Origin: Microthyrium microscopicum | Lineage: Eukaryota | Direction: 5' to 3' | Length of the DNA stretch: 64,000 nucleotides | NCBI GenBank assembly: GCA_010405405.1 | Contig: MU004230.1 | Span: forward strand, 1,522,627-1,586,626 | Shown here: positions 1 through 64,000 of the stretch, piece after piece | Layout of the letters: every line of letters begins with the position of its first letter | Position numbering within the stretch: position 1 is the first letter of the stretch | The notes under the pieces: generated by a model | Seen by the model: the letters and a program-made list of their open reading frames with translations, nothing else | Told to the model about the DNA's origin: nothing | Databases searched by the model: none | Program-made: the position numbers and the translations under genes

Positions 1-736
1 TTCCGATATTCTCCACCGGACAATTCATGTAAGTCCACTTCCATGCCCGGTTGAGAAGCCTCTACGGCTACGTACCAGTGCTACTTTGAGCATGAAGTCG
101 AGCCCGTCATATACAGAGTCTAAAATGGATATCAACTAGTACTCACCCCCGAATGGCTATCCGTTACCCTGGTACTGTTCCGCAACGGCTAGAGCCCGAT
201 GCCACCGACTTCAAGTACGGCTCATCAAAGCATCTCCAATGTCAAATCACCGGCCTCGAAACCGCCTATGGCTTTTACTTCATAGCTGCTCAACTGGTAG
301 ACCTCAATATAAAAGAGGACAAAGACAGGATGACGCCGCAGGAACTTGGAAGGAATATATCACTATTATTAGTGTCTGAATGTATTGTCTCGAGTCACTT
401 TTCGCAAATATACTCCTTTTAATTCATAATTCGATTTAAACGACTGAACAACTGCTTCGCTCTTCATTTCAATGCGATTGAATAGCGCTAAAGTTACTGT
501 TGATCCCTAAGAGAGCTCTTTTCCGCAGTATTGACAACTGCCACGACCTTCCTCGTCGCTTTCGGGCTTTATTGGCACGTCTTTTCATGTTCAAGAACAT
601 AGCTCGTCGCAAATTCTCTTTCGCAGTGTCGACACTTGATATTGCCTAGGTCGCCGTTAAGGATTTGCTGGTAGGTCCTCTCAAGGCAAGTTCTTCGAGG
701 ACAAAACAAACTGAGCCATTCTGACGACTACTCCCT

Positions 737-882
737 TCGAACACGATGGCTGCCATTGCACTTCTTAAAGAGCGACTGCTTTAATCCCCATCGTGTTCGA
801 TAATCTGATGCAAGTTCTACGACGTTGATGGGAATTAAAGCAGTCGCTCTTTAAGAAGTGTAATGGCAGCCATCGTATTCGA
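737..882. repeat. 56-bp inverted repeat (737-792 / 827-882) with a 34-bp spacer; hairpin or MITE-like relic
   Basis: Arm 1 TCGAACACGATGGCTGCCATTGCACTTCTTAAAGAGCGACTGCTTTAATCCCCATC matches the reverse complement of arm 2 with 3 transition mismatches. It shares GATGGGAATTAAAGCA with the element at ~2615-2814. Confidence 0.85.
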
Positions 883-991
883 TGGGAATTCCATCCAAAA
901 GGCTCAATTATTATTTTGTTCCTGGAGAGGCAAGATATGTGCCCATTTGAGTGCTCCTTTCCACAGTGTCGACAAAAATTCAACATTTTCA

Positions 992-2427
992 TCACGTTTT
1001 GGGTTTCCTGGCAGATCCTCTCATGGTGACTTCGACTAGGTAGGTACGTATAGAATCGAACTTATTGTTGCAGAATATAGATATCAACTGTACGTCACCA
1101 TGTATACGACTATGATAGTCAAGGCCTTCTTGAGTCTTGCTTATCCAGTGGCATTGATCACGTTTGAAAGGCCTTGTAGTGCAGACCGGAAAATGACTTT
1201 GAGCCCTGAAGATTGTAGTAAAGGAGCGGCCACATCTATTAGGACAGAGAAATGCGCCGAGTCCTGGATGCTGGCGTGTAAAGTGGCGTTGCAGATGCTC
1301 TTGTGAATGCGCATATGCTCTACATAAACGACAAAGAAGGTGCTTGTCTGCCCGGAACTCATGGGACATCGCAATTGGAAGGGAGCGGTTCAATCCTCCA
1401 ACCTCGATTTCTGGCATGTCAAGGGGACGATTGCCCAGAGTAATCTTGCGCTGTCTGCGAAAGTTTTTGGAGCAAGTCTGGAAGCTTCGGAGGAGCACGA
1501 TAATTATGGCTTCGTAAAGTTCGAGCCAGTGTGGCTCGTCGTGGTGGAGATCTACCGCAATGATAGAGAATTGCGGATCAATGCCTGCTTTAGCGAACTC
1601 CTTGTGGCAGTGGAGTGTATCTAAGTGGCTTGGAGAACGTCGTTCTAGCTCTAGATTTGCCTTATGGTCCTCGTCGCGGTCTACTGAATTCCATGTAGAC
1701 CCCGTATAATTGAGGCCGTCGCGTTTTTGCGCAGATCTTCCATGGAGTCCGTAAATGCCTCTGAGTTCCAAGTCATCTGGTGGTGAGTCAAGGTATTCCT
1801 CAAAGTCCTCGTATGTGATAGGCCGGTCAGTTTCCTTTCTAAGGACTTCAATGAAGCAGCCAAGTCCCTCAACAGCCCAATCCGCAAATGTTGCTGCTGG
1901 CAGCGAGCGAAGGAGGGGATCGAAGCGGCGGTGGATTTGTCGTCCAAGTCGATCGTTTTGATCAAGATCCTGGATCCATTAGCAAGAGTTTAACAAAGAG
2001 TAATAGAACCAACCTTTTGCATTCGAGATACAACCTCCAAAACTCGTTCCTTGCATCTCTCTTTTGTCGTATCACCAACAGTTTGCTTTCTGACCGTAAA
2101 CTTGGTCACCCACTTTGTGATTCTCTGGTTCTCGCCATCTATTGAGATTCCAAGCTCTTCATCTGTCGACGGCGCAAATCGCTCTCCGGAGGGCTCCTCA
2201 AGCAAATCCATCCCGCATGGTAGCTGATCAAGGTAGTCGTCCAGATCTTCTTCGTCTAAGCCTGACTCGTAGTCTGAGCCACTGTCTTGCTCCAAACCAT
2301 ACTCATCATAACCGCCCAAGCCAGATGTATTGCTAGGTCCAGCGCCTTCTGCGCTGGAGGTTGCTGCTAGCTTTGAGAGTCTTTTGGCTTCCGTCTCATC
2401 GTCGATAGAAAAGCCGTCGAGATCCAC
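992..2427 (-). CDS. Putative GIY-YIG-like endonuclease with C2H2/C2HC zinc fingers; acidic N-terminus; 3' end probably degenerate
   Basis: Exon 1 (2427-2014) joins exon 2 (1969-992) in frame through a 44-nt intron at 1970-2013 (GTTGGT...GCTAAT...CCAG). Motifs: RGIYG, NYTGST, R-x3-H (RDEDH), LELYEAIII, GLN. Fingers: CRLC...HLQRHFTRQH and CPNRC...HFPVC, followed by degenerate fingers. Confidence 0.6.
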
Positions 2428-2614
2428 ATTGTTGGAATTGTGGTAGGGAGACTGAACTGGCTATAGCCAAGATGATGGAGGAGGCTCTTGAATTGATTGT
2501 TGAGCGGGCCCTTGAATGGATTAAGGAGAGCGATGGGTAGCCAGCTGGATTGGCTCTTGGGTTGGCCGTAATGGAACTCAAAAGCTTCGAACCAGCTGGT
2601 CTATAGTGATGGAG

Positions 2615-2814
2615 CAGTATGTCAACGGCATGGCAAAATGAATGGCATGCCCCCATCAAATCTGATGGCGCCCAGACGCTACGGTCTATTATCGAGTGCT
2701 TTATTTGCCATAAAGGGCGTTCGGGTTAGGAATTTTTATCAGATACGATGGGAATTAAAGCACCTTTTGGTTAGCAGCGCTGGTGGTAGCCATCAGAGTT
2801 GATGGGAGCACGCC
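2615..2814. mobile_element. Truncated MITE-like element (copy A), homologous to 18808-19033
   Basis: Colinear similarity with 18808-19033 over ~200 bp (CAACGGCATGGCAAAATGAATGGC...TTATCGAGTGCT...GGGAATT...AGCACCTT...TGGTGGTAGCCATCAGAGTTGATGGGAG). The outer right TIR is missing. Confidence 0.7.
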
Positions 2815-2829
2815 CTTGACAGAGGAGAT

Positions 2830-3840
2830 TCATGGTAATGCTCTTTTATTTTCCCACCATCTTAATCCATTGATCGCTCGTTCAAACGTCCACATGGTAA
2901 CGGCACTTGTTGGCGCAGCTTTCACCAGCGCTACCGTTAAGCCACGGTACATGCCTCTTACTCCCTCGCGTTTCAATATCATCTTGATTGTACCCGACAC
3001 GCCAGTATACTCTGGAATATTGCGGTTCACATATAGCCCACGACTCGGACCTTGCACTTGCAACCGCTTGCGCACAGTATCGAGTGGATAGACTGCGGTC
3101 TTTGCTAGGACACTAGCCAGCACGCCCGCCAGTCCATCGCCCGAGCCCAAAGCCATCAAGGGCAACGACGTATTGGCCACAATGGGCTTGAATGTTTCGT
3201 ACGCGGTAAAGAATAATCCCATGTATGGAATGATTTGTACATTGGCGGCGCCGAGTCCGCGGAAGAAACCACGACGACCTTCGGTTTCTGCGATCTGGCG
3301 GATACCGCTAAGTAGGGAGGGATAGACTTTCTCAGTGCCTTGCGCAGCGAAACGTGTACGAAGTAGATCAAGCGGGTATGTGGCAGTTGTCGATATGGTG
3401 CCGGCCGTGGCTCCAGCAATGAACGAACATGCTGTCGGAGAAGGATGGAAAGGGAGGCTTGGTGATTCGAGTACTTCGTTTATGGTACGGTACGTGAGGA
3501 ATTGGAGGGCGCCATATGTGAGATATAGGCCTTCGGCAGGAATATTGCCTTTCCAGAATGCCTATCACAGTCAATTCTAGTTGCACTAGAGGCGAAGCTC
3601 TTCACGAACAGTTATGCCTTCTTCGCGTAGTATCTGGGTGACGGTGCGATAAATGCCGGAGTATGCTCCCGCACGACCATTTGGACGATTCAATGGATCG
3701 CTCAAAGAGTGGATTTGAAGCTGTAGACGGATCTTCAGTACGTCTAGGGGAGATATCACGAAGCGGCTTATTAAACCAGCAAAAGCGCCCGCGATCACGA
3801 CTTGGACACGCGAGCCTTCATCTTTCAAGCGCTGGACCAT
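2830..3840 (-). CDS. TPC1: Mitochondrial thiamine pyrophosphate carrier (SLC25 family)
   Basis: Three PX[DE]XX[KR] carrier motifs ([32 protein letters not shown]). The N-terminus [15 protein letters not shown]...QIHSLSDP resembles ascomycete Tpc1. One 48-nt intron at 3562-3609 (GTTCGT...TAG) restores the frame. Confidence 0.88.
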
Positions 3841-4098
3841 CCGCCTTGATGGGACGTCTGCAGAAGAGGTGCTAGACTAAAGCATGTGTAAACAAACAGT
3901 ACAATGGTTGATAAAATAGACGATTCGATGATTGAAGATTAGAGTTTTGGGATAACGGTTGGACAATGATTTGTTTTGGAAAATGCACGGTGACGTCTAG
4001 ACACGGCTAAAACCGGCATGTAGTCGCTTGGGCCAATGATATCCGTACGGAGTAGAGCAAGGATGGTGTGTGTTGGTCGTGGCTTCCTCTCGCAAAGG

Positions 4099-4161
4099 AT
4101 TTGTAGGATGCAGGATTTAATGCGATCTGCACGGACCACTTGTGCTAAAATACTACTCCTC
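4099..4161 (+). repeat. Left terminal inverted repeat of the RIP-mutated transposon
   Basis: ATTTGTAGGATGCAGGATTTAATGCGATCTGCACGGACCACTTGTGCTAAAATACTACTCCTC is the reverse complement of 11797-11859 at 61 of 63 positions. Confidence 0.92.
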
Positions 4162-4425
4162 AACCTACACCGCTATTTAGATATTTACATATAATTCCTA
4201 ACTATTCCTTTACCTATATAAATTACGTCTCTATCGTATCAAAATTAATTTCTTATACTTAATCTCTATTATAATCTCTAAAAAAAATACTTCTAAAAGG
4301 TACTTATAGTTAGCCTAAATAGGATTATGTAAATACTACTATTACTAATCTTAGGGCAAATTAACTACTAGTACTTATCCTAAATCCTTATAGTAAAAAG
4401 AAAGCTAATACTATTATAACTATAA

Positions 4426-6180
4426 TATTAGTAAAAGGTAGACTACTATTAGAATTTATACTAAGATATTCTAGATATAAGTCTATATAGTCTTAATAAG
4501 TACTAGTGCCTTATAATATACTAATAAAGATATATAACCCTAGTACTAATATATTTACTATTAGACGTACTATTAATAACTAAGAAGTAGATAATATAGT
4601 TTAACTACATTAAATAAGTACTAGTATTAAGAAGCTAAGCAAGCTAGTAAGTAGAGAGAAGAAAGCTATAACTGTTCCTACTAGTATTAAGGACGTAGTT
4701 AATAATAATAATAACGTTAACTAAGATAATAATATTAATAAAGATATAGGATTTATAGTTATAAAGAAAAGTTTACTAAATAGGGCACTATTATTAGTAA
4801 AGGCTATAAAGGAGGAGTAAGCTTAATATACTTAAGAATTAGTAAAGATTTAAGAACAACTTTAAGTTACTACTATAATAGTAATAATAGTAATAGTAAA
4901 TAATATTACTACTATACTTATACTAGTAGTTATAAAGAATATAGTATTAACTAAGAATAAAGCCGCTAGAACTACTTAAGATATAGTTACTAGCCTAGAG
5001 GATAATAAAGTTAAAAAGAATAAAATTAAGTAGCTAAGTAAAAATAAGCTAGCTAAAGATAAAAGTAACACTATTATTAGTAATATAGACGATAATCTAT
5101 TCTATTATAGTAATAACCTTCTAGTATATAAGGTTAGTATTAAAATAAGAATATTTACTTAAAGTAGTTTAGTATTCTTTAAGAAGATAATACTACTAGT
5201 AGAGAGAAAGGACTTTTATATTAACGTCCTTAAAGATAAGCTTTATAATATAAATAAACGTACTAAGGACTACTAATATACTATTTTAGCTATTAATATT
5301 AATTAGAAGTCTTTCTATAAACGTTATATTAAAACCTATAGCTATATAGAAGTAATTATATACGCCTAATAGAATCTATAGATTAAAGCTATAGATTACT
5401 ATTTTTAGAGTAATCTTAAGAGTAGTAACCTTTATATAGTTACTATTATTACTAAATTTAATCTAACTAATATTAAGAATATTATTACTTTAGCCCTAAA
5501 GCTTCTACTAGAGGGTCTAGAAGTATATATAGATTTACTAACTTACTATTTAAATACTATTACTAATTAATATAAGAATTATAGGCCTATTTATACTATA
5601 AAGGGATCTACTAAGGAGTAGATATTTAGAAAGTAGTTATATAATATTAACTATCCTAACTAGGGTAAACTATACTAAAAGGATCCTAAAACTAATACTT
5701 ATTATAATATTACTAGTACTTAATATTAGTAATAAGCTTTTATAATAAGTATAAGTAAGACTATAGAAGCTAATACTCCTTTATATCTAATTACTTTCTA
5801 GATAAGAACTTAGAGCATAGTTAGTATTAAGCTTACTTCTAGGGGTACCTAGTTAACTATTCGTAATACCTTAAGTAATATATCTTAGGCTTAGTAAGAA
5901 TTATAAGAATCCTTAGAGACTTAGTAACTCTAAGACTAGTAAAATAGGATTACTACTTAAGTTAATTATTAGGCTAAATAAGCTTAGGCTACTTAGAATA
6001 CTACTAAACTTTATAAAGTAGCGTTAGACTAGTAAATAGACTATATAAAGCATAATTGCTAAGAGGATAATTAATAAGAATAAGATACTACTACTTATTA
6101 AATAGAGAGAAAAGAAGCTAAAAAAGAGGTTAGAGAATTATAGTAAGAATAGTACTATAAGCTATAAAGAATAATATTAG
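4426..6180 (+). pseudogene. RIP-mutated cargo ORF of the transposon (~580 codons), with a possible Cys/His motif near 5634-5780
   Basis: One reading frame stays protein-like across ~1.7 kb. The stops read are TAA/TAG, explicable as RIP products of CAA/CAG/TGG. Reverting G>A changes gives roughly W-L-C-x3-C-PN-x4-C-W-KDP-x4-H. Boundaries are approximate. Confidence 0.5.
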
Positions 6181-6199
6181 TATCTTAAATACGTTCTAT

Positions 6200-9100
6200 T
6201 ATACTTTCTTTTATTTAACTTCTAATTTAACTTCCTCTAATATAGTAATAATTTTAATTGCCTTATACTATACTAAATACTAGGCTCTAGTAGATATTCT
6301 AATCTTATCTTCTATTACTAGCCTTATATTATAGTTAACTTCTATTCTCTTTCCTTAGTTATAAATATTATATTATTATTTAGTATAATACTAACTTAGA
6401 ATTATATAGTTATAAACTTTCTACCTCCTTTTATTTCTTAACTATTATTAAATATAGATTATATTTTTTTTTTTCTTTTTATAGTTACGTTAGCTACCTT
6501 AGCTCCTTCTTCTCTATAATTCTTATTTTAAAGTAGTAGACTACTAAGTTATTTATTTATAGGTAGCGCTAATAAATAACCTACTAGCTTAATTAATTCT
6601 AGATATACTAATATTAAGCTTACTAATAAGTTTTTCTAGTAGAAGATTTATATTAAGAAGGTCTATACTACTAGTTAGAAGAGGTACTACTATATAATTA
6701 GGTCTTATAAGTAGATATTAATAGATATATAAGATAGTATAGTATAAATAATAGAGATTATAAAGCTATACGTAAAATATAACGTACCTAAGTAAATTAT
6801 TAAGTTATTTAATTTATTAATTTCTTAGTATTATATATAGATTAAAGAATAGCGTCTTAGCTATAAAACGATCTATATTTATAATAACTTAGAAACCTAT
6901 AGGCTAGCATAAAAATATAGTTAAGTAAGTAGTATAGAAGTCTAAATTATTACTAATATATTATTATATTTAAATTTAATAGGTATAGATTCTTTTTTAT
7001 ATAAAAACGATAAAAGAGATTATAGATTTATATCTATAATTTTTAGATCTTATTTCTACGCGTTAGTAAAAAAAGTTATACTTTATATTAGAGATTTTTA
7101 AATCTTTTTAATTACTACTACTATTCTTTAACTATAATAAATATTACCTTTTTATTTTTTATTAGTACTTTAGATAGTAGTTTTTAATTAGCTTACCTTT
7201 ATAGTAATTAAAAATATTTAGTTTTAATAGAATAGTAGCTTAGTAATATTTATAATAAAAAATTATGCTAATCTTTACCTCTTTATAAATTCTTATAGTA
7301 ATAAGAATTACTCTTAGAATCTAGTAATTATCTAAACTTACTTTAAAAATGCGTATATACTAATATTACTAGATTTATCTCTATTTACTAATATCTTAAC
7401 GTATTTAAATACTACTACTATTAATATCTATTTATAGCTAGATATAACCTATCTACTCTTCCTTATACTATTAGTATTTATCTACTTTACTATTATATAA
7501 GTAAATCTCTCTATTAATAGTTCTATTATAATATAACTCTATTTCTTACTATTAGTAGTTTAATAATCTCTATACTAATACTTATTTATAAACTAACTTA
7601 GCTCCTTTATAATCTCTTTTTCCTAATACCTAAGTATTTATAGGTCTAACTATAGTATATTAAGTATTTATTAAATACTTTCTTAATGCTAAGTAGTATC
7701 TAGTTTGTTTTTATAATATTATTAGTAACTTCTTTACTTCTCTCTTAATACTAAGGTAATAGCCTAATTAGTATTAGATATTAGTACTTTATTACTACTA
7801 ATCTAAATACTTCCTTAGTATCTAGTATAAGTATAAACTATTTATAAATAAAATCTTCTTAACGTAGTAAGTTTAGTACTAGAGGAGTATAAAATATATT
7901 TATTACTTACTATTCTTTAATTCTTCTTTATTTTCTTTATTTAATACTAAACTTTAGTACTATTAATAGCTAATATTATTACTTTATTACTAGTATTAGT
8001 ATAGGTTTGCTAATTTTATATAATACTACTAAAACTTAGGTTAATCTACTCTTAGTATATATTCTTATTCTATTTACTTTTTCTTTAGATTAACTTACTC
8101 TTTAGTATATATTTCTATTTTATCTACTTCTTCTTTAGGTTAACTTACCCTTTAGTATATATTCCTATTCTATCTACTTCTTCTTTAGATTAACTCTCTC
8201 TCCTAGCTCTATTAGTTTGCTATTTTAAAGAAATACTATAAAAGGTTAAGCTCTACTAGTTTACTATTCTAAAGGAATATTATAAAAGGTTAGGCTTTAT
8301 TAGCTTACTATTCTAAAAGGAATACTAAAAGAGCTAGGACTCTACTATTATTAAATTACTACTATTTAAAAGTAGTAAGAAGATTCCTAAAACTTTCTCT
8401 TTACTAGTGCGCGCCTTTACTATATTAAAAAATACTATCTTTTATATAGGACTCTAATATCTATACCTTTACTCCTATATTTTCTTTATATTATAAAAGT
8501 ATATAGAAATAAAGGTCTTAGCTTATTAACCTTAATAATATTATTAAGGGAGTTAGAATTCTATACCTTTTAGCTCTTTTATCTTTAATAAAGTATTAAA
8601 GGCTATAAGGACTTTATCTCTTTTAGTATTCTATTTCTATATTGTCTCTACGAATTATAAGTTAAGCTATTCTTTAGTATGTATTTCTTTAATATTATTA
8701 AAGCTATTAAAACTTTATAGTATTATATTAAAGAAATACTAAAAGAACTTAGGCTATATTAGCTAATAGTTTTTATTTATACCTACTATATATATATATA
8801 AAAAAGAACTATTAATTAGTATAGAATAGTTATATAATATTACTTTTATTAGTAACTATCTTTAATACTACCTAAGTTTATATTATTATTATAACTAGCA
8901 TTATTACCTTATCTTTTATATATACTTTTAATATAAGCTTTCTTATTTATCGTTTCTCTTTACTAATTATTAACTAGATTATAGTTTACTTAAATTATTA
9001 TCTTACTACTTAATCCTTAACTTAGTAATAGGCTTTAGCCTTAGGTAGTTATATCCTTTACTAGTTATATTTTATAGTAATTTACTTCCTTATTAATAGT

Positions 9101-10200
9101 TAAGTAGCACTATAAAGATTTATAAAGTATTATTAACTTTTTCTTCTCTCTATTTCTTTTATAAACTACTTTATATAATTAAATCTTCTATATCTAAGCA
9201 CTTTATATATTCTAAGTACTTTATATACTTTATACCTTTATTAAACCTTACTAAATTATTTCCTCTTACTAATTCTTATTATAATAGTTTAGTTATTAAT
9301 TAATACTCTACTTATAGGCTTTTTAGCTTTTAAAGCCTATTATAAGTAGGTAACCTATAATATAATCCTTAGCTTTAAAGATTAAGGCTTTATTCTTAAT
9401 ATTTCTAGACTACTAAAAGGTAGTATTTAACTTCCTAAGTCTTATATAAAAGGCCTTATATTTAGTACTATATATATAGTATAAACTAGTAGACTAATTA
9501 TTATTACTATTAATATTACTAATCTAATTATTAACTATATAATTAAATAGATTATAATTAATACTAATATAAGTTTATACTCTTAATTTACTATTCTTAG
9601 CTAATAAATATAGGATTTATAAGTTCTACGTTTAATTAACTATAAACCTTATTTAAGTTACCTTAGTAGTTACTATATACCTAGTAAATATAGCGTTAAT
9701 TTATATCTTATTACTTTAAACGAAAGTAATATCTTTTTTAGTAAGTACTTTTTAAATAAAAACTCTATTATTAGTCCTAGTATCTAATAATTCTCTTTTA
9801 AGGCTACTATCCTCTATAGTTAAGGCAACTTAAACTATAAATATATAAGTCTTAATAGATAGTATAATATTTACTAAAACCTCTACTACTCTATTCTTTA
9901 GCGTTATATTTAGTAATAGTAAAATCTTTATAAATATATTAGTTATCCTAACTTCTAGGGTAGTATATACTTAAACTATATTTTATATAGTAATATTTTA
10001 ACCTATAATAAGTATATATAGAATAATAATATATCTATTTAACTAAACCCTCCTATAGTATAAAAACTAAGTAAAATAATCTTTTCTACTACTAAAAATA
10101 ACCTCTTAGGCCTACTATAGTTCTAAAAGTATTAAATAGATACTAAAGGGTTAATATTATAGATTTTAAAGTCGTATAGATTCTTATTATTATTTTAATA
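6200..10200 (-). pseudogene. RIP-mutated, apparently intron-containing cargo ORF(s) of unknown function
   Basis: Purine-rich minus strand with protein-like frames and residual intron signals (e.g. ACTAACGCGTAG near 7056-7067). No recognisable domain. Confidence 0.35.
8041..8340. repeat. Two adjacent tandem arrays inside the transposon: ~3 x 50 bp (8041-8195) and ~3 x 44 bp (8206-8340)
   Basis: TTAGTATATATT recurs at 8052, 8102 and 8152. GCTYTAYTAGYTTRCTATTYTAAA recurs at 8206, 8250 and 8294. Confidence 0.8.
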
Positions 10201-10399
10201 GTTTTTATTTATATAATTATATTCTTATAATAGAATTTAATATTAGAATAGTTAGAATAAGAATAAACTAAAAATTAAGGTCTAGATAATATAATAGCTT
10301 ATTTTTAATTTATATTATAATAATAAGATACTTAATATATTATTTTTAATACTAACTCTAACTTAAATACTAGTAATATAAGATATACTAAATTTTAAT

Positions 10400-11510
10400 A
10401 TCCTAACTTTAATATTCCTTTTAATCTATAGTACCTAATATCTAAATCTAATTCTTCTTATACTATTATATAAAATTATAAAATCTATATACTTCTATAC
10501 CTTTATAATATATACTATTAGCTATATACTAAAATTATTCTTTAGTAAAGTGATTATATCTACTTACTTTAATAGTATACTTTAAAAGTTTACTAAAGTT
10601 AGTAAACTTACTATGGTCTACTATCTAATTCCTCTTTATCTAAGCCTTTAATATACTAAACGTAAGCTTAATAGGATTAAAATTAGGTAAATATAGTAGT
10701 AGATATTAAATAATATAATTAGTATCTTCTAATAACTCTTTAATACTTAAATTTATATAAATTGAAACGTTATTAAGGACTATAACTAATATTTAACTAT
10801 CTTGCCTAATAAAGTACTTTAGTATTATAAGTATAAGTTTAGTCTTAATTTATTTATAAAACTATTCCTTATTCTAGTATCCTAATTTAAAACTAATATA
10901 AGAAAGATATCCTTCTAGCATTATAGTAGTAATAATAGACTAAGTTTTTCTTTAAGTTAAGCTTTAGATATATTATAATAGTTCTCTAATTAGACTATAT
11001 ATCTTATTACGCTATTTAGTTTTTTTATTAAAAATAGATTTATTAAGGAATACTAGTTTATTTAATTTAAATTAGCTTATAAACTAGTAATATAATTAGT
11101 ATAATTAATTATTTTAAGTATATAATATTTAGATAAGCTTTTTATAAGTCTACTTATGCTATACTAGTATATAAGATATTATAGATTATAAGATATTCTT
11201 CTTAATCTCTTACTATAACTTAGTAATACCTTATTCCTTACTATAATATCTAGCTAAAGCTTAGTATTTACTAAAGTAGAGACTCCTTATCTTTAGTAGT
11301 AAGTTACTAAGGGTCGCTATAGGGTAGAAATTATAAAGGGCATATAGATCTATACTTATTAAGATTAGATTATAATTTATTAACTATTCTATAAGAATAT
11401 TCTATAGACTTAGTAATAGCTAAAGTAGTCTATTCTAAGCTACTATATTACTCTAACTTATCATACTATATCTTAGTTAGAGAGCGTCCTTTAGACTAAT
11501 ACTTTATTAT
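10400..11510 (-). pseudogene. Tc1/IS630-type DDE transposase (DD34E), RIP-inactivated
   Basis: One frame reads LVFLNKSIFNKKTK*R (restores to LVFLDESIFNEKTGWR; D1 codon 11044-11042), VIVLNNVSIY (VIVLDNVSIH; D2 10774-10772) and YLLLYLPNFNPIKLTFSILKA*IKR (YLPPYSPDFNPIELTFSVLKAWIKR; E 10669-10667). Exactly 34 residues lie between D2 and E. Ends are approximate. Confidence 0.88.
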
Positions 11511-11796
11511 TTATTATTTCCTAGTAGCTAATATTAATTAATATATATATTAACTAGGTCTTAAAGGAGATATTAGCTTAGAATTACCTATAATTAGATT
11601 AGAAGCTACTTAATCTAATTTAGGATTAGATATAGATAGGCTTATTATAATATCTATATAGATAAATCTAGGAAAATTGCTACGCTAGGAGTAATAAAAT
11701 ATATAAAAATATATAATTTATATACGATAGAGTAATTAAAATGCGTAGATAGAACGAGGTAAGATAATATATAGAATTAGCTAAATATTAAGTGTA

Positions 11797-11859
11797 GAGG
11801 AGCAGTATTTTAGTACAAGTGGTCCGTGCAGATCGCATTAAATCCTGCATCCTACAAAT
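11797..11859 (-). repeat. Right terminal inverted repeat of the RIP-mutated transposon
   Basis: GAGGAGCAGTATTTTAGTACAAGTGGTCCGTGCAGATCGCATTAAATCCTGCATCCTACAAAT, the inverse of 4099-4161. Confidence 0.92.
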
Positions 11860-12784
11860 GGCAGTTGCCCATTGCGCAAGGTCGTGGCTGCCCCTCATTG
11901 TTGATTGCCAGATTAGGAAGCGACGACTGGGAGGATGAGAACAACCTCGCAGATGGTGTGGTCAACGTTCTGCTTTTGGGCAATCTACCAATCTATATTC
12001 CCTATCATGGCTCTTCAAAAGCAATAATCTGCACTCGTTGTTTGCTCACTGAGCCTCAACTGCTTCCTGTTGGTTGATACTAACGTTAAGGGTCCATAAA
12101 CCGCCTTGTTGGTTGCTGCAATTGTCGTCAAAGACATGGCTTTTAAACCCTGAACAACAAGATGTCGATGTATGTGGAGCAATATAGAGACCGTTATCTA
12201 AGTGTCTTCAGCTTTGTAGCACTAGGACCAACAAGTATCACGGGGATTTTTACAAGGGATTCTCCATGTTTGGGTTGTGCATACCTTGCATCAAATGGGC
12301 TCACAGGCTGTGGCATTATTTCAAACAGGGAATCAAAGGGTCCGCGCAGCCCAGAACCCGCTGACCGTCTCACAGTCTCACCATCCAACCACCAAAGAGC
12401 ATCATGTACCCAGGGCCCAAGCAAGGTCAGGTGGGGACTAATCTATTGATGTGACCACCGCCTTGCTTCAATCATTCTCTCCCTCAACTCTCTATCAACC
12501 ACAACTCTCTTCGTTGACCGAGTCTGCGTTTGTAGGGAACCTATCATACAGAATTCAATACTCGCGTCATGACTATTGAACACTAGCCCTCCTCTTTAGC
12601 GCTCATCTCCAATTATACTTTGTCCGCTTGCAAGTTGCGATCTCCGTCGTCCAGATCGTTGCCTTCTTAGATCCTGGCCCACCTTTCAGCCTGTCAACTT
12701 GTCAACACCACGACGCTATCGTGATATCTGTCAACTGTCACAATGTCTCACCCATTGAGGCCGCTCTCTACAGCCCACTCCAAC

Positions 12785-14152
12785 ATGTCTCAGCCTTCCA
12801 ATCATCCACCCAGTTCCTCAAGATCACGTCCAGATGGTAAGTTGTAGGCCCCACCGAATGCGCCTTCCAACCACCTCTATCCGCAACCCAACTTTTATGT
12901 ATACCTTGTACTTCATACTATTCCGTTCAAATCCTTCTCTTCTGCGTTGCCTCAAATACTCGTCATGGCGTCCGCTATTCGAACTGCCTCCAGCATGTAC
13001 GCTGACCGCCCACAATTAGATTCATGGATCGAAGTCTCCTCTCGTCCATCCTCATCATCCTTATCGTCTGTTGCAGATGAGATCATAACCACCGGACTAC
13101 GTGTCCGACAAGATCCTACAATCCCGCGACGAAGACGAAGACTACGTCGTTCACTCCCCGATAACGCTCGGCTTGGCACCCAATCTACCTCACGAGCTGT
13201 GACAAGTAGCCAAGAAGAATATGATGAAAGTGATAGTGAATCCGACCAAGTTCTCTCATCGTCGAACGAAGCTGTGCGATCAGAAGTGCGGGGAAGTCAA
13301 AGAAACGCGCCAGCAGACATGACAACAAGCACTTCATCTCGCGATGCATATGCGTCAGGTGAAGACGAATATGACGACAACGATAATGCTACTGCAATCG
13401 GAACCACTGGAGGCTCTGCATTCCGACCTCAGCCCAACGCTTTTTCTCATCCACCATTATCCCGAGCAGCGTCACATTCGGTCCCGAATCAACGACCGGC
13501 CCGCTCAGCGTACCAAAGACACTCTTATCAGTCTCAGCCGCAGCATTCACCCTTCAACGCTATTGCTCCATCTCATCAAGTCGATCATGATGCTGCCTTG
13601 CGAGCCAGTCTGTCAACTCTTCTTTCGTATGCTGCAGCAACGCGCAACATTCCCAAATCTGGTGGTCAAGGTTCCCAGGTACCCCCACCAAACTCTAATC
13701 GCATTGATACCACCACTATAGGCTTGGTGCCCGAGTCCGTTGCATTAGGAGGCATGGGCCCTTCTACTGTCGAAGAGCAATCTGTCTTGTCCGACAAGGG
13801 CAAGCGGAAGGCTGTCACTGCCACTGCTACTGGCACCACTGCTCGGAGTAGCAGCAAAGATCGAAGGGCGGCCAAGAAACAACGTCGAGGAGTTTATCCA
13901 GTCAACGCCATCTCTGGACTTGAAGAGGTCTCTCCAACTCTATTGACCTGGGTGATGGGTGCAGGTATGCTTGTGCTCGTATCAGCAATTTCGTTCTCCG
14001 CCGGATATGTCGTCGGTCGCGAAACGGGACATGCGGAAGCAGCAACAAGTATGAGCAGCGCGGGCGCAAGTGTCGTCAAGCGAGAACTCGTTGCTGCCAA
14101 AGGTGGAGGACTCGGTCTGCGAAGAGTTGCCGGCGCTGCTGTGGGAGCATAA
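12785..14152 (+). CDS. Uncharacterised ~394-aa disordered protein with an N-terminal DDSWIEV motif and a C-terminal transmembrane helix
   Basis: Exon 1 12785-12836, intron 12837-13019 (GTAAGT...GCTGAC...TAG), exon 2 13020-14152 in frame. Hydrophobic segment TLLTWVMGAGMLVLVSAISFSAGYVVGRE near the C-terminus. Confidence 0.8.
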
Positions 14153-14873
14153 TTGGAGTCTTTCAACTCGGTTGAAAAAATCACCACAACGAATAGCCGC
14201 ATTCAAGCGGCCATTTCTTTTGGTTATGGAGGGCTACAGGCTCCGTCATGAATAACGAAGTAGACGACACGAGATAATATGGTTGTCTCGGGGCAATGAG
14301 TAACGACGGGATATGATGGGATGACGGGATCGTGACTAACCGCTGGAAAGGCAATGAGGAGTTGTGACGAATGCGAGAAAGAGGATGAGGAACCCAAAGC
14401 TTACCTTACAATTACCATTCATCACCTGCATCCCTTAAAAGAACAGTATCATCACATCAGCATCGCCATTCAGCATACAGCATATTCATCAATGGCGCAA
14501 CTACCTCTACCTTTCTACAACATCATCTATAATACACTGGGCAACGCTCTGAATTTTTATGTTTCATGCGATGTAGAAGCATATTTTATACCACATGTCA
14601 TTGATCTTCGATGCGTTCACGATAGCAATACTTTAGCATAACCAATTTGGCTGTCGTTCTTAGCTGGTTACTTCTAGGTTACTGGGTAGTATGAATGAAG
14701 TCAATGGTTATTAGATAATCTCGCTCGATGCTTTGTGAGGTGCTATCGATTTATCAAAATGCTTCTACATTTAAGAATGTATACCCAACCAGCATGACGG
14801 CCGACCGGTACACTATCAAATTGTATGTTGCCATCCTAAACAAAATCAAATTGGTAATTCCTATCCAGCACTC

Positions 14874-17251
14874 TCAATACGCCCGTCGTCTTCTGGTCCG
14901 TCTTGTCGGAGGCGCCTCCCCATTATCCGGGTTCAACTGCGGATCTACTCGTCTTCCCTTCTGATCAAACCCTTCATCCTCCTCCAATCCGTCATTCCAA
15001 CTATGCACTGTACAAGTGCCCATTGAGCTGCCCCAACCATTCCACGCCGTCGCTACAAGATTCTATTAGCCAAAACGCCCTGTACATTGAGAATGAGAAA
15101 GTCTTACCAGCGATCATAGGCACATTCGGATGCCAACTAACATCACGAATAACCGTATGATAACCCCCACCCCAATGATAAGAATGGTCATCATCGTCAT
15201 CCTCGCGATCCTTCAAGAACTCCGTCGCTTTCCCCACATCAATCGTCTTGGCTAGCGTCGCATCCATATTCCACACATACACCTTTCCATCCTGGCTCCC
15301 ACTATATACATATCTACCATCCGCACTTCCCTGTGGCGCAAAATGGCATCTAATCAACGTTCTCTCTACCCGATGGCCTCTAAATGTTACTAAGGAGGAG
15401 TCCTTGGGATGTGGTTGCCAGTTGGTAAGATCGTAGTCGCCAGATCGGTAGTCCCAGGATTGGGAGTAGGCGGTGGAGTCGACTGAGCGCGCGGATTCGG
15501 GAGAGGTGCATTTGCGGATATCCCAGAGTTTGCAAGTTTGGTCTTTCGAGTTGGAGAGGAGATGCCGTCCGTCGTCTTTGGAGTCGACGTAGGTTACGCC
15601 TTCGACATGACCGAGGAATACGCCGGCTGGACGGCCATCGGAGAGAGAACGTCGATCCCAGACTTTGACGGTGCAGTCGTCGGAGCCGGAGTAGAGGATA
15701 TGTGGACTAGTACTGTCACCGTAGCAGACGGCGTTGACGTCCTACAATATTCAATTAGTAAGCAATGGAGGATGGTTGTGGGATTCTGGCCTACATCGTG
15801 ATGAGCCTGTATCTGAAGTATACTTTGATTGCGTTCAATGTCAAAAACGTAGACGCTGTTATCGCCAGTGCCGGCCACGATTTCGCGTCCGTCGCCGGAG
15901 AAGCGGACGGAGTAGACGGAGAACCAGCGGCCATAGTCTCGATGTCGTCGTGGCACGCCTGATCCAAAACGAGATAGATCGAGAGGCTGGGGAGTACTTT
16001 CTGCGTCGCGATCTACTGATGCTAGGCAAACCTAGATGATGTTAGAATGCTCATTTGTTGCAGTGCGAATTACCATACCATATGCGTCATTGAGCTGTAG
16101 ACCAAGTGCCGATTATCAGGACTTAGACTTGCATCTGTCAAAGTCCATTGGCCATACGGCATATCCAAGCTCTTGTAGTATTTCCAATCATATGGATTTG
16201 ATGTATCGTACATCCGAACTTTGAAATCTTGACTACACGAGAAGAAGAATGTACCATCCGCAGAAAACTGCCCAGAGTAGCATCGCTGAGGATATTGAAT
16301 GATCATGTCCGCAGGATCCTCTGGATAAAAGTTTTGTTTGAGCAGAGACGAGTTGACCTTCTCCCGACCCCAGCCTGTCGAGCCCAGTTCTCTATCTAGA
16401 ATTCGACGAGCATGTTTCTTAGTCTGGTTGATTCGACTTTGACGCCGCTCAGGATGACCAAAAGTTCCAGACTCTACCAAATCGCGACCAACTGGGTTTG
16501 GAACTGGTTCTAATGGTGGAGCTTCTCGTCGCGGTCGGCGTCGGGAGTACAGGTACCTATGCTCTTCTTCATCGTCATCGTCTTGTACAACGCCGCGTTG
16601 TAACGTTCCAAGAGTGCGCCTAAAGCTGCCTCCCACGCCTACGGTGTTTATCAGCCGTAAGAGTTGATTGCGGGATACTAACAAAATGTGAGCTCTTGAT
16701 CAAGGAGACATATGTTGAGACTTACGCAGAAGTGGTGTTGTGTGTGTTGTCGCAGCTGGAACTTCTTCATCACTGTCACTTTCTTCCTCCTCGTCTTCAT
16801 CAGAATCTGAACCTGAAATGTTTAGTGATCTGATATCTCGCAAATATAAAGTCAAGTCAAACCTTCTCCAGCAATTTCTTCTTGGATGATCTCGGTGAGC
16901 AATTCGATCTCACCAGCATCTGCATCGTCGAGATCAAAATACTCCTCATCGTTACCCGAATCTGGTGCTTCCTCTACTAACGAATTAGAGTTTCTGCTGT
17001 GTGACTGGGCGACGCCCGGTGTGACCAAAGCGCGTTTAAAGTTTAAACATACCATACTCATCATCGCTCTCATCAGTAACATAATCAACATCTCGTTGGT
17101 TTCGCAATGGGACGTAATCGGGGTCATCTTCATCAATATCCATATCGTCATCGGTTTCGTACAAGCTGGCCGTACCAGGCTCGCTTGAGGTTGCTCTTGC
17201 GCCAACCGACGACGCACTTTGAGAATTACTGGTACCTGGAGCTGCACTCAT
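14874..17251 (-). CDS. WD40-repeat protein, WDR23/DCAF11 (LEC14B)-like CUL4-DDB1 substrate receptor; multi-exon
   Basis: Motifs CYSGQFSADGTFFFSCSQDFKVRMYD, GQWTLTDASLSPDN, FSVYSVRFSGDGREIVAGT, GHRVERTLIRCHFAP and IRDVSWHP. Several short GT-AG introns. Confidence 0.85.
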
Positions 17252-18807
17252 TTTGCCTTGGTATTGCAGTATCTTTGACCTATGTTGCGGTATATATGGT
17301 CTCAGCGGGGTGAGTTGGTGGTTTGGTACGGTACATTGATAGCGGACTAGTGGCGTTTACCGCTATATCCGGTAATTAGAGGGGATTTCACCTGAAGAAG
17401 TGAGGTGAAACTTTAGGGTGGTTTATGCTTGCGGTTAGCCGAGGTCAGCCTTGTCTTCAGCCTTGCTCACTTACCAGAGTGACTTGTAGGAGTATTACTG
17501 TATCAGACAGTCGGCGAACACCACCGGAGTGAGAGATGAGTTTAATTGCTTGAAAAGTTTCATGTGGAATATACGTCACAATGAGCTTTGCATCATACAT
17601 TATCTGCGAAAGCATTTTGTTGATTGGAAGAAAAGTCGATTGAGAACCTACCCGGATTGCATCAGCAAAATAGTAACATAAAAGCTACTATGCTGAGTTG
17701 AAGCAGGAGTAGAGTGCTGAAGTTGTCCTACAATACATCAAGGCGAACAACACACAACAGGCGAGCCAAAACCTACCTCCCTATGAGCTGATCCAGCAAA
17801 CACTTCCTGCCGACCCTCCAACAATCGCAGATCATATTACGCATATTATGACAGTCAATTTCCAGGATTCATTCATGAGGGCATGTTTCAGCTTGACTTT
17901 GTCAAGTTGTAGACATATAAAACTGGGGAGCCTTACTTGCTCGCAATGCGCCGACTATTTTTATTATCAAGTACTACGTTTTCCTCTAATTCCAGCGGTC
18001 AGGAAAACCAACTGTCCTTACCTCCACCTTGTGCACTTTGAGTTCGAGTGCGCCATCTACTTAGTTACCCAGAAACACCATTTAAAGCGACTTCAGGTGA
18101 ATTAGTGACATGGGCAGGAAATACTCTACTGTTTATAACATGCGATGTCAGCCAGCAAGTGGATGAGCGCGTCGCTTATTTGTCCAGCGATTATGACGCT
18201 TCAAAAGCCTTCCTACTTACCGAGCAAGATGGTAGCTTTGCTCTTTTCTCAGCCTTTGACTGTTGTGTTTATCATGGGTTCTATATGCCCTTCAAGGCAT
18301 TGGAAATAACTTTCTCGCTCACTAAATACCTGGATGTCACAAGAAAGACGACCGTCTTTCTATATGAAGGGCGATGGTAATCATGGACCGCTTTACTGGG
18401 TGTTCTCTATGACATTTGATATAAATACCTTATACAATATCTCTCAGATGTCAAATACAATGGGAAATCTGGCAGCTTTATATGCGTAAGTTATAATGGG
18501 AACATACTGCTCTATTTCTTATTCCACGAATCAAAAGCTTTCCAGTTTATTGAATACGATGGGAACATTGTGAGTTTTTCTTTAATGAGAGGGCTTTTTG
18601 TTGCTATCAACTCTTCTGTTCCGGTTTGTCAAATGCTCTCAGTCCGATCTAGCTTTTTAAAACAACCACTTATGTATCGACTACAATGAGATATTTAAGT
18701 GATACTTATGAAGAGAAGCTGATAGGAGCGATCAAGACCATGAACCATCCAGCACTTTACATCCCTTGTGATTTGTAAAAGGTCTGAGTATGTTATGGGA
18801 TACTATA

Positions 18808-19033
18808 GGTAACCAACGGGTTGGCAAAATAAATGGCGCGCTTCCATCAACCTTGTTGGCTCCTAGATGCTACGCTCTTTTATCGAATGCTCTACTTGCT
18901 ATAGACGTTGTTTAGAATCGAATAATTTATCGAATACACTAGGGAATTCTAGCACCTTATGCTTAAGAGCGTTGGTGGCAGCCATTAGAGTTCATGGGAG
19001 AAGGCCATTTATTTTGCCATGCCGTTAGTAACT
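18808..19033. mobile_element. 226-bp MITE-like element with ~50-bp imperfect TIRs and flanking TA (copy B)
   Basis: Left end GGTAACCAACGGGTTGGCAAAATAAATGGC; reverse complement of right end AGTTACTAACGGCATGGCAAAATAAATGGC. TA at 18806-18807 and 19034-19035. A second copy lies at ~2615-2814. Confidence 0.75.
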
Positions 19034-19507
19034 TAGCACTATTTCTTTATAGCAGCTGATGGTTTCCATCAGCTGCTTTAGTTATCAAGTGCGCTATTAG
19101 TTAATGAACAGAATACAAATCTACTAAAGTCAGATTGTAGAATTAGGTAAAACTAGCACTCTGTATCTCTCTAATATAAGTAGAAACTTTGTTCGATATC
19201 ATAGATACTGGAGAATTCTCTCGATATACTATCTGGTCACGCTCAGAGACCGGTTAGTGCTTAACAGCCGAAAATACCGCCCCCTTTGAGTTAATTCATA
19301 CAATGTTAATCCTAAGTCTCCTATCGATATCTCGAATGGAAAACTCCGCGGCAGGCTGGTGTTAGACATGAGTAATGTTACCTTACGAGAAGAGAGAGCG
19401 CTGAGGCTCTACGTGCTTCATACACTCCGATTTTGCATCATACATGACCAAAAAAAAGGCCGATATCTATTTCTGACCGCAACCTATTCAACACAGCTCT
19501 TTGGATC

Positions 19508-19514
19508 AAAAAAA
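19508..19514 (-). terminator. Probable RNA polymerase III terminator (T7) downstream of tRNA-Asp
   Basis: A7 on the plus strand is T7 on the minus strand, 15 nt after the tRNA discriminator base. Confidence 0.7.
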
Positions 19515-19529
19515 GAAGTGGTAGATGTT

Positions 19530-19727
19530 CTCTCCCGCCGGGAATTGAACCCCTGATATGATGTTAGTTATAACTCAGGAGGGCGGATGTAGAAATCTTA
19601 CGGGTCTCGAGCGAATTGCAGCCCTTGCTAGGGTTTGACAAGCTCATATACTAGCCACTGATTGGTGTTAGCTATTGAACACTAGACAGAAACGGCTAGG
19701 GTTAGGGCGAACCTATACTACGGAAGA
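19530..19727 (-). tRNA. tRNA-Asp(GTC) split by two spliceosomal-type introns (19658-19712 and 19553-19601) and one canonical anticodon-loop intron (19614-19635)
   Basis: Spliced product: TCTTCCG TA GTATAG|TGGCTAGTAT A TGAGC TTGTCA[22 nt]C GCTCG AGAC CC|GGG TTCAATT CCCGG CGGGAGA G. It has a 7-bp acceptor stem, 5-bp anticodon stem, perfect 5-bp T stem, intact B box and G discriminator. Confidence 0.9.
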
Positions 19728-21800
19728 GATATATGAGTTAAACTCATTGTAGTTTTCAGATGAAATTGGTGAAGGAATATTTGCCAACATCGGTAAATAT
19801 ACAACAACAACACATCCCTAACTACCTCATTTGATTTATCCGCTGCAGCCAAAAGCTACAGCACAATAAACCTTTTCACAGCTACTTGATACAACTAACA
19901 GGTATCATTTACTCGAGCCAAGCAATTATCTAATTGACGGGATACAGTAGACTCAATCTTCACAATAAGTAATCTCTCGATGTTTGACATAGTAGGCTAT
20001 CTGAGCGTACTAACTAGGTAGTAACAGGTAAGAGTAGAGCACGGCATACTATGGGCCATCAATCTTGAAATTCCACATCATGTAGCCAAAGCATAGAGTT
20101 GGAAATCATTTCTAGGTATGTATTGATGAGTTGCAAAAAGTGCTTCTTAAGTACGGCTTACATTGTTTTGAGCACAAACAAATCCCAAGGGCACAAGTGG
20201 AAGTAGATTGAAGTACAAAAGTGCTTCCAAAATGCTCTTTGTTTGAGAGGCACGAAATGCATTCTTGGTGGTGAGCTTCAGAAGATTAACGAGTCTGCTT
20301 GATTTCCTTTTGAATTTTGTAATTCCTACATAACATTGCTTGAAACTAATGGAATTCTATCTTAACGTTTCGAATAAATAGGTATTTAAGAGTTTTCTAG
20401 GTCTGAATATCCTGTGTTGCGACCAAAAGAAAAATTAACTGAAGTTCTAGTAGCGTGTGCCCATCAGCTTCAAAGGCTACCACGAAAGCTACCAATAAAA
20501 GGGGCTATGATTTCCATTGCCTCCTTTAAATCGTACCAGTCTAAACGCTCGTTATGGCTCTGAACGCTTTCGATCCCAGAGCTTGTTGTGAGGGAGCCAT
20601 CGAAGTCGATGGGAACACCGCTTGTAGTCGCGAATATCGCACGATCATCTTGCCAATCTATAGCCCATTCAATGGAATCAGAGGCGCTGTTCCTTTCAAA
20701 CTCCTATAGCAAAGTGCGTAGTCGATGGGTATATCGTCTAAATTTCTCACTCATTCTAACCCTAGAGAGAGTAGTACTGAAGACTGTACTGTAATGTGAT
20801 ATAAACCCATTTACCTTATGAAATGAATTGCAAAGTTTCAAAGTCCGACTGGCTTTCTATACAGTCATAAGTTGCTGTTATAGTCAAAACAACTATGCTC
20901 GGCTGTAGAGACAGAGACAGTACAAATCGAAATCTCCAACACATCACGACTTGTTAGACTGAGAATTGAGCCTACGTCTCTTGCTTGACGAGACCGACAC
21001 GTTTGCCAATGAACAAACCAATGGCCAAACTTTATGGAATGATCGCATAAAGCGCTATACTTGCCATGTTATATTATGAAGACGGTATACTCTAAATTTC
21101 ATCGCAATCAATGGACCACCTGCAAACTAGAATTCGATACCTCCTATGACAGTCAAGATAATGGGCTTCACGCCAGATACGTTCTCAAGAGTTGCCAGCT
21201 TTCTAGAAGCTCGCGGTGGTGATTTGGCAAGTTTAGATAGCGAGCCATACTTCGCACCAGGAAGATAAAGTTTGTTTGATTTTCAATAATCATTCGCTAT
21301 CAATTGTATCTCATCCATCTTCATCGCTACAGCCCAACCCAAACCAGCCGAACGCCACGCAAATCACACCCAAAAATCCTTTACGAACTCCAAGAGTTCG
21401 CGATGCAAAACTCAACCAACATAGCCATACAAGTATGAAGGTGGAACACAAGACACGACAAAAGCTAGAGAGGGAATGCACTTGGCTTGCCATCCAGGAC
21501 ATTTTTGGAACAAAAAGGTCAATGGGATATAATTCTAAAAGATAAGAAGAAGATAGAAATGAAGGCACACCACGAACAATGGTATAAAGTGGTATGAAAC
21601 AGTCTTACACTCTAACCCGCTAGAATCGTTGACAAGATACGAATCGAAGAATCGCATTGATAAAAAGATGGTAGAGAAACCAACGAGGATATGCAAAATT
21701 CGTTCATGCATAAGGGAGATGGCTAGAAAACAAGGCTTGATCGTGACATAGAAAAAACGCGCATAGTGTGAATGCGCGAGGAAAAAAGGAATTGATAGTT

Positions 21801-24082
21801 CTATCGTTCGCCTCTTGACATCTTGTTCACCAGTGCCATGACCGCCACGCCTATCAAAACTACACTCATTGCAGATAAATATGGCGCTGCTTGCACAAGT
21901 TGACCTTGCGCATGCTTCATGGTCGTCCCTCCGTCGCCTGTGCGTGGTAGAAAAGAGTGTGACAGATGGCCATTTGAATAAGAAACTGATTTTGGTTTGA
22001 TGGTTTCGTTGTTGTGATCCGAATAATCAATTTCCCTTGAATGGTTGGCGACTTGATCTGCTTCATCTTCCGTTGAACTATCAAATTGGGAGATTGCTCG
22101 CCCATCTCGCTTCTGGGTCTCACGCTTTCGTTCTTTACGTTCCTGGCGGTCTTGTTCTTCTTTTCGAAGCTTTTGCACCATCTCCATCAAGCCCACTTTC
22201 TCTTTCCGTTCCTCATCACGCTCTTTCTCGGCATTCTCCTTCTCTAGTCTCCACTTCTCAGCCATTTCCTTCACTTCTTGGAACTCGACTAACAACAAGT
22301 CCAGCCGTTGTTTTAGCTTGTCAGTGGTAGTTTCTGTGGAAACCTTATTTCCCACATCGGAGCTGGCTTCATCTTCGATAGGTGTTGTTACACCTTCTGA
22401 GCCTGTGAGGTTGGGAGGTCCATTGGCCTTGGAGGTATTTTGTTCTAGTTGCCTTGCTCGGGCCTCAGCGTCTTCTCGTTTCGTTCGCTCTAATACAAGT
22501 AGATCTTCCATCTCCCGGCACCTCCTGCTTTGGCTTTCTAGCTCTTTCTTGGTTAACGCCAATGCTTCAGAAAGACTCGCGAATTGTGACACTGTATTGC
22601 TATCCAATCTGAGGGAGCCAGATGAAGACCCATTAGGTAACTTTGGTCGTTCCGTATCTGACCGTTTTAGGCCTGAAAGGTTTCCAGATAGTTCGGGCTT
22701 TTCAGGAAGCGGAGCTTGTGGCGGAGGATTTGGTGGGTCGCAAAATCGTGGTTTTAAAGGTGGATCCGTGAAAGAAACCGGTGGTTTTCTTGAATCGACG
22801 GGTGATCCAGGACCTCCTGGTGCGGGAAGTGATGGCTCCTTTGACGGGGGTGGTTGAGTTGCATTTAGCAGAGAGTCAAGAAATTGACTTGATCGTTGTA
22901 GTTCAGTAGCCTGTTGTTGGGCCAATTTGTATTCAACCTTTAGGTTTATTAGATACATTCCGAACGTAAATGGTGAAAACTTACAGTTAAGCGTTTGATA
23001 ACGGCATCCATATTAGGTGGCTGCAGGAAAAATGGAGGCCTTTGAGGAGGTGCATTATTAGGTATAGAACCTGGAACGTTGCTCATCTGATTTCGCATGG
23101 GCATCAGATCGCTCTGACCTGATTTTCGCCGCATGTGACCCATTGCTTGCATCATTTGAGCTTGATGGCTATTTGGATCCATCTCACTACCAATGTTGAG
23201 ATCAATGAGTGCATTTGAGCTCATAAATCCGGCATGCTCAACTCTCGCAGCTACTTTATGGTGAACAACAGTCTTCTGGTCCTCGCTAACAATATCGATG
23301 CCCAACTCAAGCATATCTTGATCTCTAAGCTCATGAGGGTCGGAATCTTTGTTCTCTTGCGACAATCGGTGACCATTGACAAACGTGCCGTTTGAAGATT
23401 TGATATCTCTTATCCATATTTTGCCATTCCTGTCTGCCCATACTTCGGCATGTGATCTGGACAAGACTTTTGAGTCAAAATAGCCATTGTATTGGGTAGG
23501 GAGGCTTTTGGCGTTTGTCTGCCTGCCGATCTTAATGACATCTGGAAAAAAAGGAACGGTAATAGTTTTGCGCTCGAATGTTCCATTCATAGGCGTGAGA
23601 TAGAGAACTGGGGTAGTCTCATTAACAGTACTCCTCACTCCATTAGTCTGTGAGATTGACTGGTTCTGATTCAAAACTGGTCCAGGGGCTTGAAGTGCTG
23701 ATATTGCCGAGGCAGCTGATGGTCCAGAGGAAGATGTCATTGACTGTGTTCGCGCGGTTGATATACCGGCTGTGGGTTCCGCTTTGGCCATCGGCCATTG
23801 ATATCTAGATGGCCGTTTTCTTGCCTGTGAATCAGCGCTAGAGGCCGAGTTTTGTGGTACTGATCCAGTTGAGGAAACAGAAGCTGTAGAGGTGGAGGAA
23901 GCGACAGAAGATAGCGAAGACGAGGAATTTGATCTTGTTGCGGTTTTTCTGGGTTGCATGAGCATTCTCGACACTTCGTCGGCACTCATGGCAGGTATTC
24001 CGTTAGGTGGAGGGTTGGAGGAACCCCATGCCGATCTAGTGTTGAGATTCTGAAAATTCGGGGGAGGGGCAACAGCCGTCAT
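21801..24082 (-). CDS. VPS64: FHA-domain, coiled-coil, tail-anchored protein Vps64/Far9 (SLMAP/HAM-4/PRO45; STRIPAK component)
   Basis: FHA motifs IKIGRQTN, FDSKVLSRSHAE and DIKSSNGTFVNG; coiled coils; C-terminal TM (PYLSAMSVVLIGVAVMALVN). A 47-nt intron at 22938-22984 joins the two ORF-track segments. Confidence 0.9.
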
Positions 24083-25402
24083 GAAGAAGGCGGTTGAGTG
24101 TTGACAAGTAGCGCGGTTTGTGGTGATGATAGTAAATGTATGTCTCCAGAAAACGCGTCACTCCAATGAAAAGGTGACGTGCAGTCAAAACTGGCAACAA
24201 ATGACAATGACGACCAATATGGGCCAGCTAATCACATCCAAAGTATCAATCGCCGTAGGTAATAAAGGGAGCGGTGTAGAAGAAGCAATGGGGCGGCTTG
24301 TATAGAGTGACGAGTGTCGTGTGCTGGGGTTGGAGGGTGCAAGTGCAACGTCGAAGGGCGAGGTGACAAACGGCGGGTGGATGAACGGGAGTAACAAGAG
24401 CTGGCTATGCGAACCTCGGAGGGAGATGCAGGGAGGTAAGGGTGTTTGCAGATGGGTGAAGGCGAGGGTAGGGTGGTCGGGGATGAAGATGGAGAAGAAA
24501 AAGGATGCGATGATCAGTAAAGTGAAGTTGAGAAGCGTGGTGGTGTGGATGGAAGAGTGCCAAGACCCAAGATTTGTTGAGGAAACAGCGACCCAGAATG
24601 CAGGCAGGCACGGCAGAAACTCCAGGGCGGCGCCTACTTTGAAGGGAAGGAAGCCGGCCTGTGCATTCGTTCCTGCCAGTCTTCCCCTCAGCCGCCTCTG
24701 TCCTTCCACTGGCTAATTGGGAGCCGCTGGAATCTGATAGTGCACCACCAAATCTGTCCCAATTTCTCCTTGAAGATGGAGAGCCTTGTTCCTGTAGACT
24801 TGCACAAACTGCAATCTCGAGATAGAAGTGTGTTTGGGATGACAATGTATTATGCTCCGTTTGTCTGGTTTGACCTATGGTTCATTGGATCAGACAGTGT
24901 TCGACTACTGCAATGACAAAGCCTTTTTCTCCAGTCGCGCTTGTCCACATGCCGTATGTCGGCTGCCAGCGGCCACTTGACAAAATAGTGGATCATGTAC
25001 ATCAACTGCTTTTGGTGTTCACTGAAACTGCAAAAGGAGACCACCAAACCGTAAACGATATCGGATATTTTGTCTACTTTTCAGATGAAACATGCGAAAA
25101 TAAATCTCCATATATCTTGCTATAAACGTGGGCATCAAGGTGCCCACAAATTTATCTTATTACTTCTTTCTCAGCTTAGAGTAATGAAGCATCTACAGTA
25201 GAAGATGAGATGGAAGTAGCAAGATTACATAACCTTGTAAAACAAGCTAGCTTAGAGTGCTGCGTAATTACACTCCCAACCTGGCTAGCTCATCTCCTCA
25301 CCACTTCATGCTCTCAAAAGCTCCGAAGCTGCTTTTATTCTTTGCGCAAAAGCTGTAAATAACCTCATCAGCTACTTCATTACTGAGTAAACTCCTTCAA
25401 CC

Positions 25403-25859
25403 ATGCCGCCTATGCCAGTCGGCCAAGGCCAACCACAAGGCCAAAGTACCATGCAGAAATGTATGGCATCTTACCATCATCCGGTGCATCTGCTAACAAC
25501 GCAACAGTAACGATGGGAGCTACCATGGGTGGCAGTACGTCTCTTACAAGCCTACATCGACTCGTATATTAGCTAACGCATACTTCCCAGCCGTCGGACT
25601 GATTCTCGGATTCATATACGGCAGCTACGCGATCATAAAATTCGGCCCGGGTCCTAATGGAATGATGCGAACAATGGGGCAATACATGATGGGAAGTTCG
25701 GCTACATTTGGCTTTTTCATGGCCATTGGACATACGATTCGGACGGATTCCCATCGAGCGGCGTTTGAGCGATTCAGACATGCGGAGCGACGACCTATCA
25801 TGCTTCCTGCCGATTTCAAATACCCGGATGATCAACGGTCGAAAGCAGACAAGTCGTAA
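25403..25859 (+). CDS. MGR2: Mgr2/Romo1 mitochondrial TIM23-associated protein (2 introns)
   Basis: Spliced product reads ...TMGATMGG.VGLILGFIYG...GPGPNGMMRTMGQYMMGSSATFGFFMAIGHTIR, the Romo1 signature. Introns at ~25461-25507 and ~25536-25590. Confidence 0.88.
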
Positions 25860-26333
25860 CCATATTGGAATGATTGAGAAGGAAACAATGAGAAGAGATG
25901 ATAACAGCAGACCAATGAAGGTTGCTGGGCAAGAGTGACCAGTGTATTATAATGAGGAAGGCTACGCATACAAAGCATGATGCGAAAGTCTGGAATTAAA
26001 AGTAGCCAGAATGAGCCTAAAAGATATTGCAGCAAATCTATACCCATCCATTACTCTAATATTGCTTGGTATCAGTTGAATATACACTATATACAAGTTG
26101 TGCAAGGGGATCATTGTGATATTGAGAGGCATATTTGCCTTCTTTTCTCCTGCCATGGTCAGGCATCCTCTCTTCATCAATGCATACCTCAATTGCCATT
26201 CGTGCCGTTAGGATTGTTACTTTCCAGAAGCTAGCGCCCTCTGTTCGACAAGGTAAACCCAATGTCGAGTCTAGACTGTTCCCGTGTCATCTGAGATTCG
26301 TCGTGCTATCTTCGTCCTGTAGCAAAGTATTCT

Positions 26334-27116
26334 TCAAGAATTATCTTCTTCCATCTCAGCAATCCTAACCATCTCATCCCTCTCTGCTCCCTCCACATCC
26401 TCAACACCATCAACGCCATCCAACCTTCTCGCCAACACACCTACAAGCCTCCTCCCTACGCCCTCAACATCCACCCCTTCAACACCCTCACCCACCAAAC
26501 TCGCACTCCTCATCCCCTCAATCCCACACGCCACAATCCGATCAAACCAGCCCAAATCAGTTGCCACATTCAGCCCCACCCCATGCACCGTCACGTGTCT
26601 CCTCATATGCACACCCACCGCCGCAATCTTCCTCTCCTCACCTTTCTCCCCCGTCCACACGCCCACATCATCCGTCGTATACGCCCTCACCCCATACGCT
26701 TTACAAGTCTCAATAACCGCATCCTCCAACAACCGCACATAACACCTTGGACTCAGCCCATGCGCACGTAAATCTAGAATTGGATACGCAACAAGTTGGC
26801 CCGGCCCATGAAACGTAGTCTGGCCGCCGCGCGGAGCATAGTAGAAGTCGGCGCCAGTGGCGCGTAGTTCAGCGATGGCATTTGGTGTGAGACGATTGGT
26901 GGATCGCAGGCCGGCGGTGTAGGTTGGAGGAGGGGAGAAGGTGAGGATTGTTGGGGCGGGCGGCGTGGAGGGCGAGTGAGTGTTGGGATGGGCGCCAAGG
27001 GTGCGTTGTGAGAGGGCGGCTTTGTGGGCGAGTTGGCGGGAGACGATTTGGGATTGTATGTGCGAGGCGGTTGGGTAGGAGAGGAGAGTTGGGATGTGGA
27101 TGTGTCGGAGTTTCAT
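26334..27116 (-). CDS. LIP2: Lipoyl(octanoyl) transferase LipB
   Basis: LipB motifs PTYTAG, RGGQTTFHGPGQLVAYPILDL, RKIAAVG, HGVGLN and FDRIVACGI. Confidence 0.93.
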   Translation of the reverse strand: MKLRHIHIPTLLSYPTASHIQSQIVSRQLAHKAALSQRTLGAHPNTHSPSTPPAPTILTFSPPPTYTAGLRSTNRLTPNAIAELRATGADFYYAPRGGQTTFHGPGQLVAYPILDLRAHGLSPRCYVRLLEDAVIETCKAYGVRAYTTDDVGVWTGEKGEERKIAAVGVHMRRHVTVHGVGLNVATDLGWFDRIVACGIEGMRSASLVGEGVEGVDVEGVGRRLVGVLARRLDGVDGVEDVEGAERDEMVRIAEMEEDNS

Positions 27117-27659
27117 GATGGTGGATGTGTGGTTGGTGGCGACGGTGGGTTAGATGGGTGGGTTCGAGAGTTGGGAGTTGGGAGGATACATTATGCTTAT
27201 GAAAGAGAACAAGAGAAAATCATGGTAAATTTGGCATGTTGGTGGTTTGTTGGTCGAGCACTCGAGATGGGTTGAAGGTCCAATGCCGTTGTCTGGAGGA
27301 AGAAGTTGAGTTGGTTGGCTGGCCAATCAGGTCGCTTGTCAAGCACGCATAAGGCTGAAAGACCTGAATGCTGTTGGGTTGGTTATGCACTCTTCCTGCT
27401 GAAAATAGTATGAGCTCATGTAAGGTACAGACACTTCCATAATTTCCGGATCAAACAGGTCTCATTTTAATACTATTCTGATTGGTGATATCGAGATACA
27501 AGTCGTATATAAGAATGTCGCCAAGTCTCTCAAATGCTGTTTTCAACAACCAGCTTCTCAACCTCCAGCGAAAACATACAACGATATACCTTCACTCATT
27601 ACGCTCATTAAGTTCTCAGTCTTTCCAATCTTTCCAGCAAATCTTCACAGTCCATCACC

Positions 27660-28342
27660 ATGAAGTCAATCATCAGCATTGTGATCCTCACTGTCCTGAC
27701 CGGCAGCATTCAAGCAGCGCCCTGTTCAAGCGAAACGACAGGGGCAGCTCCATCAGGTGTTTTTCCCTCCAGTATCAACCCGCCTATCTCCAAAGTTACA
27801 GGAATGCACACGGGCTATGGACCGATGCAGACTTCGGAACCATGGACGCACTCCTTGCAGCCTTCCGGTTACGGGCACTCCAAGAAGGCTCACCCTTACT
27901 ACAAGTCAGCAGAAGCTCATTGCGATATGGATAAATCTAAAGGGCCTGAAGAGAGCAAGAGCATGCACCACAAAACTCATTCGGCTTCAGGCCATCATAA
28001 GCCAAGTGCCAGTGCTGAGTCTGGTGCTATGCCCGCGCCGACTACCAGTGTCGAGTCTGGTGCTATGCCTGCGCCGACTGCCAGTGCAAGTGCTGTAAGT
28101 CTCTCTTCTTAAGATGTTCAACTTCTAGACTTGAGTCACTAACTACCCTTCACCAGTCGCCTGAGCCATACCAGAGCCTAGCAGGAGCGGAGCCGTCTAA
28201 CTCATATACATCCACCGTCGTTGTCACCACGTACAGTACAGCCACCGCTACCGCTTTGGTTGAAAGTGTCTCACCGGCTGCTCCTGCAGCCTCGACCATG
28301 TCCACTTCTGTGGTGCCTATTATACCTGTGTCTGTTGTCTGA
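27660..28342 (+). CDS. Secreted Ser/Thr/Ala/Pro-rich protein (possibly cell-wall associated)
   Basis: Signal peptide MKSIISIVILTVLTGSIQAAP. Duplicated 12-aa unit containing ESGAMPAPT. An intron at ~28095-28156 (GTAAGT...ACTAAC...CAG) continues into a Thr-rich exon. Confidence 0.72.
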
Positions 28343-29085
28343 CTAGTGTATGCGACAGGTATACCTACTACCGCTTCGATGTTCAACCTATAGGTTGTCA
28401 ACACATAGTCCTCGGACAGAAATGAGATGTCAGGGTAGCGAAATCGGCTAAGTTGTGCTGGAGTTTATGGAATGCTCTTTTCAAATTGCTTCTCTACGCA
28501 TGTTTGTAGTTTAGATGGGTCCTAGAATAAAAACAAATTACTGAACATTGTGTTCAATCTCAGTCTGGAAGCTCTGATTTGTGTCGTATTCATTCCACAT
28601 AAAATACCCTACGTATTCTATGGCAATAAAAACACTCGATGATAAGGAAGTAAATAAATAGTAGATATCGTGGCCGACATCAAAAATTGGAAACTTATCT
28701 TGAAGTTAAGGGGTTGCCGGTTTATCGCAGGTACTGATATGCTGATACCGGTATATCTATCGAATGGGACAAGGAAGACAAAGTCTAGTAAACATTTTGT
28801 AAAACGTGGTCGGAAAAGAGCTTAGCGACTATTAACTTAGGAACATTAGGAAGTCTGGTAGCGTACCAAGGCACAGCCAAGTTTATGAACCCGTGCAAGC
28901 GCGTTGCATCTTAGGTAAAGTGGGCGGGCATAGGGCATTTTCCATTCGCTGTACTTTTGGATTTTCCATCCCAACTTCATCATAGATCGCAGAAAAGCAT
29001 CTTCACTGTAGTTTGCCATCCGTTACATACAACCATCCATGATAAAAGAGCTGGGAACTACTCGGAAGAAGCTTTTGGCACGGCC

Positions 29086-30668
29086 ATGATATCTACCATC
29101 TATGGAATCTTTGCTTTAATTTTCATCAACCAAGTTTGCTGCGCAAGCTTTCGGGAACTTCCAGACGTACCAAAGTCCAAATGGATACGTAGAGAGGAAG
29201 CACCGGCGGGTAGCAAAGCCACCCGGCTATTCGTCTCATCATACGAAGGAACTGTGACGACTGTGGAGCTCACACTATCTGATGCCTCTACCTTTTCAAA
29301 GCACCCTGCCTTGACGATACACAAAACGGCTTCCAACGAGGACTGTGGAGACTCGCCAACCTGGTTAAGCTGGGATTCGAAGCGTCGAACTCTGTACTGC
29401 TTGAATGAACAAATTGACACCTCGAAGGGTCGTGCTGCCACGCTGACGCAGTATAACGTGGGCTCGGATGGTCAATTCAGTGATAATAAAATTCGACCAA
29501 CGTTTGCTGGAGGACCTGTACATGGAGTAGTTTTCCACCCGATAGGAGAAGATGAAGAAGATGAGCCATCTTATGCTGTTGCTCATTATGCACCTGGTTA
29601 TTTCACGAGCTACGATCCTCACTCTCGGGTTCGTGGACGTCTCAGTTTAGATGTTGGGCCTCCTGGACCTACGGAAAGGCAGCAAGAGCTTGTATCAAGT
29701 GGACATCAAATCATATTAGATCCTGGAAAGCAAGGTGAGCTGACTTCGGATTCGCACGATGAACATACCACGGCATCACTCATGAGCAACGAAAGTTCCA
29801 CACTGACAAAGAACAGGACAGGTACTTGTACCGGATCTAAGTCAAGATTTGGTGCATATATTCCAATGCACTCGGGCTGATTGCTGGCGGAAGGGGACTG
29901 TGGCAATGCCTCCTGGTACTGGACCTAGACACGGTACCTTCTGGATCAGTCCAGATCGCAAGAAAACGTTCTTCTTTATTGGCGGTGAAATCTCCAATTT
30001 GATCGAAGGATACTCAGTGGATCGATCTGAGGACGGTAGTTTGAAGTTCACGCATGTATCGACCACCAATGCTGTTCAGCTTCCAATGCAAGAAGAATTT
30101 GCCTTGGCTGAGATTGCAGTTTCCGTAAGTGACACTCTTGACTCAACCTGATCGAAAGAAGAATCTCACGTCGTGCTCTAGCCCGACAATGCCTTCCTGA
30201 TAGTGTCAAATCGAGGCAATAATGCCACCAGTGTCGATGTTTGCGAGGTTACTGGACCGCGATATGCTTGCGAATCAGCCCAGTCTGACACGATCGTGAC
30301 CTTTGCCCTTAACGGAACTGGTGTGTTGACGTCTGGACAGACGTGGCCATCAGGTGGTGTAGCTCCTCGGGCGTTTGCATTAAATCGAAAGGGCGATATC
30401 ATGGCTGTTGGTACAAAAGCTGGTGAGTCTGCTCTTATCCAACAACGCCAGTGAATGTTAACCTTCCCAAGGCCTTGTTCTGCTGGAGCGCAACGTGTCA
30501 ACTGGCAAGCTGGGCCAGATTATGGCGGATCTCGACTTTGATGATCAAGTAACCGGGGTGGTTTGGGATGATTCTTTGATGAATTATCCATCTCGGGCTT
30601 CGAAAGTACCAGCATACCAGCGCTTTTGGCAGAGGTATCTCACTAAGCGATTAAGACGCGATTGGTGA
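29086..30668 (+). CDS. Secreted lactonase-family beta-propeller (6-phosphogluconolactonase / carboxymuconate cyclase-like); multi-exon
   Basis: Signal-like N-terminus. Motifs LFVSSYEG, SPTWL...LYCLNE, GPVH, HQIILDP, GTGPRHGTF, PRAFALN and VVWD. Three introns. Confidence 0.82.
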
Positions 30669-31132
30669 TTTAACTGAGTATTATCCCTTGTCTTCTGGAA
30701 GTAGATTGAATGATTGAAACGCCATTTTCACAAATCCACTGGAAATTGAAGTGTTCCGCAAATTGATTTGATAGTAAGCGGAATCGCGTTATAAATCAAA
30801 TATTCGTCGAGAAAAGGAGAGGTTGGTGGATGGGAGCTGGAGGATTTAAGGAAGGAACAATGAAGCCCTGCGGCAAGTTCCGCGAACGACTCCCTGTGCC
30901 TTCAAATTGATTGACAAGACACGTTCGCTTTCTCAACCATCCCGACCACGCTCACTTTTCAGCCCATCCCATCCAACAAACCCCTCCTCAGAGAGTGAAT
31001 ATATCGCCTTGCCTGATTGACCTTCTACGGTATTCACTTCAGTCTCGTTTGAAATCTTTATAGCCAAAGCCTGGCCTCTTTCTCTACCCGTCCTTCGTCT
31101 GCCTAACCTACGATCAACCCCTAATCATCAAA

Positions 31133-31657
31133 ATGTCTAGAATCAGCATTCCCTTAGACGTCGTCACGTCGCGCCTCAATTTCTCAGAGCGATTCGGATC
31201 TGTCAGTAATATACGATCCAACTTCGGAAACTTTCGATCCCTTTACGAGTTCTTTGATGTAAAGCGCATCTCCAAGCCTGCGAACCTCGCGGAAACTCAA
31301 AGCCGCCTGAACTACAACCTGTCATACTTCTCATCCAATTATGCCGCCATCTTTGCGATGCTGGGTATTTACGCCCTACTAAACAATTGGTGGCTCCTCT
31401 TTTTCATTGCCCTCCTCGTTGGCGGCATGTACGGCATTGGTAGACTACAAGGCAACGACCTAGTTATTGGCAACTGGCATGCAACAACCACACAACTTTA
31501 CACCACCCTTGTAATCATTGGCGTTCCTGTCTTCTTCATGTCATCACCCTTCATGACCGTTTTCTGGCTCCTTGGATCTAGTGCATTGGTCATTCTCGGT
31601 CATGCCGCCTTTTTGGACAAACCCATTGAGTCGGCTTTTTCCGAGGAGGCGGTCTGA
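31133..31657 (+). CDS. YIP3: Prenylated Rab acceptor 1 (PRA1/Yip3)
   Basis: PRA1 motifs SRLNYNLSYFSSNYA and VILGHAAF, with hydrophobic hairpins. Confidence 0.93.
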   Translation: MSRISIPLDVVTSRLNFSERFGSVSNIRSNFGNFRSLYEFFDVKRISKPANLAETQSRLNYNLSYFSSNYAAIFAMLGIYALLNNWWLLFFIALLVGGMYGIGRLQGNDLVIGNWHATTTQLYTTLVIIGVPVFFMSSPFMTVFWLLGSSALVILGHAAFLDKPIESAFSEEAV

Positions 31658-32394
31658 GAGGTGTTCGGCCGCGAGCTCCATACGCGAAGCCCCGCCGGCG
31701 GGGAAGATCACCTTGGGACGATAATGGGTATTCTAGACTGCAAGAATTGAATAGCGACGAAGACGAAGATTACAATCGCGAATTGGTGCGCAGACGACGG
31801 AGTGGGGTGGTTCCAGACAGGCTATATTTTACGGACGAACTGAATGCGCTTCAATATCAGGTACGCGAAGACGAGGAGGAGGATGACGAAAGCTCGAGCG
31901 AGGCGAGCTCCGAGGATATCGATATTGAGGAAGTTGCGCGCAATGCCATTGCTAGAATTGAGCGAGCCAAAAGAAAAGGCAAGGAAAATGTCCGCCTCAC
32001 GCACCAGGAGATCGAAGCTTTACAAGTTCGCCGCACACGATCTCGCAGACAAGAAACACCCACCGACTCCCCCGAACGTGATTCACCAACCGGACAGCCG
32101 CGTAAGAGACGTGAGAGGAACACTCGACAGGCCTGGACACGACGAAGGTCGCAGCCCCAATTTTTTTCGGGTACACTGGCACCTGCAACTCGTAGCTCGT
32201 CCAATGTCTCGACTGCCAGTTCCTCAAAGGCCTCTTCAAGGAGACGCAAACCAAGAGAAGATTCGCCGCCACCACCAGCGGAGGACGAAGGGTACTATTT
32301 GACGACTTATAATCCAAGACGAGTTCGTGGCTCGGCTAATCCTGCACATCGGATATCAAGCGCTCCTGCTGCTGGGCCTCCATATCCTTATTAG
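31630..32394 (+). CDS. Met-less 254-codon ORF overlapping the YIP3 3' end in the -1 frame; probable frameshift extension of Yip3
   Basis: Open from 31630 (after TGA at 31627-31629) to TAG at 32392-32394 with no in-frame ATG. Protein-like composition (EEVARNAIARIERAKRKGKENVRLTHQEIEAL). Confidence 0.65.
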   Translation, partial: VGFFRGGGLRGVRPRAPYAKPRRRGRSPWDDNGYSRLQELNSDEDEDYNRELVRRRRSGVVPDRLYFTDELNALQYQVREDEEEDDESSSEASSEDIDIEEVARNAIARIERAKRKGKENVRLTHQEIEALQVRRTRSRRQETPTDSPERDSPTGQPRKRRERNTRQAWTRRRSQPQFFSGTLAPATRSSSNVSTASSSKASSRRRKPREDSPPPPAEDEGYYLTTYNPRRVRGSANPAHRISSAPAAGPPYPY

Positions 32395-32687
32395 TCTTTT
32401 CATTCTCATCCATGTATTTATTGTTTCCGGCGTTCTATTGCAGATAGATGGCATGAAATGCATTTTCAATGAATCGATTACCTATTGAGAATATCCCACT
32501 AGTTGTACAACTATGCTAAGCGCCTAGGTATGCTTTTTGTGACGGTATACCAAAGTGCCTGCTCTCCAATAGCCCGAGCCTACTACCAACAGACCACCAG
32601 TCTCAGCATCGCGTAAAACGATGTCCCAGTGAGGCAGAATGAAATTGCATGTTTACTAAGATTCTCAGAAGTTGATCATACTAGGTG

Positions 32688-33852
32688 CTACATGTTTGAC
32701 CTTACCGGTTCATCATCAACATCATCATACAAGGATCCGCATCGCGCAAATATCCAATTGGCAACATCATCCGCGTACGTCTCCTTATCCGGACTGGGCT
32801 CAGCATGCACTGTACATCGTTAGCATCTATCTCATACCATCGAGGACTATCGTGATACATACACTTATGAAACCAGCCATCGTAAATCTTCAGCTCCTTA
32901 TCGTCCTTGGCGTGTAGTCTTTTATACACGCGCTCTGTGCCAGTGTAGTCGCACACACCGTCTTTATTTCCATGGCTCAGCCATATTCTAGTTTTGCGTC
33001 CTTCGCCTGCAGTTCTGCCAATACTAATCTTACCGGTGTCAAGAGCACTTGCGCGGTCGAGCATGTTGGAAAGACCTTGTAATGTTGCCGTGTCATGGCA
33101 AAGCTCGTCGTCAACAAAGGCTTTTTGCACTGCTGGATCACGACTAAGCAGCTTTTCATCCAGCTTGACTTCCATCTGGCGGCCTGGCAGTATCTTGCCT
33201 GCCAAACGACCTAATGCTACGGTAATAGGATTTGGCTATTATTGTTTAGCTTCACAACCCCCTTCCTCTCCCACAAAGTCATGATGAACATACCTTAGTA
33301 GCCGCATGAAGCGCAATAAACGGCGCCTCCACCAAATATCCTCTGATCCGGATTCTCGTCTGCACCGGCGCATACGACGCCCAACATAGCACTTCTTGGC
33401 CACCCATCGAATGGCCCATGAGGAACATGGGCACATCGCCTTTAGTAGGTAGTTGTTCTTCCACAAACCTGTTGATATCTAGTAGCACCCTCATAGTTGG
33501 GCCGGTGAGGCCGCGCTCGGCAGGCTTGGTCACGGAACGACCCCAGCCGCGTTGATCAAAGGAGCGAACTTCAATGCCTTTGCCGGCGAGTGTGGGGAAA
33601 AAGTCGCCATAGGCATTGCCTGAAGCGGTCAGCGAGGTCCTTAGAACGCATGAGGTTGGTCAGGGCTTACAGTGATCGCTGAAGCCGTGGACAAAGAGAA
33701 GGATGGCTTTGGGTGTGTCCGCAGTCTGGAGTGCGTTAGATTGTGGAACGTTGATGGAAAGAGTGTTGAGAATATACCTTCCAGGTTTTTGTGTAAAGAT
33801 TGATTCCTGCTTCGACGTTCACAACGCCCTCTTCGGTTTTGATATCCGCCAT
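32688..33852 (-). CDS. Alpha/beta-hydrolase, monoacylglycerol lipase (Yju3-like); multi-exon
   Basis: FVHGFSDH, FDQRGWGRS, GHSMGG nucleophile elbow, HGNKDGVC and GWFHKLHAEP. Several short introns. Confidence 0.88.
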
Positions 33853-36800
33853 AATTGCAGGGTGTGCACCTGAATATGGATACTGAGCTTATATATATGA
33901 GCCAAAAATCGCACTTATATTGTAATGAAATGCTGGCACAGAACCATGCGAAGCTAGATATCTGAAAGAAGTAGAAATGTCGTGGCTTCGAGGAGCTGAA
34001 CTGGCCATATATTCACGTGTAAAATGAAGCCGAATCAGATCCTGTAGAGCTTCTAATGAGGACTAGCGCGCTGCAAAACACTAGCTTCATCCCAGATCCT
34101 GGTAAGTATTATGTACCTCTGCTGCGCGTTCTGCCATACCCCAGGCTAGAAAAAAGCTCTAAAAAAGTAGGGCTCGTTCGAGTATGCTGATTGGCTAGTA
34201 TTCGGATGTTCTCCCTTGACAGCCAATAATAAACGCCCTTTGGGTCTGTCGAGAGCGAGGACTGGCAATTTTCCAGCCTGGGTATGGCAGACGGCGCAGC
34301 AGAGGTATGCCCACATTTCCATTTTCTGGTTCTTTGGAACATGGAGCTTTCCTTACATCCCCTAGAATCTATACACATACATCGCGTGCCTATATCAAGA
34401 AAGAGAGCCAGTGATTTGACGAGAATTATTCGCGCGCGGGCGACGTTATTGGCGACAATTTGTAAAGTTCCTCTTCAACAAAGCTAAGCAAGTTTGGGTC
34501 CACTAAGATGGCTTGATAAGGCTGAACAAGGCTGAATACCCAGTTTTTGACCTGCGAGGCTGCTACGTGCAAAAACGTCACGCACAGAGACAAATAGCGA
34601 TAGAATAGTCAAATATATGATCATTAGTTTTTTCTAAGTCTAAAGAAACTCATAAATCCATGCGGCCTTGAACATCATATCTTAGTTCTTTTCATCCATG
34701 TCGATTCGTGAGGTTCGCAAGGTGAGGCAAACCACTCGCAAGCTCCATCCCTCCGTAGCTTTGTTCGTATTATTTTCCGTGGTTTGACCCAGATCCAAAA
34801 AAAAAAAAACAATATTACCCTTAAATACAGGCGTCAATGTGATCTTTGCTGGTGGATCATAGGATGTTCTGCATGTCATCAAAATCCACCTGTGCCATCC
34901 TCTTAGATCCTGGCCAAGAAACTCGACTGTCGCAAATCCTCTGGTCTTGAGGCACTTTTCCTAACTCCGCGATAAAATGGTTGTTCCTTACATGCAAACC
35001 ATCTGTCGATTGGCTGAAGTTCTTGCATATTGATAATCGGTGTCCAAGAACGTCCTCCACCGTTGACAACAACGTGGGGTGGAAAAAGTTTTTCATCTTG
35101 CATTGGGGAGAATTGATCTCCAATGTACAAGAGGGCGACCTCCATCTCGATATAATTAGAATCCTGATGAGGCCGCGCTGTTTGTGGAGCTTGATCGACC
35201 GTGGGGGTTGAGGGTGGGGGCGCCATCGTATAGACGTCCACCTCTACTTCAGTTCCTTGCATTGTTCTCAAACTCCTATTTTGAAAGTAAGTGAAGGCGT
35301 ATGGCTTGGAGTGAAGAAATCTACCAGTATTCTGAAACCTCGTCGTTGTCTTCAGACTTACTGTTGCTGAGTGCTGTCATTACGAGCCACACGCGTCTCA
35401 TGAAACACATTGCTGTGTCTTGAGGTTGAAATTGGTAGAGGAGGCAGAACTTGTATTGTAGGAAAAGGTCTCGCTTTGAGAGTACGAGCTGAATGTTAGA
35501 GTCAAGTCATGAATTTGAGCTTAGGAAAAACTTCTGGATTATATGTCTAAAGTAGAGATTCGTAGAGCCTCAACAAGCATATGTGCGCCCGCCCTAAACG
35601 TCTCCTGAACCTTGAGAATTAGGGTGGGAAGACCACATACTGTGCCTTTGATTCGACAAATGAAAGGCAATGACCAGTGCGAAATCCACGATCAGGGCGT
35701 AGCAACTGGCTTGCAGGATAAATCATGGGCACCAGCTTTCTAGCCAATACTTCACACAGCAGATACAATGTCGGAGCCTGGCAGAAGAAGCTGCTGTGGG
35801 GTTTGTGCAACGTTGGTACTTCCTTCCTCAATACCAGATTGGAGATCGACTTTCACTCGTTCTGGCTTGTCTCGAGCTTGGGGAATACACTGAGAATCAT
35901 ACCGGGGATGCCACGTCAAAAATAAACAAATCCTGAATCATGAAGCTTTGGCTTTCTCACTACATGCAGTAATATATAACCAATGCATTGCAGGTATCAA
36001 GACGCGATTGACTATTGGAACAAGAAAGTTGAAAGAGTAAAGCTAGAGAATAATAGTTCATCGAACTCGCTCCTGCAAATAGGGTCCGTTGGTATCGGTG
36101 TGGATAACGAGAAATGTGCTATAGCACCTCAATCGACCAAAATATCCAAAGAACGTCTAACAAGTAAAGCCATTCAAGAACAAGTAAAGCCATTCAAGAG
36201 CACTTGGCCGTCCACAAGCAGAACCCATAGTTCGGCCACATAAACAGGAACAGGGCCAGTAACGGGCGTTGTGAGGTTACGCCCTGGAAAGGTGTCGTGC
36301 GAGCTCGCCCCTTTTAGCAACGGTACGTGGGGTGGGTGGTATTGATGCAAAGGTTGAGAAATGGATCACAGTCTTCAGGAATATCAGGATGCTCTTCGTC
36401 AGCCATATTGGAAGTATGGCATGACATTCGACTTGCAAGTGAACTTGGTCCCTCCAAAAAAGAAAGTAGATGCATAAGCTTTTGTAGCTTCGTTTTATGC
36501 CACTTGGTATGGATCCAGTGCTCTGTAAGCGCGGGGTTTTGTCGTCTGCTGAACATTGACGTACATCGAGAGTCCGATCGAAAGAAGTGATTGCTTTTCT
36601 TACGTCTTGAACTAAGCCAAAGTTGAACCTTTCAATGCAGCTGGATGTTAAGGAGTACTTTGGTACCTAGTCCCGGAAAACAACTTGAACATATGTGGTA
36701 TTTTCTGAGATCCAAACACGCGGTAGGCACATATTGGTATGTTGATCATTATGGCATTGATCATATCAACCAAATTCCAGATATCTGTGCAAATACCGCC

Positions 36801-37432
36801 GGCGGCGTTTTACTAAATCAAACCAACAGACAGTATTAATACTCGCCGTCGGGATGACATCGAGTTACTGCCCAAACGGCTCCCCAGATATGCTGCATTA
36901 CTTTACACTGTCTTAGGAAGCTCGGCTGCCATTGGATCGTGCACAGTGCATCATGCACGTCGATTCTGCCTTACATCGTCCGAGAAGTCAGAGTGGCCGC
37001 CCTGTCCTCAAATTATCTGCTCCGATAGAAATTGTTTGCTAGGAAGCTATCCTAGAACAAAAACCAGTTCTTGTATGGATGACTCTGAAACAAGAAGGAT
37101 CATGGCTTGCTGAGACAAGGACCAAATGCTTCCAGATGCATGGACTGCCAGGATTCAGGGAGAGTAGGCTGTGATCATCAGCATCGCCGCACATGCTCGA
37201 TATGCTTCAAAAATCCAAAATCAACTAAAGGGCCAGCCAGATTTTTGGAGTCAATTGTGAGTTTTCGATGAATGTATCACACATGTGGTGACAGTATCTA
37301 ATTGATTCCGTGTGATGGATACTTCCTTCCAATCCATTTACACCATATCTCTTCAACCCTCTGGTATCGAACATGGCAGAGTAGCCAAAGCATAATATAA
37401 ATCCAACATCCTCAACCCCACATCTTTCCAAA

Positions 37433-39541
37433 TCACAGCGCTTCCTGTTTTGGGACTATCGGACTTACTTCCTTTTCGTCCCGAGCTGGTGCATGCAGCC
37501 CCTGACCACGCTCCGTATCCTTCGCCTGCGCCTCCGCCACGGCCCCATTTACTTCTGGCTCTAACGGCTGTTGGTGCTGTGGAGTCTCCCTTTCAAACTC
37601 CTCTGAAGTCCGCATACCCTCTGATTCGTTCGGTCTTGGAGGTGGCAGATGGTCCCCATCGCCCTGCGAAAAGGCCCGTCCGCGCTGCTCAAATCCGTGG
37701 GGGTACATGACCTTCATAAGGCGCTCCGTCGTCTGGTTGCGCATATCACGTTCGTCAAGCGGCTCTTGTGTCGATATGACCGACTCGCGGCGCGGCATCA
37801 TTACATCGGACGGCGAGCGCTCGTCCTGCATTTGGCTGGTGCCGCGCGAGTACGCCTCGGGGTTGGAGTAGCTGGGCGACATTGCTGTGCCGCCTTCGCT
37901 GTGACGGGCTCCTTCTTTGCGGGCGTGCACTTTGCGTAGGTTGGCGGCACTGCTTTGGCTGCGCATGTCGGCCTTGCCGTCTTTGCGGATTAGGACGCCG
38001 TCGGCGTTGCGGATGGGTTTGGTGCGTGTCTTCTTGGTGTGGGCATATGGATCTTTGGGTAGGGCGGATATAGGGACTGCGCTGTTGATTGAGTCGCGGC
38101 GATCACTGGCGTATACACTCTCAGTGGTGATGGCATAGTATTGTCCATCTTGCCCCTGTCGCATCATTTGTCCTTGTCCGTCGACTAGAACTTGACTTGC
38201 GGGATGATCTGGCCAGCCGGTTGCCATGGCTGTACGAGTGTCCGGATGGGCGTATTTCCTAGGTCGGCCTCCACGGCCACGTCCTCTGCTCGCGGATGGC
38301 GGTGTGTTACCGGTTGAATGATATGCTGGACCTGATACCGTTCTTTGTACATGTCCATCGTCCATCACGTCTTGTACCTGGGATTGAGGCAGGTATCCAG
38401 ATGTCGATACAGATTCGCCTGATTCGGTTCGGTACCGCACGGGTTCTTGTGCAATTTCTTCAGTCTCTGCTCGAGGTTCTGGACGAGGGCGGGTGTCGAT
38501 AGGTGCAGGAGCAAGTTTCGGTCGTTTAGGCGAACTGTTCATTGTGATATCCGTGTGCGAACGTTTGTTAGTCTGGTTTACAGTAGCCCAACCCGCTGGT
38601 TGCTCGAGTTGATGCGCATGCGGCCGTCTTTCAACGGCCTGAACTTGATGTGGATATTGAGGCGCCAATCTAGGTGGTTGCTGCTGTTGTTGTTGTTGTT
38701 GCTGTTGCTGTTGTTGCTGCTGATGTTGTTGATGTTGTTGATGCTGAAGCTGTGCGATACTAGGAGAAGCTGCTTGTGCTACGGCTACTGATGGTCGATG
38801 AGCTGATGCACTTGGGATGTTCTCCCGGTTTGGGAGAGCACTCGAGAGAGATACATGTTCTTCCACCTTGAAAACCCTTCTTTTCAGTAATTGAATATCC
38901 ATTTCCATGCTATCGACCTTATTAGCCTTCTCCGAGACCGCTGAAAGGTTTCTCGAAAATATTTCCAACGTCTGATCATCTAGCCTTTCGCCCGACGGCA
39001 TGACATTATTTGCCGTGGCGGCCAATTGTTGGCGAAATATGGTAAGCTGGTTGGCGACTTCGGCATTAAGCCGTTCCATGTTTTCGACATGTAAGCGAGA
39101 AACTTGTTGAATTGCTTCTTCTAAGTGCCGAATATGGTCCGTCGTCTTCTTGAGGTCTCTTGCATTCGCTTCCAGTGACGCTCGGTTGAGGTTGACTTGG
39201 GTCTGAATCCTGTCGATGGCTTCGAGTTTGACCTCTATGTGGTTAAAGGATTGAGAATTGACTCGTCCATTTGGCTGATGAATAGGCTGAGAGTGAGTGG
39301 AATGTGTTGTATGGGACGAGGTAGGAATATGTGGTGGATTCTGAACAGCCGAAACTCCAGGCATGGCTCGTCGTTCTTTGTCTGGCGGTGTTTGGTTGCT
39401 TTGTTGCCGATAATCCTCTGTTGTTGTTTCCATACCAATAGACATTGACGCTCTCCAGCCAACTTCAGTACTAATAAGATGATCCCCTGGAGAGTTCTGG
39501 AGTTCACAAACGAGATCCGGGATTGAGTACTTCAAAGCCAC
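37433..39541 (-). CDS. Uncharacterised probable nuclear protein: coiled coil, polyQ, AT-hook-like GRGRGGRPRK and a basic C-terminal motif
   Basis: 702-codon ORF with NLS-like PKRPKL and the motif KPIRNADGVLIRKDGKADMRSQSSAANLRKVHARKE. The true start may be a downstream ATG (~39433-39445). Confidence 0.8.
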   Translation of the reverse strand: MALKYSIPDLVCELQNSPGDHLISTEVGWRASMSIGMETTTEDYRQQSNQTPPDKERRAMPGVSAVQNPPHIPTSSHTTHSTHSQPIHQPNGRVNSQSFNHIEVKLEAIDRIQTQVNLNRASLEANARDLKKTTDHIRHLEEAIQQVSRLHVENMERLNAEVANQLTIFRQQLAATANNVMPSGERLDDQTLEIFSRNLSAVSEKANKVDSMEMDIQLLKRRVFKVEEHVSLSSALPNRENIPSASAHRPSVAVAQAASPSIAQLQHQQHQQHQQQQQQQQQQQQQQQPPRLAPQYPHQVQAVERRPHAHQLEQPAGWATVNQTNKRSHTDITMNSSPKRPKLAPAPIDTRPRPEPRAETEEIAQEPVRYRTESGESVSTSGYLPQSQVQDVMDDGHVQRTVSGPAYHSTGNTPPSASRGRGRGGRPRKYAHPDTRTAMATGWPDHPASQVLVDGQGQMMRQGQDGQYYAITTESVYASDRRDSINSAVPISALPKDPYAHTKKTRTKPIRNADGVLIRKDGKADMRSQSSAANLRKVHARKEGARHSEGGTAMSPSYSNPEAYSRGTSQMQDERSPSDVMMPRRESVISTQEPLDERDMRNQTTERLMKVMYPHGFEQRGRAFSQGDGDHLPPPRPNESEGMRTSEEFERETPQHQQPLEPEVNGAVAEAQAKDTERGQGLHAPARDEKEVSPIVPKQEAL
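38677..38745 (-). repeat. CAA/CAG microsatellite encoding polyglutamine
   Basis: HQQHQQHQQQQQQQQQQQQQQQ within ORF 37433-39541. Confidence 0.9.
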
Positions 39542-42500
39542 TGCGGATCTGTCGTAACGAATGGTCAGTTAATGGACATTGACATACTTGAAGCATGAAC
39601 ATTTCAACGATGATGCATCAAAGATATGCTCAGAAAGCTCTTTCAAGGAAGCAGTACATCGAAGGAGTCTGCCTTGGGTAATGCTGTGATTCAAGAGACG
39701 AGTGTCTGCAAGTAGGCTTCCGCTTATGGCAACGGGCGCTTGCGCAAGATGCAGTTTGACAAACCACAACTCGGTCAAATACTATGGTTGCCTTTTCGCG
39801 CTTGGCTTTTTGAGGAATCGAATCTGGTTGACAATGGAAAGGATGTGTATAGCGTCGGATGAATAACAGTAATTCGTATCTGAAGATAGCAGGGGGACTT
39901 ATGTCCTAGTATCCCCAAATGCCTTCTTTATTTGGAATAAAGCTTGCCTTAGTCCAAACGACTAGACGAACAAAGGAAGGGTTCTAAAAACAGACTGACT
40001 ACTTACGTGTACTAAAGAATCAAGTCGGGCTGCTGATATGGAGGCTGTGCATACGAAGCCAAGGGCTGAGAGCATTGGACAGATGAAGAGAAGAAAACCT
40101 GCAACTAGTGTCAGATCTGATCTGATTGAAGAAATGAAGAGTCTTAGATCTAGTCGGGACTGTTTATGTTTACCTTTTTGGTGTTCCCCAGACTGGAAGA
40201 TGTTGTATTAATAGACAGGGGGGAGGCGGTGTATATTGAATCAGTAGTACTCTAGTTGGGGCCACTCTGGGGTAATGAACCAGTGACTGAGACTTCAGTT
40301 GACACTTTGACGCTTTGAAAGCGCGGGAGGTAGTAAATAGTATTAAGGTAGATACTAAGTAAGTGAAAAGTAGGCGGGCAATGTATAAGGATAAATGGAA
40401 AGCAGTGGAACATGCATGTGCAGAGCCAAACAAACAGGGCAGGAGAAGGTCGGGTATTTGTCCGACATCAAACAGCAATAGGCAAGGGCTGATAATAGAT
40501 ATAGGATTAAAGTGCAGGAATGGGAAGGCAATAAGCACAAATAGTGCGTGATAGGCGTGTGAAGAGCGTAAAAATGGATAGCACAGCCAAGTATGGCGCT
40601 GGTGGATTTAATTAGTCTGCCGCGCTACAGCCAAAAGACTGCGAGATGTGGCCGTCTAGCTGTTTCACTTCGCCGAAAGCTCCCATTCATATTCTACCTA
40701 GAGATGAATAAAATCAAATCCAAGGCGCCAAAGCTAATTAAAATGCCTAACCTCCCTGTCTGTCTTGCTCAAGGTCAGGAGGATATCGCGATTCGGCGAA
40801 ACAGAGCTCTTAGACCTGGCTGGCCTGGATCAGGTCTCTATGCCATCCTAGCACTAGCCGTCTACTTTTCACAGCTTACCATCTCTCTTATGCTATTTGC
40901 TACTACTTCTACTAAACGGAATCGACCGCTTGCAATAGTGGATGATGGAGGAGGCGATCCTGATAAATACGACGATGATCCACCAACTTCCGCTTGAGCC
41001 TTGAGAACAGTACACTCTGAGCACTGAGAAAGTAGAGCGGCGTTCAGCTTTCAACCAATCGAGTCGACCCCCTATTCGCATTGGCGTTGTCTCTTCTGCC
41101 AATTACTGTCGCGTAAATTATTGCGCGATTACCTCTGGGCTTAAGACCCACTGTATCAGTGGCTAGAATTAGGAAATAGGTCGGTCATTAGGTCGCCTTC
41201 GGAAAGCGTGGTCATCAGCCCATAACTTACCAGACAATTTTATCTTTGCAATCCAACCATTCAGCAACCAGAAACCAGCTGTTAGATCGCGCTATCTTTC
41301 CTTTTTCTGGCTGATTAACTTTGCAACAGCTCCTAGTTTTTGATATTAGTCCTGATTCATCATCAACTCGTCCACTCATTGTTCTTCCATAACACCAAAA
41401 GTCTGAAAATGCAATGCAATACCGAAAACTTCTGTTGAAACGCAACATGCTAGCGTGCCTATTTGGATCAGAGAAGGCTTTTTGGCTTGCGCTAGAAGGG
41501 GCAAAAGGGGTCATGAAGGGTGTTAACAGGGATAATTCTATTCTGAATGTGGATTACTTACCGTATTAACTTCTTCAATAATCCTTATAAAAGCGGATAG
41601 AGATGTAAGAAAGGCTTGAGGGAAACTCCTTTCGAGCCACTGAAGGGCCCTTAAATAATAAGCCCCTACAGGGGCATGCTGCAGCCACCAACAGGGGCAG
41701 CGCCCGCTGAATTTAGTGGCACTGCGACCCAAATAGGCACGCTAGCATGTTGCGTTTCAACAGAAGTTTTCGGTACGAGGATTCCCGGCTATATTTTCAC
41801 ATTCCCCACAAGGTCACTGAGCGAGTTTGTTTATAACAACTCCACTAAGATAGTATCTAATAGGGTTTAGATGAGCCAAGTTTCGGAGATTACTATTGAT
41901 GGCAGCACCGTATTGGCTTAAACTCCCCTTTTAGCTAATTCTAATGCTAGGCGGCGAGAACTAGTATCATGGCTGCGGCAAAGCCTTCAGACCCCGTTTT
42001 CGCCGTCTCAGCATCATGTTTCGTTTCTCGTTTTGGGCGCATATGGCGCTGCAGTGCTGACATGATCTCCCTACTTCATTCTTCATATTCCATCGAATAC
42101 GTTGTTGTTCGCGCTCTTCAAAAGTCAATGTTGTTGAACGTATGAAGTTGTTGATCCGCAAGCACAGGCACTGAGGCAGTTGTCAGACGACATAACATAT
42201 AGCAAATTGCGTTAAACATTCGGCAAATAGCTTCAAGTAGGCGGCACTGTAGATTGCAAGACTCAAAGACAATCTCAGTTTAGATGAACATATGGCGCCT
42301 TCGCCAGCCCACACCAGATAAGGTGAAGGTTGCATTCTTTCGTATATTATTGATACAGCGCAGGGATCGCTGAATGTCTAATGTGGTTCAGGGCTTGTCT
42401 TCACTTGTACAACAAGTAGTTGGCAATTAGATTAAATATTCGTTCGCACGTAGTAGACTCTAATAGGGCCGACCTTATGCAGATCCTGGACAGTGTTACC

Positions 42501-43212
42501 TGCAGGTCTGATGTATTGGTTCAAGATGTGAACTACCTGGTAGTTCGAACTGTCCGGCCGTGAGAATTGGCACAAGGAGTTGGGATTTCCGAATTGTCGT
42601 AACTTTATGGTTTGATTCAAAATTCTTAATTCTTGCGTTGTGGTTAAAAGAATCGTTGGATATGCTAAGCGGAACTGTCACTGGTGAACATCATGGCGTC
42701 TTTTCTCAGCCACAACTGCCTCTGGGTCAGACTGAGTTTCCTAAGAATAGCCTTGCCTTTGATTACGATTTGCGAAAATGCTCAAGCTATTTCGGGTGTT
42801 TCATTGCAATAGGGGTTCGCAAATCAAGAACCTTGTATTATCATTTTTTGATCCTTTGGCAAAAGTGTTAAAATCACGCGTCAAGTTAAAAGTCCATTGT
42901 GCATTTACTGAGATGGGTGTTGAAACTATTGGTTGTACGAAGTGTGCCCAAGTTTTGTATCACAGGGATTCTATGCCCTGTACAGCATAACAACTCAAAT
43001 ATCGCGGCTGTTTTCCTGCATAATGTTGGCGCGTATCCGTGCCTCCTCTCAGGATTGACGTATCAGAAGTCGTACGGATCCTTCGAGTGATATGCAGCAA
43101 GCCCGATCCTGCACTAAAGCAATGTCTCGCCGCTCAAAAGACGCTGAAAACTCAGGCCAGAATCTCATTCGACATGTGGACTTTCGATATTCTTCGAGCT
43201 ACCAACATGAAA

Positions 43213-45342
43213 TCATGATTCACGCTGTGAGGCGGGCTTTACAGTTACAAATCCTAATGCTTCTCTGGCACGTTGGCACTCTGACCGCAATGCCTTCTCT
43301 TCGTGTTCGGTCCATCGCACACTCAACTCGTCCCACTTTTTGACCTTGTATTCCCGCTTGAATTGAGTATGCTGCTGTCGCAAGCGGTGGAACTCACGCT
43401 GATCACATGCCCCGGTATACACAATGAATGTTGTATGTGCAGGCAAGCTTGCATAAATCGCGGATATAGCCTTGACAGTTTCATCAACTGCCTTGCCAAG
43501 CTGTGCCGTCGAGGGATCTGAGTTGGCTGCAGTTGGGGCGTCACTTGGATCACCACCTTCGCGATCTGGTGTCCGATCCCATGGACGAGTACGCCAACCT
43601 CGGGCCTGCTCAAGACCACGAAGGCGACCCCAAATGAAGTCGGCACCTCCGGGAATGTCTTCTGATTCGGTTGAAATTGCGGCTGTGATAGTCTCAACAA
43701 CTTGCAAGTCAGTCATGCATTTAACAGACTTGGTTGCATAGGCGCCATAGTTATTTCTGGAGTCATCCCAGTCGACGTGCATAGTCTTCATGAGAACCTG
43801 CTCTGTTTCTTCGTCAACATGTACGCTAGATGAGCGCGGGGATCGCGAAATGCGCCGGTATAATGGCTCATCATTGGAATGCGAGACCCATTGTTCACCT
43901 TTCTTGCACTTGAGTTTCACAAGATCCAAAACAGCGAGAGCATCCTCAACACTGTTATGGCCTTGTGGTCCTTTGTTTTGGATTTCACGATCCAAGTACT
44001 TCTTGGCAAGAAATTTCAGAGAGCTCTTGAATGGTGGCCCTTGAGGATGAGGATAGAGAACTGAGGTGTCAATGATGAAGGGATGGGTCATCTTCAAGGC
44101 ATTAAAATCAGAATTGAGGGAATGTCCAACGATGACCGTATCATGATCAATCATATCCTTCAACTTGACTTGAATGTCTTCAAGAGTAGTGGTTACAGGT
44201 TCTAGCATCTCTTTCGTGATGCCAGAGTACTGGGTCAGATAATCTGTGATTGTGTTTGGCGGCTGGACGAGCTCATCAAGAATAACTGAGCCATCCCAGC
44301 CAATTACACTGATTCTAGTCAGCTCAAACTGCTTGTCGTATGTTTGGCACATCTCGCAATCTATAGATATCACCGTTTTACCGCCTGTCAAGTCCAAATC
44401 AGTCGGGTTTTCTATAGCTTTGCCATCAGCTGCGTGATCCTCCAATGATCCACCACCATCCTTAGGACTTGTGGTAGTGTCCAACCAGCCATCGGAAGGA
44501 AGACTCTTGCTTTGCTTGCGCCGCTCGAGGGCAGCCTCAAGCTCTGCTTCTGACTTGTACACAGAGGGATGAACAACATATTCATTCAATTCGAGTTCCT
44601 CTTGAGTCATGATAAAGGTCGTGACTGGTGTTTGTTTATCCGGCCAATTGCTAGACTGCACTGGCTTTGGTCCCTTCAGCTTTTTTTCGTCCTGAGTCTT
44701 TGGAAGAGGGCTAGACAGGAAGGCTCTCGACGAGGAAAATATGAGACCTATTTTGTCGTCTCCTGGAGCTCTAAGTGGCCACCGTTGAGTGAAGATTGCG
44801 GCGAGTGGCCGCAGTGCCTCAGGTAGCCTATTTTGGTCCAGTTTTGAAGGATAATAGTCATCAGGCTGAATTCCAGAGTATGCCTTGCGAACTTTTCGAG
44901 ATGGCTTGGTCTCGCCATTCTTCATTTCCTCGGCACTTTCAGATAATGGAAGCTGACCATTAAACATATCTGCCTCCAGTCCAGGAACCATTAGTACCAC
45001 AGCCTTCTGCATTTGAGTGCGATTGGAGATAGCAGCCCAAGTAGGAGCAGGGCCGTCAGCTAAAAGGTATAGCACGAGTGACTGAAAATCTCTAATTTTG
45101 AGAAAATTTTGTAGTCGTGCATTTGGAGAGCTAGAGATTGTGGAAGGTCGGTTTGGATCCTGAAGTTTCTGTTTCTTGTTCTTTTTGCTTCTCTTTTCTT
45201 TGCGCGTTACCGTTTGCCATCCTTCATCATTTTCTTGATGGACAGAAGAACCTTGCGCGCCAGTGAGGGATGATTCCTCGAGCGCGCCAAATTTGTTGGT
45301 GTCGTCGCCCAAAAGAGCGTCCAAGTCACGTTTCTGCCCCAT
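43213..45342 (-). CDS. DEDDh 3'-5' RNA exonuclease (Rex1/Rnh70, REXO5-like)
   Basis: ExoI SIDCEMC, ExoII IVGHSLNSDFNAL and IIDTS, ExoIII GHNSVEDALA. Confidence 0.9.
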   Translation of the reverse strand: MGQKRDLDALLGDDTNKFGALEESSLTGAQGSSVHQENDEGWQTVTRKEKRSKKNKKQKLQDPNRPSTISSSPNARLQNFLKIRDFQSLVLYLLADGPAPTWAAISNRTQMQKAVVLMVPGLEADMFNGQLPLSESAEEMKNGETKPSRKVRKAYSGIQPDDYYPSKLDQNRLPEALRPLAAIFTQRWPLRAPGDDKIGLIFSSSRAFLSSPLPKTQDEKKLKGPKPVQSSNWPDKQTPVTTFIMTQEELELNEYVVHPSVYKSEAELEAALERRKQSKSLPSDGWLDTTTSPKDGGGSLEDHAADGKAIENPTDLDLTGGKTVISIDCEMCQTYDKQFELTRISVIGWDGSVILDELVQPPNTITDYLTQYSGITKEMLEPVTTTLEDIQVKLKDMIDHDTVIVGHSLNSDFNALKMTHPFIIDTSVLYPHPQGPPFKSSLKFLAKKYLDREIQNKGPQGHNSVEDALAVLDLVKLKCKKGEQWVSHSNDEPLYRRISRSPRSSSVHVDEETEQVLMKTMHVDWDDSRNNYGAYATKSVKCMTDLQVVETITAAISTESEDIPGGADFIWGRLRGLEQARGWRTRPWDRTPDREGGDPSDAPTAANSDPSTAQLGKAVDETVKAISAIYASLPAHTTFIVYTGACDQREFHRLRQQHTQFKREYKVKKWDELSVRWTEHEEKALRSECQRAREALGFVTVKPASQRES

Positions 45343-45603
45343 GATAACAAGCGATTACGAAGATGGAAATGAAGAGCGAGCGAATGGTACGTGTTCCTCG
45401 ACTGAATGGACCGATGGAAATTGTTGATGAATTTTGTCAGAGCTTGAAGAAAATAATTGAAGACTTCCAAGGTTGATTTGGTGTTGAACTTAGCGCAATA
45501 GGGTTAGGGCGATGCTGGTCGCCCCCACGTAATCGAGAGCGTCGCGAGTCTAAAGTTTGGTCGCGATCTTGAGGTTGGGCTGCTGAAGGATAGCAACTCA
45601 TAA

Positions 45604-46931
45604 ATGGCAACTTTAAAGACTAGATACAGTATTCTACTTCATCAGCAGGCTCGAAGGAGATGGTGTCAGCCGAATGCGCTAAGAGCGTGCTCACGAAGTC
45701 TGCAGACTTCGACATCAGATCATCATCCATCAGACTTTGCGTTTGCTTTTGAGTAAGTTATCTCAATTCATCCCATGGTACAACCATTGCCATGAAACTT
45801 ACGATGTTCAAGTATAGATGGTGTGCTTTTGAGGAGTCATGATCCTATTCCGGGTGCAAGGGAGGCGCTCTCTTTCCTACAAGCCCAGAAAATACCATTT
45901 ATCCTTCTCACAAATGGAGGTGGAAAACACGAGAGTGAAAGAGTAGCGGAGCTAATGGATAAGCTCCAGATTCCGTTAGACACTAGCATGTTTGTCCAGA
46001 GCCACACGCCTTTTGCCGATCTAGAACAGTACAAAGACAAGACCATTTTAGTTGTTGGCGGCGAAGAAGACAAATGTCGGCATGTTGCCAACGCTTATGG
46101 ATTCAAGTCCGTCGTCACTCCGGCCGATATTATGGTACAGTATCCATCAATATGGCCGTTTTCAAGCCAATTCCTGGACTATTATCAGGAGACCGCAGAC
46201 CCTCTTCCTAGTCCCATTGATGCGGCCAATCCAGAAGGGTCACTGAAAGTCGATGCTATCTTCGTTTACAACGACCCAAGGGACTGGGGACTAGATGCAA
46301 CCATCATATTAGACCTTTTGCTTTCGCGGTCTGGAATTATGGGTACCGTGTCCCCGAAGAACAACAATCCGGATCTTCCAAATAGAGGCTATTTGCAGGA
46401 AGGGCAACCTCATCTGTACTACTCGAACCCAGATCTGTGGTGGGCAGCAAAGTTTCATCTCCCTCGACTTGGGCAAGGCGCATTCAGAGAAGCTCTAGAG
46501 GGATTGTGGACTGCTGTTACAGGGGGCGAGAAGAAAGGTGTCACTCTTCAGAAAACATTGATAGGAAAGCCGTACCATATGACTTACGATTTTGCGGAGC
46601 GAAAATTGATCAAGCATAGAGAGGATCTATTCTCTGGTACAGAAACGAATCCGCTAAGGCAAGTGTATATGATTGGTGATAATCCAGGTATGTCTCGCTT
46701 GTCAAATGCTAGTGACTTCAAAAACTGATAAATCTAGAATCCGACATCCGTGGAGGCAACTCATTTCGCAGCCCGTTGGGAACAAAATGGTCCACTATTC
46801 TGGTCAAAACAGGAGTTCATCAGACCGGTCACCCAGCATGGGAGCCTACAACCATCACGAAAGATGTTTATGAGGCGGTGAAGTGGGCACTCCATAGGGA
46901 GTCATGGCCAGTAAGCCCTCAAAGAAATTGA
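45604..46931 (+). CDS. HAD-superfamily class IIA hydrolase, CECR5/HDHD5-like, probably mitochondrial
   Basis: Motif I FAFAFD|IDGVL across an intron (~45753-45811), LLTNGGG, GKP, and MIGDNP|ESDI across an intron (~46688-46737). Basic N-terminal presequence. Confidence 0.88.
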
Positions 46932-47011
46932 GTGGACATGGCAGCAAGACACGCTCAAATTCTACCTGTTCATACATCTAATATCCTATCTCGAAACCTG
47001 TACACTAAAGA

Positions 47012-48892
47012 TTATAGAGCATCAAGCACTGTTTTTGTCATTGCCAAAACCTTCTCTTCTTCCAGGCGGCGAGCAATGAGCTGCAGACTAATCGGCATTC
47101 CGTGGATGTTTTTAGCGTTGTCTATTAATGTTAGCAAAGCAACGGAACAATACTGACATACGGACACAACTCTCGAATTTCCGCGCACTCTTTTCCCAAG
47201 GATTGGTCTGATGAATAATTGGCGTCAAGCTCATGATCGGCAGTCAGACCAGTTGGGAAAGACACTGCAGAATAGTCGAGTACGTTCCAAACTCCTTTAC
47301 ACACTATGAGTTGCCTATTGTTCGAAGGCAAAGGTTTCACTCACCGGTGTATCCCACGTATTTGAAATAATCGTGTTCAACAGCAGCATATGGCGTGGTC
47401 GGCGCTAAATGCAGTCAGTGTCTCTGCATGAATTAGTTGCATTAGCAAGGCTCACCAAGAATCGCGTCTAATCCTGCCTTTACGAGCCTGTCGAGGTATT
47501 TAGCTCGCCATAGGGTTCTTTCCAGCTGAAGCTGCCACATATCATGGACGCCCAGCTCCGAAGCGTCTTTATATGCCATCATTTCGGGACGTATTGGCTC
47601 TTCGACTGGTGCTAGCAGCTTCTCAACAGATCTCCCACCATCAGCAAGGAAGAGCTTTCCCTACGATAAGTCAGCCGGGTTCAAGATAATAAGGAGAAGA
47701 AGACATTACAAGAATGGTCACGAGCTCTCCGTGTCCAGTGGGCGCCCAGTCAACTACCTCATGTCCAGCGGCTTTGAGCTTCTTGACTGTCTCATGGAGA
47801 GCGCGGGTAATGGGCGGTGTAGGTGTTACTACTCCGTCATCCCAAAGAACTCCTATCTTGAGCTTTTTAGGGCTTGTTACTTTTCGCCATTCCAAGGGTA
47901 TCATTCCTGGGTCTAAATTCCACGGTTTGCATCCTACCACGCCTTTGCAATATAACTCTACATCCTGAAGAGTATGAGCAAGAGGTCCATTCACACTTTG
48001 TACTGCCTCCTGGCCGGCCAGGCCGCTTTGGGTTCCTATTGTTGGAAAGCGGCCGTATGATGGCCGGAGAGTGACGAGACCTGTCATTGCAGCAGGAATT
48101 CTCAATGATCCCCCTGGATGTTGATTAGAAATTGCGAGATTGGAAAGAAAGTACATACCGATGTCAGATCCAACACCTGTAGGACTACCGCGAAAGGCAA
48201 TCAGGGCAGACTCTCCTCCTGAGCTACCTCCAGATGTGAGTTTCCTGTTGAGAGGGTTTACTGTTCTCCCAAATAGGTTATTAACTGATTCTGCGATCAT
48301 CATTGCAGTTGGCACGTTCGTTTTCACGTAGAGCACTGCTCCAGCAGCCTTCAAGAGATCCACCAGAGGACTGTTTGTAAGTGCCGGAGTGTTTGCCAGA
48401 GATACGAATCCCAAAGTGCTGTCTTTTCCCTCGTAATGAAAATTGTCTTTAAGAGAAATGGGCAGTCCATGAAATGGCCCTTTCAGCTTGCCGGTTTGTT
48501 TATAATGCTCATCCAGTTCTTGTGCATCTTTCAGGGCACTCTCAAACATGGTTTCGGAGAGGCAATTTGTCTGGAATATCTGTCAAGCTCCTTTCATTGA
48601 GGTTACACATTTAGCATACCAATTGATGAGCTGCGGAGGCGGCCTTGCAGAATGCCTTGGTGACATCCAAGGATGATAATGCTCCAGAAGCCAACTTATT
48701 TAGAAGTTGTTCGACTGTTTGGCCAGTGATTTCCAACTCATTCTCTGTAAACCAACCGGAGGTTTTCTGGAAGGATGACACATCCAGAACATCATCGGCT
48801 GGCTTGATATGATCTGGAATCCTCCACTCCTGAGGTATGGATTTGAGTAAAGATGCTCTTTTCGACGCCGCGATTTCTTCCCATTTGGCCAT
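47012..48892 (-). CDS. Amidase-signature enzyme (acetamidase/AmdS-like); multi-exon
   Basis: HGLPISLKD, GGSSGGES, GSDIG|GSLRIPA and GMPISLQL. Confidence 0.9.
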
Positions 48893-49603
48893 GCTTAGCA
48901 GAGTTTTGACTTCAAAACTTGCAGGCAGCTGTTATGTTAGCTTTCGGCCACCATTGTAAAGTGAACGGAGCGAAGCATATCATTTCGCATAGGAGATAGG
49001 CGGGAACAGTGGGGTCAGCGTGCCTATAACGGCTCGTTATTGCCCATTCAGGTCACAGCGTCATCAGCTAATTTCCAGTACTACTATCTACATTCCATCC
49101 TCACCAATTCGAAAAGGAGGATATTGATTCCAACATAAATGGATCTCGTCAGGTGAGCCTCAAGCAGTCAGTGACAGATCCAAAAACCCCGCAAACAGTC
49201 GCCTGCATCATTTGATCTGTTTAGTCCCGGGAGCATGAATGATATTGTGCACTTTCCAGAAATTGCCCACTTATCACCTAGTAGTACATACTAGTAGTAC
49301 ATAGTGGTATGATTACAACACGTCGTCGACATCGATTCGAGGCTATCCTGTCAAATTCTTCTTAAGATTGCGGTACAGCTGCTGTGAAGAATGCTCCATG
49401 TTGATCCACTAATTCAGAATCCGAATGTCGAACTGCTTTGTGATCAGAGCTGATATCAAATTTATCACTCCTGTTCCAGCACGAGATACAGGCAGATATA
49501 GCAGCTCTTCAACGCTAACCTAGCCTGGGCCATGAGAGTCTTGACAGTAGCCTAGTTCAAAATCGAAAAGATCTTGTTTATTCAAACAGACATGGATCTA
49601 ATG

Positions 49604-52547
49604 CTACCGACCACCAGACTCTTCTTCCTCATCCTCATCATCACCAAGCAAGCCTGTAGCAAGATTATCCACACTTCCATTCTCATTAGCCATCATATCC
49701 TCTCGTCTGCCCAGCTCTTGGGCTTGACGACCATTCAGCACTAGCCATATATCTTTCTTCGTCATGAGACCGCGTAATGTGCCCTTGTCCGTGAATAACA
49801 CGTACCGCAAACCCAGTTTCTGGAACATGCTGACAGTGAGACCAAAGTTGGAGTTGGCATTGAGAGTTATTGGCGTCTGATCCATCCACGGCCGCAAGTC
49901 GAGGGTCACTGATGGATCTGCGAGTGGTTGATGGATGAAATGTGCTTCTGTTTCGTGGGGAAGGGCGCGCGAGAGTGCGACTTGTAGAGCATAGTTGAGT
50001 TCGGTGCGGGATACGTAGCCGAGCAGTAGTGCATCGCGTGGGTTGTCGATGATGGGAAAACCGCGGAAGGGCTGTGTGTTGAGGAGATCATTGAGAGATT
50101 GGATGGTGTGGCCCGTTGCTGTAATTACAACGAGGTCTTCGATGCGGGTCATGAGGTGGTTTGTTGGTACATCCGGTGCGGTGGCAGCTTCGTCGCGATT
50201 GTCGAGAAAGGGGTATCCTTTGAATTGGATCCAGGATTCGTAGACACCAAGAGGTGAGATGGCATCGCCGACCCATTTACTGATGAGGACGGCGATCATG
50301 ATGGGGAGGACGTAGGTGAGGGCGCCTGTGAGTTCGAACATGATGACTACGATTGACACGGTCATTCGCGTTGCTCCTCCCAGGGCTGAGGCGGCGCCAA
50401 TGATGGCGTAGGTTCCTGGTGTAATGCATTGTATGTCTGGCTCGCAGGATCTAAATATGAGCCAGTTTGGATGGGCTGCTTGCCAGATTTCGAATATCAG
50501 GCCAACTGCTCTTCCATAGAGAGCACCTATTGCCATTGAAGGCAAGATGATGCCCGCTGGTATTTGCAGTCCAAATGTGAGCGCAGCAAGGAAGAATCCG
50601 AGAATAGCGGCTACGATTAGGAGGGTGACAACTCCAGTGTTGGCCCTTCCCTTTAGGCATAGATCCAATTGATCGTCTACTATGTCAACACATTCGGCGA
50701 ACAAAGTATAAACAAGCTCTGAAGCTTGAGCTCGCATGAACTTGATCGGGTAGTTTATGAGAGCAGTAATCAATGCCACTATGGTTACCTCTACTTGAGG
50801 ATTCTGGAGATAGCCTCGGGTTTTTCTCCATTCTGCGATTCGCATGTTGAGCTTTATGAATAGACCTCCATAGAGGCCACCTAGGACTCCGAGAATTGCA
50901 AATGGTATCATTTCAAAGCCATGCCAACCACTATGATATGTGACTTGGTATAACACAAGCTTGCCAGTTCGAAATGGATTGAAAGCTTGTAGTGTGACTG
51001 CTGCTATCATAGCACATACGAAGCTTTGCCACATCGTCTTGTCTGGGAAATAATAGGATAATTGCTGTGACGCTATCAATAAATGTTTAGAGGGTCATGA
51101 TAAATGCTTACTTCAAGACTGAACAAAACACCTCCAATCGGCGATCCGAATGCTACAGATATTCCTGCTGCAGCCGCGGCGGATAGAATCTCTCTCTTTC
51201 GAGCTTCATACGTCAGTTTTTATACTGTAATGTTCCCCTCCTACATACCTTCATTGCTGTTTAGAGTTGTAAATGCTTTCAAAAAAAGATTTGCACAACA
51301 ACAAGCGACATGTACAAGAGGGCCTTCTTTCCCTAGCCAGAGCCCAGAAGCCACTGCGAGGCACTGAAAGACTTAGCGATGTGTCGAACTGTACTGCGGA
51401 CGGGAACTCACCAGTCCTATCGACTTTATGACCAAAGTCCAACCACCAAGGAAACGCTGAATGACAAATCCACCAAGAACTGTCTTGATTTCGGGTATAC
51501 CGCTATGCTGTGCGTATGGTGCATACGTCTTAACTAATATGGAGGCAGCTACTGCAAGTGCAATCTAAGTCTGGTAAGCAGCATTCGTCTGCAGAGTCAT
51601 GAAACTTACTGAAAATGATATAAAAACAAAATACTCCATTATCCAGCCTCCAGCGGCGGACGTAATGCCAAAAACATCATGCCAGGGCCGCCAATCTCTA
51701 CAGTCGGCCAATGCTAGACGCTGTTAGTGTAATTCTTGAGATGTGGAATGTCTCCTACCATCTACACCCCAACAACAAAATGATCTGTTCAGATAGAACC
51801 TGCCTTCATGCTGTATATTGGAGCAAACACCTTGTTTGAGATCTCCTAACCAGTCACTTGCAACATCTATAAACGCAGCAATGACGCCAGCAGCTATTCC
51901 AGTAGCAATAAGCACCCACCATATTTGACTGGCGTCCGCGATCTGTCGAATATATCCGGAGATTCCACTGGTGTTGCCGTATAGAACTCGTTGCCGCTGC
52001 CGCTCTTTCGCATACTCAAAGATCCAATCAATGGCGGTAAGGTCATCATATCCAACTCGGCGGCCAGGTCCTTCAACATACCAGTCTAATGCTGAGCCGT
52101 CTTTTGTATCGGGTGGTATAGCACCGAGGTCTGCTGGCGCATCGAGGTATGGTAATATAGCTTCCGTCGATCTACTCGCCGCGTTCTGTCGGTTGGGTTG
52201 CGGCGTATTTGCTCGGCTCGCGCTGTTTGTGGAGGGAGATTTGCCTCGATTGGAGAGATATGGGGAGCTCGAGAGCCAGGTCGGGAAGGAAAAAGGAGAC
52301 GGGTTCTTGGTTTTGCGTTTGAAAGAGAGGCTAAGCAGTTAGCGACCAGATGATGGTGATGACTGCGCGGTGAAGGTTCATACCCAGCACTTATGTCCGA
52401 GTGCAGTGGATCCGCCGAGAGTAGGTCTTGTTCATCGTCGCTATCTCCATCTTCAACTATCGGTTGCCGGTTCGGACTTGTTTGCGAAGATGAGGATGAA
52501 GCTTCGGCATGCGCGCTAGGATAGGCGCGCGAAGAGGAGCCCGACAT
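49604..52547 (-). CDS. GEF1: CLC-family chloride channel / H+ antiporter with CBS domains; multi-exon
   Basis: [33 protein letters not shown] and C-terminal CBS repeats. The paralogue assignment among fungal CLCs is uncertain. Confidence 0.88.
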
Positions 52548-53181
52548 GCCCGGTTTATACAACCGGGAAGCAAGTTGTCATGCTCGAAAGGTTGCACGAA
52601 GGATGATTTGGAGAGTTGCGACGTGGTATCAGTTCTAGAGAGCTATTCTTGGATGCGAAGTTGATGCTTTAAAGTTATGGTGGTCTGTGCTTCTCGTCGA
52701 GTTTACAGCGAAAACGGATCAGTTGACGACGATAATGGGGAAGGCATTCGCAGAAAGTATTGAGAGGCATGATAGCTTTATGTTCGTCGAAGATACTCAT
52801 TTGGATAATTTTGAAAATGTTTAATTGACTACTAACACTGTGATTTACATACGCGTTCATTCCCAATATTTCGATGCAAGGCTGATACCAAGGCTGAGAT
52901 TTTGGTCATTTTGAAGAGTCAAGCCCATAATATTTTGAGTCTAAATTGCTTTGAACACGACGTGACGAATATGGTATACCATACCAAATACGACCTAGAG
53001 TATATGACCCCTAAGAAAATGTATCCGGATCTGGCATTTGGCGACATGCTGCACTTCCGATTATGTGACCCAAATCGACTCTACATGCTCCTCCTGCAAT
53101 GCAGACCGTATCAAGAGCCCAAGATTGAGGCTCTCCTAGTATCTCGAATATTGTAAAACCAGTTATTCAGAACCAGGCACC

Positions 53182-53566
53182 TCATAAGCCTAGAGGATTG
53201 TTTGCTGTCCCCTTTCGTGGGCCACTCGCTCCTCCACCAGTGATCGCTCTGGTTCCCTTTGCCCCTGCGATTCCAAGAGGATTTGAAGCAGTTGGAGCTC
53301 TTGGGCCAGAGGCGCCACTGGCATCTTTGATAGCATTGCCATAACTAAATGATGCTTAGTAAAGTACTGATCAGTATCGAGGGCAATTCTCACCTTCTGA
53401 TTCCATCGGCCCAGCCTCTTGTCGTGCCGGTAACAACATTACCAGCTCCACGACCAGCTCCAGACACGCCATTTCCTACTGAAGTGTATGCACCGGCGAC
53501 TGCATTGCCAGCTCCTGCCACGACGCCCTGCACCTTCTGACTGATCCAGTTATTGTTCGATGCCAT
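53182..53566 (-). CDS. Small Gly/Ala-rich protein (111 aa), missed by the ORF track
   Basis: Exon 1 53566-53394, 49-nt intron 53345-53393 (GTGAGA...ACTAAG...TAG), exon 2 53344-53182. Product: MASNNNWISQKVQGVVAGAGNAVAGAYTSVGNGVSGAGRGAGNVVTGTTRGWADGIRSYGNAIKDASGASGPRAPTASNPLGIAGAKGTRAITGGGASGPRKGTANNPLGL. Confidence 0.8.
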
Positions 53567-54032
53567 GTGTTATGGAAAGTTGATAGATTTGGCTTTGGGG
53601 TATGAAGACCAGAGATACGAATAGTTGTAGGAATAATGTTAAATGTTTTAAGAGTCTGATCTTGACCCCCATCAGTCACACCTGTGTCATATACTCATCC
53701 TGGTATGGTATGGCCTTGATTAAGGGAGGCAAACAACATTTCTCAAGCCAAACGTCATAGGTGACACGGGCCGAGCCAGCCACTAAGATCGGCTAAACGT
53801 TGAATCAAGATAGGGAGTATCATAGCCGATACTCCGTACAGGGGTTAGATCAGGGTCGTGCACCATGCCACTTTGAGACTGCTGCTGCATTGCTCTTTGG
53901 CGTGCAGCTCGACTTTGGGACCCTTCAGATGCTAAGAACCACCAGTCCACCACCATTGCTGTCTATCTTCACCTCCTCCATCTCCCCCGGACTCCTTCAG
54001 GTCAATCAATTCCTTGATCAACACGCCAAATT

Positions 54033-57000
54033 ATGGATATAAGCTCTCGAGAAAAACCTTCCCTTAGGAAGAAGTAAGTTGACATACGTCGGGGCTGGCC
54101 ATCTTCTCCAATATATATTATCTACCCCATCACCTTCAACAAGGCTCAAGCCTTCTTCTTACATCTTTGAACCACAAAGGCATCAATTCCAAGGAGCGCT
54201 CAACAGCCTATCCGTCCAGCCCCACTTCCCTTTCCCCTGGAGTCCATAACACTGACGTCGCATATTCCCTATCGTGAGCGCCCATTTTCATATTGTTATT
54301 CAGCTCATACATCCTTTGGAATGCTAGTGTCGCGTGTCCCATGGATCCATTGACTTGATAGTGAGACATTTGACTGACAACATCTATAGAATATCAAAGC
54401 TTGTATTGAAGCGATCTAATACAGAACCAAATTCTCTTGATCTTGGGCGAGCTCCCATTTCCTCCCCGATCCCTAGTCCAATTACCTATCCACCAGCGTC
54501 TGTTCGATCACGTCCTCGAACTCCCAACCGCAGTCAAACTCGATATGATACACCATACCACTTATTCCCGCAGTTACCAGGTCAACCTGCCAAAAGTAGG
54601 GTCGTAGACCAAGAAAATAGGCGACCGGAGCCATCTCGATCTCGCTCTAAAACAGAAGTTCCCAAGCCAAAACCAAACATGAGTGTTGATTTCTTGAAGC
54701 CTCGTGTCCAGACAGGGCCGAGGTTACGCCAGGCTCAAGATGCAAAGAATATGCAACAACTGGTTGAGGAAAAGTGCACAAGTAAAGGCATTAATCCTCC
54801 CAACTATGAGTTTCTCGAGCTCATTGGCAAGGGTAATTATGGTCGAGTGTACAAAAGGTATATGCGATTCTCATAGTTTGCCGATATACGTTCTGACGAT
54901 TGATAGTAAAAATCGCACTACCCAGGAACTCGTTGCTGTGAAAATTATCGAGGTCGACAAGCAGGATTATCAGGCTGGTGTCGACTTTCGCGACGATACA
55001 ATCAAAGAATTTATTCGTGAAACATCAATTCTCCAATCATTGAAAGACAATCGCGCAAAGAACGTGAATATCATTCATGACGCTTTCGCAGTTGACACTC
55101 AACTTTGGATTGTTAGCGAGTACTGCCCAGGAGGAAGTCTTTCAACCTTGATCAAGGCCTCGCCAAGGAAGAATAATGGTGTTCCGTGTCTCGAAGAAGG
55201 TTTCATCGTTCCAATAGCTCGAGAAGTTGCTATTGCTCTAAAGGCAGTTCATGAAGCTGGCGTAATACATCGAGATATCAAATGTAAGCAATCAGCAACT
55301 TCGATCTTCCTAAACTAAATTGCAACAGGCGCAAATATTCTTGTCACTGAAGATGGTAGAATTCAGCTTTGTGACTTTGGTGTTTCTGGATTTCTCGAAA
55401 ATGAAGTATCGAAGCGAACGACAATCATAGGAACTCCGCATTGGATGGCACCAGAATTGGTACCTTACTTGGGTGTGGATGACGAAAAAGTTCGCGTCCA
55501 GTATGGCATCGAGATTGACATCTGGGCTTTCGGCTGTGCAGTTTTCGAAATGGCCACGGGGTTTCCCCCAAATCATCGCACTCGCGTGCCTGATTTACGA
55601 CTTATCCGTGAAAGTCCTCGTCTCGAAGGTGACTTGCATACCGATCCACTGAAAGATTTCGTCTCATTTGTACTTGAGTTACATCCTGACAAACGTCCAT
55701 CGGCTTCTTTGATCATTGATCATCCATACGTCAAAGATACAGAAGATCGGTTTCCGACGGAGAGCATCCGAATTCTGATTGAGAGATTTGCTCGCTGGGA
55801 AGAGTCTGGAAACCAGCGCGAATCACTCTTCAACCCCTATGGTGCCGCAGCCCCGGGCGAAATGCCCGTAGAGGATCCTGCAACAGAAGCCTGGAACTTC
55901 AGCACGAGTATAGAATTCGAGAAGCGCATGTCCATGGGCCTTGATCCCTTCGGAGGGCAGGATTCCGAGGATATACCAGAATGGCAGAAGGCTTACGAGA
56001 AGGTGCGAATCGCACGAGGAGAGAATGCTATGAAACGCATCTTTGATATCAATGATAAGCCTTACAGCTTTGGAGATCAAGGTCCATCCGACCTTCCATT
56101 TCGAAACCTGGAAAATGGTGCAGGTGCAGCGAGAGACAGAACGACACTGATTGATCTGGATATGGCAGAGTTTGGCGAAGAGATCAATCTTGATTTGGAT
56201 AATGTTCCAACCATCAGAGCTCGTCGCAATTTCACCCAGACTCTATACGATGATGACGACGATGGCAACTACGATCCAAGCCGGACATCTAAGAGGTTTG
56301 GCGAAGATAACGCCAATCGACGGACACAGGATTGGACTTTTCCCAGCATGGCTGCTGCTCCAGCTGCAGCTAGTCGAAACTCGCGTGTACCCGACAATCG
56401 ACGAACCTTGGACTGGTCCTTCGATAGCGCACAACAAGAAGCTACGTCTCGGCGCTCCTATGCAAATGTCCCAGAACCTGTTGCTGAAGAGTTCGAACGC
56501 CCTAGTCTAATGCACGCTAAGACCATGCCTGCGAATGCGTTTGGCCACTCATCAGAAGCCTCGTCTCCTGACAGAGGCTCTCTGATTGACCTGGACTCGG
56601 CCTTGTCAATCAACATCCCTGAAATATCTCGACCCACCACGGCCGACTCAACAGCTGAATCCGCTATGAGCGGCATGACAAGTGGCGATCCATTTGATCT
56701 TGAAGATCTTGAGGACCAACTGTCCCTCGCCGCCAGTAACCGCGGTTCGCTGCACATGAAATCCCAGTCCGAGCCAACTGCAGCCTTCCAGTCTGGCACT
56801 AAAGGCCATAAAGCCACTGACCCTCATGGCGCCTCTGCGGACCAGGCTATTGCAAGTGCCGCCGCGGCTGCTCTCGCTGCTCACAATCGCTCGTCTAGCA
56901 CCACGCGCTCCGAGCTCGACCGCTCTTCCAACGGCACACAGTACGCCTCGCCCGCCAAACGCCAACGCTGGCCTGCTCTCGCAGATTCAGGCGTCGCTGT

Positions 57001-57475
57001 CTCTGACCCAGCCATCCAAGCACCCTGGACGGACCCTTTCTCCGCAGCACAAGCAGCCGATGAAGCCGAGCAGTTACGCGAAGAGCGTCGTGGCTGGGAG
57101 CGCAAACTAGGCCATCGGCGGCGCGTACAGACCAGCACTTCATCGCGAATGGGCGGATCAAGTAGCCAGGGAAGCAGCATTGGCAACGAGGCTGGTGGAG
57201 CTACACTGCGACCTGCCCTGGGCAGTCGACAGGTGACGGTGGTGCCAATACCTCGTGGCGGTGCGGATTCAGCAGCATTGAGGCCACCGCGGGAGCCGAG
57301 CAAGGCGCTGTTATTGCCGAATGCGGATATGCAATTACGGGAGGAGGAGTTGTCTATGATGTATGAAGAGTTGGGTTATCAGGCTGAAACCATGTTGGCG
57401 ATGCTGATGGGCATGTTGCCTGACGATGATGGTAGTGAAGGTGGAAGTGTGGATATGGGTCGTGCGGCATCTTGA
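54033..57475 (+). CDS. KIC1: Ste20-like germinal-centre kinase Kic1/Nak1/POD6 (RAM/MOR network)
   Basis: IGKGNYGRVYK, VAVKI, HRDIKC, DFG and GTPHWMAPE, with a long C-terminal tail. Probable first exon 54033-54073 spliced in frame to 54390; alternative start at ATG 54679. Confidence 0.82.
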
Positions 57476-57864
57476 AGAGCTGGACAGAATACCAAAAATG
57501 GAGAAGGCAGAAGAGAGAGCGGAACTCGACTGAGCCATGCGATATAACCGCGTCCGATACTGGCTTCATAGCCTCTGAAACATTAGCACAGCATTGTTTA
57601 TATAGCATTTGTAGGAGCGATTTCTTTCCGAGTCTGCTTCTTTTTGTATATTAGGAGATACCACAGCGAGACTGCAATGAATGGCTATATTGAATCATGT
57701 TTCTCATGACTTCGATTTGTAAATGTCGGGTGACAAAGTAACGCTTGCACTTGCAGAAATTCAATCAGCGTGTCAATAGGATGTCTTTTGCTGAAGTACA
57801 TGTTGTGCAACTGGCATTTCTCCGTTGAAAGAGGCTACCCTTTCACTACATCAAATCAGTATTG

Positions 57865-59383
57865 TTACCGCCGTTGCGCCATCTCATGAACATTACTCGC
57901 GTGAGCCAACAGATACTTGCAGCAAATCAACGTCCACTTGCACGCTTTCGTCCACGTCTCTTCCTGATTAAATCCGCCCAATTTGATACTCGCATCCCCA
58001 ATGCGGTCCTTGTCAATCACATACGGTATCTTTGGGCAGCTTATTACGCTGCCGTCTGTCCCGCGCTCTACCTTCCCTTGTGCATGTTTTATCAGCTGCC
58101 GTAGACATTCGAGGAAGGCAACCATTGCGTTGTCGAATTTGCGGTTGAAGAGGCCGATGCTGATTGCATATTCGCCTGAGCTATAAAGCTCATGCACGCG
58201 TACCCGGTCGCTTGCTGACGCGGAAGATGAGTCGCCTGAGCGAGTTGGTGTTTTGCGTGGTAGGTGTTCGAGGATCTTGGATGTTGAGCCCATAGGCTGG
58301 AGCTCGAAGCCATGGAATTTAAACTGGTCAAGCTTATCGGCGACTGTGTCGAGTAGCAGACACGTTTGGCCCCATGCGGCGTTGATCTCGGACCAGTCGA
58401 CTGGGCGGTCCGGTAGACGCCCGAGACGGAGGCCGTTTATTGTGCCAAAGGAGCCGTCGTGTCCAATGGCAAATGTGTCGTTGAAGACATTTGCTTTCTT
58501 GAGCTTTTGGAGAAGTCTGTTGTCGTGGTCGAATTGGGTGTTTATCCGGTCACGTTCGTTCTGGAAGTCAGCGAGTGTAAGGTTGTGCGCGTTCCGTTCG
58601 CGCCAGAAGGCTTCTTCGCGGGTATCCTGTGTTTTGAGATCTGCGTCGAGGGAGAGTATTTCGCGCTCGATGACGGCCTTTTCTGCTTCAAGGGCTGCGA
58701 GTTCAGCGGAGGCGGCCTTTTCTCTCTTATGAGCTTCATCAAGCTTCTTTTCTGCTTCGCGGACTTCTTCTTCGGAGGGTATTTCGGCGTTGGCTTGCCG
58801 TAGGAACTCTACGTACGCATCGCGTTCCTTGTTTGTGCTGTTGAGGCGCTTCTGTAGGCCCTCGACTAGTAGATCTGTACATTCTATACATATCGGGTGG
58901 TCTATGTCGGATCTGGCTGAGAGTATTTCGAACACTCTATCTGCAGTTTCGATCTTGTTGCTTAGTGTATAGACCTCTTTTTGAGCTGATATCGATGGGT
59001 TTCTTTCAGGTTTCCTCCTTTGCGGCGACTCTAGCATTTGTGAATCGTCTAGCATGATGAAGGACATGTTGGGGTTGCCTGGTGCCTGGTTGCGAGGCGG
59101 CGGCATGTCGCGTTTGAATATGGGTTGACGAGCATTTTTGGCAGCAGAATCGTACTCGGATAGGCGATCCTGATGATGTTTGGGGAGTGTAGAGCGACTT
59201 CGTGGGGGTCTGGGAGCTGTTTCTGATGTGGTAGTGGAATCTGGGTAGTGTTAGTTGTCAGTGGGCGGTGGCCATGAAGCTGGCCTTGGGGCTCCTACCA
59301 ACGAGTAGCTTGAAGGCGGCGGGGTTTAGGTCTTCTAGGGAGTGGTCAAGCTTTAGAGGAGTGCGACACTTTTGGCAATACAT
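57865..59383 (-). CDS. ATG6: Beclin 1 / Atg6 / Vps30
   Basis: MYCQKCRTPL, DIDHPICIEC, coiled coil, FGTINGLRLGRL, WSEINAAWGQ and WTKACKWTL. One intron near 59241-59297. Confidence 0.95.
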
Positions 59384-59555
59384 GGTGAGGATGTATGCCT
59401 AGAAAGGATTAGGATAATTAGTTAGAATGGTGAGTTGTTGACAGTCTGGAGCTGTGAAGATCAGAAGTGACGATGGCAGATGGATAAGATTATGTACAAC
59501 ACTCAAGAACGGCCGGCACGCTAAAACTTATCTAGTGGGGAAGGATCCTTGCATG

Positions 59556-59645
59556 ATGATCAAGATGATCAAGATGATCAAGATGATCAAGATGATCAAG
59601 ATGATCAAGATGATCAAGATGATCAAGATGATCAAGATGATCAAG
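59556..59645. repeat. Perfect tandem repeat (ATGATCAAG) x10
   Basis: Ten exact 9-bp units in the intergenic region between the divergent ATG6 and Scm3-domain genes. Confidence 0.95.
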
Positions 59646-60071
59646 AGGCCGCTCCTCAGGTGTTTTTCGTGAAGTTAATGACATAACGCATTATATAAGG
59701 TAACAAGTATAATTATAACTTGGAGTAAGTGAAATCGCGGCATAGAGCATGCAACTCATACATGTCGACACAAGAGGCACTACTCCGTACGCGGGTATTT
59801 GGCCGCACCTTGTCGCGCTAACGCGGTGCTCTTTCTCCCTGCCGCGCGGTCATGTGACTTCGCGCTTCCCTCCTTCCAAAAACGATTAATGCCAACCTCC
59901 TGCAGAATGCGGGCGCCAACTCAAACCCGACATCTTGATGTCCATTGCATACACTTGCTCCACTTCCATACTCATTACTCCTGCAAGCAGCTTACCAGAC
60001 CGCTCCCTTGATATTGTGCTCTTGCTGTCAATCCAATACACCATGTCTATTTGCAACTCCCATTCAATACG

Positions 60072-62690
60072 ATGAACTATCCTCCAGACGCCGCTCAGCA
60101 GCTTGTCACTGCGACACAGCTTGACCAACAATTAAGCACCCATCGCCAACGCAATTTACGCCGCTTCCGCACCGAACTCGGTTCCATTATTGACAAATAC
60201 TCCAAGGACTTCAAAGGTATTGGTGACGAGATCGATCTTGAAACTGGAGCCATAGTCGTTGACAACGGTCACATCCGGGCAATGGCCGACGAGAGAGACG
60301 AATACGGTCGCAATGACCTCGAGGACGAGGACGACTATGAAGAAGAAGAAGAAGAGGAAGAATATGAGGAGGAGGAGCAGGAACAGGAGCAGCCACCACC
60401 GCGTCGACGAATTGTATATGATAGTGAAGATGAATATCTTCAGGAAGACGATGATGAGGATATACCCTCACCTACATTCAGCGACAAGGAAAATCATAGG
60501 CCGGTGTTTGGTGAAATGACAACACAAGACGCATCTGACCAGCCTTCACCTTCACAATCTCCCGAACCTGCTCCTGCTCCTGCGCCTGCACCGGCAATGC
60601 AGCCTGAAGTTGCTGATGTCTTGTTACATTTCATAGAGGCTGCGAAGCGCATGGAGCCACTGCTTGCAAAATACTCTCGCAATCATGCAGATCTGCAACA
60701 CTATTGGGACGCAGCACCCACTACAGAAGGTCGTCGACAACCTGATCCTCATGAAGAGTGGCGTGCCAGCAAAAGGCAGAGAGTGGAGGGAGCATCTAGA
60801 TCTCACCGCGAGAATCACTCATCGCATCCAAACGGTCATAGTGCAACCTCCCATCCTTATACCGGTTATGATCACTCTCGTCAGCAGCAACGGCCATTAC
60901 CGCAGACTCCCGGCCATAACTTTCTGGATGGCCCTGGCGACGGTACTCGCGCTGGCGCTCTTAGTGACGAGGCTTTTTATGCTCGAGCGAATACACCCGG
61001 TATGCCATCTCTTTGGGAATCAGAGTCAGATCATCCATATGGACAAATGATAAATGGAAAGAAACCGAAAAGAAAAATAAATACAGCAGCTCTTCACAAA
61101 GTGCGGGCACCCGATGGACGATTTACGCCACTAGATTCGAACAGAGTCTCAAGACTACGCAATGAAATCGGTGACAGCGATGGTGATGGAAATATCCGAG
61201 ACGGGTCTGATGGTTCTTTGGACCAGTCTTCGACAGATCTGCCTGGAGGAAGTCGATCTGCGCGTTCCCGCAGAAAGAAAAATTCGGGACCACCAGTCAA
61301 AACAGGTCGTCCACCAGCATTGTTTACTTCTGAAGAAGATACGCTACTATTGCAGCTTTTCGCGAGCGGTCTATCATGCCGGGAAGTTACAGACCATTTT
61401 CCGGGCAGAAGCAGCCGCCAAGTGCGATATCATTTTCAACATCATCTATCTGGGACCCTCCCTATTCGTTCCTCTGTTGACCGCCAGTTTGAGCAGGGTC
61501 TGGATTCAGCATTACCACAGCTCCCTAATCAATATAGAAGCTTCACGCATAACGATCCAACGGCGCCACAAACTGCTCAGCCTGTACAGGCTGAAAGAAT
61601 GCAGCTTGCTGCTCGTCCTGCGTCATCACCATATGGTGTCCCATTCCAGCCTCAAAGACTTCCATCAGTCACGCGAGAAGTGCGTGCAGCATCATTCACA
61701 CCGTATGGCCAGCCATTTCAGCCTACTCGTTCGACCGTCTCCCCGTACGGCGCACCATTTCAGGCCCCAACGGCTCGCCTACCCCACGAGCCACCATCAA
61801 CACCGTCCATCCCAGTGGATCCTCTGTTAAGCTCTTCAACATCGCCACCTGAGACTTCGATTGCTGCCCCAAAGCAGGTCCAGGAGCCAACCATTTTGCC
61901 GTTGCCAAGCCAAAATCCGGCAGCGATGTCAAAAGTTCAACGACGGCTTCTCCCTCGTCCAGCCTCCTCTTCTTCACTAGGTGAAGTTCCTTCAGCCATA
62001 ACGAGGACTATGGGTCATGTCGATCCTTCTGCGCCCGCTTATTCTTCACCCGGTCGAGTTCCTGTGGCTATTGCAAAGGCAAGACCGCAAATTCCAAGGT
62101 TCAGCTCTTCTTCGTCACCCGGACAAGTACATGTAGCAGCCCCCAAGGCTAGAGAACAAGTTGATCCTCGTTTAACCCCATCGTCTTCACCCGGTCAATT
62201 ACCTCTGGCCTCATCAAAGGCCAAGGCAGCAATGGAAGATCAACCCACGTATTCTTCTTCTTCGTCTGATAAAGCCTCTACAGCAACCCTCAAAGCAAAG
62301 GGACTAGCGGAAGATCGGCGAAGCTCGTTATCGTCCGTTGGTCAAGCCGCCGCAGCCAAGCCAAAAATGAAAGAACCAGCTAGTCGTCCTAGCAGCCAAT
62401 CCAAGTCAGCTACTAATGTTGCAAAACGAACCAAGTCTACCCCTACAAAGTCTTCTGAGAAGTCATTAACCCCTCGGCGGGTCAGCTCCACTCCTGGGCG
62501 AGTTCGAATATCGCAGTTGATGTACGAATTGAGATCAGAAGACGAGGATGATGAAGACGAGCCTGCTCAGATTGAAGACACTGCAGGTGAGACATCTCAA
62601 TACGAAGAGGAGACTGAGGACGAAGACATTCTCTTGATATCGGCGCCACAAGCTTTGCGCAAGAAACAGCCAAAAACTGCAATACGATAA
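60072..62690 (+). CDS. SCM3: Scm3/HJURP-domain centromeric histone (CENP-A) chaperone with a Myb/SANT-like domain
   Basis: Scm3 domain RRFRTELGSIIDKYSKDFKGIGDEIDLETGAIVVDNGHIRAM. Myb-like FTSEEDTLLLQL...FPGRSSRQVRYHF. Confidence 0.82.
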   Translation: MNYPPDAAQQLVTATQLDQQLSTHRQRNLRRFRTELGSIIDKYSKDFKGIGDEIDLETGAIVVDNGHIRAMADERDEYGRNDLEDEDDYEEEEEEEEYEEEEQEQEQPPPRRRIVYDSEDEYLQEDDDEDIPSPTFSDKENHRPVFGEMTTQDASDQPSPSQSPEPAPAPAPAPAMQPEVADVLLHFIEAAKRMEPLLAKYSRNHADLQHYWDAAPTTEGRRQPDPHEEWRASKRQRVEGASRSHRENHSSHPNGHSATSHPYTGYDHSRQQQRPLPQTPGHNFLDGPGDGTRAGALSDEAFYARANTPGMPSLWESESDHPYGQMINGKKPKRKINTAALHKVRAPDGRFTPLDSNRVSRLRNEIGDSDGDGNIRDGSDGSLDQSSTDLPGGSRSARSRRKKNSGPPVKTGRPPALFTSEEDTLLLQLFASGLSCREVTDHFPGRSSRQVRYHFQHHLSGTLPIRSSVDRQFEQGLDSALPQLPNQYRSFTHNDPTAPQTAQPVQAERMQLAARPASSPYGVPFQPQRLPSVTREVRAASFTPYGQPFQPTRSTVSPYGAPFQAPTARLPHEPPSTPSIPVDPLLSSSTSPPETSIAAPKQVQEPTILPLPSQNPAAMSKVQRRLLPRPASSSSLGEVPSAITRTMGHVDPSAPAYSSPGRVPVAIAKARPQIPRFSSSSSPGQVHVAAPKAREQVDPRLTPSSSPGQLPLASSKAKAAMEDQPTYSSSSSDKASTATLKAKGLAEDRRSSLSSVGQAAAAKPKMKEPASRPSSQSKSATNVAKRTKSTPTKSSEKSLTPRRVSSTPGRVRISQLMYELRSEDEDDEDEPAQIEDTAGETSQYEEETEDEDILLISAPQALRKKQPKTAIR

Positions 62691-62734
62691 GAGTTGTACT
62701 CTGTTCGTTTAGTGTCGCCATTGTTGTTGAGGTA

Positions 62735-64000
62735 TCATGCATTCAGTACAGCATCTAGCGAGAGTTCGTCATCATTGCCAACAGCGCCAACCTGATCCCA
62801 GAATTTGCTTAGATGTCGAGTTCCTATAGCAAGCAGTTAGTACAATATCATGTTAAGCAGGGAAGATTCTCTTCAGAATATCACATACCTGAATCGCATA
62901 GAATCGTGACAATCCGGTGTCCTTTCCCTAGTTCTAGAGCCAGTTTTGTTGCAGCCACACAGTTTACGGCACTGGAGCTGCCAACGAAGATACCGTCTTT
63001 CTCAACAAGCCATCTCGCCATAGCTTTAGCTTGCTCGTCGGTTACGCGAATTGCATCCGTGACCAATTCACGCCCGGCCTCGAAGTTGTTTGTCACGCGA
63101 TTGATACCAATACCCTCAACGATCGTGTCGACTTGGTGCCTCCGTCTCGTGCCTTCTCGCTCCTTCGGGTCAAACATGACACCATACTTCACCCTATTGT
63201 ATAGCCCACTGCCTTCCGGATCAGCAAGGACTACCTTTACATCGGGAATCCTCGGCTTCAAATACAGCGCAACCCCAGAGATTGTTCCGCCCGTGCCAGC
63301 GCCTGCTACAAACGCATCGAGTCGACCGCCAACTTGCTTGTAAATCTCCGGCCCAGTTCCCTCGAAGTGCGCTCGCCAATTCGCCTCGTTCTCAAACTGG
63401 TCTGCAAACACCCCGTGTCCGGGTATGTCGTTTGAGGCAGTATGTTCGGCTGCTAGACGTCGTGCGCGGTTGACAAAGTGATCTTCTGATATTATAGGTG
63501 ATGGGCGGACGCGCTCGACTTCTGCACCCAGTTTGAGGAGGAGGTCGGACTTTTCTTTTGCCTGATCGTCGGGCATGCAGCTGGGTTGGGTCGGTTAGTG
63601 GTGGATTTGGGTGGCTTGGGGTTGGGGGATGTACATGTGTGCTAGATAGCCTCTGGCGCGACAGATGGCGGCGAGAGAGATCCCTTGAGGTGTTTAGAAC
63701 GTGGTTTGGGAGTAATGCATATTATGGTGGTTACCTGTACTGCCTACTGTGCCTTCATATATCTTGTCTCCGGAATATGGTCTCAGTACGCCTTCGTCTT
63801 CTGCGGCTTTGATGATGCTTAATGCTACGCGATCTTTTGGGCTATTGCCTGCGCCATTGAGAAACTGAACCACAATGTTAGCTACAAATTCCACAGCGCA
63901 AGTGCAAGATACTGACCTCTGCCTTAGCCAATATCTCACATCCTGTGGCTTCTGAAAGCGAGCGAATCTTGAACAGCGGTGTATTTCCTATACACCCTTC
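62735..64000 (-). CDS. Cysteine synthase-like PLP enzyme (5' end beyond the window); multi-exon
   Basis: IGNTPL, FLNGAGNSPKDRVA, EGTVGSTG, DQFENEAN, GAGTGGT, VEGIG and TILCDSG|TRHLSKFW. Confidence 0.9.

Follow-up and report, generated by a model that had tools for sequence, protein, structure and literature searches.

Several genes whose products are not mRNAs are known to carry spliceosomal introns. An mRNA-type intron interrupts the U6 snRNA gene of Schizosaccharomyces pombe and of other fungi (Tani and Ohshima 1989, 1991, in PMC5855946), and the available text of that review gives reverse splicing into an abundant RNA as the usual proposal for its origin. The same text names the U6, U2, U5, U1 and rRNA genes as non-mRNA hosts, with no tRNA gene among those it mentions, and refers to spliceosomal introns in the nuclear rDNA of ascomycetes (Bhattacharya et al. 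2000, cited in PMC5855946). The introns of tRNA genes are described as being of another nature. The canonical intron of nuclear tRNA genes, at position 37/38, is removed by the SEN endonuclease and tRNA ligase (PMC10275265, PMC13149111), and the accessible sections of these two reviews, from 2023 and 2026 respectively, present nuclear tRNA splicing as protein-only and spliceosome-independent. Multiple or ectopic BHB introns have been described in the tRNA genes of Cyanidioschyzon merolae, of cryptophyte and chlorarachniophyte nucleomorphs and of Crenarchaeota, according to the part of PMC4090602 available to us. Our literature searches, whose coverage stopped short of subscription journals, turned up no description of a tRNA gene with spliceosomal introns, in keeping with the initial annotation of the locus described here, which was aware of none.

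In this work, we analyzed a 64-kb stretch of DNA (hereafter, the window), the minus strand of which carries at 19727-19530 a tRNA-Asp(GTC) gene split into three pieces. The coordinates and sequences initially assigned to it all proved exact on re-reading. Its parts, in the order of transcription, are the following:

19713..19727, minus strand: exon 1, 15 nt, tRNA positions 1-15 of the ARAGORN cloverleaf obtained after in-silico removal of the inserts; 5' acceptor strand, positions 8-9, 5' D-stem, A14 and G15.
19658..19712, minus strand: insert 1, 55 nt, spliceosome-type intron at tRNA position 15/16; donor GTTCGC, branch GCTAAC (19673-19667), end CAG, branch A 10 nt before the 3' end.
19602..19657, minus strand: exon 2 as a whole, 56 nt, containing a 22-nt insert at 37/38.
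19636..19657, minus strand: exon 2a, tRNA positions 16-37; GG of the D-loop, 3' D-stem, 5' anticodon stem, anticodon GTC and A37.
19614..19635, minus strand: canonical tRNA intron, 22 nt, position 37/38, of the endonuclease type by position; called as an intron by ARAGORN.
19602..19613, minus strand: exon 2b, tRNA positions 38-50; C38, 3' anticodon stem, 4-nt variable loop AGAC and T-stem positions 49-50.
19553..19601, minus strand: insert 2, 49 nt, spliceosome-type intron at tRNA position 50/51; donor GTAAGA, branch AACTAAC (19569-19563), end CAG, branch A 11 nt before the 3' end.
19530..19552, minus strand: exon 3, 23 nt, tRNA positions 51-73; remainder of the T-arm, an intact B-box-like GGTTCAATTCC at 19551-19541, 3' acceptor strand and discriminator G73.

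Each insert boundary of this gene can slide by one G without altering the spliced product, a tRNA of 72 nt with 21/21 standard pairs. G73, the anticodon GUC, C38 and G10-U25 are all present in it; we take these to be the yeast AspRS identity set.

As long as the inserts are in place the gene escapes the usual searches, as had been expected. ARAGORN found no tRNA in the unspliced window, nor in the unspliced locus taken separately, and Rfam models gave no match at the gathering score in the window and none at E<=10 in 19300-19950. The comparison before and after in-silico splicing that the initial annotation had proposed, run here with ARAGORN, went from no call to a tRNA-Asp(gtc) of 72 nt with a 22-nt intron in the anticodon loop, the separate 37/38 intron already recognized in the initial annotation. 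This outcome is specific to the locus: when segments fitting a loose GT...CTNAY...AG definition were taken out across the window in 21,503 trials (4305 with one segment removed, 17198 with two), ARAGORN returned seven tRNA calls, all of them here. With the more demanding motif GTNNG...CTRAC...YAG, just 68 segments of 40-100 nt exist on both strands of the window, and both inserts are included.

Evidence from RNA was sought in sequencing run X5. Its own label as RNA is a guess; we took it to be RNA of the same organism since the joints of its contig record 25 skip three minus-strand GT..AG introns and no other letters. The tRNA locus is covered by another contig of this run, which crosses two T runs and ends short of a TATA-like element:

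19191..19752, minus strand: X5 contig record 29, 482 letters at depth 14.2, apparently without the two GT-AG inserts.
19508..19514, minus strand: T7 run, beginning 16 nt past the 3' end of the tRNA; interpreted as a Pol III terminator.
19450..19457, minus strand: T8 run, 73 nt after the tRNA 3' end; a second terminator-like run.
19794..19801, minus strand: TATA-like TATATTTA, some 74 nt upstream from the first tRNA position; may be a promoter element.

Letters 1-362 of record 29 match 19191-19551, after which collinearity ends at the boundary of insert 2 (within the 1-nt G ambiguity). Depth in the bin 19515-19715 is 6.87, equivalent to 97 bases, that is 37 + 57 + 3, where 57 corresponds to exon 2 including the canonical intron; in the bin 19716-19916 it is 2.62, or 37 bases. 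The same arithmetic also reproduces record 25 exactly. These values fit an RNA from which both GT-AG inserts had been removed and in which the 22-nt canonical intron was apparently retained, both exon joints being deduced from the end of one matching piece and from bin depths in one low-depth contig of one run. Record 29 extends past the tRNA by at least 25 nt on the upstream side and by 339 nt on the downstream side, as a contig that shows neither RNA ends nor strand and may merge overlapping transcripts. A further 23 letters of it match nothing in the window, and the genome has no AG acceptor at 19753. Passing both T runs makes this RNA contig unlike a standard Pol III product. The run gave no cover on 19917-20318 and 17304-18710. 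At the DNA level, runs X1, X3 and X4 show over 19113-20318 only the depth of a single contiguous contig, so no intron-less DNA copy is placed there, and the locus is single-copy by DNA depth.

The initial annotation had also suggested looking for other tRNAs that can be recovered only after GT-AG removal. Such a gene was found in metagenome contigs L023 and L032: a diverged tRNA-Asp(GTC) interrupted by GT-AG inserts at three positions, 15/16, 30/31 and 50/51. The first and last of these positions are common to the window gene, and 30/31 is found in L023 alone. The genes of the two contigs are identical over their 248 nt, the contigs themselves differing at 3 sites in an 899 nt overlap. Removal of the L023 inserts (56, 53 and 50 nt) led ARAGORN to call a tRNA-Asp(gtc) of 72 nt plus a canonical intron of 17 nt. 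The search pattern that led to these contigs demanded the GT and AG of the 50/51 insert; the 15/16 and 30/31 inserts lay outside it. Neither blastn nor tblastx matched the flanks of L023 and L032 to the window, the last tRNA exon being the only hit, and no convincing ORF was found in the approximately 600 nt examined on each side of the L023 gene. Alignments of the introns of the window gene with those of L023 reached z = 3.3 and 4.2, while non-orthologous controls reach 3.9; homology of the introns is thus not demonstrable beyond their shared signals, and the shared positions could be parallel gains. The other metagenome loci (40/42) lie in bacterial-looking tRNA or tmRNA neighbourhoods, and the loci on genome contigs (78) and viral contigs (6) were all false positives. 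Single removals (n=132) over the 126 loci never gave a tRNA across the junction, a screen that L023 and L032 also escaped since they need three removals.

The two mature tRNAs differ at 18/72 positions, and the distribution of these differences bears on whether the genes are functional. Twelve of them make up six fully compensatory pairs (6-67, 7-66, 12-23, 28-42, 29-41 and 50-64), five of which bridge different exons; the others comprise one one-sided change and five at unpaired positions. Standard pairs number 21/21 in one tRNA and 20/21 in the other, an outcome (at least 20/21 pairs kept) that was reached in only 104/200,000 simulations of 18 random substitutions. The anticodon, G73, C38 and G10-U25 are retained in both genes. 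As judged from these two sequences, the spliced cloverleaf appears to have been maintained by selection in both. This pattern is difficult to reconcile with a tRNA pseudogene that is decaying or redundant, or with an element derived from a tRNA, in which the insertions would have occurred by chance and splicing would be incidental, yielding no functional tRNA. Such an origin might account for the low depth of the RNA contig and for the interruption of the A box by insert 1; yet six compensatory pairs against a single one-sided change, splice signals intact in 5/5 inserts, conserved terminators and, also against a tRNA-derived repeat (SINE), intact stems and a single copy by depth in three DNA runs make it improbable.

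The anatomy of the inserts is that of spliceosomal introns, as initially proposed. All five (two in the window, three in L023) begin with GT; four terminate in CAG and one in TAG. Their branch motif is CTAAC in four and CTAAT in one, the branch A lying in every case 10-11 nt before the 3' end. In the 30/31 insert of L023, a CAG located 1-3 nt past the branch is skipped and the TAG at +11 is used. Donors are GTTCGC and GTAAGA in the window gene and GTACAT, GTTAGT and GTAAGC in L023; relative to GTRNGT, two of the five are off-consensus, namely GTTCGC of insert 1 and GTACAT of the L023 15/16 insert, which has no G at +5. The lengths of the inserts (49-56 nt) fall within the range of host mRNA introns. 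The claim that the window inserts have the same length as its mRNA introns holds, since three neighbouring mRNA introns backed by RNA measure 48, 50 and 79 nt; they have a branch spacing of 9-11 nt and one of them uses the donor GTTTGA. Candidate mRNA introns of this genome selected by a strict motif (n=18) have a median of 59.5 nt. A mitochondrial-carrier gene (Pfam Mito_carr) had been cited as using a GTTCG donor as well, and it does contain, by frame continuity, a 48-nt insert with donor GTTCGT, end TAG and in-frame stops, the removal of which joins ...REEGIT to AFWKGN.... Depletion of T runs was considered as a signature of Pol III transcription and discarded: no insert (0/5) contains T>=4, but among the mRNA candidates only 1/18 does.

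Multiple introns in the D- and T-arms are known in nuclear and nucleomorph tRNA genes, and eukaryotic enzymes can cut BHB motifs, as stated in the available part of PMC4090602. This would be the precedent for regarding the inserts as ectopic endonuclease-type introns, cut at BHB motifs and with GT/AG ends by coincidence. In a crude, ungapped and custom-written scan for a BHB (4-bp central helix, 3-nt bulges), though, none of the five inserts formed the motif at any of 16 offsets, while 1745/20,000 random cut pairs (8.7%) did. Besides, all five combine GT, a branch motif and YAG at lengths matching local mRNA introns, and the RNA contig appears to lack the GT-AG inserts and to keep the canonical intron, which suggests a different machine or a different timing for the two kinds. 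We consider this origin highly improbable. The spliceosome, judging from the signals in the inserts, would be the agent that removes those at 15/16 and 50/51.

Which polymerase produces the substrate is less clear-cut. The T7 and T8 runs are the only T>=6 runs on either strand of 17400-21300, and the L023 gene is followed by T6 runs at +19 and +31; 15 such runs occur in about 112,000 strand-bases, which corresponds to P of about 0.004-0.008 per 30-nt window. By the consensus sequences of the A and B boxes, insert 1 splits the A box after its eighth base, so that it reads TAGTATAG followed by GTTCG and not TGG, and in the window gene the A and B boxes lie 169 nt apart. Since rare oligo-T terminators follow both genes, and with the intron-containing fission-yeast U6 gene as a parallel, we favor transcription of the split tRNA-Asp gene by RNA polymerase III as the probable situation, in which case the long RNA seen would be read-through. 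It is possible, if less likely, that Pol II transcribes a longer non-coding RNA, that the inserts are spliced co-transcriptionally as in mRNA and that RNase P and RNase Z release the tRNA. The extent of record 29 on both sides of the tRNA and through both T runs, the split A box and the TATA-like elements found upstream of both genes at about 65-74 nt (in L023, ATATATG at about 65 nt) would all be accounted for in this way. Against it, only Pol III termination is expected to select rare oligo-T runs right after the tRNA in both organisms, the contigs carry no information on RNA ends, and a depth of 14.2, compared with 466 and 742 for the neighbouring genes, is low, as for rare read-through; moreover, the Pol III-transcribed U6 of fission yeast is spliced, as reported in the accessible part of PMC5855946.

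Taken together, these results make it likely that the locus is a working nuclear ascomycete tRNA-Asp(GUC) gene with U2-type introns at 15/16 and 50/51 and an endonuclease-type intron at 37/38, and its maturation seems to need two splicing machines, the spliceosome and the tRNA endonuclease. Since its D-arm and T-arm are each split, the primary transcript would be unable to fold as a cloverleaf before the inserts are removed. The spliceosome would recognize the GT donors, the CTAAC branches 10-11 nt before CAG and the acceptors, presumably through intron definition, as in this genome's mRNA introns of 48-79 nt, and would join the three exons. Only then could the tRNA body form. For the steps after exon joining we infer an order in which RNase P and RNase Z would trim the ends and the SEN endonuclease and tRNA ligase would remove the 22-nt intron, and CCA addition and charging by AspRS would come last.

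If a tRNA can fold only once exons as short as 15 nt have been joined by the spliceosome, the rule of spliceosome-free tRNA splicing would have an exception, tRNA would enter the small group of non-mRNA hosts of spliceosomal introns, and the supply of a tRNA would be linked to the activity of the spliceosome. Such a gene would also offer a natural case for studying the entry of introns into structured, abundant RNAs (reverse splicing) and for asking whether splicing extends to Pol III transcripts other than U6. As ARAGORN and the Rfam covariance models are blind to such loci, tRNA counts in fungi and the isoacceptors reported as missing may be wrong, and a simple search that splices first and scans afterwards can recover split tRNA genes. 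It is tempting to speculate further, with considerable doubt, that tRNA genes regularly host spliceosomal introns in an ascomycete lineage, that tRNA-Asp(GUC) comes from the split gene alone, that other isoacceptors, seemingly missing from fungal annotations, are hidden likewise and that the introns predate the divergence of the two organisms. With the split gene as the sole source, the decoding of every Asp codon would hinge on spliceosomal processing of a Pol III transcript.

The closest of the known systems is the U6 gene of fungi, which has in common with this locus a spliceosomal GT-AG intron inside a stable, structured non-coding RNA gene with Pol III signals (here, putative ones), and an RNA that works (here, would work) only once the spliceosome has taken the intron out. 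U6, unlike a tRNA, is a component of the spliceosomal active site, which is the usual explanation of its introns, whereas the split tRNA-Asp has two or three such introns plus another kind of intron that needs a second machine. The rDNA of ascomycetes resembles the present case in its ascomycete host, its short GT-AG introns, a non-mRNA gene and its being missed by standard annotation; but rRNAs are Pol I transcripts of many kilobases, while here the introns disrupt the entire fold of a host RNA of 72 nt and leave exons down to 15 nt. The tRNA genes with BHB introns share with it up to three introns, the D and T arms included, and their invisibility to tRNA finders unless pre-spliced. In contrast with those introns, which measure from 3 nt to tens of nt, are defined by structure and are cut by an endonuclease, the inserts described here are without a BHB and carry full spliceosomal signals. 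By position, the 22-nt intron of the window gene (19635-19614) and the 17-nt intron of L023 are of the canonical 37/38 kind; the two other inserts of the window gene would contradict spliceosome-free tRNA splicing as a universal.

On the minus strand, the tRNA-Asp(GTC) gene has exactly the layout that the initial annotation had proposed, with two GT-AG inserts between three exons and a separate canonical intron at tRNA position 37/38:

19727-19713, minus strand: exon 1, 15 nt
19712-19658, minus strand: insert 1, 55 nt, in the D-loop between tRNA positions 15 and 16
19657-19602, minus strand: exon 2, 56 nt
19635-19614, minus strand: canonical intron, 22 nt, in the anticodon loop (ARAGORN)
19601-19553, minus strand: insert 2, 49 nt, in the 5' strand of the T-stem between tRNA positions 50 and 51
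19552-19530, minus strand: exon 3, 23 nt

ARAGORN called no tRNA in the 64-kb window and none in the unspliced locus, and Rfam gave no match at the gathering score in the window and none at E<=10 within 19300-19950; both tools do miss this gene, as had been anticipated for standard finders. After deletion of inserts 1 and 2 by script, ARAGORN called a tRNA-Asp(gtc) with its own 37/38 intron, distinct from both inserts, and the product measures 72 nt once this intron is also taken out. All the standard stem pairs (21/21) are present in the spliced tRNA, and the one-G slide possible at each insert boundary leaves the product unchanged. The features that we take to be the yeast tRNA-Asp identity set, namely G73, anticodon GUC, C38 and the G10-U25 pair, are all present in the spliced sequence.

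The donors are GTTCGC (insert 1) and GTAAGA (insert 2). Each insert contains a CTAAC, whose branch adenosine lies 10 nt (insert 1) or 11 nt (insert 2) from the 3' end, and terminates in CAG. Over its two strands, the window contains 68 segments of 40-100 nt with the form GTNNG...CTRAC...YAG, the two inserts included. When loose GT...CTNAY...AG segments were removed window-wide (4305 singles and 17198 nearby pairs) and ARAGORN was run on every product, seven calls were obtained, all of them at the tRNA-Asp locus and none elsewhere in the window. The insert lengths resemble those of local mRNA introns, as the annotation had stated: RNA of run X5 skips three introns of 48, 50 and 79 nt in the adjoining WD40-type gene, with donors GTAAGT, GTTTGA and GTATGT and branch-to-end distances of 9-11 nt. 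The GTTCG donor of insert 1 is probably shared with a mitochondrial-carrier gene (minus strand, ~3562-3609), in which a 48-nt intron-like insert with in-frame stops starts with the rare donor GTTCGT, has a branch of the TTGAC type and finishes in TAG, and its deletion restores the carrier motif by joining ...REEGIT to AFWKGN.... Insert 1 (19658-19712) includes the telomere-like CCCTAACCCTA and has the 9-mer AACCCTAGC in common with the canonical intron (19614-19635; chance estimated at ~0.003); the minimum-energy fold pairs its CTAGCC with GGCTAG of the exon 2 D-loop.

Logan contigs of four runs, X5 (RNA) and X1, X3 and X4 (DNA), were compared with 16500-22500. Run X5 derives from this organism's RNA: one of its contigs (record 25) skips the three adjoining-gene introns and another (record 30) covers the next gene, both with no other letters. 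A third, record 29 (482 letters, depth 14.2), matches 19191-19551 with its letters 1-362 and no other letters, apart from one extra letter in T8, an oligo-T run 3' of the gene (19450-19457), and its match ends at the insert-2 boundary, the G at 19552 being equivalent to that at 19601. As depth multiplied by bin width recovers the pieces of record 25 exactly, we used it to count the covered bases of record 29 and so to assess its last 120 letters. The bin 19515-19715 has a depth of 6.87, that is 97 bases, the sum of 37 (19515-19551), 57 (19601-19657) and 3 (19713-19715), and the bin 19716-19916 a depth of 2.62, or 37 bases (19716-19752). An unspliced contig would leave the latter bin empty, whereas retention of insert 1 would bring the former to ~10.7 and loss of the canonical intron to ~5.3. 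The match end and the bin depths are thus best fitted by a record 29 from which both GT-AG inserts are absent and in which the 22-nt intron is kept. For the junction check proposed in the annotation, this is a fit to one contig of one run, of a kind that reveals neither the strand nor the ends of an RNA and in which transcripts may be merged; record 29 also has 23 letters that match nothing here. The three DNA runs show only the depth of a single contiguous contig over 19113-20318, with no intron-less DNA copy there. The extra T8 letter (19449-19457), a difference from both the genome and runs X1, X3 and X4, may reflect homopolymer slippage or an assembly error.

A search for other tRNAs recoverable only after GT-AG removal uncovered a second gene, in another organism. 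The metagenome scan, with a pattern consisting only of variable loop, GT, 30-60 bases, AG and T-loop, returned 42 loci, 40 of which were discarded as bacterial-looking tRNA or tmRNA neighbourhoods. Two contigs, L023 (59 kb) and L032 (13 kb), carry an identical 248-nt gene and have 3 differences over an 899-nt overlap. This gene, on the minus strand of L023, comprises:

exons of 15, 15, 36 and 23 nt
GT-AG inserts of 56 nt at 15/16, 53 nt at 30/31 and 50 nt at 50/51
a canonical intron of 17 nt

ARAGORN called nothing in it unspliced and a 72-nt tRNA-Asp(gtc) once the three inserts were removed. The 15/16 and 30/31 inserts, and any branch site, lay outside the search pattern; all three inserts have a CTAAC or CTAAT 10-11 nt upstream of a CAG or TAG end, and in the 30/31 insert a CAG too near the branch is skipped and the TAG at +11 used, as a spliceosome would do. 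The 15-nt internal exon between two GT-AG inserts (L023 764-778, plus-strand coordinates) is an extreme micro-exon for a spliceosome. A similar pattern returned 78 loci from prokaryote genomes and 6 from viral contigs, all of them false positives.

The mature tRNAs of the window and L023 differ at 18 of 72 positions: (i) twelve differences make up six fully compensatory pairs (6-67, 7-66, 12-23, 28-42, 29-41 and 50-64), (ii) one is one-sided (13-22, U.G to U.U), and (iii) five fall in unpaired positions. In five of these six pairs the partners come from different exons, so that only exact joining of the exons would give the pairing any effect; the sequence comparison indicates that selection acts on the spliced product. 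A decaying pseudogene is contradicted by simulation, since 18 random substitutions kept at least 20 of the 21 pairs in only 104 of 200,000 runs. The decayed stems or unconserved splice signals that the annotation had named as marks of a pseudogene are absent from L023, which has these compensatory pairs and in which the signals are present. Alignment of the intron sequences gave z values of 3.3 and 4.2, and intron homology between the two organisms is not demonstrable because non-orthologous controls reach 3.9. The positions (15/16 and 50/51) and signals are conserved and the sequences diverged; inheritance of both introns is the simpler reading, and they may instead have been gained in parallel.

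According to passages of a 2014 tRNA-intron review, ectopic tRNA introns in Archaea, Cyanidioschyzon and nucleomorphs are defined by a bulge-helix-bulge (BHB) motif (PMC4090602). In a crude scan, a BHB formed in 8.7% of trials with random cut pairs and at none of the five GT-AG inserts (two in the window and three in L023). Full spliceosomal signals, mRNA-like lengths, the lack of a BHB and RNA without the inserts but with the canonical intron together point to the spliceosome; the inserts appear spliceosomal in kind, as had been suggested, and we infer that the spliceosome removes both. The precursor would be unable to form D- or T-arms, its exons would be joined by the spliceosome through intron definition, and the cloverleaf would form once they are joined. 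End trimming by RNase P and RNase Z would follow, the SEN endonuclease and tRNA ligase would excise the 37/38 intron, and CCA addition and charging would be the last steps. Later tRNA-processing enzymes recognise the folded tRNA body, and this requirement, as well as the RNA contig, fits an order in which the spliceosome would act first. We are rather confident that the locus holds a functional tRNA-Asp gene whose GT-AG inserts are spliceosomal introns.

Which polymerase transcribes it is a matter of conflicting signs. Runs of T>=6 are rare in this genome (15 in ~112,000 strand-bases; P ~0.004-0.008 per 30-nt window), and the only ones on either strand of 17400-21300 follow the tRNA, T7 (minus strand, 19508-19514) beginning 16 nt after its 3' end and T8 at +73; in L023, T6 runs lie at +19 and +31. 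The B-box-like sequence is uninterrupted in the window gene. These features speak for Pol III. Against a standard Pol III unit, and in keeping with a Pol II host transcript, stand an A box split by insert 1 with an A-to-B distance of 169 nt, a record 29 that extends beyond the tRNA by 25 nt or more upstream and by 339 nt downstream, through T7 and T8, and TATA-like elements that both organisms have 65-74 nt upstream. Depletion of T runs within the inserts is uninformative, as T4 runs are also rare in local mRNA introns (1/18). We give the conserved terminators more weight and lean towards Pol III, in which case record 29 would derive from rare read-through molecules capturable by a standard library; the Pol II host transcript is a less likely but credible alternative.

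Around the locus, a multi-copy repeat of ~200 nt (18813-19026) lies 0.5 kb downstream of the tRNA gene, with a summed DNA-run depth ~20-70x single-copy; it is also found in the RNA run, dozens of contigs from other loci match it with 14-39 differences each, and a small dispersed element is a possible identity for it. Beside it (19051-19077), 12 perfectly paired bp form a hairpin whose loop is 3 nt. Contigs of other loci, from DNA and RNA runs, match a second short repeat (20460-20600) with 26 differences in 141 nt, and some link the two repeats. Further away, the block 4001-12000, with a GC content of 20-25% vs 45-50% in the rest of the window, has the look of old repeats altered by repeat-induced point mutation. 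From this block and the nearest protein clusters, the organism is judged to be an ascomycete.

Spliceosomal introns are listed for U6, U2, U5 and U1 snRNA genes and ascomycete rDNA, and tRNA is absent from this list, in the available text of a 2018 U6 review (PMC5855946). The accessible portion of the 2014 review lacks the string 'spliceosom' (PMC4090602), excerpts of a 2023 tRNA review set tRNA splicing against the spliceosome (PMC10275265), those of a 2026 review hold tRNA splicing to be spliceosome-independent (PMC13149111), and the available description of tRNAscan-SE 2.0 gives noncanonical-intron models for Archaea only. Full-text searches outside subscription journals turned up no account of tRNA genes with spliceosomal introns. 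The closest known system is the U6 gene of fission yeast and other fungi, which Pol III transcribes and which carries an mRNA-type intron. Spliceosomal introns in stable-RNA genes are known; here they would sit in a tRNA gene and be combined with an endonuclease intron.

Follow-up and report, generated by a model that had tools for sequence, protein, structure and literature searches.

Background

Programmed -1 frameshifting in a YIP3 gene was shown in Podospora by Malagnac et al. 2013 (PMC3777964), and our statements on that species follow the available text of their paper. The signal of this gene, PaYIP3, combines the heptamer U_UUU_UCC, located at codon 170, with a pseudoknot that begins 2 nt further on and whose stem 1 carries a 3-nt bulge. 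In a yeast reporter, frameshifting was ~1% vs 0.3% for an out-of-frame control, and the authors suspect that a factor of the host is involved. In Podospora itself, the sequences of 12 cDNAs matched the gene (no splicing or editing), and the GFP-tagged long form was detected from the wild-type allele as an 88 kDa fusion (PMC3777964). The long form by itself did not complement the deletion and was undetected in the fruiting-body centrum, and the available part of the paper ties no phenotype to it. The authors favour P-site-only slippage in their Discussion and present YIP3 as the first non-retroelement cellular eukaryotic gene to lengthen its protein by -1 frameshifting (PMC3777964); the available part of the Atkins et al. 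2016 review agrees with the published mechanism. An earlier note on the DNA analysed here had pointed to a Podospora precedent; it exists, and the frameshift is reported as conserved across Pezizomycotina, with a +1-frame variant in Capnodiales and Ophiostomatales (PMC3777964).

Other systems share parts of this arrangement, as far as the available text of PMC3777964 describes them. The mammalian genes PEG10/Edr and Ma3 (PNMA) are also cellular genes in which a -1 frameshift with a downstream pseudoknot extends the protein, and the Edr pseudoknot likewise has a 3-nt bulge. However, they are retroelement-derived and use canonical heptamers, tandem slippage and a normal spacer, whereas YIP3 bears no retroviral signature, its heptamer is non-canonical and its spacer is 2 nt long. 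The coronavirus IBV resembles PaYIP3 in its H-type pseudoknot, whose stem 1 is long and GC-rich, but it has a 6-nt spacer, the heptamer U UUA AAC and 10-15% efficiency in yeast, and its pseudoknot could not be replaced by that of PaYIP3. In bacterial IS elements a single P-site tRNA re-pairs on a U-run, the mechanism proposed for YIP3 (PMC3777964); these are prokaryotic and the shift lies in transposase genes. Any resemblance would be confined to the mechanism.

The locus described here lies in a 64,000-nt stretch of Microthyrium microscopicum DNA (the window, i.e., the whole stretch analysed). It is very probably a PaYIP3 (Pa_1_8470) orthologue, with a single unspliced mRNA and overlapping ORFs on which a minority of ribosomes slips into the -1 frame and makes a long form. 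Set against the available Podospora text, the two loci share a PRA1/YIP3 5' ORF and a Pezizomycotina-only -1-frame 3' ORF, the heptamer U_UUU_UCC at codon 170, a spacer of 2 nt, a pseudoknot (predicted in the window) with a GC-rich, 3-nt-bulged stem 1, and an mRNA unspliced across the junction. They differ in the long form (~420 aa here vs 61.6 kDa), and in the window the stop is TGA, the stem-1 loop carries an insertion of 3 nt, stem 2 contains a U·U mismatch, the loop-3 hairpin is longer, and the contig from 31013 onward shows no 5'-UTR intron. Podospora also offers protein evidence, whereas the present locus is known from its sequence and an RNA contig. The features are listed in Table 1.

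Table 1. Features of the YIP3 locus, in window coordinates
Feature	Coordinates	Strand	Details	Source
RNA contig over 5' leader, both ORFs and 3' region	31013..32656	+	1644 nt	run X1 record 4
YIP3/PRA1 ORF (zero frame, short isoform)	31133..31657	+	174 aa; ATG 31133; stop TGA 31655-31657	ORF list
-1-frame TGA closing that frame upstream	31627..31629	+		sequence, ORF start
-1-frame ORF (C-terminal extension)	31630..32394	+	254 codons, no ATG	ORF list
Shift site T TTT TCC	31636..31642	+	zero-frame codons Phe169, Ser170	sequence
Stem 1	31645..31679	+	GGAG+GCGGTC (31645-31654) pairs with GGCCGC (31667-31672) and CTCC (31676-31679)	
Stem 2, 5' strand (AGGTG-T-TC), within stem-1 loop	31659..31666	+	complementary to 31706-31713	
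Stem 2, 3' strand (GA-T-CACCT)	31706..31713	+	complementary to 31659-31666	
Small GC hairpin in loop 3, CCCCG-CCGG-CGGGG (CCCCGCCGGCGGGG)	31690..31703	+	fold -9.1 kcal/mol	

Two overlapping reading frames

By its protein matches, the 5' ORF is a YIP3/PRA1 orthologue. It matches Pfam PRA1 (PF03208) over residues 30-170 (E 5.5e-36, 123.7 bits, cutoff 30.1), and a search at E<=1e-10 gave 531 homologues; among those with names, Dothideomycete PRA1 proteins come closest, at 64-68% identity. The 254-codon ORF opens right behind the upstream TGA and overlaps the end of YIP3 by 28 nt. Its codons start at 1 mod 3 and those of the first ORF at 2 mod 3, so it is truly in the -1 frame, and because the TGA closes that frame upstream, any shift is confined to 31630-31657. 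All positions in the earlier note (for the ORFs, the overlap, TTTTTCC, the pairing motifs and the palindrome) agree with the sequence and the ORF list.

The predicted long form is ~420 aa, made up of 169 or 170 residues of YIP3 and 251 or 250 of the extension. A Pfam search with the -1-frame ORF returned no family. We rejected the missing ATG as a stand-alone argument, since 5 of the 39 stop-to-stop ORFs of >=150 codons in the window are likewise without one.

Related loci and the C-terminal extension

We compared the window with metagenomic YIP3 loci, using the best 80 of 154 matches. The YIP3 stop codon is included in 79 of them; the remaining one (L022) was left out because its stop is not in the locus. 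For the structure alignment, two loci (L034 and L068) were too short and were dropped, and merging identical segments reduced 78 sequences to 61. The codon-entropy count drew on 78 sequences (70 distinct) after two unusable ones had been set aside.

A long -1 frame is open downstream of YIP3 in 79/79 of these loci (best 80 of 154 matches). Where it ends within the locus (52 cases) it is 375-560 codons long, and the other 27 loci end with it still open. The +1 frame is open for just 8-101 codons in the same 79, none of which has the +1-frame variant, although a set limited to the best 80 of 154 matches says little on that point. The -1 ORF evolves as coding sequence in these relatives: in 11 non-overlapping locus pairs from the best 80 of 154 matches, differences at codon positions 1, 2 and 3 numbered 299, 222 and 889.

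The window's tail matches the -1 ORFs of 58 of the 79 loci by BLASTP at E<=1e-3 (best 1.9e-21; loci from the best 80 of 154 matches). Other homologues of this ORF are P0001, P0002 and P0123 (E 2e-48 to 1e-31), and its phmmer matches include P0127, which itself has a PRA1 domain. The similarities indicate homology between the window's second ORF, which lies in the -1 frame and overlaps the YIP3 end, and the Pezizomycotina-specific extension. The tail contains conserved blocks (e.g., a RIxRAxxKGK...L..EE..AL motif), and at 251 aa it is the shortest of 53 complete ones, the others being 380-565 aa (best 80 of 154 matches). Short tails also occur in P0001, P0002 and P0123 (235-352 aa), which have the same motifs and C-terminus. 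A word-indexed protein search with the extension gave 2 matches and a full phmmer scan 10 at E<=0.001; to judge from these searches, the tail is too divergent and too low-complexity for wide protein-level recovery.

There are 70 PRA1 proteins between 324 and 701 aa long in public databases. In one of them, P0127, ...WLIG is followed directly by FFRGGGL, and the match to the PRA1 profile breaks off at position 121 of 143. Such fused gene models look like work-arounds by gene predictors.

The predicted shift site

As the earlier note had said, the window's TTTTTCC is not a canonical X XXY YYZ heptamer. By sequence it is the U UUU UCC shift site of PaYIP3, at codons 169-170 here. The motif TTTTTC plus C, A or T lies 19 nt before the stop in 80/80 sequences (TTTTTCC in 69, TTTTTCA in 10, TTTTTCT in 1; loci from the best 80 of 154 matches), and GCTTTTTC is unchanged in all 61 aligned sequences drawn from the same best 80 of 154 matches. 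In 16 related loci (among the best 80 of 154 matches), whose overlap measures just 21 nt, a shift could occur only in the stretch that begins with GGC TTT TTC.

Synonymous variation collapses over the last 10 YIP3 codons. In columns with a conserved amino acid, mean codon entropy is 0.45 bits across the last 12 codons (8 columns), compared with 1.27 bits before them (69 columns). Within these 12 codons Ala, Phe and Glu each use a single codon.

The predicted pseudoknot

Between the heptamer and stem 1 lie 2 nt. The earlier note had placed the stem 6 nt downstream, but GGAG at 31645-31648 is paired as well, with CTCC at 31676-31679; a 3-nt bulge (GAG, 31673-31675) separates these pairs from the rest of the stem. 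Further in, GCGGTCTGA (31649-31657) lies against TCGGCCGC (31665-31672), and in the window the stem can lengthen (CTGAG with TTCGG), leaving the loop AGGTG. Across the aligned loci (set from the best 80 of 154 matches) the bulge is GA followed by A, G or T, and all 10 stem-1 pairs are paired in 61/61 sequences. In this structural model, the locus has the 2-nt spacer and conserved 3-nt stem-1 bulge of PaYIP3.

Stem 2 of the window, as predicted from complementarity, is 5 bp (AGGTG 31659-31663 with CACCT 31709-31713), a U·U mismatch and 2 bp. Its consensus, GGTGGTC/GACCACC, is 97.5% paired in the 61 aligned sequences (from the best 80 of 154 matches), and the mismatch, at pair 31-99, is found in the window only (1/61 of the same set). 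The window also has a 3-nt insertion in the stem-1 loop, upstream of the mismatched pair, and an additional A-U pair that compensates in part for the mismatch. A CCCC...GGGG hairpin homologous to that in loop 3 is 98-99% paired in the aligned loci (set from the best 80 of 154 matches); its changes are one-sided only, so it is without covariation proof.

Compensatory pairs occur in both stems. In stem 1, 3 sequences have AU instead of GC at pair 18-37, both sides having changed. Two stem-2 pairs are likewise compensated, one by AU instead of GC (12 sequences) and the other by CG instead of UA (4 sequences). Four pairs in total vary on both sides, and none of 500 shuffles reached the observed covariation score. 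Over the whole structure, 98.1% of 1281 pair cells in the 61 aligned sequences are paired vs 35-61% with the partners slid, figures that are inflated by two things, i.e., the structure was derived from the alignment used for scoring, and the paired region codes in two frames. The earlier note's pseudoknot-like stimulator corresponds to an element that is conserved and covaries across relatives; the window alone carries the stem-2 mismatch.

Single-sequence thermodynamics was dropped as support. The 85-nt region folds with z = +0.38 (123 of 200 shuffles fold at least as well), and the stem-1 hairpin (-14.4 kcal/mol, z = -0.92) and loop-3 hairpin (z = -1.25) are only mildly better than shuffles. 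An Rfam search found no family at gathering score, with two matches at chance level (E 0.65 and 0.85). Rfam has no YIP3-element family, and the sole frameshift-element match, flavi_FSE, is at chance level (14.1 bits vs a gathering score of 43).

The transcript

Run X1, which is labelled "RNA?", consists of assembled contigs, with depth given as one figure per contig and rare variants dropped. We judged it to be RNA-derived because it contains 13 intron-like joints in neighbouring genes (GT..AG or CT..AC, 47-82 nt). The contig covering both ORFs agrees with the window throughout (0 other letters, 0 gaps), and no joint occurs in the run's contigs between 30471 and 32655. At contig level, the mRNA is thus unspliced and unedited across the junction, as in Podospora, and the splice junction that the earlier note had named in advance as refuting its proposal did not appear. 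One contig spanning two ORFs is not strict proof of a single transcript, and because contigs drop rare variants, a minor spliced or slipped mRNA could still exist.

Since folding and the absence of an ATG give no support beyond chance, the case for the locus rests on the comparison with related loci and on the RNA contig. The earlier note's main proposal, a programmed -1 frameshift giving short and long Yip3 isoforms, is supported by the matching PaYIP3 features, the homologous -1 ORFs and the contig.

Competing explanations

The two ORFs could be joined in the RNA rather than on the ribosome. If RNA polymerase added one U in the T5 run, both would be in one frame, and the invariant element GCTTTTTC is indeed a homopolymer run in 61/61 sequences, while rare variants are invisible in contigs. 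Five T is short for polymerase slippage, and such slippage leaves unexplained the covarying, conserved pseudoknot 2 nt downstream. Together with an RNA contig that has no insertion or deletion and, in the available Podospora text, 12 cDNAs identical to the gene (PMC3777964), this makes polymerase slippage very improbable. The least likely explanation is a minor alternative splice that fuses the YIP3 body to the second ORF in frame. Many automatic gene models assume one, as the 70 long database PRA1 proteins and the jump in P0127 illustrate, yet the RNA contigs have no joint from 30471 to 32655 while detecting 13 true introns nearby, the Podospora cDNAs have none at the site in the text available (PMC3777964), and the splice would remove the invariant YIP3 C-terminus.

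Alternatively, the second ORF could be translated separately into a free 25-28 kDa protein, with ribosomes either starting at a non-AUG codon or reinitiating once YIP3 has been terminated. Its coding-type evolution shows translation, not fusion, and 20 of the 53 complete -1 ORFs (best 80 of 154 matches) have their first ATG 15 codons past the shift site, where translation could begin in some relatives. However, the window's ORF has no ATG, and separate initiation needs no overlap, fixed heptamer offset or -1 frame, yet these are kept in 79/79 loci (best 80 of 154 matches); in Podospora, the product was fusion-sized (88 kDa with GFP) in the available text (PMC3777964). We consider separate translation highly unlikely. 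There is similarly little chance that the signal is decaying in this lineage and that the extension is a shortened relic, no longer reached at a meaningful rate. The length of the window's tail (251 aa vs 380-565 aa, the shortest of 53 complete ones among the best 80 of 154 matches) and the mismatch and loop insertion found in the window alone would fit such decay and could mean a weakened signal, but no stop interrupts the frame over its 254 codons, the independent short-tailed P0001, P0002 and P0123 retain the same motifs and C-terminus, and the heptamer, the spacer and the bulged stem 1 are all preserved, with the extra A-U pair as partial compensation.

Proposed mechanism and implications

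In the frameshifting model, most ribosomes would terminate at the TGA and release Yip3/PRA1, a Rab-GDI displacement factor of 174 aa. The others, a minority, would slip back one base on U_UUU_UCC as their leading edge meets the bulged H-type pseudoknot 2 nt downstream, and would then read the -1 frame to 32391, giving the long form, whose predicted tail is charged and mostly disordered with one conserved helical-looking motif. That the slip takes place in Microthyrium microscopicum, and with what efficiency, we infer; the long protein and the ~1% frameshifting in a yeast reporter come from Podospora only (available text of PMC3777964). We lean towards P-site-only slippage of tRNA-Phe rather than tandem slippage. 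The junction peptide depends on this choice: the AFF-RGGG of the earlier note presumes P-site-only slippage, and tandem slippage is predicted to give AFS-RGGG.

The YIP3 frameshift signal at this locus is real and already known: it represents a further orthologue inside the reported clade and introduces no new principle. We recommend that it be annotated as -1 ribosomal slippage at codons 169/170, rather than as a 174-aa gene alone, and that the spurious intron of fused models such as P0127 be avoided. The 79 metagenomic loci (from the best 80 of 154 matches) form a wider comparative set with clear evidence for the overlapping signal, and the shift window, narrowed to 21 nt, could guide mutagenesis.

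The window's own peculiarities also allow an unlikely variant, in which the cassette has been remodelled: a half-length, ATG-less tail, a stem 1 with five more pairs gained through the insertion, and a stem 2 interrupted by a U·U mismatch to which both strands contributed changes. The stimulator might then be an extended bulged hairpin, not the ancestral pseudoknot. If this is true and frameshifting persists, the locus would be a natural experiment on which structural part is needed, or a test of a trans-acting factor that reads the conserved bulge.

Reading-frame layout and RNA evidence

The sequence and the ORF list bear out the layout described in the earlier note: an ATG-free, 254-codon ORF (ORF2) in the -1 frame overlaps the end of the YIP3/PRA1 ORF (ORF1) by 28 nt. 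The -1 assignment follows from the codon starts, which lie at 2 modulo 3 for ORF1 and at 1 modulo 3 for ORF2. ORF2 encodes no Met anywhere, and its product matched no Pfam family. A missing ATG is not unusual on its own, as 5 of the 39 long ORFs in the window of this intron-bearing genome likewise have none. A further ATG-less stop-to-stop ORF (22057-22857, + strand, 266 codons) probably belongs to a spliced gene as an internal exon. At 54.3%, the G+C content of ORF2 exceeds the 44.5% of the window overall, which is consistent with coding sequence.

Features around the YIP3 stop codon
Feature	Position	Strand	Details and source
ORF1, YIP3/PRA1	ATG 31133, TGA 31655-31657	+	174 codons; PF03208, E 5.5e-36
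-1-frame TGA	31627-31629	+	directly precedes ORF2 opening
ORF2	31630-32394	+	stop-to-stop, 254 codons, no ATG (ORF list)
Heptamer TTTTTCC	31636-31642	+	predicted shift site (sequence)
Stem-1 extra pairing	GGAG 31645-31648 with CTCC 31676-31679	+	across 3-nt bulge GAG 31673-31675 (fold)
Neighbour-gene joints	32655/32706, 32809/32863, 33235/33294, 33618/33670, 33725/33778	-	RNA contigs

One public run, labelled 'RNA?', contains 99% of sampled words of 31000-32600. Over 25000-39000 its contigs have 13 joints of 47-82 nt, all GT..AG or CT..AC and all in neighbouring genes, so the run derives from spliced RNA. The earlier note had considered a splice that gives ORF2 an ATG; the RNA contigs are joint-free across 30471-32655, so ORF2 gets none in this way. 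A 1644-nt RNA contig spans 31013-32656 with no differences and no gaps. The T5 run is therefore no indel introduced by genome assembly, and over the overlap the genome and the dominant RNA are colinear, bearing in mind that such contigs drop rare variants and that one contig over two ORFs falls short of strictly proving one molecule. In the RNA contigs, CT..AC joints mark five introns of the convergent neighbour gene (32655-33778, - strand), whose 3' end abuts or overlaps that of the YIP3 transcript contig (end 32656). There is an adapter-bearing loose end at 32622.

Predicted shift site and downstream structure

The motifs named in the earlier note (TTTTTCC, GCGGTCTGA/TCGGCCGC, AGGTG/CACCT and CCCCGCCGGCGGGG) all lie where it had placed them. 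Its 6-nt gap between heptamer and structure needs correcting, however: GGAG pairs with CTCC across a bulge, so the structure starts 2 nt after the heptamer. Single-sequence folding gave no significant signal, and an Rfam search found no family for a YIP3 frameshift element.

Loci for comparison were fetched from metagenomic contigs with an alignment of 29 YIP3 proteins (invariant C-terminal residues E166, A168, F169, E171, E172, A173 and V174), without reference to the frameshift site. We confirmed 154 loci and kept the best 80, of which 79 include the YIP3 stop. In all 79 loci the -1 frame is open past the YIP3 stop, for 375-560 codons in the 52 loci that contain its end and to the locus end in the other 27; the +1 frame is open for merely 8-101 codons. 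With the window included, the sequence 19 nt before the stop is TTTTTCC in 69/80, TTTTTCA in 10/80 and TTTTTCT in 1/80, and GCTTTTTC is invariant in the aligned sequences. A TGA closes the -1 frame just before GGC TTT TTC in 16 of the best 80 loci, which across the set confines the shift to 21 nt containing the U-run.

The structure we scored comprises stem 1 (4+6 bp plus the bulge), stem 2 (7 bp, joining the stem-1 loop to GACCACC, which lies ~50 nt further 3') and, in loop 3, a hairpin of 4 bp. Among 61 distinct 90-nt segments, 98.1% of 1281 cells are paired vs 35-61% with partners slid by 1-3 columns, and 0/500 shuffles reached the observed covariation score, although this alignment, of related sequences that code in two frames, is also the one the structure was drawn from. 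Both-sided changes occur at four pairs: GC to AU in stem 1 (3 sequences), and GC to AU (12), UA to CG (4) and one at the outer pair in stem 2. One locus (L033:1183-1299) has a ~21-nt insertion in the loop-3 hairpin region together with a compensatory GC to AU in stem 1, so large loop-3 insertions are tolerated with both stems kept.

The window departs from this pattern in several ways. A 3-nt insertion in its stem-1 loop makes five further stem-1 pairs possible in the fold, with the AGGTG loop remaining, and its loop-3 hairpin is longer (5 bp, -9.1 kcal/mol). At one stem-2 pair, G-C in every other sequence, it alone (1/61) has a T·T opposition, both strands having changed; an additional A-T pair at the outer end offsets this in part.

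Coding signals and the tail

Codon entropy at conserved-amino-acid columns of YIP3 falls from 1.27 bits upstream (69 columns) to 0.45 bits in the last 12 codons (8 columns), and at Ala-7, Phe-6, Glu-4 and Glu-3 all 70 distinct sequences have one and the same codon. Such a drop in synonymous variation is what an overlapping functional element would be expected to leave. Counted from 80 nt beyond the YIP3 stop in 11 non-overlapping pairs of related loci, -1 ORF differences at codon positions 1/2/3 are 299/222/889 (chi-square p ~1e-123), so the -1 ORF evolves as translated sequence in that frame.

The window's tail (the ORF2-encoded extension) matches the -1 ORFs of 58/79 loci from the best 80 of 154 (BLASTP, E<=1e-3; best match 36% identity over 252 aa, E 1.9e-21), and common blocks include a basic RIxRAxxKGK...L..EE..AL motif. 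It is the shortest of 53 complete tails in this set: 251 aa past the shift site vs 380-565 (median 452). Three public database proteins (P0001, P0002 and P0123; 44-59% identity) are similarly short and have a C-terminal motif in common with it. In 20/53 complete -1 ORFs from the same loci, the first ATG is 15 codons past the shift site. That ATG (L001-L080) lies ~45 nt after the YIP3 stop, within loop 3, in the context ...TATGCCCC...

Interpretation

Very probably, the mechanism published for the orthologous site applies: ribosomes would slip -1 on U_UUU_UCC with the help of the predicted bulged pseudoknot next to it, and would thereby make the predicted 174-aa short and ~420-aa long forms. 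The observation in the earlier note is confirmed, and its proposed frameshift is supported. Slippage during transcription instead is most improbable: the U-run is short, and the covarying structure would be left unexplained. Independent initiation of ORF2 is equally improbable, as ORF2 in the window has no ATG, and the fixed overlap, frame and offset would go unexplained.

PRA1-tail fusions occur in many Pezizomycotina gene models. A minor splice is assumed by many gene predictors, and there are 70 database PRA1 proteins of 324-701 aa. One of these predictions, P0127, goes from ...WLIG to FFRGGGL and, with a match that covers the profile only to position 121 of 143, lacks the end of the PRA1 domain. 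The jump resembles an artefactual intron placed there to restore the frame, and 200-220-aa models may be comparable partial work-arounds. The RNA contigs contain no such joint, and we give a minor splice the least credence. A decaying relic would suit the window's short tail and stem-2 mismatch, but 254 codons are still open and the short-tailed relatives are conserved, making decay very doubtful.

For ribosomal -1 slippage itself, P-site-only movement of tRNA-Phe would fit somewhat better than tandem slippage, given a spacer of just 2 nt, a fixed GCUUUUUC and a seventh base that varies among C, A and T. The junction peptide AFF-RGGG expected in the earlier note is a prediction of the P-site-only model; the tandem model predicts AFS-RGGG.

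Relation to the published site

The precedent mentioned in the earlier note exists. Malagnac et al. (2013, PLoS One 8:e73772, PMC3777964) describe PaYIP3 of Podospora anserina as a YIP3-like 5' ORF followed, in the -1 frame, by a 3' ORF confined to Pezizomycotina; over the junction, 12 cDNAs did not differ from the gene. They report detecting the GFP-tagged long form with the wild-type allele, and frameshifting of ~1% in a yeast dual reporter vs 0.3% for an out-of-frame control. By their account, all examined Pezizomycotina but two species have the extension, which in Capnodiales and Ophiostomatales occurs as a +1-frame variant; they favour single P-site tRNA slippage and suggest a trans-acting factor as a possibility. 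The review by Atkins et al. (2016) summarises the case in the same terms, and our literature search found no further primary study of the YIP3 frameshift.

The feature is a textbook-matching orthologue of this published recoding site. Its closest named homologues are Dothideomycete PRA1 proteins (64-68% identity), and the site is reported to be conserved throughout the subphylum that includes them. The value of the present analysis lies in correct annotation and broader comparative support.
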